Shown: positions 1 through 64,000 of the stretch, piece after piece
Position numbering within the stretch: the stretch's first letter is position 1
Layout: every line of letters starts with the position of its first letter
Notes under the pieces: model-generated
Seen by the model: only the letters and a program-made list of their open reading frames with translations
Told to the model about the DNA's origin: nothing
Databases searched by the model: none
Source of the DNA: Escherichia phage EJP2
Length of the DNA: 64,000 nucleotides
Strand: one strand, 5' to 3'
Sequence record: OQ411014.1
Program-made: the position numbers and the translations under genes

Positions 1-240
1 AGCTTCTACGAAAGGAGTGCCGTCAACACGAACTACACCTTTATCGTTTAGGAAAGCAGTGATTTCATCACGCTCAACTGTGTTTAGAAAATGTTGAACA
101 CCCGCATATGAACATGGAGCACCAGTCACAGCGATAACAACATCACCAGCATTTGCAACAGCGATGGAAACTAGGGCGTTTTTACCATAGAAATAACCAA
201 GAACGCCACTCTCGGAGAAACCATTAATACGTTCTAACAT
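1..240 (-). CDS. hypothetical protein, 5' part only (gene runs off the window start)
   Basis: ATG at 240 on complement preceded by AAAGGAG RBS; frame stays open to position 1; GC-richer codon usage than the rest of the window. Confidence 0.5.
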   Translation of the reverse strand, partial: MLERINGFSESGVLGYFYGKNALVSIAVANAGDVVIAVTGAPCSYAGVQHFLNTVERDEITAFLNDKGVVRVDGTPFVEA

Positions 241-257
241 GTTAATTCTCCTTTAAA

Positions 258-821
258 TTATTTAAGTACAGGTAGTGCAGCAAACACTTTAATAGCAACT
301 GGAACAGCGTCAGCAGCAGAACCGTCTTGTTTGCGGAATACACCAGCTTGACCTAGGTCAGCAACGAATTCAGCACATGGATCAACTGGAACTGGGTATG
401 CAGCACCTGGACGAACAGCTTGTGCGTTAAACACATCTTGACGTTCGATGATGTAAGTGATACCGAAAGAAGTAGCAGTTAGAACGCCAGTAGAACCGTA
501 AGCGATTACGTTACCGTCAACTTTACCGAAATCAGCAACAGTTGCATCTACTTCGCCTTTAGCTAGTAGAGAGGTAGTAACTAGTACTGCACGTTGGGAA
601 AGTAGTTGTGCAACCATAAATTGGTTGTAGTTTGCAGCAGATAGAGCGGTCTGAGCAGCGTTATCGCCAATTTCAGTACCGTCAGGTTGAATAGCGGTTT
701 CGCCAATTTCAACGTCAGCAGGTAGAGATAGAACTACAGTTACAAAACCGTTATCACCACCCCAGAATTCACGACCATGTGCACTCATGCCATAGTTACG
801 ATCAAAAGTATTAAGACTCAT
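258..821 (-). CDS. hypothetical protein, 187 aa, Ala/Val/Gly-rich (possibly virion-associated)
   Basis: Track ORF; AAGGAGA RBS upstream of ATG at 821; same strand and tight spacing with the partial gene at 1..240; GC-richer composition. Confidence 0.55.
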   Translation of the reverse strand: MSLNTFDRNYGMSAHGREFWGGDNGFVTVVLSLPADVEIGETAIQPDGTEIGDNAAQTALSAANYNQFMVAQLLSQRAVLVTTSLLAKGEVDATVADFGKVDGNVIAYGSTGVLTATSFGITYIIERQDVFNAQAVRPGAAYPVPVDPCAEFVADLGQAGVFRKQDGSAADAVPVAIKVFAALPVLK

Positions 822-963
822 AAAAATCTCCTTGTCTAATTTGTTGCAGATTAATCCTGCTTAAAGTTATTTATCAATTGTGTATTTGCATAACACGGAA
901 AAGGATGAAATAACATCGTTTTATATGAATTTATTTATCAAATTTTGAGACACACAGATTTTA

Positions 964-974
964 TGTGCTATAAT
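964..974 (+). promoter_or_regulatory. extended -10 promoter (TGTGCTATAAT variant)
   Basis: TGnTATAAT-type element about 30 nt upstream of the AGGAG RBS of the 1007 gene. Confidence 0.45.
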
Positions 975-982
975 ACTACTGA

Positions 983-1993
<1,011 letters not shown>

Positions 1994-1994
1994 T

Positions 1995-2495
1995 ATGCCA
2001 GTACTAAAAATACTAACGGACTATGCATTCATTGCTGAAACTAACGCAGGTGATAAGATTGGTATTCTAATCAATCACGCAGAAGACAGTACTGAACGGA
2101 ATGGGATTGAATTTATTTGTCCAGACGGAACATTAGAATTCAATACTATTGAAGAACTAGAATCTATTATGGGTGAGAAATTCACCTATAAAGAAGTAGA
2201 AACGAAAGATGCGACAACTTCATCTAAGAGTATTGGTGATTATCCTGTAAATGACACAGATAGTGTTTATGATGTACAGGAAGACCCAACAACTGGTTAC
2301 AGTACTTTCTCTAAGAGTAAGAAGTCTAAGAAGCGTTTCTACCCAGGTTGGTTCTTGGTAAAATCCAGTACTGGAACATATAATCCACGGATGACTATCA
2401 GTACTGACATTTATGATGAACGTATTGATACTGATGAACTTTATGGTCCTTTCAAGACATTTATGGAAGTTACATATAAACTAAAAGGACTATGA
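1995..2495 (+). CDS. hypothetical protein
   Basis: Track ORF, 166 aa; AAGGA RBS; stop/start coupling with flanking genes. Confidence 0.55.
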   Translation: MPVLKILTDYAFIAETNAGDKIGILINHAEDSTERNGIEFICPDGTLEFNTIEELESIMGEKFTYKEVETKDATTSSKSIGDYPVNDTDSVYDVQEDPTTGYSTFSKSKKSKKRFYPGWFLVKSSTGTYNPRMTISTDIYDERIDTDELYGPFKTFMEVTYKLKGL

Positions 2496-2496
2496 T

Positions 2497-5800
<3,304 letters not shown>

Positions 5801-5817
5801 ATATAATTATAATATAA

Positions 5818-7147
<1,330 letters not shown>

Positions 7148-7164
7148 GAGATAAATTCACTTTT

Positions 7165-7175
7165 TGTGATATAAT
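7165..7175 (+). promoter_or_regulatory. extended -10 promoter TGTGATATAAT
   Basis: Exact copy of the recurrent motif; first of two tandem promoters upstream of the SSB gene. Confidence 0.5.
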
Positions 7176-7260
7176 AGATTTACCAGCTAGTCTGGTGAAG
7201 TAAAAGACTTGAGATTGTCTCTAAAAAATCTTAAAAAATTATTGAGCATTTCGAAAAGAA

Positions 7261-7271
7261 TGTGATATAAT
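7261..7271 (+). promoter_or_regulatory. extended -10 promoter TGTGATATAAT
   Basis: Exact copy; second tandem promoter, about 95 nt upstream of the SSB start. Confidence 0.5.
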
Positions 7272-7277
7272 ATAAAC

Positions 7278-7313
7278 ATCAAGATGATACGGAAATAAAA
7301 CAACATCTTGATG
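7278..7313 (+). promoter_or_regulatory. 5' UTR hairpin (perfect 10-bp inverted repeat) in the SSB leader
   Basis: CATCAAGATG (7278-7287) pairs with CATCTTGATG (7304-7313), 16-nt loop, followed by an A-rich stretch up to the RBS. Confidence 0.4.
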
Positions 7314-7364
7314 GTAACAAAGAAACCTAATATAAACCAAGAAACAACGTAAAGGAATACAAAT

Positions 7365-8426
7365 ATGAAATCTCTAGCTGAAATTCGTGCTCAACTACAA
7401 GCTCAAGAAGAAAAAGCCACCGCAATCAAAAACGGTACTTTTACTGGTGAACGTAAAGCTGACGCTTTCCTAGCTTTCTGGAACATCCCAGAGAACACTC
7501 CACTAAATCTACGTTTTCTACCAGATGCGGATGAGAACAACCCATTCTTCTGGCGTGAACGTGACATGATTACACTTGAGTTCAACGGTATCGTTGGTAT
7601 GCACTCTGATAAAGTACGTGTTCAAGTACCATGTAATGAAATGTGGGTTCCAAAATCCTGTCCTGTAACTAACGAACTACGTAAGTGGTACGAAGTTGCT
7701 AAAGAGACTGGTGATGAAGCTCTAAAACAACAAGCAAGCAAATACTGGAAAAAGAAATCCTATCTACTACAATGCTTTATCGCTCCTGATTCTGTAGCTG
7801 TAAAGGATGATATCGCTCCAGAAAACCCAATCCGTCGCGTTCTAGTGAATAAAGAGATTTTCAGTAAAATCACTTCTATTCTAATGAACCCAGGCATCAA
7901 AGAAATGCCAGTTCACTATGAAGGTGGTCGTGACTTTGGTGTAGTAAAAACTAAAAACGGTGGTGGCTTCAACCAGTACAATATGTCCCAGTTCTCCATG
8001 TCTGAGCGTCCATTGAATACTGCTGAACGTGCTGCAATCGAAACATACGGTCTATTCGACCTAGGCGAATTCATGCCAAAACAACCAACTCCTGAAGAAC
8101 TACAAGCAATTGCTGAAATGTTCGAAGCATCAGTTGATGGCAAACCATATGACCCTGCACGTTGGGCTTTCGCTTACCGTCCAGCAGGTGTTCAAAAACC
8201 AACTAGCGGTGCACCTTTTACTCCAGCACCACAACAAGCTCCTACTACTCCTGCTCCACAAGCACCAGTACAGGAAAGTGTTCAACAACCTGCTCCACAG
8301 GCTCCAGTACAACAACCTGTACAACAGCCAGTACAAACTCCAGTAACTCCTGTTACTCCAGCGGCATCTACCGCTCCAGTATCAGCAGCAGATTTGGTTG
8401 CTCGTCTAAAGATGCAAAACAAATAA
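7365..8426 (+). CDS. single-stranded DNA-binding protein (T4 gp32-like)
   Basis: LRFLPDADENNPFF matches the gp32 IRFLPSKNDEQAPF region from memory; Cys pairs suited to a zinc site; Pro/Gln-rich acidic-tail-like C-terminus; sits next to the UvsX-like gene. Confidence 0.8.
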   Translation: MKSLAEIRAQLQAQEEKATAIKNGTFTGERKADAFLAFWNIPENTPLNLRFLPDADENNPFFWRERDMITLEFNGIVGMHSDKVRVQVPCNEMWVPKSCPVTNELRKWYEVAKETGDEALKQQASKYWKKKSYLLQCFIAPDSVAVKDDIAPENPIRRVLVNKEIFSKITSILMNPGIKEMPVHYEGGRDFGVVKTKNGGGFNQYNMSQFSMSERPLNTAERAAIETYGLFDLGEFMPKQPTPEELQAIAEMFEASVDGKPYDPARWAFAYRPAGVQKPTSGAPFTPAPQQAPTTPAPQAPVQESVQQPAPQAPVQQPVQQPVQTPVTPVTPAASTAPVSAADLVARLKMQNK

Positions 8427-8468
8427 TCTGAAGTTGAAGTAAGTAGTAAAGGTAGTATAATAGATAAA

Positions 8469-8496
8469 GGGGCAAAGGATTTGCCCCAATTTTATT
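8469..8496 (+). terminator. hairpin plus U-tract in the leader of the recombinase gene
   Basis: GGGGCAAA-GGA-TTTGCCCC then AATTTTATT; GTAGTATAAT -10-like element just upstream at 8451-8461. Confidence 0.5.
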
Positions 8497-8511
8497 CATG
8501 GAGAAGAATAT

Positions 8512-9630
8512 ATGAAAATGACATCTGGTTTCGCTAACATCCTAAAAAGCAGTACTGCATCTGTAAAGAAAAACTCTGGCGTTAGTATGGGCTTCCATGA
8601 TCCTGACACTTGGGTTAGTACTGGTAACTTAGCATTGAACTACCGTATCAGTGGAGACTTTCGTAAAGGTATCCCACTAGGCAAAGTAACTATGTTTGCT
8701 GGTGAATCTGGTTCTGGTAAATCATTTATCGTTAGTGGAAACATTGCTCGTGAAGCACAACAACAAGGTATCTTCGTAGTACTAATTGACTCCGAAAACG
8801 CATTGGATAGTGATTGGCTTCGTGCTCTAGGTGTTGATACTTCTGAAGAAAAACTTCTAAAAATGAACATGGGTATGATTGGCGACGTTGCTAAATTCAC
8901 TTATGACTTCATTGAAGGTTATCGTAAAGAGTATGAAAACGTTCCACGTGAAGAACGTCAAAAAGTACTGTTCATCATTGACTCTATCGGTATGTTGAAT
9001 ACTGAAATTGCTAATGACCAAATGAAAGCTGGTACTATGAAAGGTGACATGGGTCACAAACCAAAACAACTAAAAGCGTACATCACTAACTGTGTGAACT
9101 CTTTAGGTGCATTGAATATGGGTATGGTCTGTGTAAACCACAGTTACGAATCCCAAGACATGTTCAACCCTGACCCAAAAATCAGTGGTGGTTCTGGTCT
9201 AGTATATGCATCCTCAATCGTAGTTGCGATGGGTAAACTAAAATTGAAAGAAGACCAAGATGGTAACAAAACATCTGATGTGAGCGGTATCCGTTCAAAA
9301 TGTAAAGTCATGAAGACTCGTTACAACAAACCATTTGAAGACGTAGAAATCAAAATCCCTTACGAGCGTGGCATGGACCCACTAAGTGGACTATTTGATA
9401 TGTTCCTCAAATACGAACTACTAACCAAATCCGGTAACCGTTATATGTATGTTGATATCGATACTGGTGAACAAATCCTCATGTTTGAAAAAGCATGGCG
9501 TCAAAATACAAACAAATCGCTTGAACTAGTAATGGAACAGTTCAATCGCCATCCTAATATCTCTCCTATCCTAGAAGATGATAAAGGTGATGAATCCTTT
9601 GGTGATGATATCCCAGACACTGAAGAGTAA
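8512..9630 (+). CDS. uvsX: RecA-family recombinase (UvsX-like)
   Basis: Walker A GESGSGKSF, RecA-like core, acidic C-terminus. Confidence 0.9.
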   Translation: MKMTSGFANILKSSTASVKKNSGVSMGFHDPDTWVSTGNLALNYRISGDFRKGIPLGKVTMFAGESGSGKSFIVSGNIAREAQQQGIFVVLIDSENALDSDWLRALGVDTSEEKLLKMNMGMIGDVAKFTYDFIEGYRKEYENVPREERQKVLFIIDSIGMLNTEIANDQMKAGTMKGDMGHKPKQLKAYITNCVNSLGALNMGMVCVNHSYESQDMFNPDPKISGGSGLVYASSIVVAMGKLKLKEDQDGNKTSDVSGIRSKCKVMKTRYNKPFEDVEIKIPYERGMDPLSGLFDMFLKYELLTKSGNRYMYVDIDTGEQILMFEKAWRQNTNKSLELVMEQFNRHPNISPILEDDKGDESFGDDIPDTEE

Positions 9631-9641
9631 AATAAATTCAC

Positions 9642-9669
9642 ATGGCTACTTTACGGTAGCCATTTTTAA
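9642..9669 (+). terminator. intrinsic terminator
   Basis: ATGGCTAC-TTTAC-GTAGCCAT then TTTTAAT. Confidence 0.55.
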
Positions 9670-9698
9670 TGCTAGTATAAAACCAAAGGAGTATAGTG

Positions 9699-10163
9699 AT
9701 GAGCAAACCTTGGCATTGGGTAATAAAAGCTGATAAAACTAAGATTGTTGATATGGTACAGTTCTTTGATGCTGAACTGGAACAAGCTCGTAAAGAGATC
9801 AAACAAGTTGGTGTTATCGAGAATATTGCAGCAAAACTCCCTTCTTACCATGAAGAGCGTTTTGGTCAACTACAACAAATCGAAGCAGTGATGGAAGTTC
9901 TTGAACTAGAAATGCGTAAACTCGAATCCGAAAAGTTTCAGTTCTTTCTAGAACACTATCGCCGTGCTTTGTCGTCTGCTGACTGTAAACGTTATGTTGA
10001 AGGTGACAAAGAAGTAGTAGAACAATCAGAACTAATCAACGAAGTTGCGTACATCCGTAACCAATACGTTGGTATCATCAAATCCCTAGAAATGAAAGCA
10101 TTCCAGATTAACAATATCGTTAAACTGCGTACTGCTGGAATTGAAGACGCTCGTATCGACTAA
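9699..10163 (+). CDS. hypothetical coiled-coil protein (recombination mediator only by position)
   Basis: Track ORF starts at GTG 9696; ATG at 9699 has an AAAGGAG RBS; no motif recognised. Confidence 0.55.
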   Translation: MSKPWHWVIKADKTKIVDMVQFFDAELEQARKEIKQVGVIENIAAKLPSYHEERFGQLQQIEAVMEVLELEMRKLESEKFQFFLEHYRRALSSADCKRYVEGDKEVVEQSELINEVAYIRNQYVGIIKSLEMKAFQINNIVKLRTAGIEDARID

Positions 10164-10169
10164 TACATT

Positions 10170-10199
10170 AGGACGCACATCATTGCGTCCTATTATTTT
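10170..10199 (+). terminator. intrinsic terminator (AGGACGCA stem family)
   Basis: AGGACGCA-CATCAT-TGCGTCCT then ATTATTTTA. Confidence 0.6.
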
Positions 10200-10213
10200 A
10201 TATAAGGAATTAT

Positions 10214-11032
10214 ATGTCTAAACTAGAAGAATTCTTGAAGAACGTATCAGTACTGGATACTGAAACCACTGGCGTTGAAAGCGATGATGACATTATCGAA
10301 TTCAGCATTTCCTATCCACATGGTTGTCATGAGAATATTGACACTATCGACAACTACACTCTACGATACAAACCTCTAAAAGATATTCCCCCAGAAGCGA
10401 GTGCAGTCCACTTTATCAGTACTGAAGATGTAGCAAACTGTATCGGTTATGCTGATGATCTAGAAAACATTGATGCTCTTATGGGTTGCCGTAACTACCT
10501 GATTGGTCACAACGTCCAGTTCGACCGTCGTATGATTACTGATAATGAATTCAAACATCGTGGTTCAGTATCCGAATATCTACTTGACGATTCTCGTTGG
10601 ATCTGTACACTACGTCTGGCGAAGAAAATGTTCGCAGAAGATGTTGAATATAAAAACCTAACACTAAGTTATTTGTGGTACAAATTCGGTTGTTATCGTG
10701 ATGTTCATCGTGCAGTCAATGCCCACGCAGCAAAAGATGACGTTTTCATGTGCTACCAAGTACTGGTAAAACTCGTTGAAGTTGCTATTGAGCGTGGTCA
10801 CATTGACCCAACACAAGACATTGGCCCACAAATTACTGAATTCGTAAACACCCCAATCCGTTATACCGTGATGCCATTTGGTAAACACAAGGGTGAACAA
10901 ATGTCTGTAGTACCACTAAACTATATTGAGTGGATGATTCGGAACAGTGACGTTCTAAACGAAGACCAGCCGAACTATGACATGGACTTTGCACACACTC
11001 TAGCAGCAGAATATAGCGAACGTACTAACTAA
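10214..11032 (+). CDS. DnaQ-like DEDDh 3'-5' exonuclease
   Basis: Exo I VLDTETTG, Exo II LIGHNVQFDRRMI, Exo III HAAKDD. Confidence 0.75.
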   Translation: MSKLEEFLKNVSVLDTETTGVESDDDIIEFSISYPHGCHENIDTIDNYTLRYKPLKDIPPEASAVHFISTEDVANCIGYADDLENIDALMGCRNYLIGHNVQFDRRMITDNEFKHRGSVSEYLLDDSRWICTLRLAKKMFAEDVEYKNLTLSYLWYKFGCYRDVHRAVNAHAAKDDVFMCYQVLVKLVEVAIERGHIDPTQDIGPQITEFVNTPIRYTVMPFGKHKGEQMSVVPLNYIEWMIRNSDVLNEDQPNYDMDFAHTLAAEYSERTN

Positions 11033-11053
11033 TACACAATAAGGAACTCATGG

Positions 11054-12538
11054 ATGAGTAATATTTGTAAGCTAACGCTTCAGGATGAAGTGAATTGTAA
11101 ATTTGAAGAGTTACCTATACAAGTTCGTAATGAGATGGTGAAAGCCGTCTCATACGTGCTACCGTATGCTAAATTCACCCCAGCAGGTCGTTTAGGACGT
11201 TGGGATGGTAAAGTAAACTTTATGAACTTAGGTGGTAGTACTTATTACCATATGCTTGATAAGTTACTACCAATCCTTGAGAAACATAACATTAGTATTG
11301 ACTTGGAAGATCAACGTATCCAACACAACTTCGAGTTCGACGAAATTGATGAGAATCTTTTCAGTTATGTTGAATTTGGTGCAGGTCACCACATGGAAGG
11401 TAAAAGTGTTGTTCTTCGTGAACACCAAGTGAACGCAATCAATGAATGTCTACGCAATCCGCATGGTCTATTGTTAGCTAGTACATCTTCTGGTAAGACA
11501 CTTATTACTGCTGGGCTATCGAAGTGCGTAGAAAAGTATGGACGTAGTATCATCATCGTTCCAAGTACTGACCTAGTACAGCAAACGTATAATGACTATG
11601 AAATGGTTGGATTAGATGCTGGTGTATTCTATGGTGATAAGAAAGAGTTGGGACACCAACACACTATCACAACATGGCAATCATTGAACTCTCTTTGGAA
11701 ACAAACCAAAAAGAATGAAATCCAACTGTCTGAACAAGACATTCATGACTTTATTGATGGTGTCGTATGTGTAATGGTCGATGAAGCCCACACAGCAGCA
11801 GCAGAAGCTCTACAATCAGTACTGGGACAAGTAATGAAGGATATCCCACTACGTTGGGGTCTAACTGGTACTATCCCTAAAGACCCAGTAGTAGCGGCTA
11901 AGATACGTTGTAATGTTGGTGATGTAATCTATACTATTACTGCAAAAGAACTACAAGATAAGAAAATTCTTAGTACTTGTAATGTAAACTGTATCAAACT
12001 AAAAAGTACTTTGAAGTTCGCAACATATCCAGAAGAGATGAAATATCTTGTAACTGACCGTGAGCGAATGGCGTACATTGCACAACTCATTTCTGCAATA
12101 TCCAGTTCAGGTAATACCTTGGTGCTGGTGGATAGACTTGAGGCAGGTGAACTACTTTGTGAGTTCTTGGGGATTCCCAAATCAGAATTCGTTCGAGGAC
12201 AAACTAAGAAGAAAGACCGCGAAGCATCGTATGGTGAGATTCGCTGGGCTGATAACCAAATACTGATTGCAACGTATGGTGTAGCGAGTACAGGTATTAG
12301 TATTTCACGTTTATACAATGTAGTACTGATTGAGCCAGGAAAGAGTTTCGTTCGTACCATCCAGTCCATTGGGCGTGGTTTGCGTCGTGCTGAAGATAAA
12401 GACCACGTAGAGATTTACGATATCAGTGGGTCTAACAAATACTCTGCTAAACACTCCAGAGAACGCATCGCGTACTATGAAGAAGTTCAGTACCCGTATA
12501 CAAAATTGGATGTAAAAGATTGGCAACAAAAAATGTGA
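11054..12538 (+). CDS. SF2 DEAH-box helicase
   Basis: Motif I ASTSSGKT, motif II VMVDEAH, motif VI QSIGRGLRR. Confidence 0.8.
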   Translation: MSNICKLTLQDEVNCKFEELPIQVRNEMVKAVSYVLPYAKFTPAGRLGRWDGKVNFMNLGGSTYYHMLDKLLPILEKHNISIDLEDQRIQHNFEFDEIDENLFSYVEFGAGHHMEGKSVVLREHQVNAINECLRNPHGLLLASTSSGKTLITAGLSKCVEKYGRSIIIVPSTDLVQQTYNDYEMVGLDAGVFYGDKKELGHQHTITTWQSLNSLWKQTKKNEIQLSEQDIHDFIDGVVCVMVDEAHTAAAEALQSVLGQVMKDIPLRWGLTGTIPKDPVVAAKIRCNVGDVIYTITAKELQDKKILSTCNVNCIKLKSTLKFATYPEEMKYLVTDRERMAYIAQLISAISSSGNTLVLVDRLEAGELLCEFLGIPKSEFVRGQTKKKDREASYGEIRWADNQILIATYGVASTGISISRLYNVVLIEPGKSFVRTIQSIGRGLRRAEDKDHVEIYDISGSNKYSAKHSRERIAYYEEVQYPYTKLDVKDWQQKM

Positions 12539-12551
12539 TAAAACGTATTTT

Positions 12552-12562
12552 TGTGATATAAT
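12552..12562 (+). promoter_or_regulatory. extended -10 promoter TGTGATATAAT
   Basis: Exact motif copy about 40 nt upstream of the 12601 gene. Confidence 0.5.
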
Positions 12563-12600
12563 CAGATGTGTTGATAAACAAAATAAAAGGAATTATATAA

Positions 12601-13038
12601 ATGGAACTTAGATCTAGCATTGCATTCATCGCTGACCAGAAGACACTAGACGTATTAGATGTGTTTTTGAATGACGATTCTATTATGGATGATATGGTAT
12701 CCTCAATTGATTACATTCAAGAGTTAGAACGTGCAGACACTAACGTCTGGCGTTGTAACACCAACGGTGATGAATGGGTCAACATCTATGAATTACAAGA
12801 GCGTATTGCAGCTAAGGATGAATCTCTAAAGTTTGATATCATCTATGCCAGTACTGATGCTAAGACGTTCATTGACGTGATTAGTATTAGTGGCAACTTC
12901 GATTCGTATGTAGATACTGATTTAGACAAAGTACAAGAACTATGTGAAACCTATGGTTTGGAGTTTTACGGTGCAGACGAAGTAGAAGATTACTACTACG
13001 ATGATGAAGAAGAATCTGAAGATGATGAGTACTACTAA
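12601..13038 (+). CDS. hypothetical highly acidic protein
   Basis: Track ORF; AAGGAA RBS; Asp/Glu-rich with C-terminal DEVEDYYYDDEEESEDDEYY tail. Confidence 0.55.
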   Translation: MELRSSIAFIADQKTLDVLDVFLNDDSIMDDMVSSIDYIQELERADTNVWRCNTNGDEWVNIYELQERIAAKDESLKFDIIYASTDAKTFIDVISISGNFDSYVDTDLDKVQELCETYGLEFYGADEVEDYYYDDEEESEDDEYY

Positions 13039-13049
13039 GGAGAAATGAG

Positions 13050-13553
13050 ATGAAAGTATTGACACCAGAAAATAAAACATTCGATATTGATATGGTTACT
13101 GACTGTATTCCAGAAGAGATGTTCTGTGTATTGGATTTGAGTGAGTATGGGGATTCAGATTTCTATTTCAAACATATCCTACACACTGTATCATTCAACA
13201 GTATCAGTGTGGATTTACAAATTGGTGATCGAGTGGTTCAAATCCCACTAGGTTGGCAGATTCTTCTAGGTGATGAAGAAACTGGTATGATTGAGATGTG
13301 CACTATCGAGAACCTTTTGAATATGAAAGATCCACTCGCTTATGTATACAATCCGATTCGTTCTATGTATGCTAAGTTTGAACCAATCAAAGTACTGCAA
13401 GTATATACTCTAACGCAGAAATGGCAGATTCCGTACCTACAGAAAAAGAACCTACTGTGTGTACCACTGCAATCAGGCTCTAATCCTCCGTGTGCATTCT
13501 TTGCGGATGAGAACGAGAAAATTCAAGATTTATATTTAGGAATTGGTGAGTAA
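13050..13553 (+). CDS. hypothetical protein
   Basis: Track ORF; AAGGAG RBS. Confidence 0.55.
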   Translation: MKVLTPENKTFDIDMVTDCIPEEMFCVLDLSEYGDSDFYFKHILHTVSFNSISVDLQIGDRVVQIPLGWQILLGDEETGMIEMCTIENLLNMKDPLAYVYNPIRSMYAKFEPIKVLQVYTLTQKWQIPYLQKKNLLCVPLQSGSNPPCAFFADENEKIQDLYLGIGE

Positions 13554-13554
13554 C

Positions 13555-14403
13555 ATGTTTGATTTCAGTACAACTAAAAAATCTTCAGAAGAAATAGAAC
13601 TGACCAAAGAAAGTAATATCAAACTGGACATGAACAATCTGTTAGCTAAGATTGATACAGCAGATTACAAATATTATGATTCACTCACTGATAAGGAGAA
13701 GAAGCACTTCACGCCTTATACAGTACTAAGGTGGGTGAGTTCACTTGATGACAGTATGCTCGTAACCTATGGTGCGAAGCGTGTTGAGGATATTTTTGGT
13801 AAGTGGAGTGCTGGTGGTAAAGAAGCACTAAACGAGCTACGTACTGAACTTCAATCTGCTGGCATCAATATCATCAGCATTGCAAAATATGAACACGGGA
13901 AATATGACTGGCGAATTAAGTTCGCCGTCCCGAACAAAGAAACTGCTGATAATCTAATGGAAGCTATGAAAGAGTTCACAATCACTGGCGGTGAAATCAT
14001 CTCTTTGATTGATAGTCTAACTGCTAAGTATCATTTGATTATGTTGAATGACATGGTGAATGATGGTTTCTGGAGTCTCAAGGAACACCCTGAGTTGGTA
14101 TATCAGTTATTATGTTCAGTATCTGATATGGTTGGGGCAGAGAAGCGAGCACACACATGGCTTCCTTTCCCAAAAGGTCTAAAAAACGTTGACAAAACCA
14201 TCTTTGAGATTATAAAATCTACACAAACTGGATTGACAGCAAACCAACTCACCGAAGAAGAGTATAAGATTTTGTTGTCAGGTTACAATAAGAGTTCTTT
14301 TACAGAGTTGCTTGATGAGATGGGATATCAAGAATCTGAGAAGAAAAGTACATTGAAACAATTCAAATCGGAATGTGAGAAATATGACCAGAGCTACAAG
14401 TAA
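13555..14403 (+). CDS. hypothetical protein
   Basis: Track ORF begins at TTG 13543; first ATG at 13555 has a GGTGAG RBS. Confidence 0.55.
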   Translation: MFDFSTTKKSSEEIELTKESNIKLDMNNLLAKIDTADYKYYDSLTDKEKKHFTPYTVLRWVSSLDDSMLVTYGAKRVEDIFGKWSAGGKEALNELRTELQSAGINIISIAKYEHGKYDWRIKFAVPNKETADNLMEAMKEFTITGGEIISLIDSLTAKYHLIMLNDMVNDGFWSLKEHPELVYQLLCSVSDMVGAEKRAHTWLPFPKGLKNVDKTIFEIIKSTQTGLTANQLTEEEYKILLSGYNKSSFTELLDEMGYQESEKKSTLKQFKSECEKYDQSYK

Positions 14404-15094
14404 GAGCACAGATTTTCAATGTTGTTTCTGTGATAAGAAATTCAAACGTGAAGAAACAATTCTTACTCATAAATGCACTAAACGCGACCGATACAATGAC
14501 CGAGACTCCCGCCAAATGCGGGAGGCTTTTCGTATCTATATGCATTTTATGACTTTCAACCGTATGAGCATTAAAAAAGGCGTAGAGCCTTTAATGCATT
14601 TCATCAAGTCCAAGTACTTCAATGAGTTCTATGATCTTGCGGGGTATGTACTACAAACTGACATACTAAACAAAGAAGATTTCATAACTAATATTATAAG
14701 TACTGGAAAAAAGGTATATGAATGGACTACCACAAAAACTCTAACAGAGTGGACTATTCAATGTATCAAGAATGAACACCCTACATATGCTGTAGAAAGA
14801 TCCATCCCTGCCTTAGTTGAATGGGGAGCATTGAATGAATGTGAATGGAACACTTTCTTTGCAAATGTTAGTACTGAACGTGCGATTCGTTGGCTTGAGA
14901 CAGGAAAGATCTCACCTTGGTTGATCTATACTGCTGCCCCTGAGAGTGGGAATAAACTATTATCGCGTTTTTCGGACACTGAATTGGATTACATTTACCA
15001 GTATATTGAACCTACGTTCTTCACTCGTAAGATGATCAAATACGATGCCGAGTGTAAACGTATTCGTGAATTACTGACAGGAGCCGGATTATGA
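14384..15094 (+). CDS. hypothetical protein with N-terminal C2HC-like zinc-finger motif
   Basis: Track ORF from GTG 14375; ATG at 14384; CCFC..x12..H-K-C motif. Confidence 0.5.
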   Translation: MTRATSKSTDFQCCFCDKKFKREETILTHKCTKRDRYNDRDSRQMREAFRIYMHFMTFNRMSIKKGVEPLMHFIKSKYFNEFYDLAGYVLQTDILNKEDFITNIISTGKKVYEWTTTKTLTEWTIQCIKNEHPTYAVERSIPALVEWGALNECEWNTFFANVSTERAIRWLETGKISPWLIYTAAPESGNKLLSRFSDTELDYIYQYIEPTFFTRKMIKYDAECKRIRELLTGAGL

Positions 15095-15462
15095 CGAATA
15101 TCTATAACAAAACACCAAGCAATAAAAACCTTGATGCAGAAGCAGAACAGATGTATGATACAATGAACAATGTGAAGAAAGAAAAATCACAATCACCAAT
15201 TGTAAAGAGTGTTGGTCGCGTAACTGAGATAACTTTAGGTGATTCGAAGTTTTCAGTGCATGATCCAGTACGGATTGAAAATATCATCAAGTTAGCAGAG
15301 AAGCACGAATCCAGCATTACGCAAATTCGTCAATCTATTCGGTCAACGAATCTGGTTATAAAACAACTTCAACAGAGAGTTGGTTCGTTGGAATCTGAAC
15401 TGAAAGCTATAAAGGACAAATTGAACAATGGATATCAAAACGGATACGGCAGTTCATTATAA
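15091..15462 (+). CDS. hypothetical protein
   Basis: Track ORF; GGAG RBS; ATGA overlap with the upstream gene. Confidence 0.5.
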   Translation: MTNIYNKTPSNKNLDAEAEQMYDTMNNVKKEKSQSPIVKSVGRVTEITLGDSKFSVHDPVRIENIIKLAEKHESSITQIRQSIRSTNLVIKQLQQRVGSLESELKAIKDKLNNGYQNGYGSSL

Positions 15463-16072
15463 GAAAGCACGAACAGATATTGACATTGACTTTAAAGATG
15501 CTAAGTCTGTTATCGCACAATTGCCGTGTATTAGAAGTACTGAAAAGATTACTGAAGATGGATTGATGGTTCATAATAGTGGTGTTCATTTTGATAACAT
15601 ACCATTTGATCCTGTGAGTGGGTTAGCTAGTATTCAATACAAAGAAGCAGAAAGGTTAGGATATCAAAAGGTCGATATTCTATCACAATCTGCTTATGTA
15701 CACGTTCGAGACAGAGAACATTTGAAAGAGCTAATGGCACGCGAGCCTGATTGGGGGTTATTACTTGAACCTGAGATTGTAAACGAACTCTCACAAATCA
15801 AGAAGCACCTCACATTGCTAACCGTATGGAAACCTTCTTCCATTGATGAATTAGCTATGTTCCTTGCAATGATTCGCCCTGGTAAAAGGAAGTGTCAAAG
15901 TATGAATAGTTGGGATGAAGTAAAAGGGACTGTTTGGGATTATAGTACAATTGAGTTGAACGGTGAAGGTAAGAAACTACCATACTTCAAGAAGCCCCAT
16001 GCTTATGCATACAGCTTGATGATTGTAGTCCAACTAAATGCTCTAGTTGAGCATCTTATTTCTTCTTCTTGA
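15428..16072 (+). CDS. hypothetical protein
   Basis: Track ORF, 214 aa. Confidence 0.5.
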   Translation: MDIKTDTAVHYKKARTDIDIDFKDAKSVIAQLPCIRSTEKITEDGLMVHNSGVHFDNIPFDPVSGLASIQYKEAERLGYQKVDILSQSAYVHVRDREHLKELMAREPDWGLLLEPEIVNELSQIKKHLTLLTVWKPSSIDELAMFLAMIRPGKRKCQSMNSWDEVKGTVWDYSTIELNGEGKKLPYFKKPHAYAYSLMIVVQLNALVEHLISSS

Positions 16073-16409
16073 GAGCAACATTCCGACGCTTGATACGTTT
16101 TGTAGGGATATTACTGAGAGAGATAACTGGTCCAGAAACAAAGTTTATGGTATCGGTATTAAATCTCTTAGTGTATCCTTCAAAAATTTCCATTTCTTCA
16201 CGTAAGAAAATACATACTGGAATAGAACGATTGCTTTGTTCCCACCAGTATTTTGCAAGACTAAGAAGTTCTTCTTGCTGAGACTCATCCATCATCTGGA
16301 AACAATACATAGTACTGTACTGTTTGCTTTTGATTTTGATGATTCCGTAGTAAGTGATACCGTCATGCTCAAGTACGGTCACGTAAGGGTAAGTTTTGTG
16401 ATTGTTCAT
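16056..16409 (-). CDS. hypothetical protein with basic C-terminal tail (lone minus-strand gene)
   Basis: Track ORF; GGAAGTG RBS on complement; convergent 17-nt overlap with the 15428 gene. Confidence 0.45.
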   Translation of the reverse strand: MNNHKTYPYVTVLEHDGITYYGIIKIKSKQYSTMYCFQMMDESQQEELLSLAKYWWEQSNRSIPVCIFLREEMEIFEGYTKRFNTDTINFVSGPVISLSNIPTKRIKRRNVALKKKK

Positions 16410-16462
16410 AGCACTTCCATAAATATTATATAATTAATACAAAGTATTTATAGGGAAAAATA

Positions 16463-17434
16463 ATGGCACATCATGGCTTATATATGTATCCGTGGAACAA
16501 CGAAGTATCATTAGGCAACTTCAACATGCCTTACAATAATGAGAATATCGTAATTTATCGCGGTGCTAACAACACATTGTCCTTCACTGTACATAACGCT
16601 GATGGAAAATACACCTTACTTAAAGATAACCAGTACTTAGTGTTCAGTATCTTTGATGCAAGAAATAACACTAAAATATTTGATACTACTTTGGAAAAAG
16701 TACAACCATCTTGGGTTTCTGAATCTGGACAAGCCAGACAAACTCTAGGTAATAAGAAAAAAGTTTACTACGGATGTTTAGTACCAGCAGGTGTCATACA
16801 AGATTTGAGTCCTGGTTCGAAGTACCGCTGGAGTATCATCAAAGTAACTATGGATGGATCTTTAATTGAACCAACTGAATACTTGTACACTGGTTTGGAT
16901 TATGAAGCTAGTGCTGAGTTGATTGTAAAAGACACTGCATCCCCTGCATTTGTTCCATCACAAGAGATTAGTGACAAACATAATTCCAGTTGGCTACCAA
17001 TCAAACACCCAGAGCGTGAACCTATTGCGAATGGTATCAAAGGTGATTTTGAAGTTCTTCATTCATCATCTATTCGTGCAGGTTGCCAATATGGTCTAGT
17101 TGAAGGATTGAGTACTATTGCCTTTTACTTTAAAAATTTCGTAGGTAGAATCCAGCTACAAGGTTGCTTGGCTAACAATAGCCCAATGGATTCTGAAAAC
17201 TACAAATGGTTCATCATTAAGTTAGATGACAAAGAGTACATTGAAAGTGGATTCGATGAGAATGGAATACCAAAAACAATTGATGGAATTCAACCATTTA
17301 ACTTCCGTGGTAACTTCATGTGGTTGCGGGTTGTGTGTGTCATACCACCAGTAGTTAGAAACTATCCACCTAATGAAGTAGTGAAGTTGTACGAACCACT
17401 GTTAACCGTTCCTAAAATTTTAATTCGACGATAA
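16463..17434 (+). CDS. hypothetical protein, 323 aa
   Basis: Track ORF; GGGAAA RBS. Confidence 0.55.
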   Translation: MAHHGLYMYPWNNEVSLGNFNMPYNNENIVIYRGANNTLSFTVHNADGKYTLLKDNQYLVFSIFDARNNTKIFDTTLEKVQPSWVSESGQARQTLGNKKKVYYGCLVPAGVIQDLSPGSKYRWSIIKVTMDGSLIEPTEYLYTGLDYEASAELIVKDTASPAFVPSQEISDKHNSSWLPIKHPEREPIANGIKGDFEVLHSSSIRAGCQYGLVEGLSTIAFYFKNFVGRIQLQGCLANNSPMDSENYKWFIIKLDDKEYIESGFDENGIPKTIDGIQPFNFRGNFMWLRVVCVIPPVVRNYPPNEVVKLYEPLLTVPKILIRR

Positions 17435-17453
17435 TTGAGACATAATGGAAAAG

Positions 17454-17464
17454 TGTGATATAAT
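17454..17464 (+). promoter_or_regulatory. extended -10 promoter TGTGATATAAT
   Basis: Exact motif copy; lies inside the track's 5' extension of the primase ORF, which argues for the downstream start. Confidence 0.5.
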
Positions 17465-17492
17465 CGTTGATACGAAACATGAGGATAGCACA

Positions 17493-18539
17493 ATGAATCC
17501 AGTACAAATTATTATGGCGACAGTCATGAATGATCCAGTACCAGCATTAGGGGTCTGGAAGTCATACAACTGTCCAGCATGTGTTTATCGTGGTCAGTCC
17601 AGACCGGATGTTCGTCATCGCGGTAATCACATGTTTACGAACGAAGGTTCTGTAATCTACAACTGTTATAACTGTCACTTAAAGACAGGTTGGAGTCCTG
17701 GAAAATATATGAGCAAAGATATGGCATCTTTGCTCTCTTATTTTGGGATATCCCAGAAATCACAAACCGAACTTGACTTTTATATAAAAGAGATGGTTGA
17801 AAGTGGTGATTTCAATCAACAAGAAGAAACAGCAGCACAACGCTTATATCAGCGTATAACGAAACGAGAGTTTCCAAAAGGTACTAAGTCTTTCTTAGAT
17901 TGGGTGAATGAAGAAACAATCCCAAATGAGTTTCTTAGTGTCTTGAATGAAGTAAATGGAAGAAACCCGTACTTACTCGATTTGGATTTATATTGGAGTC
18001 CGTCGAAAGAGAACCGGATGTATGACAGATTTATTATTCCATATTACATGAACGGTCAGCTTGTCGGCTATACTGCTCGACATAAAGATTTGTCCAGTTC
18101 AATGAGATATGTGAACCATGTTAGTACTTCATTGTTGTATAACTTTGATTTACTGAACGATCCAAATATCAAAACAGTACTAGTAGCTGAAGGGCCAATA
18201 GATGCAGCATTGATGGGAGGTGTTTCAGCTAACAACTACTATCTTGGTGCAGCCCAAATTGAAGTACTATTGGCAGCGAAAGAACGAGGAAAACGTATTG
18301 TAATAGTTCCAGACCGAGATAAGGATGGTCTAGTTACAATAGAACAAGCGATAGAGTTAGGATTCTCTGTATCATTCCCTGATTATGGAACAGTACGAGA
18401 TTCTAAAGGTATCAGATATATAAAAGATTTCGATGAAGCATGTGCAAAGTACGGACGATTATTTTGCATTCAAATGATTCACTCCAGTATCGTGGATGAA
18501 GCATTCTATATTCGAGCACAGTCAGACAAATGGATTTGA
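17493..18539 (+). CDS. DNA primase (DnaG/gp61-like: zinc ribbon plus TOPRIM)
   Basis: CPAC..x..CYNCH zinc ribbon; TOPRIM VLVAEGPIDA and IVIVPDRDKDG; start moved to ATG 17493 (GAGGA RBS) from track 17445. Confidence 0.75.
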   Translation: MNPVQIIMATVMNDPVPALGVWKSYNCPACVYRGQSRPDVRHRGNHMFTNEGSVIYNCYNCHLKTGWSPGKYMSKDMASLLSYFGISQKSQTELDFYIKEMVESGDFNQQEETAAQRLYQRITKREFPKGTKSFLDWVNEETIPNEFLSVLNEVNGRNPYLLDLDLYWSPSKENRMYDRFIIPYYMNGQLVGYTARHKDLSSSMRYVNHVSTSLLYNFDLLNDPNIKTVLVAEGPIDAALMGGVSANNYYLGAAQIEVLLAAKERGKRIVIVPDRDKDGLVTIEQAIELGFSVSFPDYGTVRDSKGIRYIKDFDEACAKYGRLFCIQMIHSSIVDEAFYIRAQSDKWI

Positions 18540-18550
18540 GGAAATAATAA

Positions 18551-20092
18551 ATGGTAAACACGGATGTAACCCAGTACAGTATTCAAGCACAAGAACGCCT
18601 ACTAGCAAAGATTCTTAGTAACCCAGAGTTGTATGTTCGTTGTAAAAACATTCTTCGTCCTGAGTACTTTGATAACGTATTCCGTAATAGTATTGAGTTC
18701 GTGAATGAATACGCAGTAAAATATAGTGAACTACCACCACTTGACGATATCAACTTCAAAGGTGGTATGGAATACAAACAAACTCCAGTATCAGATTTGC
18801 ACCAACAATCAGTACTGGACGATATCTCTGCATTCTGTCGTCATAAAGCACTAGCTTTGGCTGTACAGAAAGGAATGGAATTAGTACACCAAAAGAAATA
18901 TGGTGGTATTGAAGAACTAATTCGTGAAGCAATGCTAGTATCAGTACAGAACGAGTTAGGTCTGGACATTTACGAAGACCCAACATCTGTAATCAAATCA
19001 CTAGCTGATATGCAAGGTTCTTTCAAGAGTGGTTGGGATACTCTTGACTATAAATTATTTGGTGGCTTCGGTCGTCAAGAACTTGAAATCTTTGCAGCAG
19101 CATCTGGTGGTGGTAAGTCTGTAGTACTACAAAACTTAGCTGTGAACTTCTCCAAGTCAGGACTAAATGGTGCGTACATTTCTCTTGAACTTGCAAAAGA
19201 ACTTGTCGCTGTACGTATCTATGGTATGCTTATTGACAAGAAACAGCAGGAAGTAAAAACTGATATTGATAACACAGCACTACAGGTAAAGATTGAAGAG
19301 AAGACTAACGGTATGTTACGTATCCACCGTCTTCCAGAATCTGTCAGTACTACAAACGATATTGAAAGTTATCTACGTGAACTCCAGATCAAAACTGGTG
19401 TAAAACTAGATTACGTATGTGTGGACTACCTTGATCTACTAACATCTGACCGTTGTACTGCTCAAGATAAATCTAACGCATTCGTGAAAGATAAGTTCGT
19501 ATCGGAAGAACTACGTGCATTAGCAATGAAAATGGACATTACTGTTTTCACCGCTTGTCAGTTCAACCGTGATGGTGTAAAAGGTGAAGACAAGAAATCT
19601 TCTTCACAAATCGCTGGTGGTATTTCCAAAATCTATACTGCGGATAACGTAATCTTTATTGATGGTCGTAAAGACGTAGGTGAAATGTGGTTTGACTTCC
19701 AAAAAACTCGTAACAGTTCAGCAGTAGGTTCCCGTCTACGTATGTCTTATAACATGGATTCACTTCGTGTTCTTGACCATGCAATGACCGTTGAACAAAT
19801 GCAACAAGAAACATCATTCCAGCATAGTGGTAAAGTACGTATTGGTGGTGGTAATGTTTTATCTTCTCCATCTGCCCCGACTGCAATCCAACAATTGCAT
19901 AATTCTATGAAGAATGTAGTTCGTCCTCTTCAAGCACCTACCAGTACTGAAGAAGTTGTAGAAAGTACCGTTTCAGAAAGTACTACCGGTACTAATGAAC
20001 CTGCATATGCAAATACTGCACTAAATACTTCAAATACACCTTCCAATGGTCGTGTTGATAATATGAGGAAATTCTTACAGAATAGGAAATAA
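18551..20092 (+). CDS. replicative DNA helicase (DnaB/gp41-like)
   Basis: Walker A AAASGGGKS, Walker B YVCVDYLDLL, RecA-like C-terminal domain; adjacent to primase. Confidence 0.85.
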   Translation: MVNTDVTQYSIQAQERLLAKILSNPELYVRCKNILRPEYFDNVFRNSIEFVNEYAVKYSELPPLDDINFKGGMEYKQTPVSDLHQQSVLDDISAFCRHKALALAVQKGMELVHQKKYGGIEELIREAMLVSVQNELGLDIYEDPTSVIKSLADMQGSFKSGWDTLDYKLFGGFGRQELEIFAAASGGGKSVVLQNLAVNFSKSGLNGAYISLELAKELVAVRIYGMLIDKKQQEVKTDIDNTALQVKIEEKTNGMLRIHRLPESVSTTNDIESYLRELQIKTGVKLDYVCVDYLDLLTSDRCTAQDKSNAFVKDKFVSEELRALAMKMDITVFTACQFNRDGVKGEDKKSSSQIAGGISKIYTADNVIFIDGRKDVGEMWFDFQKTRNSSAVGSRLRMSYNMDSLRVLDHAMTVEQMQQETSFQHSGKVRIGGGNVLSSPSAPTAIQQLHNSMKNVVRPLQAPTSTEEVVESTVSESTTGTNEPAYANTALNTSNTPSNGRVDNMRKFLQNRK

Positions 20093-20095
20093 AAG

Positions 20096-20362
20096 ATGTC
20101 CGGTAAACATAACCTACTTGATAGTATTATAAATTATGCTCCCGTAAAGGAAGATTTATATACTTTTAGTAATAGAGCCGATCACGCAATCAATGCTGTG
20201 ATAAATCTAATGGAAAGTATCGAATCAGATTTCAGTCCTGACGAAGCTGAAGATTTGAAAAAGCGTCTTTTCCTTAGTATCAAAAACCGCGACTATCGGA
20301 AGTTTCAACGTGGGCTAGAGAATATAGCCCTCAATGAAAAACGAAATTCAAGGGGCGAATAA
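20096..20362 (+). CDS. hypothetical protein
   Basis: Track ORF. Confidence 0.45.
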   Translation: MSGKHNLLDSIINYAPVKEDLYTFSNRADHAINAVINLMESIESDFSPDEAEDLKKRLFLSIKNRDYRKFQRGLENIALNEKRNSRGE

Positions 20363-20544
20363 TGTCAAAGAAAACTAAAAAATTGAAAGAGAATGCTTCT
20401 GCTGGTGCAACATCAGCAGGTGCAATCGCATCGGTTCCTACTGGTCTACATTACTCAATTCTAATGCGTATCCCAAAGAGTGATTTCTTCGGGTATTCTG
20501 AAGTTGATGAAACAGGTAAGAAAAAGACTAAAAAAGGAAAGTAA
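20362..20544 (+). CDS. hypothetical small basic protein
   Basis: Track ORF, 60 aa; AAGGGG RBS. Confidence 0.4.
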   Translation: MSKKTKKLKENASAGATSAGAIASVPTGLHYSILMRIPKSDFFGYSEVDETGKKKTKKGK

Positions 20545-20943
20545 ATGAAAGCCTACACATTCTATACAATACATACAGTTGTAGATATTGGTGATGGTAG
20601 TACTGCTACAATTGTGGACGGTAAGTTTACTGGTGCTATGAATTTGTCACGAATAGTTGAAGCCGTAATGGTTTACGACTATCCGATGATGGTAAGTGTT
20701 GTTCGGGATGAAGTTGATCTATCCAAAAGCAATAATAGTGAATTTTATGATTTACCTTCCTCATGGGGTAAATGTATTGTCAGTACTTTCAAATTCACTA
20801 TTCCAATGAACGTCACCATCAATCTAACTGGGATACCATTAGTATTACCATCAATAGTAAATGGTACACGTATTACTAAATTCAACGCAGCGTTGAGTAC
20901 GCGTAATATTAGTATTAGTAAACAGACACTTTGGTCTGCCTGA
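20545..20943 (+). CDS. hypothetical protein
   Basis: Track ORF; AAAGGAAAG RBS. Confidence 0.5.
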   Translation: MKAYTFYTIHTVVDIGDGSTATIVDGKFTGAMNLSRIVEAVMVYDYPMMVSVVRDEVDLSKSNNSEFYDLPSSWGKCIVSTFKFTIPMNVTINLTGIPLVLPSIVNGTRITKFNAALSTRNISISKQTLWSA

Positions 20944-20986
20944 TAAATAATCAGGAATAAGAACACAGATTTCTTTTGGAGAGAAT

Positions 20987-21958
20987 ATGGACATACAACA
21001 AACTGCCGAACAACTGCAAAAATTCGCAGATGCACATGGCCTGAACATGGATTGTTCAGTACTACTAGATCAGATGGACTCTGGTGATTTCATTGAACTC
21101 AATGGGGCAATTGACAACTCTGATAACCATTCTATTATGCAGATTCTGCAAAAATACAAAGCACGCTTGAGTGAGAGCTATGGTTACTTTACTGGGAATA
21201 TCCTAGTTGAATCTTATGGCTTGAATTTCATCAACTCATTGAGCTATAATTCTCTTGAGAAATTTTTCAAAGAGAACGTATCTTTTGCAATGCATGATAA
21301 TAGTCATTTGACGATTGCAGAAATGAAAACAATTGCATATGATCATGCAAACATTGATAACGTTTCTGTGTTTATGGAAGATAATAACCCACAAGCACAA
21401 CTTACTGCTAACATTATTGCTAATGCAAACACTCGCCAACAACAAACGCAAGTGAACCCACAAACGCAAGCAAAAATGAAACAAGCTGAGTTACAACGTA
21501 ACTCCGGTAACAACGCAATGAAAGTTACTGTACCAGGTAATCAGTCTGGTACTAACAACGTAGCAACTCTTGTTGGTGTTGATCCAGGACCAACTGAACA
21601 GCAGACGTTGGTGGTAACTAAAGATCCTCAAAAACAAAACCAAGTAAATGTTTATGGTTTGGATGACGTGAATCCTGTAGACCAACAAGGTCAAATCAAC
21701 ATGACTGAAGAGTATTCTCCACAAGAGATCAATCAAGATGTTATGGCTCCAAGCGGTGCACACCCTGAGAGTGGTGGGCCATCCCCACTAACAGTTACTG
21801 AACCTGGTATTGGTGGTATCATTCAAGCTATTGCACATATCGAGTCCGAAGATAATATTCATGGTGATGAAAGCCCAATGGGTAATCAATCAATGAATGA
21901 TGAGAACGATATTATTGCACAAATCATTGATAACTGTTCTAAGATGCGAGGCCGCTAA
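20987..21958 (+). CDS. hypothetical Gln/Asn-rich protein
   Basis: Track ORF; GGAGAG RBS. Confidence 0.5.
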   Translation: MDIQQTAEQLQKFADAHGLNMDCSVLLDQMDSGDFIELNGAIDNSDNHSIMQILQKYKARLSESYGYFTGNILVESYGLNFINSLSYNSLEKFFKENVSFAMHDNSHLTIAEMKTIAYDHANIDNVSVFMEDNNPQAQLTANIIANANTRQQQTQVNPQTQAKMKQAELQRNSGNNAMKVTVPGNQSGTNNVATLVGVDPGPTEQQTLVVTKDPQKQNQVNVYGLDDVNPVDQQGQINMTEEYSPQEINQDVMAPSGAHPESGGPSPLTVTEPGIGGIIQAIAHIESEDNIHGDESPMGNQSMNDENDIIAQIIDNCSKMRGR

Positions 21959-22188
21959 TGAGAATGACCACGAATATCTATGGTCACTCAGTAATGGTAT
22001 CAAATGAAGAATATTCAGTATTGAAAAAAATCAAAGAGCGTGGTAAGATCCCCGCTCTCAAGATTCAAGAATATTACAGAACTGTAGCAGACAAATTGGT
22101 TTCTCGTGGAGTACTAAATAAAGTTCACGAGGATGGAAAGGATTTCTATGAACCAATAGGGAGTGAAGATGAAAGACAGCACAAGTGA
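21958..22188 (+). CDS. hypothetical protein
   Basis: Track ORF; stop/start overlap. Confidence 0.45.
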   Translation: MRMTTNIYGHSVMVSNEEYSVLKKIKERGKIPALKIQEYYRTVADKLVSRGVLNKVHEDGKDFYEPIGSEDERQHK

Positions 22189-22891
22189 TTTTATGGAAGG
22201 AATGCTATCGTCTTTGAATGATATTGAAGATGGTATCCAACCACAATCTCGACCACAACAAAATTACAATCACAATCAGAACCCAAATCAAGGTTTTGAT
22301 GTATATGCGGCACAAGCCGAATCTGCTGCTCGTGCACTCAATGAAACTAAAAACCTCTTAGAAGGTCTAACTGACATTGGGTTTGAATATGGAAATATCA
22401 ACAATCCAGACGCAGAAGCACAATCACAGCGTGCACCAACATATTCTGAATCACCAAGTACTTATGCACAACCAGTGTATAATGAACCAAAAATCCAGAA
22501 GCCATCGCGTCACTGGAGCTTAGTTGAGAATATTTTACAAGGTACTAAGAGTACTAAAGTATACAGTATAAAATGTAATTACAGTAACGAAGTACTAATG
22601 GATGGCATGTTGATGTTTGAATCATCCCAAACGTTAGTAAACTTACTCAATGAAGGACGTAATCTTTCGGACATAAAAGTACTAGGGATTATAAGTTCTG
22701 GTATACAGTACAGTACTGTTGTTATGGAAACACTTCGCAATGTGAAGAAACGCCAAAAAGTACTAAACGAATCACAGTATGATGTAGCCAAAGATCTTGA
22801 TGTGGTTATTTCAGAGAAGAAGAATGAAGCCAAACAACTAAGAAATCGTGTAATCAAATTTTTAGTTGACGAAGGATACATAACTAAATAA
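22169..22891 (+). CDS. hypothetical protein
   Basis: Track ORF from GTG 22163; ATG at 22169 with GGGAG RBS. Confidence 0.5.
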   Translation: MKDSTSDFMEGMLSSLNDIEDGIQPQSRPQQNYNHNQNPNQGFDVYAAQAESAARALNETKNLLEGLTDIGFEYGNINNPDAEAQSQRAPTYSESPSTYAQPVYNEPKIQKPSRHWSLVENILQGTKSTKVYSIKCNYSNEVLMDGMLMFESSQTLVNLLNEGRNLSDIKVLGIISSGIQYSTVVMETLRNVKKRQKVLNESQYDVAKDLDVVISEKKNEAKQLRNRVIKFLVDEGYITK

Positions 22892-22924
22892 AATAGGAAT
22901 TGACTATTATAAGGAAATATACAA

Positions 22925-23554
22925 ATGTCTAAGAATTTTTCTAAATTGATGGAAACTGCTAACAAAGGTGAAGCAATGTCTTACATTCGTCTAAACGAAT
23001 CTAACATTGAGAAAGCTGAAATTGTTCTAGCAGTCAAAGGCGAGATTGTTGACAAGCTACAACGTCAAGCTGAAGTAATCAACAACATGGGCGTGGACGT
23101 ATTAGGCCCACTACTAGATCGTATCAAAGCTGAACATGGTCTTGAATCTGCTGAAAGTTTCCGTAACAACATCAGCGGCCTATTAGAGCACGCAGTAAAA
23201 ACTCTAATGGATGTAAAAGATAAGATCAGTACTGAAACTCTAAAACTAACTGGTGATATTACCAATGAACCTAGTATCAGTGAACTAGGTGCAGGTGCAG
23301 ATGAAATGTCTCTTGACATGCAAACTCCAGAGTTTGACTTTGAAGCAGATGCAGATTTTGAAGATATTGATGTTGAACCAACTCCAGCAGAACGTGAAAT
23401 GAAAGAATCCGTTCAACCTAAACGTATCGGTATTGAGATTGAAAGTAAGTCCGGTGTTGTAGGTCGCAAGTTCTTCGAGAGCAAGCAATCTATGAAAACT
23501 TGGCTAACTGAAAACGAACACAAAATCAAACGCGTTATTGGTATGGTAAAATAA
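22925..23554 (+). CDS. hypothetical acidic protein
   Basis: Track ORF; AAGGAA RBS. Confidence 0.5.
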   Translation: MSKNFSKLMETANKGEAMSYIRLNESNIEKAEIVLAVKGEIVDKLQRQAEVINNMGVDVLGPLLDRIKAEHGLESAESFRNNISGLLEHAVKTLMDVKDKISTETLKLTGDITNEPSISELGAGADEMSLDMQTPEFDFEADADFEDIDVEPTPAEREMKESVQPKRIGIEIESKSGVVGRKFFESKQSMKTWLTENEHKIKRVIGMVK

Positions 23555-23563
23555 GGATACAGG

Positions 23564-23890
23564 ATGAAATTCAGTGAACTAACTGAAGTCGCTCCTGAGA
23601 AGAATATCCAAAGTATGATCATGACCACTGCACTATCTTTAGTTGCAACTGGTCGTGAAGAAGTGAAACTACAATCACTAATTGGTGAAATCAAAAAGCG
23701 TACTAACATTGATGTTCCATACAACGTTATGGTTGACATTCTTAGTAACCTACCTTTTGTAACTGATGTAAATAGTGATGTAGTTACCTTCGGTGGTGAG
23801 GATACCAGTACTGATGCCCCTGAAGAGGATTCAGCAGATATCGTTGCTGATATGGCATCAAAAGCGGCGTCAAGTAATTTGAAGCAATAA
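23564..23890 (+). CDS. hypothetical protein
   Basis: Track ORF; AAGGA RBS. Confidence 0.5.
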   Translation: MKFSELTEVAPEKNIQSMIMTTALSLVATGREEVKLQSLIGEIKKRTNIDVPYNVMVDILSNLPFVTDVNSDVVTFGGEDTSTDAPEEDSADIVADMASKAASSNLKQ

Positions 23891-23910
23891 ATTGAGACAG
23901 ATTTACATAA

Positions 23911-23921
23911 TGTGATATAAT
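23911..23921 (+). promoter_or_regulatory. extended -10 promoter TGTGATATAAT
   Basis: Exact motif copy 13 nt upstream of the ATG at 23934. Confidence 0.5.
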
Positions 23922-23933
23922 AGGAGTACAAGG

Positions 23934-24647
23934 ATGTACATACCACCAATCGTAGAACGATTCACTTATGCAGGTTACGAGAGAATAGAAGGCGGCCCAG
24001 AAGGTCGCCTTTATTCAACTCCAAGTGGTAATCTTCCTTCAGTAACTACAATATTATCTGCAACTGATAATAATGAAGGATTGAAGCAGTGGCGGGAATT
24101 CGTTGGAAACGAAAAAGCAGATGCAATCTGTTTGGAAGCAACAACAATTGGTACGTTTATGCACGAAAATCTGGAGAACCGATTGATTGGTAAACCTGAT
24201 CATGAAGGTGGAATGCCAGTACGAGTACTAGCTCGTAGAATGGCAGATGTTATTCAGAATGAAGCATGGCCTCATATAAATGAGGTATGGGGACAAGAAG
24301 TACCGTTGTACTATGAAGGATTATGGGCTGGCACTACTGACTTGGTAGGAGTTCACAATGGACTACCTACAATTATGGATTACAAAAATTCACGTAAAGA
24401 AAAGAAATGGAAACAGATTGAGAACTATCGTATGCAGCTTGCAGCTTATGCTCTTGCTCATAACTATCAGTTCGGTACGGATATAAATAGAGGCGTGATT
24501 TTTATTTGTGTTCGAAAAGATCCAAACAATCCAACATATCAAGAGTTCGTTGTTGAAGGAGATGACTTCAAAGAGGCTTGTAATATGTGGATTGAACGAG
24601 TTGAACAATATTATACTTTACGCGGAGAAATACAACATGGGAACTAG
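23934..24647 (+). CDS. PD-(D/E)XK-family nuclease (RecB/Cas4-like fold suspected)
   Basis: Spaced acidic/Lys motifs GTFMHE ... TTDLVGV ... IMDYKNSRK consistent with E, D, D/E-x-K; weak by-eye call. Confidence 0.5.
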   Translation: MYIPPIVERFTYAGYERIEGGPEGRLYSTPSGNLPSVTTILSATDNNEGLKQWREFVGNEKADAICLEATTIGTFMHENLENRLIGKPDHEGGMPVRVLARRMADVIQNEAWPHINEVWGQEVPLYYEGLWAGTTDLVGVHNGLPTIMDYKNSRKEKKWKQIENYRMQLAAYALAHNYQFGTDINRGVIFICVRKDPNNPTYQEFVVEGDDFKEACNMWIERVEQYYTLRGEIQHGN

Positions 24648-25230
24648 AACTATGAAACAAGACATTTTTACTATCAAAGCAATCGAATCTAAAGGTTATG
24701 AACTAGAAGAACTAATCACTCGTTCCGATGAAGAGATCGAGAAACTCCCACTAAGTGCTAAACTAATCACTTTCATTCAAGAGCTAAAAACTCGTGGTGG
24801 TAAAACTGCTGACCAACTAGCAGAACAAATCGCAGACCTAATGATGCGTGAAGAAAATGAACCAGCACCTGCTGTAGTTGAAGCATATGCAGATGTTAGC
24901 GAAGAAGTAGAAGAACTACCAACTATTACAATGTTAGTTGATGATGAAACTGAAATTGTAGTACAAGGTGACGAAGTTACTATCGAAGCTGAAACTATTG
25001 TCGTAGAAACTAAAGAAGTCCCAGTAGAACGCACTGAAGCTGCTCCTGATGATATTGCAGTCATCCGTGAAGCACTAGCAGCGAAAGAAGCAAAATCTTT
25101 CCAACCTTTCATCAAACACTTGAAAGCAGCAGTTCCAGCATCTATCCTAGACGCAGTAGACAGTACTGTAGTATCTGATCTAATCGATGCTCGTATTGCT
25201 GAAGTCAAGGCAGCAGCAGAAAAGAAATAA
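24637..25230 (+). CDS. hypothetical acidic protein
   Basis: Track ORF 24508 overlaps the previous gene; likely start ATG 24637 or 24652; Glu/Asp/Ala-rich. Confidence 0.5.
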   Translation: MGTRTMKQDIFTIKAIESKGYELEELITRSDEEIEKLPLSAKLITFIQELKTRGGKTADQLAEQIADLMMREENEPAPAVVEAYADVSEEVEELPTITMLVDDETEIVVQGDEVTIEAETIVVETKEVPVERTEAAPDDIAVIREALAAKEAKSFQPFIKHLKAAVPASILDAVDSTVVSDLIDARIAEVKAAAEKK

Positions 25231-25260
25231 ATAATCCTATAATATTATAGGAGATAATAT

Positions 25261-25827
25261 ATGGCACAACAACAAGTCGCTCTACAGCAAGTACGTTCCG
25301 GTAAACAGCGTGATTTACCGGACGCTTTAGAGAAAGGTCAAATAGGTTTCAGTACTGACGTTGGTCGTTTGTTCATTGGTTTACCATCCGCATCAGAACC
25401 ATCCTCTTTGGTCGCGGGTCGTAATTGGACAAATGCACCTAACTCTGGTAAAGAAAACGTAGAAATACTAACAGAATTTACACCGTGGGAAATCATAAAT
25501 GATTTGGTAAGTAAGCCAAACGTTATTGAAGTCCCTCCGTCAACAACACTAACATCCACTATTCGAAGTAAATCACGTGCATTCATAAATTATGTTGCAT
25601 ATGATGACACAACTGTGTTAGAATCTGGATCAGTACAAATTGTAGTAGATGGTACACGTACTCTTCTATCACAACAAAACAACACGAATCAGGATGATGG
25701 TATCTTTATGATTACTTTCTTGGAACCTTCATATGATTCAACGTCTCAACGAATGACTATGCCAGTACAGAATAGTAGTACTCGCAAATTCACAGTTGAA
25801 TTCCTTATAAGTGGGTGGGATAAGTAA
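25261..25827 (+). CDS. hypothetical protein
   Basis: Track ORF; AGGAG RBS. Confidence 0.5.
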   Translation: MAQQQVALQQVRSGKQRDLPDALEKGQIGFSTDVGRLFIGLPSASEPSSLVAGRNWTNAPNSGKENVEILTEFTPWEIINDLVSKPNVIEVPPSTTLTSTIRSKSRAFINYVAYDDTTVLESGSVQIVVDGTRTLLSQQNNTNQDDGIFMITFLEPSYDSTSQRMTMPVQNSSTRKFTVEFLISGWDK

Positions 25828-25891
25828 AAAAAGGCTTTCCCGCCTTTTTATTCCCCTATATAAAATTACAGTAAACAAACAAGGATGTATA

Positions 25892-28213
25892 ATGATCAAC
25901 GTTACAAAACGTAATGGTGCGTTAGAAGCACTAGACTTAGAAAAAATTCACCAAATTCTTTTCTTCGCAGCAGATAAACTTAGTGGTGTTTCCGTATCTG
26001 AAATTGAGTTACGTGCTCAACTACAGTTCCATGAGGGCATCAAAACAAGTGAAATCCATGATATCCTTATCAAAGCTGCATCCGAATTGATTAGTGCTGA
26101 AACTCCTAATTACCAATACGTTGCTGGTCGTCTAATCAACTACTCTCTACGGAAAGTCGTTTACGGTACTTATGAACCAATCAAGTTCTCAACTCATGTA
26201 CAAGACCTAGTAGACCGTGGGATTTATGATCCTGAAGTACTGGAAAAGTATTCGATGCTTGAGATTGAAGAACTCGGCAAATACATCAAACATAAGCGAG
26301 ATGATAAATTCACTTATGCAGCGATGGAACAATGGCTCGGTAAGTATCTATGTAAGAACCGTGTTACTAAAGAAATTTATGAAACCCCACAGATGGCTTA
26401 CATGCTAATGTCTGCTATTATTTTTATGGAATACGACCCAAGTACTCGTATGTCCTATGTGAAACGCTTCTACGATTCCATTAGTAACTTTGATATTAGC
26501 CTACCAACACCAATCATGGCTGGTCTACGTACTAACACTCGCCAGTTTAGCTCTTGTGTAGTACTGAACATTGGTGATAGCCTTGATAGTATTGGTTCTT
26601 CTAACCATGCAATTCTACGTTACATCTCCCGTAAAGCTGGTCTAGGTATCAACTTTGGTCGTGTACGTGCAATTGACTCTGCTATTCGTGGTGGTGATGC
26701 AGTCCATACTGGCGTTATCCCATTCATCGCAGCAGCAGCAAAAACTGTAAAATCCTGTTCTCAGGGTGGCGTTCGTGGTGGTGCAGCAACTATCCACTTC
26801 CCACTATGGCACTATGAGTTTGAAAGTCTTGTAGTACTGAAGAATAACAAAGGAACCGAATTCAACCGTGTACGTCAAATGGACTACTGCTTCCAATTGA
26901 ACGAAACACTATATGAGCGTTTATGTACTCGCGGTGATATCTCTTTCTTCTCCCCAAGTGACGTTCCAGGGCTATATGAAGCATTCTGTGTTGATAATGC
27001 AACATTCGAAAAGCTATACGTACAATACGAAAACGACCCAAGCATTCGTCGCAAGACTATGCCAGCGGTAGAAGTGTTTACTATTCTAATGAACGAACGT
27101 TCCAGTACTGGTCGTATCTACATTCAGAATATTGACAGTACTAACGAACACTCACCATTTGACCCAACTGTTGCACCGATTGAACAGAGTAACTTGTGTC
27201 AAGAAATCGCACTACCTTCAGTTCCATTTGAAGATGTGAATGGTGATGATGGTCTAATCAGTCTATGTACACTAGCAGCAATCAACTGGGGTAACTTCGA
27301 AAACCCAAGTGATATGGAAAACGCGTGTGATCTATCTGTTCGTGCATTAGATTCACTACTAGCATACCAAGACTACCCAGTAGGCCACGCTAAACGTGCT
27401 ACAGACTTGTATCGTCCACTAGGTGTTGGTATCATCAACCTAGCTTACTTCCTAGCTAAACGTGGTCTACGCTACGATGAAGGTGCATTAGAGACAGTGA
27501 ACGAGTGGGCTGAAGCATGGTCTTACTACTTACTGAAATCTTCGGTAGAACTTGCAAAAGAGAAAGGACGTTGTGAAGGATTTGAAAATCTCCGGTATGC
27601 TCAAGGTATTCTCCCAGTAGATACTTATAAGCGAACTGTTGATGAACTAGTAAGTCCTGAACTAAAAATGGATTGGGATTCTCTCCGTGCTGATATCGCT
27701 GAATATGGCATTCGTAACGCAACTACAATGGCACTAATGCCAGCGGAAACAAGTGCACAAATCAGTAACAGTACTAACGGTATTGAACCACCACGTAGTC
27801 TAGTAAGTATCAAGGCATCCAAAGATGGTATCTTGAAACAAGTAGTACCAGAAATTGGTAAACTCAAAAACAACTACACCCTACTATGGGATATGAAAGA
27901 CAACAGTGGTTATCTGAAAATTGTTGCAGTACTGCAAAAATACATAGACCAGAGTATTAGTGCTAATACTAGCTACAACCCAGCTAACTATCCAGATGGT
28001 AAACTATCAATGAAACTTCTTCTTGGTGAATTACTACTCGCATATAAGTACGGCGTGAAGAACCTGTACTATATGAACACCAACGACCAAGCAGGAGAAG
28101 TTGATGTATCTAAAACCGCAACCGATGGGAATAAAGTCCCTGAATTGAAAGGATTTATCCTTTCAAATATTCCGCTCGATGATGAAGGTGGATGCGATTC
28201 CTGTACTATCTAA
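25892..28213 (+). CDS. nrdA: ribonucleotide reductase class Ia large subunit
   Basis: N-terminal ATP-cone (VTKRNG..E.LDL.KI); catalytic-core blocks and C-terminal Cys pair (GCDSCTI); start moved to ATG 25892 (AAGGA RBS) from track 25811. Confidence 0.95.
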   Translation: MINVTKRNGALEALDLEKIHQILFFAADKLSGVSVSEIELRAQLQFHEGIKTSEIHDILIKAASELISAETPNYQYVAGRLINYSLRKVVYGTYEPIKFSTHVQDLVDRGIYDPEVLEKYSMLEIEELGKYIKHKRDDKFTYAAMEQWLGKYLCKNRVTKEIYETPQMAYMLMSAIIFMEYDPSTRMSYVKRFYDSISNFDISLPTPIMAGLRTNTRQFSSCVVLNIGDSLDSIGSSNHAILRYISRKAGLGINFGRVRAIDSAIRGGDAVHTGVIPFIAAAAKTVKSCSQGGVRGGAATIHFPLWHYEFESLVVLKNNKGTEFNRVRQMDYCFQLNETLYERLCTRGDISFFSPSDVPGLYEAFCVDNATFEKLYVQYENDPSIRRKTMPAVEVFTILMNERSSTGRIYIQNIDSTNEHSPFDPTVAPIEQSNLCQEIALPSVPFEDVNGDDGLISLCTLAAINWGNFENPSDMENACDLSVRALDSLLAYQDYPVGHAKRATDLYRPLGVGIINLAYFLAKRGLRYDEGALETVNEWAEAWSYYLLKSSVELAKEKGRCEGFENLRYAQGILPVDTYKRTVDELVSPELKMDWDSLRADIAEYGIRNATTMALMPAETSAQISNSTNGIEPPRSLVSIKASKDGILKQVVPEIGKLKNNYTLLWDMKDNSGYLKIVAVLQKYIDQSISANTSYNPANYPDGKLSMKLLLGELLLAYKYGVKNLYYMNTNDQAGEVDVSKTATDGNKVPELKGFILSNIPLDDEGGCDSCTI

Positions 28214-28221
28214 TAACAATC

Positions 28222-28254
28222 AACTACCCAATGCTATGTTGGGTAGTTTTTTAA
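28222..28254 (+). terminator. intrinsic terminator
   Basis: AACTACCCA-loop-TGGGTAGTT then TTTTAAT. Confidence 0.55.
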
Positions 28255-28276
28255 TAAAAAACGAGGTAAAGTAAAA

Positions 28277-29041
28277 ATGAAAGTTGATTATTACAAACCA
28301 ATGTCACTTGATTTTATTGAAGAATTTTGGGAAGACCTTGATATGAATCTTGTGATTCAGAAACAAAATCTACCAGAGGACTTCATTTCTAAACATATCA
28401 ATAAGCTAGACACTAACGCACTCGCACGGTATCAGAAACTATCTGTTGATTTCATCAAAGAGAAATGGGAATGGTTTGATAAGAATATTGTTATGCAATA
28501 TATTGTTATGCCGATGGAATGGATTGCAGAGAAGTGGGATGAACTAAAAAACACTGCTGCTGACACCATTGCGAAGTATCAGAAGCTAACAGTTGACTTC
28601 ATCAAAGAGAAGTGGGATACTTGGAGCACTGCTGCTACTGAGTTCATTTCGAAGTATCAGAAGCTAACAGTTGACTTCATCAAAGAGAAGTGGGATTATT
28701 TGGATAAGAACTATATTTCTCAATTCCAAACACTAACAACCGACTTTATCAAAGATAGTCTTTCAACATTGAATGCTAAAGCTGTTGCTGTATTCCAAAT
28801 CATAGAAGATAGTGTTCGTACTCTATTAGGACTACCAGCACCTGCCGCTACAATCACTGGTAATCAAATCCTTGCATTTGATCCATGTTCTGATGGTATG
28901 GCACGTTTCAACGCACACACACCAGACAACAATACAGTACTAACATGGAATGAACTACTACGTCTCCATGGTGGTACACAAGAAGGTAATCGTGATATTC
29001 ACTGGTTATCATGGAAATTAGGAAAATCTATAAACACATAA
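28277..29041 (+). CDS. hypothetical protein built of ~26-aa tandem repeats (YQKLTVDFIKEKW)
   Basis: Track ORF between nrdA and nrdB; at least four repeat units visible in the protein. Confidence 0.55.
   Translation: MKVDYYKPMSLDFIEEFWEDLDMNLVIQKQNLPEDFISKHINKLDTNALARYQKLSVDFIKEKWEWFDKNIVMQYIVMPMEWIAEKWDELKNTAADTIAKYQKLTVDFIKEKWDTWSTAATEFISKYQKLTVDFIKEKWDYLDKNYISQFQTLTTDFIKDSLSTLNAKAVAVFQIIEDSVRTLLGLPAPAATITGNQILAFDPCSDGMARFNAHTPDNNTVLTWNELLRLHGGTQEGNRDIHWLSWKLGKSINT
28573..28695 (+). repeat. 45-bp perfect direct repeat, two copies 78 bp apart, inside the 28277 gene
   Basis: GAAGTATCAGAAGCTAACAGTTGACTTCATCAAAGAGAAGTGGGA at 28573-28617 and 28651-28695; degenerate copies around 28430 and 28710. 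Confidence 0.8.
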
Positions 29042-29051
29042 GGAAATGAGA

Positions 29052-30188
29052 ATGTCTGTATTTGCAAAAAATGAAAAATCCCATTTGGAAAAGAAAATGT
29101 TTTTTGACGAAGCAGTTGATATTCAACGTTTTGAACACGTAAAATATTCTGCTATTGATCGTCTATCTGAAACACAATTGGGGTTCTTCTGGCTTCCACA
29201 GGAAGTTGACGTAACTCGTGACAAGATTGACTTTGAAATGCTATCTCCAGTAGAGAAACACATCTTCACTTCTAACTTGAAACGTCAAATTCTACTTGAC
29301 TCTGTTCAAGGTCGTGGTCCAAGCCTAACACTACTTCCTTATACTTCTCTTCCAGAGATTGAAGGTTTCATTAGTATTTGGGATTTCGTGGAAGGTGCTA
29401 TTCATAGTCGTTCCTATACGCACATTATCCGTAACGTATATCCGAACCCATCTGAAGTATTTGACACTATGTTGGATATTCCAGAGATTACTTCATGTGC
29501 AGCGGACGTATCAAAGTACTATGACCGTCTTGATGAGTTGGGTTTACAGTACCGTATGCTTGGTGAAGGTACACATGTTGTAAATGGCGAAACTGTAGTA
29601 GTTGACATGCGTGAACTGAAGAAAGCACTATGGTTATGTTTGAACAGTATCAACGTACTGGAAGGTATTCGTTTTTATGTTTCCTTTGCTTGTTCGTGGG
29701 CTTTTGCACAGAATAAGAAAATGGAAGGTAACGCTAAAATCATCAAACTAATTTGTCGTGATGAGAACCTTCACCTTGCAGCAACACAAATGTGGTTACG
29801 TCTACTCAAGAAAGATGATCCAGATTTCGTGAGTATCGCTGAAGAATGTCAAGAAGAAGTTCAACAAATGTTCCTTGATGCAATTCGTCAAGAAGAAGAG
29901 TGGGCTGACTTCCTATTCAAAGACGGTTCTATGATTGGTGTGAACGCACAAATTCTGAAAGAATACATTCGTTTCATCGGCTCCAAACGTATGCAAGCGG
30001 TTGGTGTGAAATGTCCTTTCCGCGTAAGTAAAACTAACCCACTACCGTGGACTGAGTTCTGGATTAGCGGTTCTGAAATCCAGGTAGCTCCACAAGAAAC
30101 TGAACTAAGTTCATATATCACAGGTGGTATCGTGAACGATCTAGATGATGACTTCTTTGCTGAATTCAAATCTGTAACTACATTATAA
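29052..30188 (+). CDS. nrdB: ribonucleotide reductase class Ia small subunit
   Basis: Di-iron ligand blocks including EGIRFYVSFA and RDENLHL; start ATG 29052 preferred over track 29046. Confidence 0.95.
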   Translation: MSVFAKNEKSHLEKKMFFDEAVDIQRFEHVKYSAIDRLSETQLGFFWLPQEVDVTRDKIDFEMLSPVEKHIFTSNLKRQILLDSVQGRGPSLTLLPYTSLPEIEGFISIWDFVEGAIHSRSYTHIIRNVYPNPSEVFDTMLDIPEITSCAADVSKYYDRLDELGLQYRMLGEGTHVVNGETVVVDMRELKKALWLCLNSINVLEGIRFYVSFACSWAFAQNKKMEGNAKIIKLICRDENLHLAATQMWLRLLKKDDPDFVSIAEECQEEVQQMFLDAIRQEEEWADFLFKDGSMIGVNAQILKEYIRFIGSKRMQAVGVKCPFRVSKTNPLPWTEFWISGSEIQVAPQETELSSYITGGIVNDLDDDFFAEFKSVTTL

Positions 30189-30194
30189 AAGTAA

Positions 30195-30226
30195 ATGGAG
30201 AGCATAATATGTTCTCCATCTTTTTG
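30195..30226 (+). terminator. intrinsic terminator
   Basis: ATGGAGAGCAT-AAT-ATGTTCTCCAT (one G:U) then CTTTTT. Confidence 0.55.
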
Positions 30227-30236
30227 AGGGTATATA

Positions 30237-30410
30237 ATGAATAGTTCTGTGTTTAGCTTTCTACCAGATACTGTCTATCGATTTCATTTGGTTGACGGAA
30301 ACCAAATAACTGGTATCATCACTCAAGTGTTTGATGATGGAATCGAGGTTTCTAATCGACGAATCGTTCAAGACAAAATTGTTTTTTGGTACGAAGTTGA
30401 AGAATAATTG
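30237..30410 (+). CDS. hypothetical small protein, 57 aa (below the ORF-track threshold)
   Basis: ATG at 30237 with GAGGG RBS; stop TAA at 30408-30410; plus-strand gap otherwise unexplained. Confidence 0.4.
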
Positions 30411-30426
30411 AGATAAAAGATTTTTT

Positions 30427-30700
<274 letters not shown>

Positions 30701-30717
30701 GAACAGGAGCAATACTA

Positions 30718-31443
30718 ATGGCTAAAACTACTCTAGACCTGAATGCACAACTTCAGCAAGTAATCGAATTCATGACTGTTGTTGGTCAAACTGTGAATAC
30801 TCATGAAACTTACGCAACACCAAAAGTTGCAGACTTCCGTACTCGTCTCATCGAAGAAGAAGTTTTCGGTAAGAAAGAATTAGTTGATTCGATGAATAAT
30901 GATGATGTTGTGGGTGTTCTTGATGGTCTATGTGACGTTCTATATGTAACCTATGGTGCTCTAGCAACCTATGGTCTAGAACTAGACACTTCAGTATCTC
31001 ATCCGGTAGAAATCGCGGATGGTGGTTCTAAGCAGATTTTCAAACACACTGCATTTGAACTAATTCGCTCTATCTCTGGTGCAGTAGAGCAATACAAACG
31101 CGGCGTTGAACTAGGTGACTTCCGCACAATGATTCGTGGTCTTGGTAATGTCATTTTTCAAGTAACTCGCATTGCTGAAGAATACAATATCTCTCTTCAA
31201 GCACCATTCGCTGAAGTTCATGCGTCCAACATGAGTAAGCTATGTACAACCGAGCAGCAAGCAATTGATAGTATTGCTGAACGTGTAGAAGCTAATAACG
31301 ACAAGAGTGCTGATTATATTGGTGCTACTATTGCTCGCGTTGAAGTGAATGGTAAAGAGTACTTTGTTATTCGCCGTGCCTCCGACAATAAAGTACTGAA
31401 AGGTAATGGCTTCTTTGAACCTAACCTAGCTAAGTACGTGTAA
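30718..31443 (+). CDS. MazG-like all-alpha nucleoside triphosphate pyrophosphohydrolase (tentative)
   Basis: LIEEEVFGKKE and DGLCDVLYVTYGALATYGLELD resemble the MazG E-x-x-E ... D-x-L metal-binding helices. Confidence 0.5.
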   Translation: MAKTTLDLNAQLQQVIEFMTVVGQTVNTHETYATPKVADFRTRLIEEEVFGKKELVDSMNNDDVVGVLDGLCDVLYVTYGALATYGLELDTSVSHPVEIADGGSKQIFKHTAFELIRSISGAVEQYKRGVELGDFRTMIRGLGNVIFQVTRIAEEYNISLQAPFAEVHASNMSKLCTTEQQAIDSIAERVEANNDKSADYIGATIARVEVNGKEYFVIRRASDNKVLKGNGFFEPNLAKYV

Positions 31444-31452
31444 TAAAAAAAA

Positions 31453-31488
31453 GGGACATATAAAAAAATATGTCCCTTTTGGGTTTTA
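31453..31488. terminator. bidirectional intrinsic terminator between convergent genes
   Basis: GGGACATAT-AAAAAAA-ATATGTCCC flanked by an A-tract upstream and TTTTGGGTTTT downstream. Confidence 0.65.
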
Positions 31489-32165
31489 AAATTTCCACAT
31501 AGATTTTTGAACATCTGAAATAATCGGACTAATATCTGTAACAACTTGTGTTATTTGGTTATTGTCATACTCTCTATTGAGAGTTAGCATAATGTATCCA
31601 ATAACCGAATAACCATCATTGGCAGAAATAGGGATGGTTACTACAGTTTTATATGCAATATGAACATTGGCATTTTGATTACAAGTAAACTCACTACCAG
31701 CTTCAAAAATGTCTTCACATTCTGAACGAATAGCTGTGATGTTTTCATAATGCACTTTGTTCAACAGTATTTCTTGAAAAATACGTTTATTGATGATAGT
31801 ACTGTGTATCTTATCTTCGATTGGTTCTAAACCATTCCGATTTACCGACGCAACACCAATTTGGCCTTTAAACATATCCGATGTTTCGGAATCTTTACCT
31901 TCTGGTACGAATTTGTATAAAACCACGTTGACAACCTCTTCTTGTTGAGCTAGAATATCCGCAAAACGTGAATTGATTATTGCTGTTTCAGCACTTTCAC
32001 TACTCATATGTGTTTGTACAAAAGGGATAACATCATTGACCAAAAGTTCTTTGATGTTATCAACAATTAATATTATAAAAACACTAACAAATATACACGC
32101 TAGTGATGTTATAAATCGAATGATTTTTTGTTTTTTATCTATATGCCCTTGCATGTCACACCTCA

Positions 32166-32166
<1 letters not shown>
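31486..32166 (-). CDS. hypothetical membrane-anchored protein (paralogue A)
   Basis: Track ORF; N-terminal hydrophobic helix; shares YKFVPEGKD block with the adjacent gene; start may be ATG at 32154 (GAGGTG RBS). Confidence 0.55.
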
Positions 32167-32915
<749 letters not shown>

Positions 32916-32970
32916 TTATTATGTAATATTATTTACTAAAAAATGCATAAAAATGAGACAGTACGGAGAT

Positions 32971-32981
32971 TTGTGATATAA
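32971..32981 (+). promoter_or_regulatory. extended -10 promoter TGTGATATAAT
   Basis: Exact motif copy 25 nt upstream of the ATG at 33007. Confidence 0.5.
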
Positions 32982-33006
32982 TATTCAAAACATACCGGAG
33001 CAAAAC

Positions 33007-33371
33007 ATGAATTTTATCGTTACGTATGCACAAATACTTGGACTCAACATCATGCTGATTATAATCGCATGTACATCACCAACTGCTGCATTTAGCACTT
33101 ACTTGGTACTATGTATAGTTTCACTCGTGATTGCTATAGTGTACCGTACCCTCTTCACCAGAGCATTAGGTGGTGAGCTTGATATTCCACATGAATGGAA
33201 GTTCATACCACATACATTCCCTAAAGAAAACAAAGTAACATACATTTGTAGTACTATCATTCATATGGGATTGAGTATTTTTATTCTACATTCGTTTGTA
33301 CTTCCAATCATGATGCTTGTGATTTTGGTAGTTCGAATTTATAATTGTAATTTATTTGAGAAGATTCTTTT

Positions 33372-33384
<13 letters not shown>
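33007..33384 (+). CDS. hypothetical small membrane protein (about 3 TM helices)
   Basis: Track ORF; GGAG RBS; hydrophobic throughout. Confidence 0.5.
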
Positions 33385-34309
<925 letters not shown>

Positions 34310-34346
34310 TCACACGAAGTGACAGGAACACATAAAGGGAATTATA

Positions 34347-35693
34347 ATGAGTAATATTACGCTTACGGAAAAGCAACAAAGTACTTTTGATGATTTTATC
34401 GAACGTGTGCATAACTACCCAGGACGCTCTATCTGTGTTCTTGTCGGATATGCTGGTACAGGTAAAACAACATTAGTATCTGAGATAGTACGGAACTTAC
34501 ATTCCGAGTACAACATTGCAGTAACATCACCAACGCATAAGGCGAACTCTGTTATTCGCAATATGCTAATCAATAACGTAGGTCTAAAGAAAGATGATGC
34601 ACAGGTTAGTACTATTCACTCTTTCTTAGGATTGAAGTTAGTATATGAAAAGAACCATCAAGTACTGAAGCATGACCCACAATCTAAGAATAGTAACTCC
34701 TATGTTGATATTCTGATTGTTGATGAATGTTCCATGATTTCCGAAGAGATGTACAATCACATCATGAACCAGATTCACCGTGTTCGACGTGCAATTCTTT
34801 TCATCGGTGACTCATGTCAGCTACCACCAGTTGAAGCTGAAGGTACTATTGGTGAAACCAAACTAAGTCCAACGTTTGATGTACCAGTGAAGTACGAACT
34901 ACAAGAAGTTCTGCGTCAAGCAATGGATAACCCAATCATCAAAGTTGCAACTGCAATTCGTGAATGTATTGGTACTAAGAACAACCCGATGGATATCCTC
35001 AATGCGATTGATGGTTATGATACAATCACACCAATCACTGACGAGGCTTTATTTTTGGACGTGTATAAAGCATATATTTGTGAGAACATTGGTTCAGCGA
35101 AGAAGATTTTTGATTTCGTACAAGAAAACAAAATCATTGCTTATACAAACTACAGAGTGAACTATGCAAACATGTTCATTCGGAGTGAAGTATTCCCTGA
35201 ACACAAAGAAACCGAGTTCGTCAAGGGTGAACCAATTGTCTTTGAATCCGTAACAGAAAACTGTTCATACACTGTACAGCAAATGATTCAATGTCCTGAA
35301 GTTCGTGAAGAACAATTCTTGGGTATTGATTGTTGGCAGTTCAAACTTCCAAACGGAAACTATATCTTAGGTGTAGGGCCATATAGTCGTTTAGCTCTAG
35401 AAGACCATCTTGATAAGTTAGTGAAGAAGATTGAAAAGAAAGAGATGAACCCACTAACACAGAAGCCATATGGTTGGCAAGATTATTACATTATCAAGAA
35501 CAAGATAAACATAATCAACTACCCGTATGCAACAACGGCACATAAGTCTCAAGGTAGCACGTTCAACAATATCTGGTTCGATACTGATTTTATTGATCGT
35601 ATTGCCAATAACGATACTAAATGTCGTATCATGTACACAGCGATGACTCGCCCACGTTATAGTGTTCTACTACGTAAGAACGCGAGTTGGTAA
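34347..35693 (+). CDS. dda: SF1 DNA helicase (Dda/RecD-like)
   Basis: Walker A GYAGTGKTT, Walker B ILIVDECSMI, C-terminal ATTAHKSQGST motif. Confidence 0.85.
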   Translation: MSNITLTEKQQSTFDDFIERVHNYPGRSICVLVGYAGTGKTTLVSEIVRNLHSEYNIAVTSPTHKANSVIRNMLINNVGLKKDDAQVSTIHSFLGLKLVYEKNHQVLKHDPQSKNSNSYVDILIVDECSMISEEMYNHIMNQIHRVRRAILFIGDSCQLPPVEAEGTIGETKLSPTFDVPVKYELQEVLRQAMDNPIIKVATAIRECIGTKNNPMDILNAIDGYDTITPITDEALFLDVYKAYICENIGSAKKIFDFVQENKIIAYTNYRVNYANMFIRSEVFPEHKETEFVKGEPIVFESVTENCSYTVQQMIQCPEVREEQFLGIDCWQFKLPNGNYILGVGPYSRLALEDHLDKLVKKIEKKEMNPLTQKPYGWQDYYIIKNKINIINYPYATTAHKSQGSTFNNIWFDTDFIDRIANNDTKCRIMYTAMTRPRYSVLLRKNASW

Positions 35694-35696
35694 ATA

Positions 35697-35723
35697 AGTA
35701 CTGTGGCGTAATGTCACAGTACT
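35697..35723. repeat. perfect 9-bp inverted repeat whose arms contain AGTACT
   Basis: AGTACTGTG (35697-35705) and CACAGTACT (35715-35723), 9-nt spacer; intergenic between dda and the next gene. Confidence 0.7.
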
Positions 35724-35770
35724 GTTATCGTACAATAAATAATAAAAAGATATTGTTTCGGAGATATAAA

Positions 35771-36322
35771 ATGAACAATCTATTTCAACCTTTTAGTATC
35801 GAGATTCCAGGCCAGCTTTTGGATGACAAACGTTTTTACGAGTATGAAGACTTTGATGGTGACAACTACACTGTCCCAACTGATGCAAACGTACTTGACA
35901 AAGCAAAAGCATATATTCGTATGCAACAACTCAAGCGTAAGCTATCTGAGTGTACCGTACCATTGTACTGCACTGTAGAGTTCACCACTCCAGGTACATG
36001 TAGTACTGTCCCAACTGGTGCAAAAATCACTGTAGGGTACTTGAGTTTCGAACCATTTATTAGCACACTAGACCCAATCCCAGTATATGCTGATGAAGCT
36101 GCTGCTGGTGCAGGTGCTGCTGGTGTTATTCAGAAAATTGTTGACGAAGTTCTTGCATCTGACATTGATCAAGAGTATGCTGTACTACAGAAGTTATACC
36201 AACAAGAAAACAACCCAATTGACAAAGTAGTATATCCTTACCGTGAAATCTATATGGATTACATTGATGTAGCGAAAGCTGATCCAGCGGTAAACAGTAC
36301 TGTAACTTACGTCAAACTATAA
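35771..36322 (+). CDS. hypothetical protein
   Basis: Track ORF 35687 runs across the inverted repeat; likely start ATG 35771 with GGAGA RBS. Confidence 0.5.
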   Translation: MNNLFQPFSIEIPGQLLDDKRFYEYEDFDGDNYTVPTDANVLDKAKAYIRMQQLKRKLSECTVPLYCTVEFTTPGTCSTVPTGAKITVGYLSFEPFISTLDPIPVYADEAAAGAGAAGVIQKIVDEVLASDIDQEYAVLQKLYQQENNPIDKVVYPYREIYMDYIDVAKADPAVNSTVTYVKL

Positions 36323-36346
36323 TTTATTACACAGGAGCTATTGACA

Positions 36347-36538
36347 ATGGAAGGTCAAACTTTTTATAATCGCATTCTTGAAGACAAAGCAACGTTCGAC
36401 CGCACGATTTATGATCTTGAACTAATGATTCAAGATGCTCCTAATCCACGCATTCGTACACAAGCTGAACTCGCAAAGAATTATCTAGTACAAGTACAAC
36501 TGATTTGCGATGCACTAAAAAAACATAATAATGATTGA
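36347..36538 (+). CDS. hypothetical small protein
   Basis: Track ORF from TTG 36341; ATG at 36347 with AGGAG RBS. Confidence 0.4.
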   Translation: MEGQTFYNRILEDKATFDRTIYDLELMIQDAPNPRIRTQAELAKNYLVQVQLICDALKKHNND

Positions 36539-36642
36539 CAGTTAGAAAGAAAGACATTATTATACACACATGCACTACAAAGTGGGATGGAAAAGCTATC
36601 CCACTAAAAATTCAAAAACACTATCTGGAGATGTGAATTTAT

Positions 36643-37143
36643 ATGAAATCTATTATTGCCAACAACGAAATTACTGCAACTTCCGTTCGTCTAGTTACTG
36701 AAGGGTCAAGTGAAGTACTGGCAATTGATAAAGCGTTAGCTAAAGCTCGCAATGAAGGTTTGGATCTAATCCAAGTAACTGAACATGATGTTCCGGTTGT
36801 GAAGATTGCTGACCTGAACAAGTTCAAATACGAGCAAAAACAAGCTGAGAAAGCTGCACAGAAGAAGCAACGTGCTAACATCATTCAGACTAAAGAAATC
36901 CAATTCGCTTCAAATACTCAAGAGAATGATCTTGCAGTAAAAGCAAAGAATGCTCGTAAGTTTATCGAAGAAGGTAAACAAGTACATATCGTAATGAAAG
37001 CTGCTGGTCGTTTAGGCACACAAACTGACTCCAACATTGAAACACTAGGGGCGTTTGTTGAACGTCTAGGTGAGAATGTTGAGTTCGTTCAGAAAGTAGA
37101 AGTTCAGGGTAAAAACATCACTTGCACTGTGAAAGCCAAATAA
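36643..37143 (+). CDS. infC: translation initiation factor IF-3 homologue
   Basis: Aligns by eye along the length of bacterial IF3 (EITATSVRL..GLDLIQV..PVVKIADLNKFKYEQKQ..KEIQF..FIEEGK). Confidence 0.85.
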   Translation: MKSIIANNEITATSVRLVTEGSSEVLAIDKALAKARNEGLDLIQVTEHDVPVVKIADLNKFKYEQKQAEKAAQKKQRANIIQTKEIQFASNTQENDLAVKAKNARKFIEEGKQVHIVMKAAGRLGTQTDSNIETLGAFVERLGENVEFVQKVEVQGKNITCTVKAK

Positions 37144-37162
37144 TAAAAAGGATTGAGTTAGA

Positions 37163-37699
37163 ATGAAAAATGAAATCGAGCAACAGATTTTTCAAACGAA
37201 TCCTCTGCCAGTAGTAAAAACTACTTATAAGGATTCAGTATATTACGTCGCGGGTAAGCATGACCTTACTCGTTATGTCGAAAATGTTTCAGCGGCAAAG
37301 AGTGAAGAGTTTCGTGTTGAAGCAGCACTAAAACATCTCATCAATGATCGCCCTGAAGTGAATAAGTTGAATGTTCCAATGTTTGACTTTATTCTTCTCG
37401 ACGACCCAAAAACCACGGCAAACTTCGTTTCAATGTATTGCTATGATGTTCTACATTTTGATGATGACCGTTGTAACGAAGTAATTGAAGCACTGAATAC
37501 AGTAGGTTCTTACTATGTTGGTACTTACAGTGATGAACTCACTCTAACTCTAGCACACCTACTAGAAGAAGCTAACTCCCAACTGGACCAAAATCTAGGT
37601 TGGAATAAGATGGAACGTCAACCAGCAGATGATGCATTAGTTGATGCAATGGTTCTTCTAGAAAAACTAATCGAGCGTGATTACCCGCAAGATCTATAA
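37163..37699 (+). CDS. hypothetical protein
   Basis: Track ORF; AAAGGA RBS. Confidence 0.5.
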   Translation: MKNEIEQQIFQTNPLPVVKTTYKDSVYYVAGKHDLTRYVENVSAAKSEEFRVEAALKHLINDRPEVNKLNVPMFDFILLDDPKTTANFVSMYCYDVLHFDDDRCNEVIEALNTVGSYYVGTYSDELTLTLAHLLEEANSQLDQNLGWNKMERQPADDALVDAMVLLEKLIERDYPQDL

Positions 37700-37709
37700 C
37701 AATAACTAA

Positions 37710-39234
<1,525 letters not shown>

Positions 39235-39240
39235 ATATCA

Positions 39241-39270
39241 GGGAGCGTCTATGACGTTCCCAATTTTTTT
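39241..39270 (+). terminator. intrinsic terminator
   Basis: GGGAGCGTC-TAT-GACGTTCCC (one mismatch) then AATTTTTTT. Confidence 0.5.
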
Positions 39271-39287
39271 GAGATAACCAAATTATT

Positions 39288-39298
39288 TGTGATATAAT
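39288..39298 (+). promoter_or_regulatory. extended -10 promoter TGTGATATAAT
   Basis: Exact motif copy upstream of the topoisomerase gene. Confidence 0.5.
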
Positions 39299-39333
39299 AC
39301 AGAAGCTAAGAGACAACATAAAGGAAAATACAA

Positions 39334-41304
39334 ATGGCAAAGAAACAATCATCTGTCATGGAAGAACATGGAATCCAACAACTAACCGAATATGAACACG
39401 CCCGAATCAGGACAGAAATGTATCTTGGTTCACGTTCTGTGCATGAACAGATGGCTCTTATCTTTGGTGAAACAGGCTATGCAGTACTGAACACTGCTTG
39501 GGTTCCAGCACTACTAACATCTATTCGTGAAGTTCTTGATAACTCCCTTGACGAATTCGTGAAAGCAATGGTGAAAGACCCTGAACTACGCGTGACGTAT
39601 GATGAAGGAACTCTAAGCATCGTGGTTTCCGACAACGGTCGCGGTATTCCAATTGACTACGTACCAGATACGCAAAAGAACTTGTGTACTATGGTAATGA
39701 CTGAAATGAAAACTGGTCGTAACTTCAATGATGACGAACGTGAAAACGTCATTGGTATGAACGGTCTTGGTGGTTCAGTTGTAATGATTGTTAGTGAAAC
39801 TGCTGAACTGGAAATCCATCGTGCTGGTCGTCCATACAAAACCACAAGCAGTAATGATGGTTATGATGGAATGTACAAATTTACACAGAAATTCAGCGAA
39901 GGAACTCACATGTTCCCTGACCTACAAATCAATGAACCAACGATTCGTAAAGTCAAAGCTGATAAGACTGGTACTACAATTCGTTTCAAACTAAGCCCAG
40001 CAGTATTCCCGAACCTAGTACTACCAACTGAACTAATCTATAGTATCCTAAAAGAGATTAGTGCTGCGAACCCTACCTACAAAATCTTCCTGAACGACAA
40101 ACGTATTCAGTCTAAAGGTGGAGTAGAGAAAGGTCTATTTGGTAAAGCTAAACTAATGACCCTAAGTGTGAAAGACCCAGGCTTTGACAGTACTTTTTAC
40201 ATCGTTCCTGATTCAGTAGAAGGACAAAGTACTAATTTCCACATGCATGGTCTAGTAAACAACGCCCCAGCGTTAGAAGGTGGCACTCACCTAGAAACAT
40301 TCAAGAAGTTCTTTGCATTAGGTATTGGGACTTCTCTTGAGAAAGAAGCTAAGCGTCGTAAAGTAAAACTAAAACCCAACCGTTCTGATATTGAAGAAGG
40401 TCTATTGATTTACAATATCACACGTATGAACTCTCCATCGTTCAACTCACAGACTAAGACTAAACTAACGAATGAAAATGTTATTCGTCCTGTACAGCAA
40501 GCTATGAGTACTGAATGGTTTGATGAGTTAGTGAAGAAAAATAAGGAGTGGGTGGATTCAATCTTTACTCGTTGTGCTGAACGTACGAACAAGAAAGATG
40601 CAGATGAAGATCGTCGTCTAGCAAAGAAACTACTAAAAGGTAAAGTAGCTAAACTCCGTGATGCAACTGGTACTGACCGTTCCAAATGTATCCTACTAAT
40701 CGCAGAAGGTGATTCCGCAATTAGTAACATGTCCGGTGCTCGTGATTCTGCGATTCATGGTATTCTTCCGTTGCGTGGTAAAATCATGAACGTGAACGGT
40801 ACTGAGAAAACTAAAGATCTAATGGATAGTGATTCTCTACGTGACATTATGGCATCAATCAACCTAATCCCAGGACAAAAAGCTGTACGTTCAGAACTGA
40901 ACTATGGTAAGCTATATATCTGTGCGGATGAGGATGAGGATGGTAAGAACATTGGTGCACTAGTGTGTAACTTCCTATTCAAATTCTGGCCTGAACTATT
41001 CCAAGACCCAGAAAATCCGTTTGTTTACATCTTCAAAACTCCATTTATTATTTTGGAGAAAGGTAAAGAAAGTCGTTATTTCTATGGTCATAACGTGCAT
41101 GAATTCAACCCTGACGAATGGAAAGGATGGAAAGCAACTCGTGCAAAAGGACTAGGAACACTAGAGAAATCCAACTTCCGTGATGCACTAACCGATGGCG
41201 TAGCAATCGCAATCACTGATGACGGTAACTTAGGTGCAACATTAGACCTCATCTTCAATAAAGGTCGTTCCGATGACCGTAAAGAATGGATGAAGGACGA
41301 GTAA
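39334..41304 (+). CDS. type II DNA topoisomerase large subunit (gp39/GyrB-like ATPase plus TOPRIM)
   Basis: ATPase N-box EVLDNSLDE, DNGRGIP, G-loop GLGGS; TOPRIM LLIAEGDSA and CADEDEDG. Confidence 0.95.
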   Translation: MAKKQSSVMEEHGIQQLTEYEHARIRTEMYLGSRSVHEQMALIFGETGYAVLNTAWVPALLTSIREVLDNSLDEFVKAMVKDPELRVTYDEGTLSIVVSDNGRGIPIDYVPDTQKNLCTMVMTEMKTGRNFNDDERENVIGMNGLGGSVVMIVSETAELEIHRAGRPYKTTSSNDGYDGMYKFTQKFSEGTHMFPDLQINEPTIRKVKADKTGTTIRFKLSPAVFPNLVLPTELIYSILKEISAANPTYKIFLNDKRIQSKGGVEKGLFGKAKLMTLSVKDPGFDSTFYIVPDSVEGQSTNFHMHGLVNNAPALEGGTHLETFKKFFALGIGTSLEKEAKRRKVKLKPNRSDIEEGLLIYNITRMNSPSFNSQTKTKLTNENVIRPVQQAMSTEWFDELVKKNKEWVDSIFTRCAERTNKKDADEDRRLAKKLLKGKVAKLRDATGTDRSKCILLIAEGDSAISNMSGARDSAIHGILPLRGKIMNVNGTEKTKDLMDSDSLRDIMASINLIPGQKAVRSELNYGKLYICADEDEDGKNIGALVCNFLFKFWPELFQDPENPFVYIFKTPFIILEKGKESRYFYGHNVHEFNPDEWKGWKATRAKGLGTLEKSNFRDALTDGVAIAITDDGNLGATLDLIFNKGRSDDRKEWMKDE

Positions 41305-41377
41305 TTCAGTACTGAACTGTGAGGGGTAAATATCCCTCACAACAGATAGGATATCAAGAAACAAAGAGGCAAAGGAT

Positions 41378-42781
41378 ATGGCTAAAAAGCAAAACGAGAG
41401 TATTTCTAACGCAACCCTAACACTACTGGACTATGTGAGTTCAGAGTACATCAACCAATCATCACTGGAATATGCAATCAGTACTCTAGACCGTGCAATT
41501 CCAGGTATTGATGGACTAAAAGCATCACAACGTAAAGCAATCTTCACTATCAGTAAAGTTAGTGGTGAAATCAAAACTGTATCAGCAGCAGGACGTATGA
41601 TCAGTGATGGCATTTATCTACACGGTGACGCATCTGCATCTGGTACTTTACAGAACCTAGCATCACCAGTAGTGAATAACTACCCACTAATTGGCAAACG
41701 TGGTGGTTTCGGGAACCAAGCGAACCCTGAGCCAGCAAGTGCACGTTATACATATGTAAAGAAAACCAAAGTCACTGAAGCTCTAGTACTGCGTGATATG
41801 GATGTAGTTCCAATGCAAGAGAACTACGATGGTACAACTATGGAACCACGTCACTTCTTACCTATTATTCCTTTGTGTCTATTCGGTAACGATAGTATGT
41901 CTGTAGGTTACAAAAGTATTATTATGCCGTACAAATTAGAAGATATTATTGACAACTGTATTCGAGTAATTGACAATAAGAAGTTAGTTGATATGATGCC
42001 GTACTATGTAAGTGTAGGTGCATCACCGAACGTAACTAAACTTGAAGAACTAAAGTACGAGTTCTATGGTAAAGCTGAAGTTATCGATGCAAGTACTGTA
42101 CGTATCACTGGTTTACCTCCTTATCGTAAGCTAGAAACTTTCGTTGAGAAACTAATCTCTATGTCCGATGATGGTTCTATTCGTGATTATGACGATAACA
42201 GTACTGACTTAGTGAACATTACAGTGAAGCTCCCACGTGGTACTTCTGCAAAATGGACTGAAAAAGATGTAATTGAATATTTTGGCCTATCCAAGAAAGT
42301 AACTGAAAAACTAAACGTTCTAGGTGAAAATGGATTGGTCAAATCGTACACCAATACTTTGGACATTATTCGTGACTTCGTTGATTTCCGTTTCAAGTAC
42401 TATGTAAAACGTTATGAGAAGAAACTGGAAGCAGCAGCCGCAGAAGTTCGATACAAAGCTCTAGTACAGGAATGTTTCCATAATGATATGATTGGTAAAA
42501 TCAAAGGCTTCCAGAACCGTGCTGAACTAGTTGCATTCGTTGAATCACTAAACACTGAAATTGAAGCATCTGATGAAAACATTCAGAGCATTGTGAACTA
42601 TCCATCTTACCGTTGGACTCAAGAGAACTATCAGAAAGTTCTTGAAGAAATCCAACACGCTTTAGGTCTAATGGATGAGTACAATGATTTACTTTCCAAT
42701 CACGATAAGATTTGGGCGATTTACAAAAATGAACTACTAGAACTACGGGCTATGGACTGCACTCCTAAGTCAGAGGACTAA
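41378..42781 (+). CDS. type II DNA topoisomerase medium subunit (gp52/GyrA N-terminal-like)
   Basis: AIPGIDGLKASQRKAIF and ARYTYVKK (catalytic Tyr region) resemble the GyrA breakage-reunion domain. Confidence 0.9.
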   Translation: MAKKQNESISNATLTLLDYVSSEYINQSSLEYAISTLDRAIPGIDGLKASQRKAIFTISKVSGEIKTVSAAGRMISDGIYLHGDASASGTLQNLASPVVNNYPLIGKRGGFGNQANPEPASARYTYVKKTKVTEALVLRDMDVVPMQENYDGTTMEPRHFLPIIPLCLFGNDSMSVGYKSIIMPYKLEDIIDNCIRVIDNKKLVDMMPYYVSVGASPNVTKLEELKYEFYGKAEVIDASTVRITGLPPYRKLETFVEKLISMSDDGSIRDYDDNSTDLVNITVKLPRGTSAKWTEKDVIEYFGLSKKVTEKLNVLGENGLVKSYTNTLDIIRDFVDFRFKYYVKRYEKKLEAAAAEVRYKALVQECFHNDMIGKIKGFQNRAELVAFVESLNTEIEASDENIQSIVNYPSYRWTQENYQKVLEEIQHALGLMDEYNDLLSNHDKIWAIYKNELLELRAMDCTPKSED

Positions 42782-42789
42782 TACACTAA

Positions 42790-42820
42790 AGGACGCACTA
42801 TGCGTCCTTTGTTATTATAA
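42790..42820 (+). terminator. intrinsic terminator (AGGACGCA stem family)
   Basis: AAAGGACGCA-CTA-TGCGTCCTTT then GTTATTAT; same stem sequence as the terminator at 10170. Confidence 0.6.
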
Positions 42821-42854
42821 ATACTCCGTAGCTTTTAATTAATTGGAGAAACAT

Positions 42855-45236
42855 ATGGCACAATTCATACCACGTTGGGATTTGAAGGCTGACACAAATA
42901 TTATTACTGAAGGTGGTACTACCTATGTGCGTATAAACATCAACAGGGATAAAATTAGTGATCCTTCATTATATGAGATTGAAGATAATCAATATTTAGA
43001 ATTAACATACCGCATTACTGGTACAGGTGAAACATTAGAAGAACGAGATTTTGAGTTATCAGTAGGTGAAGATTTAAATAATTTAAAGCCAATCAGTGAA
43101 ACCAGCACTTATCGTAATATGTTAGGAACACACACTGTTAAATTGGATACCAAATCATTCGAATTGGGAAATAATCTCTCAAAAACAGCTTATTACTTGA
43201 AACTTTATTGCGTAGTTGATGGTGTGTGGGATGGTCCTGAAACATTAGAATTCATTCTAGACACAATGAACATTGTCACTATTACCGAAGGACAAATTTC
43301 AAATGAAGAAGCGTCGGGTAGTATTGGTACAAATACGGCTAAGATTGCATACAATGACAGTACTGAAATATGGGTAACACCATCACTAACAGTACGTGAT
43401 GAAATGTACAGTATTTGTGAAATGCACTATGGTTCGAATAGTCGTGCTTTCGTACAAGCATTTGGTAGATGTAAACCTTACTCTGGTCCTATTGTAGAAG
43501 ATTCATCTAATCGTGTATTCTATCCTATGTATCAAATGGTAAATCTAGCACCGTCAGCAATACCCAGCACTAACAGGACTGGTCATGGTACAGTACTGAA
43601 TCCTGATCCTACTGCAACATTCCCACCTAGTGGTGAAGAAATGCCAGTGGTAATTCGGGATGAGTTAGGGAACAACATTGAAACTGGTTTGAGCTTAAAT
43701 GGTAATGGTCAATTACTCGGAACCTTTCTCTACGATTCTGATCCAATAGATGGTTACTTTAGAGTTAAAATTGTTGCACCAACTGCATATTATACAACTG
43801 AGCGTGATGCATTTTATATCGGTAAGCGTTTTAAAGCGTATCAAATGTGGGTATGTCCACAAGATACATCTTACATCAAAGGTTCACCAACACCAGGCCA
43901 CCTTTACCAATTAAAGAACACTGTAATTTATCCTTATGTTATCAAGGACTTCACGGAGAACTCAATTCACTATCCAATCTTTGAAGAAAATGACTGGATT
44001 GATTTGGGATATTATGATGTGAGTTTGGGTTCTGGTATTATTGGACAAGAAAGAACTTTCCGTATGATTATCAATGGTAACACCGGAGATGGCATTAGTT
44101 TTATCACTGATACTGATTTAGGTTCCATCCATGTGGGTGAGTATTTTGGTCACACGGTATATCCGTCGATTCAAGCCTCTGGTACATTAGTAACTTATAA
44201 GATTCTTGAATCATCAAGAGATGACATTACTAAGTACAACATTGATTTAACCGCAGATGGGATTATGGTCGGTACTGCTTATGCACAAAGTACTGATTTT
44301 AGTGCTAATGACGAAATACACTTAGAGTTTGATGTACAAGCAACAGACAAGAGTGGTGCTAGTGTAACTGCAACATTCAAGATTAGAATTACCCGTGGCT
44401 TCGGTCAGAACTTCCTAAGTGCATTTGTAAAACCACATATGCCATTTGAACGTAAGTGGTTTAAAATGATCAGTACTTCTAATTTTGTGAACCAAGAGTA
44501 CTATAGAACATCTGATGATCGTTATGGGTTACAGAAGTTTCCTAAGATGCTATTGAAAGAGAACTTTGTCAGTACTACTTATATGTACGAATCATTACAA
44601 GCAATGAAGAATACATTACGAGATAACTTAGTGAAGCCTGATACTGGAGCACCAGTACCGACAGGGACGTTTGGTTTTAGTTTAGGTAACTATAAAATTC
44701 GTTCAGCACTTGACAGTTTAGGCAACGTACTGTATGATGTACTATATCGTGAAATCCATCCTAAAGGTACTAGTGTTCCTATCTCTATGGAACCGTTGAA
44801 GTACACTACTCAAGACAATGGATTCTTGGCTGAGTTCTTTGGATTGCGTGAGAACATTGTCAGTACTGTAGGTGAAGACACCACGAACTTGCTATCTGAC
44901 CCGACTGATTTACAGAACCGTGGTTTGTATGTAGATGCAATTACTGGAATCTCGAAGGAAATGTTAGACACAGTTCCACGATACATGAACCATCCATATA
45001 CTGGTGATGGAGTTAAGGCTGGATTTTTGCCTGTAATTCCTGTAGCATACTTTAAGCCAGGTCAAGCTGAAGCATTCTTTAACACACTAATCCGTTCCAA
45101 TGAGTATCAGGAATTGGTGAATGAAGAGTTTGAGATTACATACGTTGAGTTCCAATACTTCTTTTTGCAGTACGCTAAATACGTTCAAGAGAACTATACT
45201 GTACAAATTAAAGAACAAAGTTTATTGGGAGGGTAA
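42855..45236 (+). CDS. hypothetical large protein, about 794 aa (possibly virion structural)
   Basis: Track ORF from TTG 42843; ATG at 42855 with GGAGAA RBS; Gly/Thr/Ser-rich. Confidence 0.6.
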   Translation: MAQFIPRWDLKADTNIITEGGTTYVRININRDKISDPSLYEIEDNQYLELTYRITGTGETLEERDFELSVGEDLNNLKPISETSTYRNMLGTHTVKLDTKSFELGNNLSKTAYYLKLYCVVDGVWDGPETLEFILDTMNIVTITEGQISNEEASGSIGTNTAKIAYNDSTEIWVTPSLTVRDEMYSICEMHYGSNSRAFVQAFGRCKPYSGPIVEDSSNRVFYPMYQMVNLAPSAIPSTNRTGHGTVLNPDPTATFPPSGEEMPVVIRDELGNNIETGLSLNGNGQLLGTFLYDSDPIDGYFRVKIVAPTAYYTTERDAFYIGKRFKAYQMWVCPQDTSYIKGSPTPGHLYQLKNTVIYPYVIKDFTENSIHYPIFEENDWIDLGYYDVSLGSGIIGQERTFRMIINGNTGDGISFITDTDLGSIHVGEYFGHTVYPSIQASGTLVTYKILESSRDDITKYNIDLTADGIMVGTAYAQSTDFSANDEIHLEFDVQATDKSGASVTATFKIRITRGFGQNFLSAFVKPHMPFERKWFKMISTSNFVNQEYYRTSDDRYGLQKFPKMLLKENFVSTTYMYESLQAMKNTLRDNLVKPDTGAPVPTGTFGFSLGNYKIRSALDSLGNVLYDVLYREIHPKGTSVPISMEPLKYTTQDNGFLAEFFGLRENIVSTVGEDTTNLLSDPTDLQNRGLYVDAITGISKEMLDTVPRYMNHPYTGDGVKAGFLPVIPVAYFKPGQAEAFFNTLIRSNEYQELVNEEFEITYVEFQYFFLQYAKYVQENYTVQIKEQSLLGG

Positions 45237-45240
45237 TAGT

Positions 45241-45549
45241 ATGTTTAATCCATTTTTCAATCCACAAAACATGACTGACAAAGAACTTAATCAGAAAATC
45301 ATTGACATGAGCACTCGCATCACGAATGCTCGTGCTGGTGGTGCAAGTTCTGAAATTATTGGTAATATGTATGCAATCTTAGATGCGTGTGAAGAAGAAA
45401 ACTATATTCGTTATTCATCAAAAGAGGCTGAATCTTGGCGTGATGACGGTGCTTGTATGTTTGATCTAAATGACTACTTAGATTCAGAAGAGGATAATAA
45501 GAAACCACATGAAAGTTCAAGGAAACAGATCTATAAGCCAGGATGGTGA
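45241..45549 (+). CDS. hypothetical protein
   Basis: In-frame ATG at 45241 with GGGAGGG RBS; the track ORF 45121 starts inside the previous gene. Confidence 0.5.
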   Translation: MFNPFFNPQNMTDKELNQKIIDMSTRITNARAGGASSEIIGNMYAILDACEEENYIRYSSKEAESWRDDGACMFDLNDYLDSEEDNKKPHESSRKQIYKPGW

Positions 45550-46027
45550 TGTACGTTGTAATCTTAACGCAGTAGTTTATGCTATGAACTGCGGTCAAGA
45601 CATACAGTACATTCAACTGGATGATATATCGGAATTTGAGCGAGAGAAGTTCAACACTAACTGTAAGAACTTCGGGTTATCCCAACGTATGCTGGATTAT
45701 ACTATAGAGCATGATAAGAACCATGAGCTATGGCGTTATGATCCAGTATACGACAAGATCAACTTGCTTGATTTTTTCTTAGAAAAGTGTACTACCGAAG
45801 AAGGTAGAGAACGTGTTCGATACGAAATTGGTTTGTACGAACACTACAACATGACCAAACTACTACGTTGTATGATTTGGTTAGTTGACTATATGGAAGA
45901 TAAAGAAATCTTCTGGGGATTAGGTCGTGGTAGCTCCGTTGCGAGTTATTGTCTATTCCTGTTAGGGTTGCATCTGGTGGATTCTGTGAAATATTCACTC
46001 GATGTGAACGAATTTTTGAAATGGTAA
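45509..46027 (+). CDS. hypothetical protein
   Basis: Track ORF; 41-nt overlap with the upstream gene; start uncertain. Confidence 0.45.
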   Translation: MKVQGNRSISQDGDVRCNLNAVVYAMNCGQDIQYIQLDDISEFEREKFNTNCKNFGLSQRMLDYTIEHDKNHELWRYDPVYDKINLLDFFLEKCTTEEGRERVRYEIGLYEHYNMTKLLRCMIWLVDYMEDKEIFWGLGRGSSVASYCLFLLGLHLVDSVKYSLDVNEFLKW

Positions 46028-46034
46028 AGAAAAA

Positions 46035-46045
46035 TGTGATATAAT
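46035..46045 (+). promoter_or_regulatory. extended -10 promoter TGTGATATAAT
   Basis: Exact motif copy; embedded in the palindrome GTGATATAATAGATATCAC. Confidence 0.5.
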
Positions 46046-46076
46046 AGATATCACATAAACAAGAAAAGGATTTTTT

Positions 46077-46454
46077 ATGGGTAAGAAACACACATCTTAT
46101 CGTGGTGTTGCCATCGATATGGAAATGTTGAAGTTCCAAAACCAAACTGCAACTGCACTAGGTAACGCTAATATGAACGCTCGCGGCGATAAAATCGGTC
46201 GTGGTGGTTCTATAATCAAAACACGCGAAGAGCTACTCGCTGAACGTGAGCGTGAAATGCAACTACCTGATATCATGCCTGAACACACCAGTCACAGTAC
46301 TGCACCTGCTATCGATGATGGTTTTGATGACAGTATGTTTGAAATTGCTGAAGTTGAACCAGTGCAAGAAGTACAAGCTGAAGAAGCTGCTGCACCTAAG
46401 AAAGCACCAGTGAAACGTGCTAAGACTAAAGAAGACACTGATAATCAGGAGTAA
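46077..46454 (+). CDS. hypothetical protein
   Basis: Track ORF; AAAGGA RBS. Confidence 0.5.
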   Translation: MGKKHTSYRGVAIDMEMLKFQNQTATALGNANMNARGDKIGRGGSIIKTREELLAEREREMQLPDIMPEHTSHSTAPAIDDGFDDSMFEIAEVEPVQEVQAEEAAAPKKAPVKRAKTKEDTDNQE

Positions 46455-46458
46455 TATA

Positions 46459-46779
46459 ATGGAATCTAAAGTGATGAAAGCTGGGGTTGGTAAAGTTGTT
46501 GTTACTAACCTAGACCGTGGTGAGCAAGTCTCTGAAGCTGGTATCGTTCTTCGTGACGATGACGGTACTTTACGTGGTATTCACCCACGCTGGGGTCAAG
46601 TTTATTCTGTAGGTGATGATGTTACTGACGTAAATGTCGGTGATTGGGTTCTAGTGGTACATGGTCGTTGGTCACGTACTATTGAAGTTGATGGTGTCGA
46701 ACTAAACCTCGTGGACTATCCAGAGAACGTAATGATTGCATCTCCTACTCGTCCTAAAGATCTTTTTATTGGTTACTAA
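46459..46779 (+). CDS. GroES-like co-chaperonin (gp31-like), tentative
   Basis: About 107 aa with GIVL ... VGD.V pattern typical of the GroES fold; start ATG 46459 (CAGGAG RBS) instead of track 46417. Confidence 0.5.
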   Translation: MESKVMKAGVGKVVVTNLDRGEQVSEAGIVLRDDDGTLRGIHPRWGQVYSVGDDVTDVNVGDWVLVVHGRWSRTIEVDGVELNLVDYPENVMIASPTRPKDLFIGY

Positions 46780-46790
46780 AATGTATAATC

Positions 46791-46820
46791 GCCCAGAAAA
46801 TATTTCTGGGCTTCTTTTTG
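46791..46820 (+). terminator. intrinsic terminator
   Basis: GCCCAGAAA-ATA-TTTCTGGGC then TTCTTTTT. Confidence 0.55.
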
Positions 46821-46830
46821 AAGGTGTGTT

Positions 46831-47109
46831 ATGATATCAGAAGATGGAAAGTACTTCATATTTGAAGACGCAAAATTAGTTCCTAAGAAGGGAAAGTTCT
46901 ACTTGGAATATCCCACGAATAAACGTAAAGTGTTCGAAGTTAGCGAATCAACATTCAAAATGACTATTGTTAACGCAGCATCTGCACGGGCTTCGGGTTG
47001 GGAACTTCCTGGAGCAGCAAATAACATTGATTATCTTCTTGACCAACTAGAAATGTCAGAAGACTTATTCTCTGCGATGCTTTTTGATTACACCGAATGG
47101 AAATACTAA
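46831..47109 (+). CDS. hypothetical protein
   Basis: Track ORF, 92 aa. Confidence 0.45.
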   Translation: MISEDGKYFIFEDAKLVPKKGKFYLEYPTNKRKVFEVSESTFKMTIVNAASARASGWELPGAANNIDYLLDQLEMSEDLFSAMLFDYTEWKY

Positions 47110-47123
47110 GAGGAATATAAAAT

Positions 47124-48080
47124 ATGGCTATTACCCTATGGACTGAAAAATACCGCCCACGTACTCTAGCTGATTATGTTTTCAAAAACCCAGCTTTCCG
47201 TCAGAAGATGGAAGAGTGGATTCGTACTGGTGAGATTCCTCATATTGGTTTCTTCGGTCCAGCAGGTACAGGTAAAACCTCAGCACTACAAGTTCTAATC
47301 AATGGGCTTATTGAGAATGGTTTTATCGATCCTAGCGATGTGACAGTACTGAACATGTCCGATGAAGGTATGGATGCAGTACGTGATAAAATCGACGCAG
47401 CCGCACGTCTAGCTTGCTTTGGTTCTTATCGTATCTTCGTACTAGAAGAAATGGAACAGATGCACCAGAAAGCACAGGGTTCTCTGAAGCGTATCATGGA
47501 GGATTACCATGAGAATGCTCGTTTCATCCTAACTTCTAACGAACCACACAAAATCCTAAAACCAATCCTATCTCGTGTACAATCCATTATGATTGAAAAA
47601 CACGATATGGAACAGTTCATGGAGAAAGTATGCACAGTACTACTCGCTGAAGGTGTAGAACTAGAAACTGAAGAAAGTATCAATCTTGTCCAGAAGTACA
47701 TCAAGAAAACTTTCCCTGATTTCCGTAAAACTCTAAACCTTCTACAGTGTTCCGTTGTAGACAACAAGCTAGTCCAAGTTGAAGAATCAATTGACGGTAC
47801 TGCGTCTTATCGTGATAGTATTGTTGCAGCGTTACAAGCTGGTAACATTCGTCAGATGCGTGAAGAGATTGTTCAGAACATTCCTGAAGATGAAATTGAC
47901 AGTTTCTTCTCCTTCCTGTATCGTAATGTTGATATGTTCACAACTGATGAAGTGAATGTAATGAAAATCAAGGTGAAAATCCGTGATGCAGTTGTGAAAC
48001 AAGCATCTGTATCTGACCGTGAAATGAACCTATCCGCACTCTTGTGTGAAATTGACCTAATTTGTTCTGGGGAAATGTAA
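47124..48080 (+). CDS. clamp-loader ATPase subunit (RFC/gp44-like AAA+)
   Basis: WTEKYRP RFC box, Walker A GPAGTGKTS, SRVQSI, KTFPDFRKT; 318 aa. Confidence 0.9.
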   Translation: MAITLWTEKYRPRTLADYVFKNPAFRQKMEEWIRTGEIPHIGFFGPAGTGKTSALQVLINGLIENGFIDPSDVTVLNMSDEGMDAVRDKIDAAARLACFGSYRIFVLEEMEQMHQKAQGSLKRIMEDYHENARFILTSNEPHKILKPILSRVQSIMIEKHDMEQFMEKVCTVLLAEGVELETEESINLVQKYIKKTFPDFRKTLNLLQCSVVDNKLVQVEESIDGTASYRDSIVAALQAGNIRQMREEIVQNIPEDEIDSFFSFLYRNVDMFTTDEVNVMKIKVKIRDAVVKQASVSDREMNLSALLCEIDLICSGEM

Positions 48081-48706
48081 TGAAGAAACGTGTATGTATT
48101 TTTGATGTTGATGAAGTACTGTTAGACTGGATGGAAGGTTTACGTTCATTTGTTGAAAAACATTATGATATCCATCCAGTAGGACTACCATCTGATTTCT
48201 CGTTAGTAGAGTGGTTGGGTGTTGAGTCCAGTGATGTTCGTGATATCATCAAACATTTCAATGAACGTGCATATGAATTCGGCCTTCTTGGTCGAGTTGA
48301 AGATGATGCTTACGAGTACTTACGAGTACTACGTAAGAACTTCCCAGATGTTGGATTTATCGCTCTAACCAAGAGCGGTACTGGTGGTCATGGTAAAGTA
48401 CTGCGTCAAGTGAACTTAGAGAACCAGTACCCTGGCATCTTCGATGAAGTTCATATTGTTGAGATGTATGAATCTAAACGTACTGCTCTGCATAAGCTAC
48501 AGGTGCAGTATGATGTGCAACTCTTTGTTGATGATTACTTAGCTAACATCACGACTGCCAAGGACTTAGGTATTCGTTCTATCATGTTCGCTTCTAGCCA
48601 TAACTATCAATACAAAGATAGTACTGATTTCGAGTACATCCCGAACTGGTATCAATTACAACGCACAATTTCGTATTCCCTTTTACAAGGTAGTCACAAA
48701 AAATAA
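48080..48706 (+). CDS. HAD-superfamily hydrolase (nucleotidase-like), tentative
   Basis: N-terminal FDVDEV resembles HAD motif I (DxDx[TV]); start ATG 48080 overlaps the upstream stop (TAATG). Confidence 0.45.
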   Translation: MKKRVCIFDVDEVLLDWMEGLRSFVEKHYDIHPVGLPSDFSLVEWLGVESSDVRDIIKHFNERAYEFGLLGRVEDDAYEYLRVLRKNFPDVGFIALTKSGTGGHGKVLRQVNLENQYPGIFDEVHIVEMYESKRTALHKLQVQYDVQLFVDDYLANITTAKDLGIRSIMFASSHNYQYKDSTDFEYIPNWYQLQRTISYSLLQGSHKK

Positions 48707-48747
48707 GTAGTAAATAGGTATATATAAATTACGAAAAGGATTTTATA

Positions 48748-49317
48748 ATGAGTAATACTAGTTCTTCACCAGTACAGACATTATATGATCAAGACGGTCT
48801 TCTCGACATCCTTTTGGGTGTTGAGAAGTATTTTGATGATATGGATTTGTACGCTTATAAGAATTGGATTTACGGTGAACTTGTTGAGGGGCCAATAACC
48901 TCGAAGTACTGGGTTGAAGTAACCTTTAAGTACGATCACGACACATTCCCTGATCCAATCGCTACCCAAATGTTTGAAAAACAAGGGACTAAAGTCTTTG
49001 TAAAAAATGACTTCGAAATAAAACCCATTTCTCACCCTAGAAAATTAGGTGATATGGAAACAGTAGCTGCACAGGGTGCTGGGCTAAGTTTACCTGCTGA
49101 TGAGAAAAAACCAATTATATTATATCGTTTCCAAATTCCACGCCGCATCGTGAACCCTGAAAGTTTCGATGAGTACAAACTAATGACTTCAGTATTCAAT
49201 AGTAATGACGAAGACGAAGTTGCACCAATGATGGATATGGATAGCGAAGATGACGTTGCTGAAATGGATGCACAATTCGGTGATGAACAACCACAGCAAC
49301 AACAAGGGGGTCTATAA
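48748..49317 (+). CDS. hypothetical protein with acidic C-terminus
   Basis: Track ORF; AAAGGA RBS. Confidence 0.5.
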   Translation: MSNTSSSPVQTLYDQDGLLDILLGVEKYFDDMDLYAYKNWIYGELVEGPITSKYWVEVTFKYDHDTFPDPIATQMFEKQGTKVFVKNDFEIKPISHPRKLGDMETVAAQGAGLSLPADEKKPIILYRFQIPRRIVNPESFDEYKLMTSVFNSNDEDEVAPMMDMDSEDDVAEMDAQFGDEQPQQQQGGL

Positions 49318-49997
49318 TGTCCGAATTGAATGAACATGCACTAAGACCTTCAGTACTGAAAGATTTAGTTTACGAGATTATCAGTGTAGATGAATACACT
49401 CCTAAAGTCGGTGAAGGTAATATTGTTGTTGCTTTTCAGGTAAAAGACAACTATGATGCTGCTTATGACTTGAGTTCTTTTATTGAGAAATCACCACTAG
49501 GTGTAGTCGATACTGAAGCTAATGAAACTCCTAACGTTGATGGACGCTACATTGTTTTCGCTGAATTTGAACGTGATGGTGAGTTTCCTAAGAAGCTACT
49601 AACTCTTCTAAAGACAATTGAAAATCTATGTCCAAATCCAGGTTGGAAGTTACAACTATACGGAGTAAACGATCCAATTGATGTTGATTTTGATGTAGTG
49701 AGTACTCGTATTGATTTGACTCACCCTGAAGATTTGACTGAGTTCTTTGACCCAGCGTGTGTGAAAGCTGTAGTACTAGAGAATACAATCTGTTTAGAAA
49801 CTGCTTATGGTGACTTGCATTATACGAAAGGAAGTGCTAAAGTATCTGAGAAGTTTGTAGAAACAGTACTGAAAGAAGGTGCTTATGACCTTGATGACAC
49901 CAGACTAAGTTCTATCTTAGGTTCTGGCTATGATGTAGTGAAAGCTGGCAACCAGTACATCGTAGGACATAAAGGAAAGTATTTCATACTACGTTAA
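49317..49997 (+). CDS. hypothetical acidic protein, 226 aa
   Basis: Track ORF; stop/start overlap; no convincing similarity to a sliding clamp by eye. Confidence 0.5.
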   Translation: MSELNEHALRPSVLKDLVYEIISVDEYTPKVGEGNIVVAFQVKDNYDAAYDLSSFIEKSPLGVVDTEANETPNVDGRYIVFAEFERDGEFPKKLLTLLKTIENLCPNPGWKLQLYGVNDPIDVDFDVVSTRIDLTHPEDLTEFFDPACVKAVVLENTICLETAYGDLHYTKGSAKVSEKFVETVLKEGAYDLDDTRLSSILGSGYDVVKAGNQYIVGHKGKYFILR

Positions 49998-49999
49998 CC

Positions 50000-50797
50000 A
50001 TGCGTGTATTGAATAAACTTATTGCTTTACATGAGCGTACAAGAATTGAAACCCAATCTTCAGGTAGGGTTGGGTTGAGTAAACGTATGTTCGTAAGAAC
50101 GTACGAAATTAATAGAATTGGAAGAAATTACGACGATTGTACGCGAGACGATGTAAGTACTGAACTTATTTTAAGAACGTACCTAGCCCGTAAGGTCTTT
50201 ATAAATGAAAAGAAATTACGTGGTAAGTACTATATTGAAGAGTTTTACGAACGAGAGAACGAATTTACACTAGGATTATGGGTAATCTTTTGTAATGAAG
50301 TTTTCGGTGAGTACATGCCAGAATTACCAGTACCAACCACGTACGCAGAACTTGAGCGTATCTTTATGAGCAAAGCTATGCATATGAATTTCTCATTGCA
50401 TAAGTGCGTTAAAGATGCAGTTATTCACAACCAAATCAAAGATTCACAGTACTGTAAGAGTATGAAGGATTTTGATTTATTTTGTTCATTACCGGGCGAA
50501 CCTGGATGGACAGCATTTCAAAATGGTGCTATACTAGCTGAACCTGGTAGAACAGAACCACCGCAACGTTTGTTGCAAGCAACATTAGGGATGTACAAGC
50601 TGGAGCACTTAGGAGCACCAGAACCGTACAAACACTTTTGGAAGGAACAAGCAACACTTTCTATGAAGAAAGCTATTGCTATTATGGAAAAGCATTATAT
50701 AGTGCGATTCCGAAACGCAGCGATGTACGACTTACCGTTCATGCCAGAAAGGTTTGAACCTGTCAGTACTTTCGTCTGGAATGTAAAAAGGGCGTAA
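50000..50797 (+). CDS. hypothetical protein
   Basis: Track ORF; no clear RBS, possibly translationally coupled. Confidence 0.5.
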   Translation: MRVLNKLIALHERTRIETQSSGRVGLSKRMFVRTYEINRIGRNYDDCTRDDVSTELILRTYLARKVFINEKKLRGKYYIEEFYERENEFTLGLWVIFCNEVFGEYMPELPVPTTYAELERIFMSKAMHMNFSLHKCVKDAVIHNQIKDSQYCKSMKDFDLFCSLPGEPGWTAFQNGAILAEPGRTEPPQRLLQATLGMYKLEHLGAPEPYKHFWKEQATLSMKKAIAIMEKHYIVRFRNAAMYDLPFMPERFEPVSTFVWNVKRA

Positions 50798-50818
50798 ATC
50801 AAACGTCCTTTTTCTTTG
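50786..50818 (+). terminator. intrinsic terminator
   Basis: AAGGGCGT-AAATCAA-ACGTCCTT (one G:U) then TTTCTTTG. Confidence 0.5.
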
Positions 50819-50826
50819 AAAATATA

Positions 50827-50855
50827 TTGACACACCGATTAGTCTTAGATATAAT
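50827..50855 (+). promoter_or_regulatory. sigma70-consensus promoter (TTGACA-N17-TATAAT)
   Basis: TTGACA at 50827-50832 and TATAAT at 50850-50855 with a 17-nt spacer, upstream of the 50888 gene. Confidence 0.6.
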
Positions 50856-50887
50856 ACAAATTCCAAAACTACATAAGGATTCAAAAT

Positions 50888-51379
50888 ATGAAAATTCAAT
50901 TCTTCTACACCTCTGGTCATTCCTTTACTGCAACTAACGTAGTTTCTTATGGTGAAGCGGAAGATGATTCAGGTATCATTGTTTATAAAACTGAATCATA
51001 TCGTGGTGATATTTGTACAGTTGCAGAACACCAAGTACCTACTTTTGACCTACTGTTTGCTATCGTATCACCACAGCATGGTGAACTACCAGAAGAAGGT
51101 GAAATTCATACTACTACCATTATTCATGGTCGTGCTTCTAAATTTGATATTGCTGTAGCAGTAGCACAGATGAAAGAAATCATCGGTGAAGCACATCAAG
51201 AAGCAATCATTGAAGAAAAACGCCGTGTATTCCGTGAAGAAGAACATGCGAAATATCGTGCACGTCGCAAAGAAGCACGGCAAAAAGCTATCCAGATTCA
51301 AGACAATGAGTTTGTTCGCAGTGCGGCGGCAGCAGCTAAAATGATTGACGAAGTTATTCAATGCCAGCCTAAAAAATAA
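50888..51379 (+). CDS. hypothetical protein
   Basis: Track ORF; AAGGA RBS; downstream of a consensus promoter. Confidence 0.5.
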   Translation: MKIQFFYTSGHSFTATNVVSYGEAEDDSGIIVYKTESYRGDICTVAEHQVPTFDLLFAIVSPQHGELPEEGEIHTTTIIHGRASKFDIAVAVAQMKEIIGEAHQEAIIEEKRRVFREEEHAKYRARRKEARQKAIQIQDNEFVRSAAAAAKMIDEVIQCQPKK

Positions 51380-51383
51380 GTTG

Positions 51384-51413
51384 ACTTAGTTATGTCAGTA
51401 CTGTAAACTAAGT
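51384..51413. repeat. 8-bp inverted repeat with AGTACT in the loop
   Basis: ACTTAGTT ... AACTAAGT with loop ATGTCAGTACTGTA, immediately after the stop codon. Confidence 0.6.
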
Positions 51414-51424
51414 TCATTCAATAG

Positions 51425-51457
51425 GGAGATTCTTTTGAATTTCCCTCTTTTTTTAAC
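51425..51457 (+). terminator. intrinsic terminator
   Basis: GGGAGATTC-TTT-GAATTTCCC then TCTTTTTTT. Confidence 0.55.
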
Positions 51458-51471
51458 TAGGAGAAAAACAA

Positions 51472-52707
51472 ATGAAAGGTAAGTATTTTTTTGTTGAAAA
51501 CGGTAAAGAAATCGAAATCCAAGAATTCAATTACGAGTACTATCGTAACTCCCTGCTGCGTAATTGGGATAAACTTAAAAACTCCAATTTTAAGTTCTAT
51601 CTGAATCTGGTAATTTCTAAAACAGTACTGTCTAATGGTGAACTCGAATTTGATGTTCGTAAACTACCATTGGATGAAATTTACTATAGCTCACGTCGTC
51701 TTCGCATCCAGAAATTGATTATGGATGACATTATGTTTGACCGTTCGTTGCGTGTTCAGGATCTTCCTTTACCTAAACTGACTCGTGAATACAATGAATG
51801 GAAGGAACAACAAGAAGCTAAAGCTAAAATGCCATTGCCTGCACCAACGGTTAACGTTCCAGTATATAAATCTGCTGAACGTGTAGAAGTTGATAAAACG
51901 GATGCTCGCATTCCTGATATTATTCAGTTCAGTACTGCATATACTGGTTTGCAGAATTTTGATATCCAGGGTAACGTACTGCAAGTACTGGACTGGATTG
52001 TGAACTACGATGTTTGTAACCGCGAGTTGGCTGTTCAATCGCAGGGTATTTCTGAAAAGAAAATCACACTATCCAGTGCTATCAATGATAATAGTAAGTA
52101 CCTTGAAAGTGTGTTCGATAAACTTCGCGTAACAATGGAAGAACTATTCCCATTGAAACCATCTTTACTGAAACGTATGTTCGGTAAGAACGATGGCCTA
52201 GAAGTGAAAGAAAAGGACATGAGTAAAGTACTGTCAACTCTTCAAAGTGCGGTGAAGTTTGATTATACTCGCTTTGAAGGTATCAAAACTCTGTTTGATG
52301 AAATCAATGCAGATATTGAAACGTTACAGAAGAACATCGATTGTGGTCAAACGGCTTGTCAGTTCCAGGTTTCAGTACTGGAAGATAAGTTCGAATGGGA
52401 ACTCGGTGCTGCTCGTTTAGAAAAGGTTGGTGTAGCTACTGATATTATGTTAGCATCACTTATCAGTACTCGTCAGGAGTTCATGGTGAACTTCAACCGT
52501 ATGAACGAAGTGCAAACCATCCTGATTCCGCTGGTGGTTGATCGTCTTCAGAGTCAAGTTGGTTCTAAGATTGATGCACAAACTGAAAAGACAATCCGTG
52601 CATTAGCATATGGTGCATCTTCTAGTCCTGCTGAAGAGGAAGAGAAAGCGAACCACATCACTATTGATGAAGAACCTAGTCGCGGTGTCGCTTTTCGTAA
52701 GCAATAA
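51472..52707 (+). CDS. hypothetical protein, 411 aa
   Basis: Track ORF; AGGAG RBS. Confidence 0.55.
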   Translation: MKGKYFFVENGKEIEIQEFNYEYYRNSLLRNWDKLKNSNFKFYLNLVISKTVLSNGELEFDVRKLPLDEIYYSSRRLRIQKLIMDDIMFDRSLRVQDLPLPKLTREYNEWKEQQEAKAKMPLPAPTVNVPVYKSAERVEVDKTDARIPDIIQFSTAYTGLQNFDIQGNVLQVLDWIVNYDVCNRELAVQSQGISEKKITLSSAINDNSKYLESVFDKLRVTMEELFPLKPSLLKRMFGKNDGLEVKEKDMSKVLSTLQSAVKFDYTRFEGIKTLFDEINADIETLQKNIDCGQTACQFQVSVLEDKFEWELGAARLEKVGVATDIMLASLISTRQEFMVNFNRMNEVQTILIPLVVDRLQSQVGSKIDAQTEKTIRALAYGASSSPAEEEEKANHITIDEEPSRGVAFRKQ

Positions 52708-52726
52708 AAAAGATTCAAAAAAGATG

Positions 52727-52755
52727 TTGACAGGGAGTATGTAGGAACCTATAAT
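52727..52755 (+). promoter_or_regulatory. sigma70-consensus promoter (TTGACA-N17-TATAAT)
   Basis: TTGACA at 52727-52732 and TATAAT at 52750-52755 with a 17-nt spacer, upstream of the TelA-like gene. Confidence 0.6.
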
Positions 52756-52804
52756 ACTCCCATACCAAACGAGATGTACTTAAACAACCCATAAGGAACA
52801 CAAA

Positions 52805-53950
52805 ATGTCCGAGAAAGAAATCAACCCAAAAGCAATCGTAAAAACAAAAGCAAAAGCAAAAGCAAAAAAAGCAGCTACTGTATCTCGTACGATTGATGAA
52901 ACTATTGATTTTGTTGATGTTGAAACCAAGAATCTTCCTGCTGCTCCAGTACTGAAAGATTCTAAAGGTGGTACTCTAGCTCTGACCATCGAGAATATCA
53001 ACACTCTAGGTACTGATGTTGGTACTGGTATTGGTAAACTCTCTGATGATATTCTTCGTCAGGTGAACGTAGCGAACGACAATACCGAATTTGGTAAGTC
53101 CGTAAGTACTATTCTGACTCTAACCCGTAAGGTTGATATTGAGTCCCTGAACGGTGAGCAGACTGGTCTTCTGGCTAAGTTCCGTAACATGTTCAAAGAT
53201 GTGAAACATCGTGTATCTGACCAGTTGACTAACAGCCACGAACAGATCCAAGAAGTTGTCGCTACTCTGGAAACTGGTATCAACCGTATGCGTGGTGAAG
53301 CTGAATGGCTGAAACAAACTTACGATGCGAACATTGTATATCTGAAAGAACTCGAAGAAGTAGTACTGAACATTCAAGAAGTACGTGAAGTTGAAGATGC
53401 GAAACTCAAAGAACTTCTCGCTGATGACAGTACTGAAATGCACATTCTTGATGCACAAAAGATGATTTCTGAAGCTCTGTCCAAGCAAGAAGATAAAGTA
53501 AACCGTCTGATTCACCTGTGTCGTCTGAACGCACCACAAATCATGGCTATGCGTGGTGTGAACATCAACACAATTGATAAGTTCGAATCTCTGAAAACTG
53601 TAGTAATTCCAGCTTGGAAATCTAAGATTGCTCAAGGTCTGATTACTGATCGTCAGCGTCGTGATAACGAACTGGGTGAAATGATGGACAACGAAACTAA
53701 CCGTCTGTTCCTTGAAAGTGCTAAACAAACCAGTACTAACATGGTAACAGCAGCTAAATCCGCACAACGAGGGGTAGTAGATATCAAAACTCTACGTGAA
53801 GTACAGAAGATTACCACACAGGGTATCAAAGAAACTATCGCAGTACAGAAAGCAGGTGAAGCAGAACGTGAAGCAGCAAAACGTGAACTAGCTAACATGC
53901 GTATCGAACTTCGTGATACTCTACGCGATATCAAAAACGAATCTCGCTAA
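52805..53950 (+). CDS. TelA/KlaA-family (toxic anion resistance) protein homologue
   Basis: C-terminal block TAAKSAQRGVVDIKTLREVQ ... RELANMRIEL closely resembles the conserved TelA C-terminus from memory; similar length (381 aa). Confidence 0.7.
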   Translation: MSEKEINPKAIVKTKAKAKAKKAATVSRTIDETIDFVDVETKNLPAAPVLKDSKGGTLALTIENINTLGTDVGTGIGKLSDDILRQVNVANDNTEFGKSVSTILTLTRKVDIESLNGEQTGLLAKFRNMFKDVKHRVSDQLTNSHEQIQEVVATLETGINRMRGEAEWLKQTYDANIVYLKELEEVVLNIQEVREVEDAKLKELLADDSTEMHILDAQKMISEALSKQEDKVNRLIHLCRLNAPQIMAMRGVNINTIDKFESLKTVVIPAWKSKIAQGLITDRQRRDNELGEMMDNETNRLFLESAKQTSTNMVTAAKSAQRGVVDIKTLREVQKITTQGIKETIAVQKAGEAEREAAKRELANMRIELRDTLRDIKNESR

Positions 53951-53958
53951 GACATACA

Positions 53959-53986
53959 GTGCCACTTTATGTGGCACTTTTTTTAA
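53959..53986 (+). terminator. intrinsic terminator
   Basis: AGTGCCAC-TTTAT-GTGGCACT then TTTTTTT. Confidence 0.65.
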
Positions 53987-54001
53987 TTCAATGGAGGATA
54001 T

Positions 54002-54685
54002 ATGACCCGTAGAAGTGCATTAGATATTGAAACGTTATCTACTCCTGAACATTCAGGTTATAGCATTGTTGTCCCGAACTTTGCATTCGTAACCATTCCT
54101 GAAGGGGATGAAGAACTAGAGTGGATGTACGTGAAGTGTCCTATCCAGGATCAACTTGACGCTGGACTAAAACTCAGTACTCATGGTATGGATTTCTGGT
54201 ATAACCTTTGTGCTAAAGAATACCAACACGCACATAAAGAAGTACTTGATTGTAACTCTCTCAGTACTGTTCAGATTTACACGAATGCAAAATATGCAAA
54301 CACCAACACTCAGAACCTGCCGTTGTCAATTCGTCAATTCGTTTACGGTAACAGTACTGGTGAACAGTTAGAGTTTGATAATGCACCAGAAGTGTTCGGT
54401 AACGGGTGTAATTTCGATTGCTCGATTCTTCAACAAAACATCCTAACTATGTACGGCACTGGTGAACTATGGCACTACAGTTCTCCACAGAATGCCCGTA
54501 CTCTAAAGAATCGCATCAATCCTGATGAACGTGATCGTATGGATAAGTACGTCAGTACTAAATTGGAAGAGTTCTGTGCTTCTCTACCACCGGAAGTTGG
54601 CACTATGCAATTACACCATCCACTGTATGATGCAGCCCGTGAAGCACTACAGATGAAATGTTGCTTAGATATCTTGACATTCTAA
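54002..54685 (+). CDS. DEDDh 3'-5' exonuclease (DexA-like by size and motifs)
   Basis: Exo I ALDIETLS, Exo II GCNFDCSIL, Exo III HHPLYDAA; 227 aa. Confidence 0.55.
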   Translation: MTRRSALDIETLSTPEHSGYSIVVPNFAFVTIPEGDEELEWMYVKCPIQDQLDAGLKLSTHGMDFWYNLCAKEYQHAHKEVLDCNSLSTVQIYTNAKYANTNTQNLPLSIRQFVYGNSTGEQLEFDNAPEVFGNGCNFDCSILQQNILTMYGTGELWHYSSPQNARTLKNRINPDERDRMDKYVSTKLEEFCASLPPEVGTMQLHHPLYDAAREALQMKCCLDILTF

Positions 54686-54740
54686 TATATGTACGTATAA
54701 TGGGTATCAACAGTGATGCCCTTTTTAACAGGAGAACAAG

Positions 54741-55838
54741 ATGCTCAATTTTGCTATATTAGCCATACCAAGTATCATCGTCCTGATTGTGATGAAGTAC
54801 AAATACGATCATCACATCAGTACTAAAGAAGTACTAATCCACGCTGGTGCAATTATTGTAATGTCACTAGTTGTACTTGGACTAACGTATGCAGTACTGT
54901 ACGCTAAGTTGGGTGATGTTGAAATACTCAACGGTGAAGTAACGAATAAGTACAAACACACCGAATGGTGTACACAAAGTTCATCATGTAAGTACTATAC
55001 ATGGCATGAACGATGTTCTTACAGTACTGATTCTAAAGGTAAACGAACTAAGTCATGTGTATCGTATAAAGTATTTGATTATACATATGAAGTTGATTGG
55101 TATGTTGAAAGTACTGTAGGTTCTAATGTGATTGAGCGAGTGAACCGACAAGGTACACAAATGCCATCACGATGGGCGGCAGTGAAGATGGGCGACCCAG
55201 CAGCAGCAGAACATTATTACACGAATTATCTATTCGCTGATGAACATTCATTGTTTGCTGAAAGAAAGTTCGAAGAGTCATATGATGTGGAATATCAGAA
55301 AGAAATTCCTGATTATCCTTCGGTGTATGATTACTACAATGTAAGTCATATCGTAAACAGTACTAAACATAGTGTTGCAGGATATGAACAATATATTGCC
55401 AATGAGTTAAAAACTCTAGGCAAAGAAAAACAACTAAATTTAGTAATAGTGCTTTACAACCACAACGATCCATTATATACTGATGCTCTACTTAGCAAAT
55501 GGCGTGGTGGGAAAAAGAATGATGTAATCATGATGTTCGGTTTAGACGCAGATGGAACAGTTCGTTCATTCAGAAGTACTTCGTTTGCACAAGGTATGAA
55601 GAATGAGATGTTGCACAGTACTTTACGTATTGACGCACTATCTGAAAAGATGAACATCCATTTGCTTGAGAAACAAGTAAAGACAGTTGCAGAAAAATTC
55701 AATAGACTTCCTAACGAGGACTTCAAATACATGAAGTACAAGATGGAACCTAAGAAAGAGTTCATCGTACTGGGTTCAATCGTACTGTTAGTTATGTCTA
55801 TTTTTATTGGCTTATATATGAGAGATAATGAATTATGA
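54741..55838 (+). CDS. hypothetical membrane protein with N- and C-terminal TM helices
   Basis: Track ORF; AGGAG RBS; hydrophobic segments at both termini; Cys-rich central region. Confidence 0.5.
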   Translation: MLNFAILAIPSIIVLIVMKYKYDHHISTKEVLIHAGAIIVMSLVVLGLTYAVLYAKLGDVEILNGEVTNKYKHTEWCTQSSSCKYYTWHERCSYSTDSKGKRTKSCVSYKVFDYTYEVDWYVESTVGSNVIERVNRQGTQMPSRWAAVKMGDPAAAEHYYTNYLFADEHSLFAERKFEESYDVEYQKEIPDYPSVYDYYNVSHIVNSTKHSVAGYEQYIANELKTLGKEKQLNLVIVLYNHNDPLYTDALLSKWRGGKKNDVIMMFGLDADGTVRSFRSTSFAQGMKNEMLHSTLRIDALSEKMNIHLLEKQVKTVAEKFNRLPNEDFKYMKYKMEPKKEFIVLGSIVLLVMSIFIGLYMRDNEL

Positions 55839-56392
55839 GTAAAGGACTTATTTTAGTAATCGGTGTAATCGTTATTGTAGTACTGGGTGGTTTAGGTCTT
55901 CTGAGTACTTACACTTCAGTCCATGACAAAGCAACTGAATTTGAATCGAACATTGAACGTCTGTACAAGGCTTCAGAAAACGATTTGAGTAATTACACTC
56001 TAACCATCAAGGATAAGACACAAATCTCCGAAATGTATGTTGGTGACTTGCGTTCTGTTATTGGTGAATACTTCAACGGTAAACAAGGTGTTACTGAGAA
56101 ACAAGTAATGTCCTTTATCCAACAGCACATCCCGAACTTGGATAGTAAGATTTACCAAGAACTACTGGCAACGATTGAAGGTGGTCGTAAACAGTTCGCT
56201 AACACACAGAAGTTGAAAATTGACCAGTGTGCATCGTATGATAAATTCCGTAAAAGTTTCTGGAATTCTAAAATCATCGATAACGGTACTTTCCCTGGTA
56301 AGAACGTTGAACATTGGTGTACGGTAGTGTCTGACCAACAAACCCGAACAGCAATGCAAACTGGGATTCAAGAACCAATCAAATTTAGATAA
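55835..56392 (+). CDS. LemA-like membrane protein (tentative)
   Basis: N-terminal TM helix; LLATIEGGRKQFANTQ and FWNSKIIDNGTFPGKN blocks resemble LemA-family regions; ATGA coupling with the upstream gene. Confidence 0.4.
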   Translation: MSKGLILVIGVIVIVVLGGLGLLSTYTSVHDKATEFESNIERLYKASENDLSNYTLTIKDKTQISEMYVGDLRSVIGEYFNGKQGVTEKQVMSFIQQHIPNLDSKIYQELLATIEGGRKQFANTQKLKIDQCASYDKFRKSFWNSKIIDNGTFPGKNVEHWCTVVSDQQTRTAMQTGIQEPIKFR

Positions 56393-56398
56393 TAATAC

Positions 56399-56430
56399 AG
56401 CGAAAGGTCATATGGCCTTTCGCTTTTTTG
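56399..56430 (+). terminator. intrinsic terminator
   Basis: 11-bp stem AGCGAAAGGTC-ATAT-GGCCTTTCGCT then TTTTTTG. Confidence 0.65.
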
Positions 56431-56442
56431 CGAGGAATACAT

Positions 56443-57042
56443 ATGCGTGAAGTACTGTTTACATTAGCTGATGGGTTAGCAACTTCCCATAAAGCAATCA
56501 AAGAAACTAATCTATATAAAGAACTCAAACGATACAAATCTAACAATTTTAGTTATGTAGTAACGCCTGAAAATATTGAAATTTCTGCTCATGCTACATA
56601 CACAGAACCGCCACCACCCAAGACTGGTCCAGCTTTGTCAACCAATAGTATTAGCGTTCCTAATGGTGCTATGACAGGCTACTACTTTTCAGGACCACAT
56701 AATTATTTTATAAAGCTAAAACTCATTCTCAATGCATGGAATGAAGTTCTGAATATTCGCATAGTTCGCAATGTGAATAACCCCAACACTATCAACACTG
56801 TAGGTTCGCACTCATTTACCATTACCAATGACGGTCAAAGTAACTACAGTCTAGAAGATGGTGGAGATCTTTTACATAACGTGCTATTTGTTGATAAAGA
56901 CTATATCCTTTATGATGGGAAGGTGTATAATATCAATAGTTCTCCTACTGCATTCAATGAATCAATGTTCGGTGACACAATTACAGTACTGGATTTTGTG
57001 GAGATCAAAGAACGCTTTGAAGCTATCGTACGTGAAGGATAA
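56443..57042 (+). CDS. hypothetical protein
   Basis: Track ORF begins at TTG inside the terminator U-tract; ATG at 56443 with GAGGAA RBS. Confidence 0.5.
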   Translation: MREVLFTLADGLATSHKAIKETNLYKELKRYKSNNFSYVVTPENIEISAHATYTEPPPPKTGPALSTNSISVPNGAMTGYYFSGPHNYFIKLKLILNAWNEVLNIRIVRNVNNPNTINTVGSHSFTITNDGQSNYSLEDGGDLLHNVLFVDKDYILYDGKVYNINSSPTAFNESMFGDTITVLDFVEIKERFEAIVREG

Positions 57043-57046
57043 AAAA

Positions 57047-57520
57047 ATGTCAGAATTGTATGAAGAGTTTATTGAAGATGATGAAGCTGGTTACAACGAA
57101 ACACTAATTCATGGTGTTCGTGCATTGGTCAGTACTGGCATTCTAAAGAACATTAAGAGTGTTCAGGATGCAGTTCAATCTGGTTGTGCTTTCGAAATGG
57201 ATATCCTAGACAAAACTAATGTCTGGAATTCATTGAAGTGCAAAACCAATTACAACTCAATCTGTGTTGATTTTCTTTTACAGCCAGGAACACCCGAAAC
57301 CCGAAAAATGCATGTTGTATTCAGGGATGGTAAATGTATATTCTTTAGCGTTAGTATTCATGATATTGTCATGGACGTTGTTTTGTGTGATGATTCATTT
57401 ATGTTCAGCTATGGTGATAACATTACATATTCACATTTTGAAGAACATGAGTTCCAGTACTCTACATGTTCTGAAGCAGTCGCTTCTTTATTAGCACTAT
57501 CTAAAACTCGTAAGGAGTAA
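57047..57520 (+). CDS. hypothetical protein
   Basis: In-frame ATG at 57047 with GAAGGA RBS; the track ORF 56858 overlaps the previous gene. Confidence 0.5.
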   Translation: MSELYEEFIEDDEAGYNETLIHGVRALVSTGILKNIKSVQDAVQSGCAFEMDILDKTNVWNSLKCKTNYNSICVDFLLQPGTPETRKMHVVFRDGKCIFFSVSIHDIVMDVVLCDDSFMFSYGDNITYSHFEEHEFQYSTCSEAVASLLALSKTRKE

Positions 57521-57523
57521 AAC

Positions 57524-57880
57524 ATGACTTGGATTTATCTTATTCTTTTATTCTCTGTAGTACTGTACCTTTTCTTTCTGAAAGGTGTTTCTGTAGTACT
57601 ACGCAAGATTGACAGTACTGAATGTGACGGTTCGATTGTGGATGTAATCATGGATTACCCACGTACAGTACTTGTGGGTTTATTTGTATTCTTGCTTATG
57701 TCCTTGTTTACTGTGCGTTATCAGATTGGTCAGATGTATGACTGTTCTGTTCGTAGTTCAGTACAGCAGGTACAAACGCAATATTCATGGTACTTTGATG
57801 TATGTCAGTTCAAGAACAAGTCCGGTGTTTGGATTGATTTCAAACAAGTTCGTGCTACACCGGATGGTGAGGAAGAGTAA
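57524..57880 (+). CDS. hypothetical small membrane protein (2 TM helices)
   Basis: Track ORF; AAGGAG RBS. Confidence 0.5.
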   Translation: MTWIYLILLFSVVLYLFFLKGVSVVLRKIDSTECDGSIVDVIMDYPRTVLVGLFVFLLMSLFTVRYQIGQMYDCSVRSSVQQVQTQYSWYFDVCQFKNKSGVWIDFKQVRATPDGEEE

Positions 57881-57886
57881 TATATA

Positions 57887-58363
57887 ATGTTCGAATTTGA
57901 AGAAGAGATTTATTTTGATCCTTCTGAAGATGGCTATACACACCTAAATGCGTATAGTAAAGGACGTACACGTTTGGGGAGGATGCTATCTAATTTTGCA
58001 TACTCCCCATTTGTGTTTGAGCCGTATGGTCACTTCAAATCGATGGAAGGATTCTGGTACTGGTACTGTACTGGTCAGAAGCATGATATTCTAAGAACCC
58101 TAAGTGGGGCGAAGGCCAAAGCTGAAGGCCAGAAGTTTCCTAGAGTGATTACATCAATGTCCGATGAAGATATCAGTACTATTCAAGATGCTATGGTAGC
58201 GAAGATAGTACAGAATAGTGAAATCAAAGATGCGTTGATGAAGTGTAATCTTGAGATAGTTCATTACTATGTATATGCAGGTAGGGTTGTACGATTAGAC
58301 CAGAAAGATGATTGGTTCGCAGAAACGCTGAACATGATTCGTGATGCATTACAGGGTAAATGA
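57887..58363 (+). CDS. NADAR/YbiA (DUF1768)-like protein, tentative
   Basis: LSNFAYSPF, SMEGFWYW, DAMVAKIVQNSEIKDALMKCN and LNMIRDAL blocks resemble the E. coli YbiA pattern from memory. Confidence 0.5.
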   Translation: MFEFEEEIYFDPSEDGYTHLNAYSKGRTRLGRMLSNFAYSPFVFEPYGHFKSMEGFWYWYCTGQKHDILRTLSGAKAKAEGQKFPRVITSMSDEDISTIQDAMVAKIVQNSEIKDALMKCNLEIVHYYVYAGRVVRLDQKDDWFAETLNMIRDALQGK

Positions 58364-58378
58364 GATGAAATGAAAAAT

Positions 58379-58389
58379 TGTGATATAAT
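58379..58389 (+). promoter_or_regulatory. extended -10 promoter TGTGATATAAT
   Basis: Exact motif copy directly after the stop at 58363; would drive transcription into the ORF-poor region. Confidence 0.5.
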
Positions 58390-58395
58390 CCTAAT

Positions 58396-58930
58396 ACAAT
58401 ACCAGTCCTTCGGGCGATACGTTCCCAGATTCGAAAAGTAGATGATGGATGAGCATGATGGTACATGCGAGTGCAGAGATACCCGTACGCGGCGTTTACG
58501 GCACGTTAAAGGAGCTTTTAGGCAGATAGGCTCCCTAGATAGGTAAACTGAAGGTCAACTTCACCATAATGCTAAGGGAGGCTCATATGAGCCACATGTA
58601 CGTTTGATCGAATAGACTGTACATGAAGTGGGCTAAGACCCCGACCGTTGCACATGACTGTGATAGAGAGAAACAGAGCAACCCGCTTTCGTTTCCTGAC
58701 CATTTTAGTACGGGTAAGTTGTATCTAAAATTCAGGAAAATTCACAATTCGATAATTCCGATGCTACCAGCGTCAGATTTAACATCCCCCCGTGGGGGAT
58801 GAAAATACCTCATCAAACCTCGTCAGGATATAAAGTACTAAAAGTGAATTGAGTTACGATAGTAACGAAAATTCTTTGACAATCGTAAGATTGGCGAATC
58901 AGAACCTTTACAACAATACAGGAATGAAGT
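58396..58930 (+). ncRNA. candidate structured non-coding RNA or long regulated leader (function unknown)
   Basis: About 535 nt with no ORF of 60 aa or more on the plus strand; about 52% GC in 58401-58500 by hand count; many short helices (CC-UUCG-GG, CATGTAC/GTACATG, CATCCCC/GGGGATG); boundaries approximate. Confidence 0.35.
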
Positions 58931-59167
58931 ATGATAACAGCAATATGTGAAATGGCTGACCAAGCCAGTGGTATAAAAGATGTTAGATTGATAGAAAACA
59001 CATTACAAGCTATGCAAGATTATGAAGACTATTGTGATGATCAGATCATGTGTGGTTTGGGTTTTTGTGTATATTTCTTTGATACCGAGAAAGATATGAA
59101 AGGCTGGTCAGAAGATGATGTATATGAGTTTATGCGTATTAACGCTCACTTGGAGATTGAAGTATGA
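58931..59167 (+). CDS. hypothetical small Cys-containing protein
   Basis: Track ORF; ATGA-type overlap with the downstream hydrolase gene. Confidence 0.45.
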   Translation: MITAICEMADQASGIKDVRLIENTLQAMQDYEDYCDDQIMCGLGFCVYFFDTEKDMKGWSEDDVYEFMRINAHLEIEV

Positions 59168-60105
59168 CTGAACTAAACAGAGCTAAAGGAAGTCTAATTG
59201 GATTAGCAGTAGGTGATGCAGTTGGAACGACTTTAGAGTTCAAAGTACGTGATGTCAAAAACATCACCGATATGGTAGGTGGTGGTCCGTTTAACCTCGA
59301 CGTAGGCCAGTGGACTGATGACACTAGTATGGCTCTTTGTTTGGGTTATGCACTTTTGCAAAATCATAATGTCAATGATATTGTTGATAGTATCAAGTGG
59401 TCACAAGTACAATTAGACAACTATGTAAAATGGTACATGAACGGTTACTGTAGTTCTAATGGATATTGCTTCGATATCGGAAGTACTACTCAAAGTGCAT
59501 TGCGTGCTTATATGAAAGATGGTGTCATTCGTAACAACGATCATTTCTTGGATTCAGGTAATGGTAGTCTTATGCGTCTTGCTCCAATTGCATTGTACTA
59601 TAACGCAAAGAATGTAGAAGAGTTCACAACTCTAGTGTATGCTGCTGACCTAAGTAGTACTACTACACATGCCAGTACTTTATGCCGTGAATCTTGTGTT
59701 GCATTTTCAGTACTACTCAATCGTGCTATCAATGGTATCGACGATAAGACTAAACTACTTGACTTCCCACCATCACTATGGAACGGTTTGGTGTCAGAGA
59801 AGTTAGTACTGGATGTGTTGAACGGTTCGTATAAGAATAAGACTCGTGAACAAATTAGTTCAAGTGGGTATGTTATTGATAGCCTAGAAGCCGCTCTATG
59901 GGCCTTCTGGAACACCGATAACTTCCGTGACGCTATCCTATTGGCTGCTAACTTAGGCAACGATGCAGACACTGTAGCGGCGATTACAGGGCAGATTGCA
60001 GGTGCTTTCTATGGTCTTGATGGTATCCCTGATGAATGGGTACAGAAGATTACAGCCACAGATGAAATCCAACAACTAGCTGAGGCTTTGTATAATGCAA
60101 ATTGA
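59164..60105 (+). CDS. ADP-ribosylglycohydrolase (DraG/ARH family)
   Basis: GSLIGLAVGDAVGTTLEF, GQWTDDTSMAL, GNGSLMRLAP and GNDADTVAAITGQIAGAFYG match ARH-family metal-binding blocks. Confidence 0.9.
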   Translation: MTELNRAKGSLIGLAVGDAVGTTLEFKVRDVKNITDMVGGGPFNLDVGQWTDDTSMALCLGYALLQNHNVNDIVDSIKWSQVQLDNYVKWYMNGYCSSNGYCFDIGSTTQSALRAYMKDGVIRNNDHFLDSGNGSLMRLAPIALYYNAKNVEEFTTLVYAADLSSTTTHASTLCRESCVAFSVLLNRAINGIDDKTKLLDFPPSLWNGLVSEKLVLDVLNGSYKNKTREQISSSGYVIDSLEAALWAFWNTDNFRDAILLAANLGNDADTVAAITGQIAGAFYGLDGIPDEWVQKITATDEIQQLAEALYNAN

Positions 60106-60541
60106 TAAGATTGTGAATGTCAAAATCGCACCAGGTCATAAAGTAACAATTGAACATACTTCGGTCGATACGCGTGAAACAATCGAAGCAGTTGTATCAT
60201 GTTCTACGCTAGATAATGGAAAAGGTGTTGCAGTCTTCAGTACTGAAGATGGTCAAGTCTTTACATGGAAACCTTCATTTTCTTCTTCACATGGGGAAGT
60301 AGTTCGAATTGATTCTGCACGTCCAGATGTTCTCGTCAATGCTTATGTAAGAGCATTCAGTACTGAAGTCCAACAGTACCGTCCGGTGCATGTAAATAGT
60401 GGTGAGTACACGTATACTGAAAAAGTATGTGAAACGCATAACTGGAGTGAAGCACTAGCACCACACGGTGATCATATATGTCTTGATTGTCGTATGGTAG
60501 TAAATGATAAATTTGAATTTGGAGTGTACTATGGGGATTAA
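60095..60541 (+). CDS. hypothetical protein
   Basis: Track ORF; overlaps the end of the hydrolase gene. Confidence 0.5.
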   Translation: MQIDKIVNVKIAPGHKVTIEHTSVDTRETIEAVVSCSTLDNGKGVAVFSTEDGQVFTWKPSFSSSHGEVVRIDSARPDVLVNAYVRAFSTEVQQYRPVHVNSGEYTYTEKVCETHNWSEALAPHGDHICLDCRMVVNDKFEFGVYYGD

Positions 60542-60764
60542 CATGTCGTACTGTATGTTTGAGAATACAGTGCGAGCATTAGAAGAAGTGTTAGAAAAGA
60601 TGTGGGAGCCGGATTTTGATCCTGATTCACTATCTTCACATGAGCGTCGTGCTTATAACCAACTCTATGAAATGGGTTCCTCTATTCACGCAGCAATCGA
60701 CGAGATCGAGGAACGCAAATATGATGAAGAACTAGCTAAACTGGATAAAGAAGATGACGAATAA
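60531..60764 (+). CDS. hypothetical acidic protein
   Basis: Track ORF 60504; likely start ATG 60531 (GGAG RBS) or 60543. Confidence 0.45.
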   Translation: MGINMSYCMFENTVRALEEVLEKMWEPDFDPDSLSSHERRAYNQLYEMGSSIHAAIDEIEERKYDEELAKLDKEDDE

Positions 60765-60960
60765 CATCCAGATGCCTTATATTATCACTGAACGTACAGT
60801 GATTGACATTGCTTACAATCCAGAGTATGGTGATAGTCGTATGTGTACTTGTGGTCATACATATGCACGTCATTTTGATTCATATGAAGATATGGACCCT
60901 GAAGGATGTAAGTACTGTGGTTGTATTGAATTTGTTGAAAAACTAAATAAGGACTTCTAA
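60754..60960 (+). CDS. hypothetical zinc-ribbon protein
   Basis: CTCGH ... CKYCGC cysteine pairs. Confidence 0.45.
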   Translation: MTNNIQMPYIITERTVIDIAYNPEYGDSRMCTCGHTYARHFDSYEDMDPEGCKYCGCIEFVEKLNKDF

Positions 60961-61460
60961 TGAAATATTATATGCTAAATGCAACTGATGCTAGTGGTCA
61001 TGGTAAAACTAATTTTTCTTACATTGACTTATCTGATAATAGTACTTTGGATGATGCGAAAGAAATCTTCTTAGAAGAGAACCCGTGGATTCAGTTCCAA
61101 GAAGTTGCTCGCATTACTGCACTGGAAATCGACCACAAAACCTATAAGGCAGGTTTGGCATTCAATGAATATGCACAGTACTGTCAAGATAAAGAATACG
61201 ATGAAGTGTACCAAGCAGCAACTGGTGAACACCCGTACCGAAACCCTAAATACACAAACAATCGTCTGTGGGAGCACCATAATATGTTTCCTACACGCAA
61301 ATGGGCTGAGATGCTCGCAGATCCAACCAAACCAGTACTGATCGGTTATCCGAAGATGTTTTCTGTGTTCAAGATGGACGATAAACGAAACCTACATTTC
61401 GTATATCATCATAGCAGTACTATTGACTTCCGTGATGATGCACGATTTGTCAAACAGTGA
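60960..61460 (+). CDS. hypothetical protein
   Basis: Track ORF; TAATG coupling. Confidence 0.5.
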   Translation: MKYYMLNATDASGHGKTNFSYIDLSDNSTLDDAKEIFLEENPWIQFQEVARITALEIDHKTYKAGLAFNEYAQYCQDKEYDEVYQAATGEHPYRNPKYTNNRLWEHHNMFPTRKWAEMLADPTKPVLIGYPKMFSVFKMDDKRNLHFVYHHSSTIDFRDDARFVKQ

Positions 61461-61468
61461 GATAGATA

Positions 61469-61738
61469 ATGGCAGTAAGACGTTACCCTGGTATATTTGA
61501 GTACTACAATAGTACTCAATTTGAAGAACATACTCAAGACAGCACAGTACTGATTAATACGTACTGGATTTGTACTGACATGGACTTCATGAAAAGTATA
61601 AAACAAGGTGTGTGGCAATACCATAGCAATAAAGGTGTAGCTGAATCAATCAGTTCACAACTACCAGGAACGACAGTACGTTTTATGGAATTTGCATATA
61701 TACCAAAAGAACCAAAGAGGATTGACAATGCAAAATGA
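61469..61738 (+). CDS. hypothetical protein
   Basis: Track ORF. Confidence 0.45.
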   Translation: MAVRRYPGIFEYYNSTQFEEHTQDSTVLINTYWICTDMDFMKSIKQGVWQYHSNKGVAESISSQLPGTTVRFMEFAYIPKEPKRIDNAK

Positions 61739-62060
61739 AGAGTATATTATTAGGTGTGAATGTGGTGACAAGACCGACCATGTGATTCATATCGCACAGT
61801 ACGATATCGGTGAAGATTGTGGTGATGATTCAATGGGTCAATGTGTCGTGTCATTACGTTTAGACCCACGTGCTTTCTGGTACAAGCGTGTGTGGTTGGC
61901 GTTCAAATACATCTTCGGTATTGGTAATCATTACCAGTATGTTGATACGTATATTGATGTTCAGTCATTGAAAGAAGTTGCTGAATCTTTGAAAGATACT
62001 CGTTCCGATGAACACAAAGAAGAAGCAAAAACTGATAAGACCATTCCAAAGGTATACTAA
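61728..62060 (+). CDS. hypothetical protein
   Basis: Track ORF 61692; likely start ATG 61728 (AAGAGGA RBS). Confidence 0.45.
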   Translation: MQNEEYIIRCECGDKTDHVIHIAQYDIGEDCGDDSMGQCVVSLRLDPRAFWYKRVWLAFKYIFGIGNHYQYVDTYIDVQSLKEVAESLKDTRSDEHKEEAKTDKTIPKVY

Positions 62061-62245
62061 TGGACAATTCGAAAGAATATAAGTACTGTACAGAATGTAC
62101 TTATGCTTTCACGTTTATGTCCGATAGAATATGCCCTAATTGTGGTGAAATGGACAGTACTGAAATATGTACTCGTCCATCACAATCGATAGACATTAGT
62201 CGATACCTAACATTGAAAGCTATGAAAGGACGTAAACAGTGCTAA
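62060..62245 (+). CDS. hypothetical zinc-ribbon protein
   Basis: CTECT ... CPNCG cysteine pairs. Confidence 0.45.
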   Translation: MDNSKEYKYCTECTYAFTFMSDRICPNCGEMDSTEICTRPSQSIDISRYLTLKAMKGRKQC

Positions 62246-62637
62246 ACATTTACAATGAACTAATTGAACTTGATTTTTTCAAGAATCCAGCCCGTAAGAC
62301 AAGTACTGAATCATTCTTTGAAAAAGAATTCATGATGCATCTAATGTTTGAAGATGAATACAGTGATGATTCAGTGAATAGTATTCTAGTAGTGAAGGAT
62401 TTATCTGAAGGAAATCTCTCACACATCAATGTCAGTACTAATCGCTGTATGCTCCAGTACTCCAATGATACTGGAATGATTGCTATTGTCAGAGCTAATG
62501 TTTCTGAAGATTTATTCGTACCAATAGCGTGTGATGAAGGTCAGTTCTTTCAGCTTATGGTACTGGAGGATTTGGGGAAGATTACACATGAATATGTGAA
62601 ATTAGTTCAAGATGTTTATGCAATTTTGAGCAAATGA
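62239..62637 (+). CDS. hypothetical protein
   Basis: Track ORF; apparent GTG start. Confidence 0.45.
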   Translation: MLNIYNELIELDFFKNPARKTSTESFFEKEFMMHLMFEDEYSDDSVNSILVVKDLSEGNLSHINVSTNRCMLQYSNDTGMIAIVRANVSEDLFVPIACDEGQFFQLMVLEDLGKITHEYVKLVQDVYAILSK

Positions 62638-62644
62638 AATATAT

Positions 62645-62655
62645 TGTGATATAAT
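62645..62655 (+). promoter_or_regulatory. extended -10 promoter TGTGATATAAT
   Basis: Exact motif copy upstream of the 62666 gene. Confidence 0.5.
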
Positions 62656-62665
62656 AAGGATATGT

Positions 62666-63646
62666 ATGTACGATACGTGTTTTGTGAGTAACGCACCAAT
62701 CACCCCAGGTGACCATGTGAAGTTATTCTATATCGCTGAGAAACGTGATATTTACGATACGAATCCACCAATGAAAAATAAAGGTGCAGGACAAACGTCC
62801 TGTACTGAAGATTATCTCATCATTGGATTTCCGGTTGAAGCAGTATATGATGAAGATGGGGATTACCAACACATTGATTATCCTGGATTTGAAGCTGAAT
62901 ACGTTCGTGATGTGATCACATCTCATTTAGCTTACGGATTCAGTGCAGTGATTGATTTTGGTGAAGCAACGTTATATACTCTTGATAAAATCATTCAAGA
63001 TGAGCAATTGGTTGTATCTCGCAATGGTATCCGCTCAAGGGTTCATAGAGTTGCAGTACTGGATTATATCTATGAAACAGTCCAAGATACGATTGACCCA
63101 TTTATACTGAGTTCGAATTCGTTCAAGCATTTAGCTAAAGCGTCAGTGAAACATAGTTATGCAATGTCATCTAAGACTGAATCAGTACAGCAATGGGCTA
63201 CTGAAAATGATAAGTACGTAAAGTTAGAGAAGATTCAAGACGCACAGGCTGACCAGTTCAAGTTCATTCATGCACTTGATGTTGTGAATACTAAGATACG
63301 ACCATCGTCACAAGTCAGTTCCACATATCATTTGGATAAAATTGCTTCATATCATTTACGCCTAGCACAGATTATGTTGCAGAAAGAATCCAGATTCTAT
63401 GCAAATACAAAATTCAATTTACAAGTGTGTAAGTGCATTACTCTGAAAGATTTAGAAGAGTTCTTCACTAATCACTATGACAGCGAAGTATATGAGAATG
63501 GTCTTTATGCGATAGAACGCTATAAGGAGCTATTCCAGTACGAATCACTTTATCTGGATTATGAATCGAGTAAAGCCTTACGCTTTGAGGTATTCTTTGA
63601 AGCCGTTGACGATCCCACTGTTCCTATCAAAGTGATAGTTACATAA
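62666..63646 (+). CDS. hypothetical protein, 326 aa
   Basis: Track ORF. Confidence 0.55.
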   Translation: MYDTCFVSNAPITPGDHVKLFYIAEKRDIYDTNPPMKNKGAGQTSCTEDYLIIGFPVEAVYDEDGDYQHIDYPGFEAEYVRDVITSHLAYGFSAVIDFGEATLYTLDKIIQDEQLVVSRNGIRSRVHRVAVLDYIYETVQDTIDPFILSSNSFKHLAKASVKHSYAMSSKTESVQQWATENDKYVKLEKIQDAQADQFKFIHALDVVNTKIRPSSQVSSTYHLDKIASYHLRLAQIMLQKESRFYANTKFNLQVCKCITLKDLEEFFTNHYDSEVYENGLYAIERYKELFQYESLYLDYESSKALRFEVFFEAVDDPTVPIKVIVT

Positions 63647-63718
63647 AAATTTACAATTATATGTAAATACGTACAGATGTAGAGGTTTTTTCTTTACATC
63701 TGTGCTATGGGAGAATAA

Positions 63719-64000
63719 ATGAAAGTAAAAGAGTTAATCATTAGACTTCAACAACTTGATCCTGAAGCCGTAGTACGTATACCAGTAACTTCAACGAGTT
63801 ATCCATATGGTAGTACTACTTCGGTGGATATTGACGGTGTTGGGGCTGGTATAGATTGGGACATAAGCATTGTACATGTGTATACAAAATCACCACTTGT
63901 ACATTTTATGCCTAATCAGTACGAGAACTTTATGAATGAATTGTTCGCAGCTAACAAGGCTCGTGATGTTGCATTCAAGAAAGGTATCAAAGATGCCAAA
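63719..64000 (+). CDS. hypothetical protein, 5' part only (runs off the window end)
   Basis: ATG at 63719 with GGGAGAA RBS; frame open to the window end. Confidence 0.5.
   Translation, partial: MKVKELIIRLQQLDPEAVVRIPVTSTSYPYGSTTSVDIDGVGAGIDWDISIVHVYTKSPLVHFMPNQYENFMNELFAANKARDVAFKKGIKDAK

Follow-up and report, generated by a model that had tools for sequence, protein, structure and literature searches.

We suggest that the leader of the gp32-like SSB gene is best explained as a dedicated control region of that gene. Its layout, consisting of tandem promoters, hairpins at the predicted +1 positions, an open tail, short sequence boxes and a Shine-Dalgarno (SD) mini-hairpin, is kept in 17/17 sampled lineages of the clade; these include Hallingskeid, Munch/fENko-Kae01, A4, 121Q, BF17, JNE01, RaK2, XaC1, GAP32, CBB, XbC2, Kaldavass, Yen9-04 and two IMG/VR contigs. 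Beyond the first description of the region, which had been made from sequence alone, the comparative data add predicted +1 hairpins on every promoter, boxes that are conserved across the clade, and an SD mini-hairpin that covaries. In the literature we found no earlier description of this leader in jumbo phages.

Genome setting and anatomy of the SSB leader

The window, by which we mean the whole 64-kb stretch of DNA that was analysed, comes from a jumbo myovirus of the RaK2/121Q type. Megablast of window positions 6900-8600 matched 51 phage records of 310-386 kb, the closest match being Erwinia phage Hallingskeid (~80%). The gene order terminase, virion protein, SSB, UvsX and UvsY is identical in relatives, and the genes that neighbour the SSB leader are on the + strand throughout. 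The features of the region are as follows.

3164-5800: large terminase
5833-7125: virion structural protein
7119-7146, + strand: intrinsic terminator of the upstream virion-protein gene (GGGGTGAAGTATTTCACCCC, then a T-run), from the terminator scan and the sequence
7146-7175, + strand: promoter P1, with -35 TGGAGA (7146-7151), an 18-nt spacer and TGTGATATAAT (7165-7175); predicted +1 at about A7182
7180-7198, + strand: 5'-terminal stem-loop of the P1 transcript, core ACCAG/CTGGT (7182-7196) plus an A-U and a G.U pair
7205-7220, + strand: weak second hairpin AGAC(8 nt)GTCT, with a counterpart in Hallingskeid and in the fENko-Kae01/Munch lineage
7221-7241, + strand: UP-element-like A-tract CTAAAAAATCTTAAAAAATTA upstream of the P2 -35, kept in the nearest relatives
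7242-7271, + strand: promoter P2, with -35 TTGAGC (7242-7247), an 18-nt spacer and TGTGATATAAT (7261-7271); predicted +1 at A7278
7277-7313, + strand: 5'-terminal stem-loop of the P2 transcript, 10 perfect bp (7277-7286/7304-7313) and a 17-nt loop
7314-7364, + strand: structure-free A-rich tract, 51 nt to the start codon, from composition and folding
7316-7326, + strand: box 1, AACAAAGAAAC, the distal copy (-48)
7335-7345, + strand: box 2, AACCAAGAAAC, the proximal copy (-29)
7349-7360, + strand: SD mini-hairpin GTA / AAGGAA / TAC, a 3-bp stem (G7349-C7360) with the SD in a 6-nt loop
7365-8426, + strand: gp32-like SSB gene, 353 aa, from Pfam and BLASTP
8512-9630: UvsX-like recombinase, with a UvsY-like protein next in order

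The terminator at 7119-7146 shields the SSB leader from upstream transcription. The ORF at 7365-8426 had been called a gp32-like SSB gene, and database searches identify its product as a gp32 homologue, with a Pfam gp32 score of 27.4 bits (cutoff 26.8) and a BLASTP alignment to T4 gp32 at 25% identity over 221 aa (E = 8e-7). The N-terminal sequence KSxAE[IL]xAQ aligns to the cooperativity segment of T4 gp32, and the T4 'LAST' motif KRKST is cut down to KS. At the C-terminus (8180-8426), a low-complexity tail of ~80 aa, rich in Pro, Gln, Val and Ala and ending in AADLVARLKMQNK, stands in place of the acidic domain of T4 gp32. As a separate observation on this gene block, the large-terminase ORF at 3164-5800 encodes 878 aa vs about 445-545 aa annotated in relatives, and, because the extra segment has LAGLIDADG-like motifs, this suggests that the segment is an intein with a homing endonuclease.

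Two identical extended -10 promoters about 95 bp apart had been proposed to precede the gene, and both are found: TGTGATATAAT, that is TGn followed by TATAAT, occurs at 7165-7175 and at 7261-7271, 96 bp from start to start. The +1 was set at the seventh nucleotide after the -10 hexamer, and all start sites given here are thus predicted. TGTGATATAAT is a genome-wide promoter motif and the phage's own signature, with 10 exact copies in the 64-kb window, on the + strand only, and with 13 matches vs 3.8 expected in the window when one mismatch is allowed; common to the TGTGATATAAT promoters of the window is a TTGAGAyA -35 box at 17-18 nt spacing. Given 10 sites in 64 kb, two random copies would fall within 100 bp with p ~0.14; despite this modest figure for chance pairing, the pairing is present in every relative. 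Among the same-class promoters of the window, the tandem arrangement occurs at the SSB gene only, and the two SSB leaders are 87 and 183 nt long vs about 18-44 nt behind the others. Each of the SSB leaders of the 17 clade lineages has two same-class promoters (JNE01 has three), with the proximal one 71-111 nt before the ATG in all lineages and with a distal equivalent of P1 in all relatives.

The -35 box differs between lineages. Among the SSB leaders, those of 121Q, Munch and Hallingskeid have TGGGACA, that of RaK2 has TGAACAA, and those of GAP32, CBB, XbC2 and XaC1 have TGAAACG or TGGAACG, with TGAAATG also present in the GAP32/CBB pair. For CBB and GAP32, 'divergent RpoD-like' promoters with a classic -10, a -35 TGAAACG and an UP-like element have been predicted, and these sit before DNA-synthesis genes (PMC5259590). 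The SSB promoters of the window fit this class by their extended -10, lineage-specific -35 and UP-like A-tract; shared with it are the (extended) -10, the non-canonical -35, the A-tract and the DNA-metabolism genes downstream, and the GAP32/CBB SSB leaders themselves hold two such promoters. They differ from it in that the -35 of the window is TTGAGAyA, unlike that of relatives, and in that a tandem arrangement and leader RNA features are absent from the published descriptions of the class. The SSB promoters are members of this phage-specific 'divergent RpoD-like' class, not plain host-type sites. The -35 box varies by lineage while sigma70 is near-identical among the hosts, which are Enterobacterales, and we therefore infer that a phage-encoded factor reads the lineage-specific -35 box.

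Two further elements were noted near these promoters in the GAP32/CBB/XbC2/Kaldavass lineage, namely an inverted repeat CCACAA..TTGTGG in the P2 spacer that overlaps the extended -10, and a T4-late-like TATAAATA/CTAAATA just upstream of the P1 -35. At the matching relative place (7150-7157) the window has GATAAATT; the late motif described for these phages is ATAAATA (PMC5259590). The T4-late-like motif near P1 may be a third, late promoter that feeds the SSB leader.

Predicted 5' hairpins, open tract and SD mini-hairpin

For the proximal transcript a perfect 10-bp stem at 7278-7313 had been noted. The stem is indeed perfect over 10 bp, but it starts one base further 5', at 7277, with CATCAAGATG (7277-7286) paired with CATCTTGATG (7304-7313). 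The P2 hairpin has a dG of -11.9 kcal/mol and a z of -2.0 in its 109-nt context, and the first 45 nt of the P2 transcript reach a z of -5.1; the 64 kb contain only 7 distinct perfect hairpins with a stem of 10 bp or more (loop 3-20) vs ~1.9 expected. Each tandem promoter has its own +1 hairpin, that of P1 lying ~180 nt from the RBS.

Because the 5' part of the whole-clade alignment is unalignable, the hairpins were assessed by folding each lineage separately, with shuffles and same-class control promoters, and by subgroup alignments. Pairing begins 0-6 nt from the predicted +1 in 35/35 promoter entries scored from 16 lineages. Across the SSB leaders the first 45 nt fold with a median dG of -8.9 kcal/mol and a median z of -2.3, vs -3.25 and +0.16 for a further 12 promoters of the same class in the window (Mann-Whitney p ~1e-6, for lineages that are related and hence not independent). 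When all 12 clade leaders were aligned and folded together with MAFFT/RNAalifold, the SD mini-hairpin was the sole structure to emerge, with no consensus 5' hairpin, and the Mimasvirus/Eneladusvirus subgroup alignment does yield a consensus 5' hairpin. Between lineages, identity in the hairpin region is just 45-63% and folding is retained. In several relatives, G.U pairs on the + strand occur within the distal-promoter hairpins, which favours an RNA structure over a duplex-DNA site.

Several other readings of the hairpin region were considered and set aside. The P2 hairpin is no candidate terminator for P1 transcripts, having no U-run and an AU-rich stem. In the MFE fold the P1 5' end pairs over 7 bp with SSB codons 3-6 (CAGCUAG/CUAGCUG), and we treat this pairing as chance because the P1 hairpin sequence differs in relatives. 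The 4-codon ATG..TAA in the P2 hairpin loop (7284-7298) is not conserved. An Rfam scan of 7000-8600 gave no match at gathering score, the best being ctRNA_pND324 on the minus strand (31.7 vs 45 bits).

A side observation concerns SD-like purine runs within the 5' hairpins: CAGGAAG in GAP32, CAAGGAG in XbC2, UAGGAAGGAAG in RaK2, GAGGUGAU in the P1 hairpin of 121Q, GGAGG in the P1 hairpins of A4 and JNE01, and CGGAAAU in the loop in the window. At least one SD-like 4-mer is present within the first 40 nt in 14/15 lineages vs 9.4 expected, a mild enrichment. Such runs may dock 30S subunits or mimic the SD hairpin with its AAGGAA loop.

Downstream of the P2 hairpin, an A-rich unstructured stretch up to the RBS had been described, in agreement with the composition and folding of 7314-7364 (59% A, MFE 0.0, mean unpaired probability 0.81). 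The A content is at the 99.93rd percentile of all 51-nt windows and the G+T content (25%) at the 0.3rd, and an MFE of 0.0 is shared by 0.6% of 51-nt windows. In the 17 lineages the tail measures 30-60 nt (median 52), with 45-64% A and an MFE no lower than -3.5, and it holds one or two copies of ACAAAGAARC, the proximal box at -26 to -35 in 17/17 lineages and the distal one at about -45 to -53. Within the 64 kb the paired boxes occur in no other leader or place, other exact matches all lying within coding regions, and there are 0 exact box complements on the minus strand of the window. Identity to relatives is 69-94% over the 35 nt that precede the ATG vs 54-72% at four-fold degenerate sites of the SSB gene, an excess which indicates that purifying selection acts on the box/RBS segment.

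The SD mini-hairpin has a stem of 3-5 bp across the clade, with the compensatory variants GTA/TAC, GAT/ATC, ATC/GAT and ATA/TAT. Its stem cells are paired in 83% of cases vs 55% in shuffles and 15-40% in slid controls, double-change cells number 15 vs 5.1 expected, and RNAalifold also predicts the structure in the Mimasvirus group.

Scanning IMG/VR with the SSB identified 78 more distant loci at 39-50% amino-acid identity, to which Phosso, PA5oct and Atu_ph07 were added from GenBank. In the 48 non-redundant distant leaders a recurring pattern is seen, in which a promoter region with a T4-late-like ATAAATA is followed a few nt later by a strong hairpin, then by an open stretch of 30-55 nt in which clade-specific boxes recur, and then by the SD; examples of the boxes are UAGGCAC/AAGGCA/AUGGCA, and UUAGCACAA in Atu_ph07. 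In the one distant subgroup that is alignable, RNAalifold gives an 11-bp helix with compensatory changes in 5/11 pairs and several U.G pairs. Because the 48 distant leaders repeat the design, the order of 5' hairpin, open repeats and RBS is, on this comparative evidence, a deep feature of the SSB gene family and not something particular to the window.

Comparison with the T4 gene 32 operator and possible functions of the leader

The T4 operator consists of a pseudoknot of ~28 nt followed by >40 nt of less structured RNA that carries UUAAA/UAAA repeats and includes the RBS; the pseudoknot is where gp32 nucleates, and cooperative spreading follows from there (PMC535899; PMC3014915). RNase E cuts all T4 gene 32 mRNAs at -71, just 5' of the structure, and the gene 32 messages are the most stable T4 mRNAs (PMC3014915). 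The operator of T4/T2/RB69 is likewise a leader element of a gp32-family SSB gene that is fed, as in the window, by several promoters, and it shares with the window the order of a 5' folded element, 40-50 nt of open RNA (~57-59% A), short repeats and RBS; the T4 gene 32 leader that we examined combines a 7-bp stem with a tail of 40 nt that is 57% A. In RB69, a possible small SD hairpin (U-8 to A-21) has been noted too (PMC535899; PMC3014915).

The sequence-only reading had likened the window leader to this operator. The likeness holds for the structured 5' element, the open A-rich tract and the RBS, but it does not extend to the pseudoknot or to the UUAAA repeats. An open tract that takes in the RBS is present, and at 51 nt (MFE 0.0, unpaired probability 0.81) it exceeds the 40 nt that define the T4 type. 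T4 has an H-type pseudoknot of ~28 nt where the window has a simple 10-bp hairpin with a 17-nt loop; in a search of the P2 loop against its flanks the best complementarity was 4-5 bp, from which no pseudoknot could be drawn, and the leader hairpins of relatives are simple or bipartite stems with no pseudoknot. The T4 repeats are UUAAA/UAAA and those of the window ACAAAGAARC, with only two incidental UAAA in the window tract; the T4 tract is A+U-rich and that of the window A+C-rich. Moreover, the T4 5' end arises from RNase E cleavage whereas that of the window is predicted directly from the promoter, and T4 gp32 has a KRKST motif and an acidic C-terminus, both of which the window SSB lacks. 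Because no pseudoknot can be drawn and the repeats differ, the window leader is T4-operator-like in design and not a strict member of the T4 operator family. For RB49 a recognisable pseudoknot is reported to be absent (PMC535899, PMC3014915), which implies that autoregulation need not be universal.

If +1 is at the seventh nucleotide after the -10 hexamer (A7182 and A7278), the window leader would share with ompA-type stabilisers and with the stabilising leader of T4 gene 32 mRNA a stem-loop that starts within 0-2 nt of the predicted 5' end of each transcript; a stabiliser of this type calls for a start no more than about 2-4 nt from the RNA 5' end. Such a stem-loop at the RNA 5' end is reportedly the geometry that Emory, Bouvet and Belasco found in 1992 to be required of 5'-terminal stabilisers. 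The hosts of the closest relatives are Enterobacterales, in which the RNase E/RppH decay pathway operates. The hairpins of the window differ from ompA-type stabilisers in being gene-specific and in being repeated behind each tandem promoter.

Combining these data, we tentatively suggest, with a confidence that falls just short of even, that the leader joins a T4-like autogenous operator to protection of the mRNA 5' end. In this model, two tandem promoters of the phage's sigma70-like class would drive the SSB gene, and each transcript would open with a stem-loop that shields the mRNA against decay that depends on the 5' end (RppH/RNase E). Trimming of P1 transcripts may occur in the AU-rich stretch just before the P2 hairpin, as modelled on RNase E cleavage at -71 of T4 gene 32 mRNA, and would give them the same 5' end as P2 transcripts. 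The mature mRNA would then consist of the hairpin, 51 nt of open A-rich RNA with two ACAAAGAAAC boxes, and the SD in a weak mini-hairpin. SSB in excess of the available ssDNA would load cooperatively on the open tract, with the hairpin bounding or nucleating the loading and the boxes contributing specificity, and the bound SSB would hide the RBS and in that way repress its own translation, as modelled on gp32 of T4 and RB69.

This model draws on the rarity of the anatomy, its specificity to the SSB gene, its conservation and the covariation of the SD hairpin, on the identity of the protein as a gp32 homologue with KSxAE[IL]xAQ on the T4 cooperativity segment, and on the T4 precedent of a 5' structure followed by >40 nt of unstructured repeat RNA that includes the RBS. 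It is weakened by the missing pseudoknot, by a repeat that is not UUAAA and a tract that is A+C-rich, by the reduction of KRKST to KS and the replacement of the acidic C-terminus by a Pro/Gln/Val-rich tail, and by the example of RB49, which has no recognisable pseudoknot (PMC535899, PMC3014915). In addition, gp32 proteins bind with little sequence preference; set beside the conservation of a 10-nt box, this makes recognition by another sequence-specific factor or by the ribosome/S1 possible. The comparative data nevertheless leave autoregulation better grounded than before, and we regard it as plausible.

As the main alternative, the leader could serve high expression with no feedback, the tandem promoters, ompA-type 5' stabilisers and an A-rich tract with boxes that act in ribosome (S1) loading or as an enhancer together supplying a protein that is needed in stoichiometric amounts; we consider this possible but would sooner argue against it than for it. 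In its favour, every promoter, the distal one or two included, has a hairpin 0-6 nt from the predicted +1. Feedback has no need of a distal hairpin ~180 nt from the RBS and such a hairpin is not needed for SSB nucleation, whereas mRNA 5'-end protection predicts it, and distal +1 hairpins are thus more naturally explained by a leader built for expression. The extremely A-rich and unstructured tail, the SD-like purine runs in 14/15 lineages vs 9.4 expected, and the unusual stability of T4 gene 32 mRNA itself (PMC3014915) point in the same direction. Composition does not, however, require the sequence of a 10-11-nt box to be conserved at a fixed distance from the ATG, the paired boxes are missing from all other leaders of the window, and the covarying SD mini-hairpin suggests an initiation that is controlled rather than maximal.

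The same boxes and hairpin could instead be an operator for another factor, such as a RegA-like repressor, a RegB-like endonuclease or a small RNA that reads the boxes and/or the hairpin with its AAGGAA loop. T4 applies RegA and RegB to early mRNAs (PMC3014915), and the conservation of the boxes in sequence and at fixed positions, the SD within a covarying hairpin loop and the recurrence of SD-like motifs in or near 5' hairpin loops would all suit such a factor. Yet the 64 kb hold no second leader with paired boxes, so that the regulon here would be a single gene, no regulator candidate was found, and exact box complements on the minus strand of the window number 0; we judge this explanation improbable. 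A DNA-level element or a minus-strand feature (a duplex operator downstream of P2, a small minus-strand ORF or an antisense RNA) is the least credible reading by far. In its favour are minus-strand ORFs of 33-39 aa that overlap the leader, an annotated minus-strand hypothetical CDS at the same place in Hallingskeid, and the sub-threshold Rfam match to ctRNA_pND324 on the minus strand (31.7 vs 45 bits). Against it, hairpin foldability is kept and sequence is not, the + strand G.U pairs in relatives and in the distant helix would be A.C on the other strand, the nearby genes are all on the + strand, and the minus-strand ORFs share only a 9-aa patch that the conserved A-tract explains, are impossible in the shorter leaders of 121Q/A4 and have no protein-level conservation.

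Wider implications and other features of the window

Self-limitation of gp32 is a textbook case of translational autoregulation, and T4 and RB69 are, to our knowledge, the sole phages for which it has been demonstrated. Should the leader prove to be an operator with 5' protection, dozens of natural operator variants, with different folded elements and repeats in the same geometry, would be available in the RaK2/121Q clade and among its metagenomic relatives, and what a 'non-specific' SSB recognises would become testable; a 2010 review of T4 calls for more study in diverse relatives (PMC3014915). The unit of promoter, 5' hairpin and open leader would in addition be a compact and portable cassette for high expression and stability, and the promoter class and predicted start sites improve the annotation of poorly annotated 350-kb genomes.

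A broader and rather unlikely proposition is that gp32 genes across jumbo and T4-related phages have a large undescribed family of riboregulatory leaders, in which the hairpin and the clade-specific boxes would form a sequence-specific operator that co-evolves with the SSB or with a dedicated partner. If this were true, the boxes of the family would comprise ACAAAGAARC in the present clade, UAGGCA/AUGGCA in metagenomic relatives and, for Atu_ph07 and T4, UUAGCACAA and UUAAA respectively. The mini-hairpin with its AAGGAA loop at the RBS would be a second recognition element, and T4, with its pseudoknot operator, would represent a specialised form of a design that is both general and ancient.

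Some features of the window outside the leader deserve mention. The 8-bp palindrome CAGTACTG occurs in 54 copies in the 64 kb vs ~0.8 expected from base composition, for example at 1423, 2087, 5385, 8550, 27927, 43591 and 56984, and AGTACT occurs in 200 copies in the window vs 21 expected. Copies of CAGTACTG fall in two reading frames (29 in one and 19 in the other), which argues for a motif at the DNA level and not for a codon artefact. One copy of TGTGATATAAT, at 58379-58389, stands at the head of ~780 nt (58379-59163) that contain no ORF of at least 80 aa, are G+C-richer by eye and have G+C-rich hairpins such as CCCCCCGTGGGGG; in this segment no tRNA and no Rfam match at E <= 1 was found, and the segment could encode a non-coding RNA or a group of tiny genes. 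Finally, the terminator hairpin of the SSB gene, GGGGCAAAGGATTTGCCCC (8469-8487; region 8453-8495), is kept in all lineages examined. In the window it is directly preceded by a -10 TAGTATAAT, which is missing from most relatives and by which a UvsX transcript would carry the same hairpin at its 5' end.

Follow-up and report, generated by a model that had tools for sequence, protein, structure and literature searches.

Background

IF-3 homologues were reported for the phages CBB, GAP32, 121Q, PBECO4 and RaK2 in the CBB paper of 2017. Iyer et al. (2021) mention IF3 together with a KTSC protein, possibly supporting translation or ribosome rescue, and both these authors and those of the Sharanji paper (PMC11895373) call the role of the phage IF3 unknown. 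The factor is also phage-borne in unrelated huge phages, such as Atu_ph07, Sinorhizobium phage AP-J-162, Phosso and metagenomic ones, where it was listed among the translation genes by Al-Shayeb et al. (2020) and interpreted as a means to intercept or redirect host translation (Al-Shayeb et al. 2020; PMC11242549). In the literature searched, authors only speculate on the function of phage IF3s, and neither biochemical nor genetic experiments on any of them were found. Host initiation factors are also acted upon by phage T7, whose protein kinase phosphorylates IF1, IF2 and IF3. The T7-type strategy modifies the factors of the host, whereas Escherichia phage EJP2 encodes an IF3 copy of its own; the aim, a reshaped host initiation, would be the same.

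EJP2 is a RaK2-like jumbo phage. We analyzed a 64,000-nucleotide stretch of its sequence record (OQ411014.1), hereafter the window, in which all coordinates count from the first letter. The gene under study is the following:

36643..37143, + strand: IF3 (infC-like) coding sequence, ATG start, 166 amino acids plus stop (profiles, structure and protein identity)

It is the same gene as those of the other RaK2-like phages (EJP2 protein WEM33376.1; 121Q gp47; RaK2 gp382/ORF153; GAP32_313; CBB_318; PHROG 9787), and these share its length, flanking genes, ATG start and long distance between Shine-Dalgarno sequence and start codon, as well as, in most members, the promoter. The EJP2 lineage differs from the other RaK2-like phages by an extra stem-loop of ~35 nt in the leader and by a loop in the C-terminal domain from which 2-3 residues are missing as compared to the majority. 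The likeness to bacterial IF3 (E. coli P0A707; PDB 8jsg, 5lmn) includes the two domains, the lysine-rich linker helix, the basic pI and the residues R25, Y75, D106, K110 and R133 (E. coli numbering throughout, unless indicated otherwise). The E. coli infC gene is nevertheless unlike the phage gene in several respects: it starts with ATT, it lies in the thrS-infC-rpmI-rplT operon, and its product has an N-terminal tail of 11 residues, Y107 and basic residues at R99 and R131. As compared to the unrelated huge phages, which often carry genes for S21 or L7/L12, IF1 and aminoacyl-tRNA synthetases besides that for IF3, none of these accompanying genes is present in the EJP2 window.

Identity and distribution of the gene

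The open reading frame, on the + strand and with an ATG start, lies exactly where the original prediction had placed a 166-residue IF-3 homologue that spans both domains, and the similarity searches bear it out. The Pfam profiles IF3_N (PF05198; residues 7-72, 59.9 bits with a cutoff at 26.9, 2.7e-16) and IF3_C (PF00707; residues 81-165, 58.7 bits with a cutoff at 34.8, 5.7e-16) were both matched, as was the NCBIfam infC equivalog TIGR00168 (108.5 bits with a cutoff at 60; model positions 7-163 of 170 covered). The product matched the PHROG 9787 family, 'translation initiation factor', at 4.5e-61 and the IF3 chains of the PDB at E ~1e-18, with nearly the whole length aligned. This similarity is far above chance and the open reading frame encodes a genuine two-domain IF3; profiles, structure and conserved residues all fully support a homology that extends over both domains. 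The call is correct and at the same time already known: the product matches WEM33376.1 ('translation initiation factor 3 [Escherichia phage EJP2]') with 100% identity, and the gene has been discussed for the RaK2-like phages, so that its identification adds little. Both the existing annotation and the published discussion were missed by the original prediction.

The absence of an N-terminal extension, which had been pointed out as well, proved real with respect to the E. coli protein, with its 11 extra residues, but it is no oddity. The alignments with the 171-residue IF3 chains 5me0_Y and 5lmn_X begin at residue 1-2 of the phage protein, and the short N-terminus is therefore ordinary, as it is in many bacterial IF3s.

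A tblastn search recovered the gene from 89 phage records, with a match that spans 80% of the protein or more in 86 of them; most of the 86 are RaK2-like jumbo phages and most already annotate the gene as IF-3. A megablast search with the IF3 region against the phage collection gave no match, and one metagenomic contig (L016) shared 3.5 kb with the window at 100% identity. The hosts of the carriers include: Escherichia, Klebsiella, Salmonella, Erwinia, Serratia, Yersinia, Cronobacter, Pectobacterium and Xanthomonas. Orthologues that are 52-74% identical and have the same gene order occur in RaK2, 121Q, GAP32, CBB and ~60 other jumbo phages. The order was constant in every member examined: a DHFR gene, an RNase H/Mom-like gene, a gene for a Dda helicase, two small ORFs, the IF3 gene, a ClpS-like gene, a KTSC gene and a virion protein gene. 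The syntenic position of the IF3 gene is thus fixed across at least five genera.

Could the gene be a mere passenger, captured from a host and now neutral or decaying? That no function has been demonstrated is the sole point in favour. The dN/dS ratios of the orthologue pairs that are unsaturated at synonymous sites were 0.065-0.115, which indicates strong purifying selection. No fewer than 86 phage records, and dozens of metagenomic contigs besides, carry it intact and full-length. Its synteny is fixed across phage genera that infect the nine host genera named above, and it has no close relation to any host infC. We consider the passenger reading extremely improbable and, given the conservation data, effectively refuted.

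Recent capture of the gene from an enterobacterial host was rejected likewise: the E. coli IF3 is only ~35% identical to the phage protein and the nearest sequences outside the clade come from assorted metagenome-assembled genomes, with at most 43% identity over partial alignments. The RaK2-like clade is set apart by a distinct gap in identity (at least 56% within the clade, at most 43% and mostly less than 40% to any other IF3). The IF3s of the unrelated huge phages form separate lineages, 33-38% identical to the EJP2 protein (tblastn) and thus about as distant as the bacterial ones, which implies independent acquisitions.

Fold and functional residues

We modelled the phage protein with AlphaFold2 on the basis of a 45-sequence alignment (mean pLDDT 85.8). 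The parts that can be distinguished are:

36661..36858, + strand: N-terminal domain of IF3, residues 7-72 (IF3_N match, alignment, strand-strand-helix-strand-strand fold, ββαββ, in the model)
36814..36879, + strand: lysine-rich linker helix, residues 58-79, LNKFKYEQKQAEKAAQKKQRAN (model; contains Y63, the equivalent of Y75)
36883..37137, + strand: C-terminal domain, residues 81-165, the 30S-binding domain of IF3 (IF3_C match; βαβαββ topology by DSSP on the model)

The best five PDB matches of the model were all full-length bacterial IF3s, mostly bound to the 30S subunit, with TM scores of 0.70-0.82 (0.74-0.82 for the ribosome-bound ones). Taken separately, the N-terminal domain superimposed on 1tif and 6o6d with an rmsd of 2.0-2.2 Å and the C-terminal domain on 1tig and 2ife with an rmsd of 1.9-2.3 Å. 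The lowest-confidence stretch of the model (pLDDT ~72) is the loop at residues ~121-130 (37003-37032), between the second strand of the C-terminal domain and the next helix; it is the loop that is shorter in EJP2 than in most phage orthologues, and its length equals that in the E. coli protein.

Residues R25, Y75, D106, K110 and R133 are invariant in the alignment of the phage clade. R25 (R16 in the phage protein) is retained in 13/13 phage sequences; in E. coli IF3 this residue, invariant in bacteria and functionally important, contacts the elbow of the initiator-tRNA, where Q33 and the conserved R66 have a role as well (PMC9723500). At the latter two positions the phage protein has a serine (Q33), a substitution that also occurs in bacteria, and a lysine (R66, K54 in the phage protein; 13/13 phage sequences). 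A set of 13 IF3s from outside the clade has 34 positions with a conservation of 75% or more; the phages retain 24 of these, and the overall basic charge is kept (pI 9.1 as compared to 9.5 for the host factor). Among the residues of the C-terminal domain that we take to be tied to 30S binding or fidelity in E. coli (R99, Y107, K110, R112, R116, R129, R131, R133 and R168), R112 has become lysine throughout the phage clade, R116 and R129 have done so in all members but one each, and R168 is lysine or asparagine. Less conservative are the clade-wide change of Y107 to leucine and the variable, non-basic residues found at R99 and R131. In addition, the clade has fixed differences at positions that are conserved in other IF3s: R20T, P62V, G71N, K79Q and E159V. 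Because of these changes, the activity of the phage protein could be altered with respect to the host factor and not equivalent to it.

The substitutions in the C-terminal domain and the fixed differences, together with the wide gap in identity between the clade and other IF3s, are the main grounds for an alternative in which the phage protein is a specialised IF3 that occupies the IF3 site of the host 30S with a changed selectivity. It might then act as a competitor that blocks host initiation, or be tuned to features of the phage initiation regions, such as AU-rich, long spacers between Shine-Dalgarno sequence and AUG; the ribosomes would be biased in a qualitative manner, beyond a mere addition of IF3 activity. 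The five invariant residues, which are those most clearly tied to function, are all intact and the threshold of the NCBIfam equivalog is passed comfortably, both of which argue for an ordinary factor. We consider altered fidelity an unlikely explanation, also in view of the spacer lengths given below, and prefer the reading that the phage makes an active IF3 of the common type.

Start codon and Shine-Dalgarno spacing

The phage gene and all 21 compared relatives start with ATG. In E. coli K-12, infC starts with ATT within thrS-infC-rpmI-rplT, and this AUU start is the basis of the autorepression by IF3. The comparison of the start codon with that of host infC, as suggested in the original prediction, thus revealed a consistent difference. 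The surroundings differ as well: E. coli infC is followed by rpmI and rplT and the phage gene by the ClpS-like and KTSC genes, and the infC-rpmI-rplT context is absent.

The ribosome binding site has an unusual geometry:

36627..36630, + strand: Shine-Dalgarno sequence GGAG, 12 nt 5' of the ATG, an unusually long gap

The gap between GGAG and ATG was 10-13 nt in 13/13 IF3 genes compared (EJP2 and 12 annotated orthologues, L001-L012), as against 5-8 nt in 22 of the 27 window genes that have a GGAG. In fHe-Yen9-03 and Munch, for which the depositors annotated ribosome binding sites, the longest gap was found at the IF3 gene. The gap is also 10 nt at the KTSC gene; 10 nt upstream of the ClpS-like gene there is no more than an AGGA. 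The conserved, sub-optimal spacing may serve to limit or regulate the translation of IF3.

That several genes of the IF3 operon, IF3 itself included, have gaps of 10-12 nt would be in line with a factor tuned to long spacers. Most window genes combine an ATG with a gap of 5-8 nt, and the phage would then have no obvious need for a special factor. With an SD-guided heuristic, ~72 of the 75 long ORFs in the window were found to start at ATG, a preference that suits the preferred reading of an ordinary, active IF3 as set out below.

We considered whether the phage gene might be under AUU autoregulation via the in-frame ATT at 36637, which lies 6 nt from the GGAG and thus at a better spacing than the ATG. 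This was dropped, because a start-like codon was present at that position in 0/12 relatives and all of these start at the ATG, with MK(S/E)(I/V)IA as the N-terminal sequence (MN-QIIA in XaC1). The ATT comes right after the TGA of a minimal ATG-TGA start-stop, GGAGATGTGA (36630-36636), that directly follows the GGAG, overlaps the Shine-Dalgarno sequence and is out of frame with IF3; it is not conserved in the relatives and probably due to chance.

Promoter and leader

Upstream of the gene a promoter scan identified:

36535..36563, + strand: sigma70-type promoter, TTGACA-17 nt-TATTAT, score 11/12

The predicted transcription start at ~36570 would give the IF3 messenger a leader of ~75 nt. A promoter scoring 10-12/12 was found at the equivalent position in 10/12 annotated relatives; the sites are weaker (9/12) in XbC2 and Kaldavass, and XaC1 has only a 9/12 site that is placed differently. 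Sigma70-like matches scoring at least 11/12 numbered 20 on the + strand of the window (19 sites), which carries 71 of the 75 long ORFs, and 0 on the - strand, with ~2 expected per strand. Because of this asymmetry, these sites should represent real promoters. The location of the sigma70-type promoter, inside a block of genes for replication and nucleotide metabolism, suggests that host RNA polymerase probably transcribes the IF3 gene in the early or middle phase of the infection.

The sites on the + strand include those at 945, 14189, 17435, 21111, 23892, 30408, 36341, 36535, 39269, 50827, 52727 and 54674. Five of these (945, 17435, 23892, 30408 and 39269) have the form TTGAGA-18-TATAAT and may constitute a distinct promoter class. 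The site at 36341-36370 is a perfect TTGACA-18-TATAAT and lies across the start (ATG 36347) of a conserved 63-aa ORF upstream of IF3. Its TTGAC sits in the spacer between the Shine-Dalgarno sequence and the ATG and its -10-like part is coding (F-Y-N/D); most relatives, from different genera, have the same arrangement, TTGAC ATG ... ~18 nt ... TATAAT/TATGAT. The site could be an internal promoter from which a second, longer IF3 transcript is made.

The leader contains the hairpin that had been noticed in the original prediction at about 36581-36605, and the inverted repeat AGTGGGAT/ATCCCACT is indeed present there:

36581..36605, + strand: leader stem-loop AGTGGGAT-N9-ATCCCACT, an 8-bp perfect inverted repeat; as RNA it pairs over 10 bp around a loop of 5 nt

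The hairpin starts ~11 nt past the predicted transcription start. For the leader segment of 95 nt, the minimum free energy was -19.3 kcal/mol (z = -2.7 with respect to shuffled sequences). Several identities for the element were considered and rejected. It is no intrinsic terminator, since a U-tract is absent 3' of the hairpin, where an A-rich AAAAATTCAAAAAC follows on the + strand, and it was not among the hits of a scan of both strands for terminators. It is present as a single copy in the window and hence not a repeated element, and it had no match in Rfam that would connect it to a known RNA family. Nor is it a conserved regulatory element, as it occurs only in the EJP2 lineage: the hairpin is unchanged in the contigs that are 97-100% identical (L013-L016), and absent from those with 73-76% protein identity (L017-L021) and from 12/12 GenBank relatives, which makes it lineage-specific. 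The leaders in the latter two sets are 19-51 nt long and mostly fold weakly or not at all, with only a small 6-bp hairpin in the Hallingskeid-type leaders. To judge from this distribution, the hairpin is a private insertion of the EJP2 lineage, outside the conserved design of the locus, and possibly a modest stabiliser of the mRNA.

The independent expression of the phage gene, from a host-type promoter and with an AUG start, would also suit a back-up factor that replaces host IF3 lost during the infection, either by decay of the host mRNA or by inactivation or sequestration of the protein in the course of a defence or stress response. The infection cycles of jumbo phages are long, which is in line with such a role. 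In a variant of this explanation the phage factor would mobilise idle ribosomes, such as hibernating 70S or 100S particles or 30S subunits with RbfA bound, in hosts that grow slowly or are cold. Concordantly, IF3 is described in PMC7145577 as releasing RbfA and licensing the 30S subunit under stress, and the relative Sharanji encodes a hibernation-factor-type S30EA protein alongside IF3 (PMC11895373). A defence system that targets IF3 was not found in the literature searched, and the back-up role overlaps heavily with the preferred explanation, from which it differs only in what limits IF3. We regard it as unlikely and continue with the preferred reading of an active IF3 that is made outside the feedback of the host.

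Neighbouring genes

The two genes that follow IF3 were found at the same place in every relative examined:

37163..37699, + strand: ClpS-like adaptor gene, 19 nt downstream of IF3 (20.3 bits with Pfam ClpS, which falls short of its cutoff, 23; PHROG 15940, 8.7e-51)
37764..38327, + strand: gene for a KTSC-domain protein, a putative RNA-binding domain (KTSC, 2.9e-13)

The ClpS-like gene directly adjoins IF3 and is probably co-transcribed with it; the KTSC gene, whose domain was named after the C-termini of lysyl-tRNA synthetases, is the second gene downstream. There are no tRNA or tmRNA genes within the 64-kb window, and therefore a local cluster of translation genes beyond IF3 and the KTSC protein is lacking. 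A Clp component adjoins IF3 in two unrelated groups of jumbo phages (a ClpS-like gene in the RaK2-like phages and clpX in Sinorhizobium phage AP-J-162; PMC11242549), an adjacency that could be a coincidence or reflect a functional link. Topoisomerase genes occur near IF3 both in AP-J-162 and here.

A role for the phage factor

Taking these features together, we think it probable, be it well short of certain, that the phage makes an active IF3 early or in the middle of the infection, outside the feedback of the host, that raises or replaces the IF3 activity on the host 30S subunits. In this scheme the gene would be transcribed by host RNA polymerase from the sigma70-type promoter, and its production would escape the IF3 homeostasis of the host because the messenger starts with AUG and not with the autoregulatory AUU. 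The protein would bind the host 30S subunit and perform the ordinary reactions of an IF3: keeping the subunits apart, recycling, and the checking of start codon and initiator-tRNA. We infer that total IF3 activity would then exceed the level that the cell normally allows, whereby the pool of free 30S subunits would be enlarged and the selection for AUG-initiated messages led by a Shine-Dalgarno sequence tightened. Nearly all window genes are of this kind and would hence be favoured. If, moreover, the phage factor discriminates against AUU like the host factor, the translation of host infC would be shut down and the phage factor would progressively replace that of the host. A re-tuning of start-codon selection or ribosome recycling toward phage mRNAs, as put forward in the original prediction, is plausible. 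A simple model in which the cell is flooded with IF3 fits awkwardly, since the conserved long gap between Shine-Dalgarno sequence and ATG suggests that translation of the gene is weak or regulated.

A more elaborate version, which we find decidedly doubtful, would make the gene a device for outright replacement. The AUG would let it escape the feedback, its action against AUU would silence host infC, and the diverged C-terminal domain would favour phage initiation regions. The long spacer would act as a substitute feedback element, and the ClpS-like and KTSC genes would complete an operon for a 'translation and proteostasis takeover', in which the ClpS-like adaptor would perhaps direct host factors to ClpAP.

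Conclusions

The IF3 gene of EJP2 is no new kind of gene, as its orthologues have been discussed in several papers since 2017. What is added here is, firstly, the systematic use of ATG in place of the ATT of the host gene, the feature that gives the host its feedback control, and secondly, the recurrence across genera of two features: a sigma70 promoter, which is a strong one in most relatives, and an unusually long gap between Shine-Dalgarno sequence and start codon. The leader hairpin is reduced to a lineage-specific extra. Both EJP2 and 121Q infect E. coli, where the genetics of infC are mature, so that the role of the phage IF3 should be easily testable. More generally, core translation factors encoded by phages are relevant to the way in which large phages take over the ribosome.

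Follow-up and report, generated by a model that had tools for sequence, protein, structure and literature searches.

The locus at 57887–60105 in the 64-kb window (the whole stretch of DNA analysed), which comes from the Rak2-like jumbo phage Escherichia phage EJP2, raises the question whether two enzymes that remove ADP-ribose, together with what lies between them, work as one unit. The sequence-only reading had described a NADAR-like open reading frame, a GC-rich gap, a 78-aa open reading frame and an ADP-ribosylglycohydrolase (ARH) gene, and had joined them into a single counter-defence module. All four elements were found in place and, as had been claimed, no ADP-ribosyltransferase is present between the two enzyme genes.

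The NADAR-like gene (EJP02_341; 57887–58363, + strand) encodes a protein of 158 aa, p158. Because neither the Pfam NADAR model (PF08719; no match at E≤0.1) nor any NADAR model of NCBIfam matched the protein, its fold could be resolved only by profile and structure comparison. The sole Pfam match, to Phage_30_3, covers residues 33–85 only and with 18.5 bits (E=0.0019) falls short of the gathering cut-off of that family, 36 bits. The AlphaFold (AF2) model (pLDDT 88.6) contains the five-helix core with flanking beta-hairpins of the YbiA/NADAR fold, and the only credible solved structures that Foldseek returned for it from the PDB were YbiA and two NADARs (2b3w, 8bau and 8bat; probabilities 1.00, 1.00 and 0.99, TM 0.53–0.59), all other entries being at 0.08 or below. 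The structure matches in BFVD include many annotated viral NADARs and one SLOG-fused relative. A profile of p158 homologues placed 8bau first among PDB entries (E=0.006), with 2b3w making up the top two (second E=0.034), and hhalign aligned this profile to T4 gp30.3 with a probability of 89.7% (E=1.8e-6). Structure match, family profile and the T4 alignment thus bear out the proposed NADAR-like identity and place p158 in a divergent phage clade nearest to the T4 gp30.3/AdfN type.

The active site is conserved in part. E54 is invariant in 18 homologues, follows the (L)SNF...S-x-E motif and aligns with T4 E36 and with the Glu of 8bau, and H126, located in the predicted strand 123–130, is part of an invariant H-Y-Y motif which aligns near the K-H-S motif of T4. 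The two residues match the catalytic Glu, and the His of the phage type, in characterized NADARs (PMC11125620, PMC11825919). The phosphate-coordinating Lys seven residues past the Glu (AdfN K43, PnNADAR K50, E. coli C7 K95), which is essential in AdfN and DarG1-type NADARs, has no such counterpart: the position is C61 in p158 and Leu, Val, Ile, Phe or Arg in the homologues, and K65 of p158, which is unconserved across the clade, meets the K43 position in the hhalign alignment only with a 4-residue gap. Since an equivalent of K43 is absent, hydrolase activity of p158 is not assured, and the altered active site hints that the protein may act on a different ADP-ribose substrate.

Like T4 gp30.3/AdfN, the phage NADAR that defeats DarTG1 (PMC11825919), p158 is a small stand-alone NADAR-fold protein with the LSNF...S-x-E motif and the last-strand His of the phage NADAR class. 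It differs in sharing only 26% identity with the T4 protein, in carrying Cys, or in relatives Leu, where AdfN has K43, and in belonging to a separate clade. This clade comprises 573 phage records and, among the rows listed, is annotated only as hypothetical; it extends the idea of an AdfN-type orphan antitoxin to a large group of NADARs that is unannotated in every record listed. A relative in Erwinia phage RAY carries the p158-type domain in fusion with a SLOG/DprA-like one. The EJP2 gene is the last of an upstream + strand gene string, and its product would be a divergent His-type (phage) NADAR-fold hydrolase whose most likely task, by analogy with AdfN acting against DarT1, is the removal of ADP-ribose from nucleic-acid bases or else from a small molecule derived from ADP-ribose.

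The assignment of the second enzyme (59164–60105, + strand, 313 aa) is straightforward. It matches the Pfam family ADP_ribosyl_GH (PF03747) over the full model (1–287 of 287) with E=5.7e-66 and 223.5 bits, the cut-off being 26.2 bits, and its ARH identity is likewise supported by NCBIfam and by PDB entry 6dre (Tri1; E=3e-78). Of the two family profiles that had been expected to recognize these proteins the one for ARH therefore did so, but the Pfam profile for NADAR did not. The match to the NCBIfam Tri1 model NF041672 starts at model position 66 of 361 and at 358 bits stays below the equivalog cut-off of 490 bits, so that the protein is Tri1-like and not a Tri1 equivalog. We take the binuclear metal site of DraG/ARH3 to be marked by an N-terminal GDAxG...E, a T-D-D-T and a C-terminal D-x-D-T motif. 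The phage protein has D18, E25, T51-D52-D53-T54 and D267-A-D269-T270, aligned with 6dre and 2cwc. Mapping of the active sites thus found the ARH metal motifs as well as E54 and H126 of the NADAR kept, but not the NADAR Lys.

With Tri1, the ADP-ribosylarginine hydrolase of Serratia proteamaculans which confers immunity to the T6SS toxin Tre1 (6dre), and with DraG the phage enzyme shares the full-length ARH fold and all metal motifs. Unlike Tri1, it lacks the N-terminal extension of about 65 residues that binds the toxin Tre1 (the match begins at residue 68 of 6dre) and has no partner toxin. From its likeness to Tri1 it is probably arginine-specific, and its most likely role would be to reverse the arginine ADP-ribosylation of proteins. 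Such genes are rare in phages (43 of 50,697 records), and we know of no defence system that is targeted by a phage ARH. A Tri1-like ARH in a phage implies an arginine-ADP-ribosylating activity during infection, of the host or of the phage, which has so far been undescribed as anti-phage defence.

Immediately upstream lies the gene for an acidic protein of 78 aa, p78 (58931–59167, + strand), whose stop codon overlaps the start codon of the ARH gene as ATGA. p78 gave no match in Pfam, PHROG or NCBIfam; it has an invariant N-terminus, MITAICEM, and is a real, conserved small protein.

Most plausibly the NADAR and ARH genes are independent counter-defence or ADP-ribose-housekeeping genes in a shared syntenic accessory locus. 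A role in counter-defence, as the sequence-only reading had proposed, has its precedent in the action of T4 gp30.3/AdfN against DarTG1 (PMC11825919) and agrees with the complementary substrate ranges of the two enzyme families (PMC11833690), but the single module that had been part of this proposal does not hold. It is rather unlikely that the two enzymes, instead of countering host ADP-ribosyltransferases (ARTs), regulate an Alt/Mod-like ADP-ribosylation by the phage itself or degrade soluble ADP-ribose-derived immune signals. Phage NADARs have been described as mostly targeting low-molecular-weight ADP-ribose derivatives and as being often co-expressed with phage ARTs (Iyer et al., PMC9503650), and the missing canonical Lys and the SLOG/DprA-like fusion in phage RAY would fit such a role. 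However, no ART domain was seen among the 25 listed of the 41 Pfam families matched by the 78 open reading frames of the window, which covers 64 kb of the 349-kb genome; moreover, those phage NADARs that have been assayed to date, AdfN among them, reverse DarT1 (PMC11825919), and Tri1-type ARHs act on protein arginine.

The ORF-poor gap at 58364–58930 has a GC content of 0.43–0.485 versus about 0.34–0.40 in its flanks, and across 61 jumbo-phage records no other DNA of the region is conserved so well. Only short open reading frames lie in it in the window, and in the relatives small ones are annotated inconsistently on both strands; the hypothetical open reading frames in public records over this stretch appear spurious. 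The gap instead contains an RNA gene with a promoter of its own (58360–58389, + strand), which consists of a weak -35-like ATGAGA, an 18-nt spacer and the extended -10 TGTGATATAAT at 58379–58389, scores 10 of 12 with the TG and overlaps the stop codon of the NADAR gene. Transcription is predicted to start near 58396. The + strand of the window contains 11 exact copies of the motif; with up to one mismatch there are 13 matches, where 3.8 are expected. The promoter is kept upstream of nearly all copies of the RNA. In most copies the RNA core is followed by a terminator (a hairpin and a T-run), which is deleted in EJP2; terminator prediction over 57700–60300 found none. The element accordingly has its own promoter and, in most relatives, its own terminator, and no conserved open reading frame. 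The loss of the terminator in EJP2 suggests that p78 and ARH are probably transcribed by polymerases reading through from the RNA gene, so that the RNA would form their 5′ leader. A group I intron splitting a gene was considered and rejected, since p158 comprises an entire NADAR domain and the RNA possesses a promoter and a terminator of its own as well as paralogues that stand alone.

The RNA structure is very strongly supported by covariation. The core (58396–58776, + strand) begins with a variable 5′ hairpin, continues with helices Pa to Pl and includes among its invariant single-stranded blocks CUAAGGGAG, CGACCGUUGC and GAUAGAGAGAAACAGAGCAACCCGCUUUCG. In an alignment of 22 copies (A4) 85.8% of the core cells are paired compared with 39–46% in slid controls, 53 pairs show compensatory changes (controls 14–25) in 269 cells (controls 25–64), and the covariation score is 0.334 versus 0.05–0.085, a value reached in 0 of 500 shuffles. 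The gap folds with z=-3.06, 0 of 100 shuffles being as good, and both the G-U pairs and the folding z-scores favour the + strand. The full model has 20 helices, namely about 16 in the core, the terminator, a G+C hairpin and two pseudoknot pairings. In the pseudoknot PK1 (58607–58753, + strand) the loop AUCGAAU (58607–58613) pairs with AUUCGAU (58747–58753); both sides change in 7 of 7 pairs, 99.4% of the cells are paired, and three covarying sequence variants occur. The conserved G+C hairpin CAUCCCCC-CGU-GGGGGAUG (58783–58801, + strand), with four invariant central C-G pairs, sits in relatives after the intrinsic terminator that EJP2 has lost. It is followed by a 3′ domain (58846–58893, + strand) of two hairpins, the nested GAAUU/GUUAC...GUAAC/AAUUC (58846–58874) and CAAUC-GUAA-GAUUG (58880–58893), which extends up to the ribosome-binding site of the p78 gene. 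In 17 copies (alignment A6) this domain is 88.5% paired versus 38–65% in slid controls, with a covariation score of 0.19 versus about 0.03. We would thus describe the element as a non-coding RNA, self-contained and about 380 nt long, with a structured 3′ domain of about 120 nt, about 500 nt in all.

The RNA in EJP2 is one paralogue of a family in Rak2/121Q-like jumbo phages: phage 121Q has three full copies, and BLAST finds two to five matching places per related record; for the 61 records mentioned above, in which the RNA is conserved, the number is two to four. Copies often lie far from ADP-ribose genes; those of 121Q occur in other gene contexts, some paralogues are located between gp46-like/endonuclease VII genes and a convergent gene, and several precede only a convergent gene and a shared terminator. 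In 121Q-like phages the NADAR homologue and the RNA are far apart and no ARH match was returned; gene 415 of 121Q, upstream of an RNA copy, proved not to be a NADAR homologue. The slot downstream of the RNA varies as well. Phage CBB has a p78 homologue without ARH, and a 575-aa open reading frame between the NADAR gene and the RNA, phages 7t3 and BF have ARH without p78, and elsewhere other open reading frames fill the same slot.

A single operon would be inherited together and transcribed as one unit; here the parts vary independently, and an internal consensus promoter and the terminator of the relatives divide them. The RNA's own promoter, the terminator in relatives and the independent gain and loss of genes speak against the union of NADAR gene, RNA, p78 and ARH that had been proposed. 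The region is, on a balance tipped somewhat in its favour, a juxtaposition of three separable modules, the NADAR gene, the RNA gene and a cargo slot with p78 and ARH, and not one operon. The slot is variable; in EJP2 it is occupied by p78 and by a Tri1-like ADP-ribosyl-arginine hydrolase, whose genes are translationally coupled. That all four parts nevertheless work together to counter ADP-ribosylating immunity of the host, the RNA and p78 contributing for example as regulator, decoy substrate or scaffold, we consider improbable. The order NADAR...RNA...ARH recurs in metagenomic contigs and in phages whose hosts belong to at least six genera (Escherichia, Salmonella, Klebsiella, Erwinia, Serratia and Xanthomonas), and in 12 of 12 Rak2-like records carrying ARH this gene lies about 15–700 nt downstream of the same RNA paralogue as in EJP2. 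Since the order recurs and ARH always follows this RNA copy, a functional tie between the three is possible, and the complementary specificities of the two enzymes (PMC11833690) and the bacterial copy described below would fit it. Against such a unit stand the RNA copies in contexts without ADP-ribose genes, the separation of RNA and NADAR homologue without an ARH match in 121Q-type phages, the dispensability of both p78 and ARH in some relatives, and the separate RNA promoter and the relatives' terminator.

The arrangement in EJP2 also brings up the idea that the RNA is a cis-acting leader, similar to a riboswitch or attenuator, which senses a ligand or macromolecule and controls terminator read-through into the cargo genes. 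The hairpin and T-run after the core in most copies, the conserved structure running up to the next start codon, the ARH start in 7t3-type phages only 15 nt past the 3′ domain and the deletion of the terminator in EJP2 agree with this idea. It is doubtful, however: several paralogues are followed only by a convergent gene and a terminator shared with it, which leaves nothing for them to regulate in cis; known riboswitches come nowhere near a length of about 500 nt or about 16 core helices; and no riboswitch or T-box of Rfam was matched. Some paralogues stand free between convergent genes, and an E. coli island has captured one copy by itself; from this the RNA seems rather to act in trans as a folded RNA, perhaps as an RNP scaffold, a ribozyme or a decoy.

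This island, a rare genomic island of E. coli, carries one full-length RNA copy with promoter and terminator and nothing else phage-like. The idea of a satellite gained no support, as no jumbo-phage homologues were found among the island proteins. A 19-mer scan of the GTDB representative genomes gave 13 matches, all due to chance, and a 16-mer scan of metagenomes matched at least 120 stretches, with a real RNA copy in only four among the matches listed. At a distance of 2.4 kb the island copy has as its neighbour an mSLOG-DUF4326/DUF488/DuOB cluster, part of the repertoire of NAD/ADP-ribose conflict (PMC9503650). The ARH adjacency in 12 of 12 records and the location of the sole bacterial copy beside a candidate defence cluster thus leave room for a mechanistic tie of the RNA to NAD/ADP-ribose conflict, the RNA then representing a novel class of large, ornate RNAs of jumbo phages that function as ribozyme or as RNP core, but we regard this as a long shot; were it so, the RNA might be a target, decoy or regulator of an RNA-directed ADP-ribosylation that is serviced by NADAR and ARH. 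Least of all do we expect the element to be a replication origin, a promoter-driven structured pre-primer like ColE1 RNA II or T4 oriF/oriG at several sites of a 350-kb genome, borrowed by the island so that an infecting jumbo phage replicates it, because the several copies per genome, the location in a replication/nucleotide-metabolism region that includes an RNase H gene and the capture of the RNA gene alone in an integrative island are set against a locus with no GC-skew inflection and no adjacent initiator gene or iterons seen, and against an architecture (pseudoknot, long invariant single-stranded blocks) that is less typical of a primer than of an RNP or catalytic RNA.

The two proteins add new members to kinds already known; the true novelty of the locus is the RNA. 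A large RNA with strong covariation, several paralogues per jumbo-phage genome and independent capture by an E. coli island, it is undescribed, and no description was found in the literature searched. It is also what matters most here, and it can be tested directly in a culturable E. coli phage. Rfam 15 gave no match over the 64 kb at gathering thresholds (including GOLLD, ROOL, RNase P, tmRNA, group I/II introns, riboswitches and T-box), only matches at chance level were obtained at E≤10 for two different RNA copies, and ARAGORN found no tRNA or tmRNA in the gap. A hammerhead core (CAGAUGAG...CGAA around helix Pb) was rejected, because U4 and A13/A14, which ought to be invariant, vary in the 22-copy alignment. 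For a CRISPR-repeat mimic (RNA anti-CRISPR) formed by the CCCC...GGGGGAUG hairpin, the only Rfam matches are at chance level and on the opposite strand (E=2.7 and 8.7). E. coli M1 RNA nt 111–145 (AAACCCACGACCAGUGCAACAGAGAGCAAACCGCC), in the S-domain of RNase P (P9, P10/11, CR-II), resembles the 3′ half of helix Pi followed by CGACCGUUGCA...AGAGAG...CAACCCGC in the same order. The local alignment scores no better than shuffles, and we regard this resemblance of motifs as a lead only; RNase P covariance models gave no match to the RNA even at E≤10, no equivalent of CR-I/CR-V or P4 was seen in it, and the CR-III-like CUAAGGGAG is not colinear.

RNAs this large and complex are rare and have usually proved to be catalytic or to form RNPs. 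The closest parallels are the large, ornate, phage-associated RNAs GOLLD and ROOL and the ncRNAs of the jumbo phage PA5oct; these were defined by RNA-seq and show that abundant ncRNAs are expressed by related jumbo phages (PMC7318152). In common with the EJP2 RNA all of them are hundreds of nucleotides long, have many helices and pseudoknots, lie in ORF-free gaps of phage genomes and are unexplained in function. The EJP2 RNA, however, matches neither GOLLD nor ROOL in Rfam and has no sequence similarity to ncRNA001/002 of PA5oct, the comparison covering that region of PA5oct only. In contrast to all of these RNAs, it is limited to Rak2/121Q-like phages and one rare E. coli island, and a genome holds several paralogues of it, every one with a separate consensus promoter.

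The three ORFs of the sequence-only reading were found exactly where it had placed them on the + strand, namely the gene of the NADAR-fold protein p158 (57887-58363, 158 aa), the small ORF p78 (58931-59167, 78 aa) and the gene of the ADP-ribosylglycohydrolase ARH (59164-60105, 313 aa), and EJP02_341 of Escherichia phage EJP2 matches the product of the first at 100% identity. The GC-rich region noticed between the p158 and p78 genes is also present: this gap of 567 nt has a G+C content of 43-48.5% as compared to ~34-40% in the surroundings and contains short ORFs only. EJP2 is a Rak2-like jumbo phage of 349 kb (PMC10213699), and its closest DNA relatives in the phage collection, Erwinia phage Hallingskeid and the Salmonella phages 7t3 and Munch, are at just 79-84% identity. 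Pfam searches with 78 ORFs of the window show a replication and nucleotide-metabolism region; among the matches listed are ribonucleotide reductase, topoisomerase II, RNase H, DHFR, a DnaB-like helicase, RecA, a clamp loader, an IF3 homologue and a LAGLIDADG endonuclease. The IF3 homologue, which has both an IF3_N and an IF3_C domain, is assigned to the part 1-57000 rather than to a single ORF, as are the LAGLIDADG homing endonuclease, the RNase H (type 1) and a TelA-like protein, all of them among the replication genes.

The assignment of p158 to the NADAR proteins stood at the level of the fold and not at the level of curated sequence models. The Pfam NADAR model did not recognise p158, NCBIfam gave no match, and the sole Pfam match, to Phage_30_3 (T4 gp30.3 family), was sub-threshold with 18.5 bits at a cut-off of 36. 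When the PDB was ranked by a family profile built from 18 homologues, the NADAR structures 8bau (E=0.006) and YbiA 2b3w (E=0.034) came out on top. The AlphaFold model of p158 is confident (pLDDT 88.6, pTM 0.83), and its only credible Foldseek matches in the PDB were YbiA, Phytophthora NADAR and Geobacter lovleyi NADAR (probability 1.00, 1.00 and 0.99; TM 0.53-0.59), all remaining matches being at <=0.08. Among predicted viral structures the model matched its own uncharacterised clade, then dozens of annotated NADAR proteins, and also a fusion protein of 293 aa from Erwinia phage RAY that is labelled "DprA-like". In proteins of this kind (BFVD A0A173GE06, Erwinia phage vB_EamM_RAY; PHROG 652), which have ~290 aa and carry a DprA-like, i.e. 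SLOG-like, annotation, the p158-type NADAR forms the C-terminal half. The RAY fusion fits the NADAR-SLOG fusions of Iyer et al. (PMC9503650) and links the p158 clade to them.

T4 gp30.3 is AdfN, a NADAR which strips ADP-ribose from DNA and thereby defeats DarTG1, with E36 and K43 as essential residues (PMC11825919). In an hhalign comparison the p158 family matches it with 89.7% probability (E=1.8e-6), and the invariant E54 of p158 aligns with E36. A histidine in the last strand is a mark of phage NADARs (PMC11125620), and p158 has H126 in its last strands as part of an invariant H-Y-Y motif. The lysine at Glu+7, however, is a cysteine in p158 and hydrophobic in most homologues; K65, which varies across homologues, reaches the lysine position solely with a one-turn gap. 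Because the fold and profile matches together with E54 and H126 are kept and the lysine is not, we place p158 in a separate clade of NADAR-fold enzymes with a partly rewired active site. By tblastn 573 phage records contain the clade; in the 40 rows listed its members are either called hypothetical or have no annotation. No family other than the NADARs is known to undo guanosine ADP-ribosylation in both RNA and DNA (PMC11833690). By analogy to AdfN p158 would free nucleic-acid bases of ADP-ribose or, since the lysine is altered, act on a related substrate.

By its sequence the 313-aa protein is unambiguously an ADP-ribosylglycohydrolase, as had been proposed (Pfam E=5.7e-66), and all metal-site motifs are intact (D18, E25, T51-D52-D53-T54, D267-x-D269-T270). 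Its nearest characterised relative is Tri1 (PDB 6dre, E=3e-78), an ADP-ribosylarginine hydrolase shielding Serratia from the T6SS toxin Tre1. On the NCBIfam Tri1 model ARH scores 358 bits, under the cut-off of 490 bits, and aligns only from model position 66 onwards, hence it lacks the toxin-binding extension found at the N-terminus of Tri1. Being Tri1-like, ARH would be expected to free protein arginines of ADP-ribose. ARH genes are rare in phages (43 of 50,697 records); Iyer et al. estimate that ~5% of jumbo phages have one (PMC9503650). The translational coupling of p78 to ARH was confirmed by the ATGA overlap of the two ORFs. No family match was obtained for p78 in Pfam, PHROG or NCBIfam. 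Its five homologues have 45-96% identity and an invariant N-terminus, and p78 is a real small acidic protein. The homologue CBB_350 of Pectobacterium phage CBB has no ARH downstream.

The enzyme calls were right, and p158 and ARH are additions to known families; the RNA encoded between the p158 and p78 genes most deserves further study. No other DNA of the region is as well conserved as the gap: blastn found it in 61 jumbo-phage records at 2-4 places each, and in most of these records the genes flanking it are undetectable at the DNA level. The RNA element starts with an extended -10 promoter, TGTGATATAAT (58379-58389, + strand), a motif which nearly all copies have upstream. Exact matches to it on the + strand of the window number 11 (also at 7165, 7261, 12552, 17454, 23911, 30427, 32972, 39288, 46035 and 62645), and 13 matches are found with <=1 mismatch where 3.8 are expected. 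Evidently this is the standard extended -10 promoter of EJP2, and it probably serves early genes.

Annotated phage records, IMG/VR and metagenomes together gave 24 distinct copies of the RNA; 22 of these are full-length and were aligned, and a helix model was derived from covarying column pairs. The model has 20 helices, comprising ~16 core helices, a loop-to-downstream pseudoknot, a second invariant pseudoknot pairing, the terminator and a G+C hairpin. In the core 85.8% of the cells have standard pairs, whereas the model slid along the alignment gives 39-46%; 53 pairs are changed on both sides (controls 14-25), 269 cells are compensatory (25-64) and the covariation score is 0.334 (0.05-0.085). 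For four of five measures none of 500 shuffles was as high as observed for the core model. The pseudoknot (58607-58613 with 58747-58753, + strand) shows compensatory change at 7/7 pairs, with three sequence variants and 99.4% pairing. The conserved G+C hairpin (58783-58801, + strand) precedes a second structured domain (58846-58893, + strand; 88.5% paired vs 38-65% in controls, score 0.19 vs ~0.03). The structure was assigned to the + strand because of frequent G-U pairs and the folding z-scores (-3.06 for the + and -1.93 for the - strand). The RNA region suspected between the two genes thus has a conserved fold backed by compensatory covariation.

It is a previously undescribed family of large structured RNA. 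Rfam 15 contained no family matching at gathering thresholds, and at E<=10 two divergent copies gave chance-level hits only; ARAGORN found nothing in the gap, and the literature searched contained no description of an EJP2-type RNA. PA5oct, a related jumbo phage, has ORF-free regions from which ncRNAs are abundantly expressed (PMC7318152), and its ncRNA001/002 region, the sole part compared, is without sequence similarity to the EJP2 RNA. Window 58626-58692 resembles, colinearly, the RNase P S-domain (E. coli rnpB nt 111-145; L176:417-793, - strand) with CCACGACC(A/G)(G/U)UGCA ... AGAGAG ... CAA(A/C)CCGC (P9 3' strand, P10/11, CR-II). Kinship with RNase P was rejected: shuffled sequences align as well, and no covariance model of RNase P gave a match. 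The hairpin at 58783-58801, UUCCCC-NNN-GGGGGAUGAAA, is loosely like the type I-E CRISPR repeat UUCCCCGCGCCAGCGGGGAUAAACC; Rfam CRISPR-DR models matched only its opposite strand, with E-values (2.7, 8.7) no better than chance.

NADAR gene, RNA, small ORF and ARH gene had been read as a single ADP-ribosylation-reversal or counter-defence unit. This reading was not supported: the parts are inherited independently, and most of the evidence speaks against the RNA being part of the ADP-ribose module. Of the three copies in phage 121Q, one is flanked by genes 415 and 416 and adjoins a DNA methyltransferase and NrdB, another is flanked by a structural protein gene and gene 517, and the third adjoins a gp46-like ATPase and an endonuclease VII gene. 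The NADAR homologue of 121Q-type phages is far from every copy, and the ARH search returned no match for them. In the third paralogue group a convergent gene faces the RNA, therefore a free-standing transcript is the sole possibility. By blastn the RNA also occurs in 2 of 5,426 complete E. coli genomes, the unrelated isolates LR-29-1 (NZ_AP027515, ~3.479 Mb; L177:8630-9400) and EEC_W5 (L191); GTDB representative genomes gave none. The E. coli copy is full-length (nhmmer 393 bits, E=3e-120), keeps the terminator as well as a TGTGATATAAT promoter of the phage type, and lies in an island of ~10 kb integrated beside ffs and carrying an IS3-split integrase. Only the RNA segment is phage-like DNA there (80.6% to the Serratia phage BF paralogue), the neighbouring proteins having no jumbo-phage homologues. 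With copies in unrelated contexts and alone in this island, the RNA gene is an autonomous, transferable unit.

On the side of a link between the RNA and the ADP-ribose genes stand synteny and adjacency. The order NADAR, RNA, cargo, o60504-homologue is syntenic in the non-Asteriusvirus branch, comprising Escherichia, Salmonella, Erwinia, Serratia and Pectobacterium phages and several metagenomic contigs, and the distance from this RNA paralogue to the ARH gene downstream is 15-700 nt in 12/12 Rak2-like phage records with ARH. The E. coli RNA is 2.4 kb from a DuOB/DUF488/mSLOG-DUF4326 cluster (PADLOC candidate PDC-M45), and DUF4326 and SLOG belong to the NAD/ADP-ribose conflict network (Iyer et al., PMC9503650). 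The same ffs island holds, besides this cluster, hypothetical genes and a resolvase. The cargo itself varies (L033:850-2052, L001:4075-4299, L006:977-2701): ARH alone in 7t3, BF, L020 and L023, an unrelated 75-aa ORF with ARH in Hallingskeid, p78 with ARH in EJP2 and L031, p78 alone in CBB, and two unrelated ORFs of 208 and 184 aa in Yersinia phage fHe-Yen9-04. This pattern suggests an accessory-gene hot spot between the RNA and the next conserved gene, and ARH adjacency, synteny and island neighbours may reflect shared hot spots rather than function; a real mechanistic tie between the RNA and the ADP-ribose genes we regard as improbable. CBB also has a 575-aa ORF inserted between the NADAR gene and the RNA.

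We favour independent parts, with p158 and ARH each working alone in counter-defence or housekeeping and the RNA acting in trans as a folded RNA. Most copies have a hairpin and T-run 3' of the conserved core. EJP2 is without this ~35-nt terminator (58770-58782; columns 513-554 of the 22-copy alignment), and terminator prediction over 57700-60300 gave none. Its loss may affect whether the RNA comes free or remains joined to the downstream mRNA, and in EJP2 p78-ARH would be transcribed as read-through of the RNA gene. Copy a of 121Q likewise has no terminator hairpin. In GenBank small hypothetical ORFs on either strand overlie the conserved RNA (Hallingskeid CDS0312-0314, L001:3535-4037; 7t3_0550-0552, L002:2955-3492; 121Q gene 516, L004:2977-3132), and these are very probably spurious.

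Follow-up and report, generated by a model that had tools for sequence, protein, structure and literature searches.

What is encoded by a stretch of phage DNA that follows a strong promoter motif and holds no recognizable gene? The question is raised by positions 58364-58930 of the window, a 64,000-nucleotide stretch of the genome of Escherichia phage EJP2 (sequence record OQ411014.1), where a gap without genes separates a 158-aa ORF (57887-58363) from a 78-aa ORF (58931-59167). The original prediction, made from the letters alone, offered two options, a structured RNA or a ligand-sensing leader for the downstream hydrolase operon. Our analysis favors the first, and we give a probability of roughly 60% to the reading that best explains the data as a whole, namely that 58396 to about 58900 is the template for one member of an uncatalogued family of large, multi-domain phage noncoding RNAs.

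The gap, its promoter and the predicted transcript

When all frames are checked, no run in the 64-kb window without an ORF of at least 70 aa is longer than 58467-58930, in agreement with the earlier description of this region as the largest one lacking a plausible protein gene. Its GC content is 48% at 58390-58489 and 51% in the 100-nt bin 58400-58499, compared with 38.3% for the whole window; the enrichment that had been reported is therefore real, and the figure of about 52% proposed for the first 100 nt is replaced by the 48% measured here. Downstream, on the + strand (58931-60105), the 78-aa ORF precedes an ADP-ribosylglycohydrolase of 313 aa (59164-60105; Pfam PF03747, E 5.7e-66). The 158-aa upstream gene shows a weak similarity to T4 gp30.3 (E 0.0019). 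Since this match falls under the Pfam cut-off, the statement that the gap lies between two ADP-ribose-processing genes holds for its downstream side only.

The promoter predicted just before the gap is confirmed as the extended -10 sequence TGTGATATAAT at 58379-58389 on the + strand. This exact 11-mer occurs 11 times in the window, on the + strand every time; with up to one mismatch there are 13 matches versus 3.8 expected, a number reached in 0 of 100 shuffles. The motif TGnTATAAT is kept upstream of all members of the family described below, bacterial copies included. From the position of this element, transcription would start at about 58396, and the whole structured RNA, from this start to the last conserved hairpin, would span 58396-58900 on the + strand, that is, about 505 nt in the window copy. 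The nhmmer profile of the family matches 58379-58904 (E 2e-124).

At the site corresponding to 58775-58782 (A3 alignment columns 305-335, + strand), 34 of the 41 relatives in the alignment have a hairpin and T-run that resemble a terminator; the hairpin covaries in four of five pairs (A3 helix 10) and is followed by TTTTTT(T). This internal terminator is absent from third-paralogue types and is deleted in the window copy, and no terminator-like site was found at 57500-60500 of the window. Because the internal terminator is deleted and no other lies between the RNA and the genes, read-through into the hydrolase operon is expected here, and the window RNA is probably the 5′ part of a longer transcript that also covers the 78-aa ORF and the gene for the ADP-ribosylglycohydrolase.

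Compensatory changes and the helix map

Folding of the gap as a single sequence gave z = -2.86, which indicates structure beyond chance, and the comparative support is far stronger. RNAalifold predicted 65 pairs, with compensatory changes in 33 of them. In the A2 alignment, 97.3% of cells are paired, compared with 83% after shuffling and 37-45% when the partners are slid, and the covariation score is 0.391 versus 0.141, a value reached in 0 of 500 shuffles. The A3 alignment (41 sequences) gave comparable results, with 95.1% of cells paired versus 81.9% shuffled and about 41% slid, and a covariation score of 0.384 versus 0.146, again reached in 0 of 500 shuffles. From the two alignments we map about 20 supported helices over the gap, with covariation along the whole length and invariant unpaired blocks in between. 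The comparative alignment proposed with the original prediction thus yields the compensatory changes that were sought, and this base-pair variation across 45 homologues strongly supports its structured RNA option. Conserved G:U pairs would become A:C mismatches on the other strand, which fixes the RNA to the + strand, and all features below are given on that strand.

The 5′ end of the map is an array of hairpins. Many short helices had been noted here, among them a UUCG hairpin, and both observations hold: P1 (58405-58415), with CC-UUCG-GG at 58407-58414, is kept as a hairpin of variable sequence (CAAGGA/TCCTTG, CTGC/GCAG, AGGC/GCCT, CATT/AATG). In P2 (58425-58448), the stem covaries (CCTATC/GATGG, CCCTT/AAGGG, TCCGAT/ATTGGA, CCGTT/AACGG) around a constant loop, GAAAA(Y)GUA, at 58433-58440. 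P3 (GCAUG/CAUGC; 58453-58468, A2 columns 155-170) has 97% of cells paired, its pair 156:169 being CG 15 times, UA 13 times and AU twice. P4 (GUGC/GCAC) encloses P5 (CCG/CGG) at 58471-58504 (A2 helices 3 and 4), with 99-100% of cells paired in both and double changes in three of the five P4 pairs; most relatives have an extra hairpin in this region that is missing from the window copy. P6 (GGAGCU/GGCUCC; 58511-58534, A2 helix 5) shows compensatory changes in all six pairs, and P7 (UGAAG/CUUCA; 58549-58563) is kept with other sequences (GUAGG/CUAC, AAGGU/ACCUU, GAGG/CCUC).

Next comes the nearly invariant block GCUAAGGGAG (58571-58580), whose columns are invariant in alignments A1, A2 and A3, with UAAGGGA invariant in 41 sequences. 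Three hairpins follow: P8 (GGCUCA/UGAGCC; 58580-58593, A3 helix 2), with double changes in four of four pairs and 98.7% of cells paired; the long P9 (58595-58625, A3 helix 3), with double changes in 10 of 12 pairs, 97.7% pairing and the conserved loop GAUCGAAUAG; and P10 (UGGG/CCCG; 58629-58643, A3 helix 4), with double changes in three of five pairs. The conserved block CGACCGUUGCA (58642-58652) consists of invariant A3 columns, with GACCGUUGC invariant in 41 sequences. It could pair with GC(U)AA(G)GG (58571-58578) or, by inspection, with GCAAC at 58679-58683, in a 15-nt loop of the next domain. The first of these, the GCUAAGG/CCGUUGC pairing predicted by RNAalifold, was not accepted, since covariation is lacking and third-paralogue types break its two outer pairs (A3). 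The second, GCAAC/GUUGC, is a possible rival pairing.

A three-way junction domain (58659-58746) is closed by P11, in which UGUGA (58659-58663) pairs with UCACA (58742-58746); double changes occur in three of five pairs and all cells are paired (A3 helix 5). Within it, P12 (58666-58690, A3 helix 6) joins GAGAG (58666-58670) to CUUUC (58686-58690), also with 100% pairing; pair 175:198 of A3 is AU 34 times, GC five times and CG once, pair 176:197 is GU 36 times and AU four times, and divergent paralogues have GGAAG/CUUCC, GGGAG/CUUCC or GCGAG/CUUGC. P12 closes the 15-nt loop AAACAGAGCAACCCG (58671-58685; consensus AAACMGRGCAACCCG), in which only two positions vary, and no target complementary to this loop was found within the window. 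P13 (UUCC/GGAA; 58693-58738, A3 helix 7) has double changes in four of four pairs; its inner extension UACGG/UUGUA (58709-58723) is 76% paired and confined to paralogue 1, and paralogues 2 and 3 have a far shorter hairpin at this position.

P14 (GAUGC/GCGUC; 58760-58774, A3 helix 9) is 94% paired with one-sided CG/UG variation, and P15 (CAUCCCCC/GGGGGAUG; 58783-58801), in which CCCC...GGGGG is nearly invariant, is 97.5% paired with one-sided changes only (A3). The following segment, AAAAUACCUCAUCAAACCUCGUCAGGA (58802-58828), is conserved in sequence and apparently unpaired, and its CAAAYCUCGUCAR is shared by phage and bacterial copies. Two long-range pairings, GAUGAG/CUCGUC and a closing helix between the 5′ end and GAAUUGAG, were discarded, as by inspection their variants lack compensation. 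The 3′ domain contains hairpin Y (58846-58874), with an outer GAAUU/AAUUC stem seen by inspection only and an inner GUUAC/GUAAC stem that covaries, and hairpin Z (CAAUC-GUAA-GAUUG; 58880-58893), kept as CAUUC/GAAUG, CAUAC/GUAUG, CUAAC/GUUAG or CUAC/GUAG. In relatives, hairpin Y carries a further inserted hairpin, also covarying, with the loop GAACGNAGUGA.

Distribution of the family and the leader question

With blastn, the gap was recovered from 60-69 records of jumbo phages (Asteriusvirus, Mimasvirus, Eneladusvirus, Munch/7t3, Kae01 and Hallingskeid). Among about 60 Rak2-like jumbo phages its identity is 72-82% and the neighboring genes differ; the homologous gaps measure 570-900 nt in the phage records and are nearly always without annotation. 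All Rak2-like jumbo phages examined carry the RNA, and the 45 unique copies collected from fetched sequences represent two to four diverged copies per genome. A motif scan of IMG/VR gave 26 true matches, all on contigs of 350-371 kb or fragments thereof and again two to four per contig; one GC-rich chance match was filtered out. A separate scan with a loose DNA pattern gave mostly chance matches, which were removed with nhmmer. Within the window the core occurs once, with no further copy, and the promoter motif alone recurs. No neighboring gene is conserved across the phage loci examined.

The paralogues differ in their surroundings. Paralogue 2 has its own promoter and terminator, and the genes to either side of it are read from the opposite strand; in Serratia phage BF its neighbors are the endonuclease VII gene (-) on one side and a hypothetical gene plus baseplate hub gene (-) on the other, and it ends at a bidirectional terminator. 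It keeps every domain, the internal terminator and the 3′ domain included. Paralogues 1 and 3 are closely followed by genes on the same strand. Outside phages, full-length copies with the same promoter type were found in one island of E. coli LR-29-1 and one Citrobacter integrative element, in the latter between integrase and repressor with no replication gene adjoining, and plasmids hold no copy. Both bacterial copies adjoin integrases, their other neighbors are unrelated, and the islands have nothing but the RNA segment in common with the phages. A protein partner common to phages and bacterial islands was rejected, as phages have no homologue of the 118-aa protein that both islands encode, and PHROGs matches are uninformative. 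The islands also hold candidate defense genes.

Because paralogue 2 is a complete unit, promoter and terminator included, and the genes around it run the other way, we conclude that the family is a stand-alone RNA gene and not a leader. This bears on the second option of the original prediction, a leader, taken here as a cis-acting element that would sense a ligand such as NAD+ or ADP-ribose, or else a protein, and so regulate how far the hydrolase operon is transcribed or translated. Such a leader would resemble riboswitches and attenuators in two respects: a promoter precedes the window copy and an operon on the same strand follows it without a terminator in between, and in most relatives the central domain is followed by a hairpin like that of a terminator, a possible expression platform. 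Moreover, an ADP-ribosylglycohydrolase gene lies within about 0.5 kb downstream in 7 of 12 orthologous (paralogue-1) loci. In the remaining five of the 12, however, no hydrolase appears in the annotation of the first 1.3 kb or so downstream, and paralogues 2 and 3 as well as the bacterial copies have unrelated neighbors, so that the class of downstream gene is not consistent; paralogue 2 keeps all domains without being the 5′ UTR of any same-strand gene. Neither did Rfam reveal a known aptamer class, and by inspection we saw no upstream segment that covaries with the terminator stem and no covarying antiterminator; the window copy has lost the terminator itself. The RNA is several times larger than known aptamers, and the known riboswitches are far smaller than its roughly 500-700 nt. 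With its stand-alone paralogues, its varying neighbors and no aptamer match, the family does not support a ligand-sensing leader, which we consider unlikely. A cis role is possible for copies 1 and 3, because same-strand genes follow them closely and the window copy has no terminator.

Relation to known RNAs and a candidate mode of action

The covariance-model scan suggested alongside the original prediction matched no family. With Rfam 15 (4227 models), we obtained 0 matches in the whole window at gathering thresholds, only two chance-level matches (a CRISPR repeat and a snoRNA) on 58300-59000 at E<=10, and nothing overlapping the RNA in eight other family members at E<=5. ARAGORN detected no tRNA or tmRNA in the window or at the RNA positions of related loci, so that this identity was rejected, as was an association with tRNA islands, since neither the window nor the fetched sequence of 17 of 18 related loci contains a tRNA. 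The searchable literature yielded no earlier description of the RNA and no transcriptomes of these phages; given that absence from Rfam and this literature is the basis for calling the family uncatalogued, others may have described it before.

A different explanation, about as improbable as the leader, is that the transcript is the pre-primer of a replication origin and forms a persistent RNA-DNA hybrid, as do ColE1 RNA II or the promoter-dependent origins of T4. The ColE1 RNA II pre-primer is about 550 nt long, and T4 has several origins. The likeness lies in a structured transcript of some 550 nt with a dedicated promoter at each of several copies, here two to four dispersed over a 350-kb genome, which would amount to several origins, and the bacterial copies would let the phage replisome replicate satellites. 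The C-run/G-run hairpin is conserved, and the Mimasvirus copies have the 'TGAAACG' promoter class, which has been linked to DNA-synthesis genes in phage CBB (PMC5259590). By contrast, covariation along the whole RNA and its many invariant loops go far beyond what hybrid formation or priming needs, and the RNA sites show no sign of an origin: GC skew does not change at the locus, copies 1 and 3 lie in co-directional gene arrays rather than at strand switches, the Citrobacter RNA does not adjoin a replication gene, and a non-systematic look identified no DNA-unwinding element or iterons.

Somewhat less probable still is a large catalytic RNA, whether a divergent RNase P-like, an intron-like or a self-processing one. 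Invariant unpaired nucleotides held by covarying helices are typical of ribozymes, and the segment AUGACUGU...ACAGA..ACCCG.CUU.UCG locally resembles the conserved 3′ part of RNase P RNA from E. coli. Yet none of the models for RNase P, group I and group II introns or small ribozymes matched even at E<=10, and the region-V-like segment pairs locally, through the covarying GAGAG/CUUUC and UGUGA/distant UCACA, and not as in RNase P, whose long-range P4 helix joins conserved regions I and V; RNase P RNA was rejected on these grounds, and the window family differs from it also in having several copies per genome. The paralogue-2 copies examined are intergenic and therefore have no exons to splice, and group I and group II introns were rejected given the position of the copies between genes, each with its own promoter. 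A hammerhead-like 'GAUGAG...CGAA' was likewise set aside, as the sequence following stem II varies and no model matched. Finally, multiple copies with strong promoters suggest a role that depends on dosage rather than on catalysis.

That a short ORF here makes a functional product is highly improbable, and the small ORFs in the window copy are, from their sequence context, incidental. The 6-codon ORF MSHMYV exists at 58587-58607, with its ATG at 58587 and not at 58586 as first reported, and follows a GGGAGG (58576-58581) by 5 nt; this GGGAGG, previously taken for a Shine-Dalgarno sequence, overlaps the nearly invariant block at 58571-58580 and precedes no conserved ORF, and the ATG lies inside the covarying hairpin P8 and is absent in Kae01 and Munch. 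The 59-codon ORF at 58623-58802 exists as described and is open in the window, but its frame is closed in Hallingskeid, the closest relative, and its 59-aa product has no Pfam match. Small hypothetical genes have been annotated here in relatives (Hallingskeid CDS0312-0314, Yen9-04 g347/g348 and 121Q gene 516) and some GenBank records annotate minus-strand ORFs, but across members no ORF keeps its position, frame or strand. Conservation peaks in contiguous runs of 10-30 nt without codon periodicity or third-position wobble, indel lengths are not divisible by three, and the compensatory changes are found in helices.

Returning to the noncoding RNA family, the closest parallels are ROOL and GOLLD (RF03087/RF01998), noncoding RNAs of about 0.6-0.8 kb encoded by phages and prophages, with many covarying helices and conserved junctions. 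The window family, at about 0.5-0.7 kb, is likewise a large, phage-borne RNA with extensive covarying structure, is equally structured and also occurs in bacterial integrative elements. It differs in that no covariance model matches it, permissive thresholds included, in that its hosts are jumbo myophages of Enterobacterales, compared with Lactobacillales, rumen or marine elements for ROOL and GOLLD, and in that it has two to four diverged paralogues per genome and does not lie beside tRNA islands. ROOL reportedly reaches the abundance of 16S rRNA, and GOLLD is expressed more strongly while phage-infected cells lyse (PMC12286853; PMC5737381). The OLE and raiA-motif RNAs are also large, highly conserved and structured, with invariant unpaired nucleotides that suggest a protein partner or a tertiary assembly (PMC12286853, PMC12968392), but their genes lie on the chromosomes of Bacillota and Actinomycetota rather than in phages, and their models do not match.

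Based on the promoter and the helix map, we propose that transcription by the sigma-70 RNA polymerase of the host would begin at the extended -10 element and that the transcript would fold into its approximately 20 helices, which form a 5′ hairpin array, a central domain and a three-way junction, and a 3′ domain. These would position the invariant unpaired blocks, that is, GAAAAYGUA, the blocks GCUAAGGGAG and CGACCGUUGCA, the 15-nt loop and CAAAYCUCGUCAR. The product would be the folded RNA and not a peptide, most likely acting in trans and stoichiometrically. Its invariant surface might bind a conserved macromolecule of the host or phage, as a scaffold or decoy and possibly in counter-defense, or it might alternatively mediate RNA-RNA assembly, as in ROOL and GOLLD.

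A further step, which we hold to be a serious candidate though at slightly less than even odds, would make this RNA the founding example of a new class of large structured RNA specific to Rak2-like jumbo phages. Each genome would keep two to four paralogues, and integrative and defense islands of enterobacteria would now and then have captured a copy. The invariant loops would bind or mimic a central host component or assemble into an RNA-only particle, and the RNA would then serve the phage as a takeover or counter-defense factor. If so, the bacterial copies could be decoys against jumbo phages or anti-defense cargo of mobile elements, and their capture by islands with candidate defense genes would hint at a phage-host conflict at the RNA level in jumbo phages, whose early takeover of the cell is poorly understood. 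To our knowledge, very few structured noncoding RNAs larger than 400 nt exist outside rRNA, RNase P, tmRNA and introns, and each new class that we know of (OLE, GOLLD, ROOL, raiA) has brought unexpected biology, most recently RNA-only nanocages. The family is tractable, with clear boundaries, strong covariation and natural paralogues that amount to built-in mutants, and it is carried by the cultured coliphages 121Q, PBECO4, phAPEC6 and Sharanji (on K-12) and by one sequenced E. coli isolate. Its delineation also corrects the annotation of several GenBank records, which place small hypothetical genes across the RNA.

A gap without protein genes behind a recurrent promoter

The window has a gap at 58364-58930, between a 158-aa ORF (57887-58363) and a 78-aa ORF (58931-59167), beyond which lies a 313-aa ADP-ribosylglycohydrolase (59164-60105; PF03747, E 5.7e-66). 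The original prediction had described a GC-rich region free of protein genes between two ADP-ribose-processing genes, and with small corrections this observation is confirmed: ORFs of 70 aa or more, whatever the frame, are absent from 58467-58930, the longest such stretch of the window, and the downstream neighbor carries PF03747, whereas upstream the match of the 158-aa ORF to T4 gp30.3 is below threshold (E 0.0019) and does not establish an ADP-ribose-processing gene. The start of the region is indeed enriched in GC relative to the window average of 38.3%, at 48% for 58390-58489 rather than the ~52% first given, and 58396-58827 has 46%. Right before this start lies the predicted promoter, TGTGATATAAT (58379-58389). 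The window has 11 exact copies of this 11-mer, on the + strand every time (at 7165, 7261, 12552, 17454, 23911, 30427, 32972, 39288, 46035, 58379, and 62645), and allowing at most one mismatch yields 13 sites against 3.8 expected, a count reached by 0 of 100 shuffles. The motif seems to define a class of strong extended −10 promoters belonging to the phage itself, probably early ones. An A-rich tract often precedes the copies, and those at 7165 and 7261 are in tandem, ~100 nt apart. The other stretches lacking any ORF of 70 aa or more are 36323-36638 (316 nt), which could hold another small RNA or regulatory region, and 7126-7364 (239 nt) and 30206-30439 (234 nt), both of which contain the promoter motif.

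A conserved multi-domain fold on the + strand

A sensitive blastn search of 50,697 phage records matched the gap in ~60 of them at 72-82% identity, no record exceeding ~82% across the RNA locus. These ~60 all come from Rak2-like jumbo myophages of Enterobacterales with genomes of roughly 350 kb: Asteriusvirus (121Q, PBECO4), Mimasvirus (CBB, GAP32, XbC2), Eneladusvirus (BF, Yen9-04), Munch/7t3, Kae01, and the Erwinia phages Hallingskeid and Kaldavass. The nearest relatives of the window locus are Hallingskeid and a 366,160-bp soil-metagenome contig (Ga0164306_10000001). In eleven fetched loci the homologous stretch is a 570-900-nt, mostly unannotated gap whose flanking genes differ from genus to genus. 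The alignment shows long invariant runs and, between them, hairpins in which both arms change together.

These compensatory changes bear out the proposal of a structured RNA. RNAalifold on 30 sequences predicted 65 pairs, and compensatory double changes occur in 33; 97.3% of cells were paired, compared with 83% after shuffling and 37-45% when partners were slid by 1-3 columns, and the covariation score was 0.391, compared with 0.141 (reached by 0 of 500 shuffles) and 0.04-0.08, respectively. A model of the central domain, refined by hand and counted on 41 sequences, gave 95.1% paired (81.9% shuffled, ~41% slid) and a score of 0.384 versus 0.146 (0/500), with double changes in 29 of 60 pairs. 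A GAGAG/CUUUC helix missed by RNAalifold closes an invariant 15-nt loop and is 100% paired, its second pair being A-U in 34 sequences, G-C in 5, and C-G in 1. The 5′ hairpins P1, P2, and P7 and the 3′ hairpins Y and Z likewise keep their pairing with changed sequences. The RNA is placed on the + strand by the orientation of the promoter and of the T-run combined with conserved G:U pairs (e.g., 98:109, 100:107, and 176:197 in the 41-sequence alignment), where the opposite strand would have A:C mismatches. The window copy folded alone gives z = −2.86. Two alternative pairings between invariant blocks were also proposed. In one, GCUAAGG/CCGUUGC, the most divergent paralogues break the outer two pairs; the other would join GUUGC to GCAAC in the 15-nt loop. 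Such blocks do not vary and hence show no covariation.

The UUCG hairpin, the GGGAGG motif, and the two small ORFs noted earlier all exist, the 6-codon ORF starting at 58587, one base from the position given. Neither ORF holds up as a gene: covarying hairpin P8 contains the start of the 6-codon ORF, which Kae01 and Munch lack, and in Hallingskeid the 59-codon frame is not open. The supposed Shine-Dalgarno sequence is part of a nearly invariant block, GCUAAGGGAG, after which the hairpins vary between members. No reading frame keeps its position, frame, or strand across members, so the region is not protein-coding. Small hypothetical genes annotated in GenBank over the RNA (Hallingskeid CDS0312-0314, L001:1487-1989; Yen9-04 g347/g348; 121Q gene 516, L011:1477-1632) lie on both strands, are unconserved between phages, and are probably spurious calls.

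Paralogues, bacterial copies, and the leader hypothesis

The core 16-mer occurs at several sites within single jumbo contigs, and a profile search of the fetched DNA gave 45 instances. With a second scan the family stood at 45 unique sequences, with 2-4 diverged paralogues per genome. Of the three copies in phage 121Q, the one at ~247.5 kb is orthologous to that of the window and another lies at ~192.8 kb; an uncultivated genome of 366 kb has four copies, and the window only one. Metagenomes gave 15 matching stretches, several on 362-371 kb contigs, the size of jumbo phages. With a tighter motif, 2.9 million IMG/VR contigs yielded 27 stretches, 26 of them true matches, all on 350-371-kb contigs or their fragments. 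These results show a conserved multi-domain + strand fold with invariant unpaired blocks, repeated per genome.

Among 5,426 complete genomes, a complete copy was found in Escherichia coli LR-29-1 and one other; plasmids had none. The LR-29-1 copy (L074:8627-9311, within NZ_AP027515.1 3469971-3488234) is full length, has a phage-type promoter, and is followed by ~650 nt of unannotated DNA. It lies in an integrative island between ffs and ybaA, with an integrase split by IS3 and genes for DuOB, DUF488, and, by Pfam, mSLOG-DUF4326; the first two of these match PDC-M45, a candidate defense system in PADLOC. In Citrobacter amalonaticus P55 a 520-aa large serine recombinase immediately precedes the complete copy (L075:3497-4166), and a CI-like repressor comes after it. 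Here the RNA occupies the edge of an inserted element, prophage- or satellite-like, that neighbors type IV pilus genes. The bacterial loci and the phages have in common only the RNA segment and the phage-type promoter, the best phage match being paralogue 2 of phage BF (80.6% identity). In both bacterial copies the phage 3′ domain is replaced by their own, with the common motif GAGAGTGCTnACGnAGTnAGTACTTGATA.

A riboswitch-like leader of the hydrolase operon had been suggested. We found no terminator-like site separating the window RNA from the genes downstream, so the window copy is probably transcribed together with that operon. The hydrolase, though, lies downstream of paralogue 1, the orthologues of the window copy, in only 7 of 12 loci, and paralogue 3 of 121Q is upstream of an unrelated gene and a DNA methyltransferase. 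Paralogue 2 stands alone, with its own TGnTATAAT promoter and opposite-strand genes on both sides; Serratia phage BF has endonuclease VII to one side of it and, across from that, a small hypothetical gene and baseplate hub, and the RNA keeps every domain and ends in a bidirectional terminator. These settings, together with the complete bacterial copies, disfavor a dedicated cis-regulatory leader, to which we assign a low probability. A covarying terminator-like hairpin with a T-run follows the central domain in 34 of 41 aligned members, which would give an RNA of ~480 nt plus read-through forms with the 3′ domain; it is absent from the window copy and third-paralogue types. Comparison of loci shows an RNA that would be functional without any particular neighbor gene.

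Upstream of the Mimasvirus and Eneladusvirus copies (alignment A1 columns 1-60, L004-L009; also L074:8600-8640) we observed a strong terminator, ATACCAGC...GCTGGTATTTTTTT, and after it a conserved TTTnTGRAAC/TGGGAC box that precedes the −10 element by ~17 nt. This box, missing from the window copy, matches the "TGAAACG" divergent promoter class of CBB (PMC5259590).

Possible role and relation to known RNAs

The folded RNA probably acts in trans. Several copies with strong promoters suggest an amount-dependent role, for instance as scaffold, decoy, or assembly, rather than catalytic turnover; a ribozyme is improbable, as is an origin pre-primer RNA. The presence of the RNA in mobile islands beside candidate defense genes would fit a part in phage-host conflict. 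As to a partner, the one protein common to the P55 element and the E. coli island (118 aa, 82.6% DNA identity) has no phage homologue, PHROGs matches were uninformative, and no complementary target of the 15-nt loop was found within the window.

The RNA is not a catalogued family: an Rfam 15 covariance scan of the window, as the original prediction had proposed, gave 0 matches at gathering thresholds, only chance-level matches in the RNA region at E ≤ 10, and nothing overlapping the RNA in eight other members at E ≤ 5. ARAGORN finds no tRNA or tmRNA. Nor is it an RNase P RNA: one segment locally resembles the part conserved near the 3′ end of that RNA, but covariation supports other pairings, and no model matches. 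The literature, including genome papers on related phages, yielded no earlier description and no transcriptome; subscription journals lay outside this search, so novelty is unproven. The closest analogues are ROOL and GOLLD, large ornate phage and prophage RNAs of unknown function that form RNA-only nanocages (PMC12286853; PMC5737381). The likeness lies in size, phage origin, and structural richness, whereas the RNA described here matches neither model, is not near tRNA islands, and differs in hosts and copy number. Given these three differences, we treat it as a new class among large phage-borne structured RNAs.
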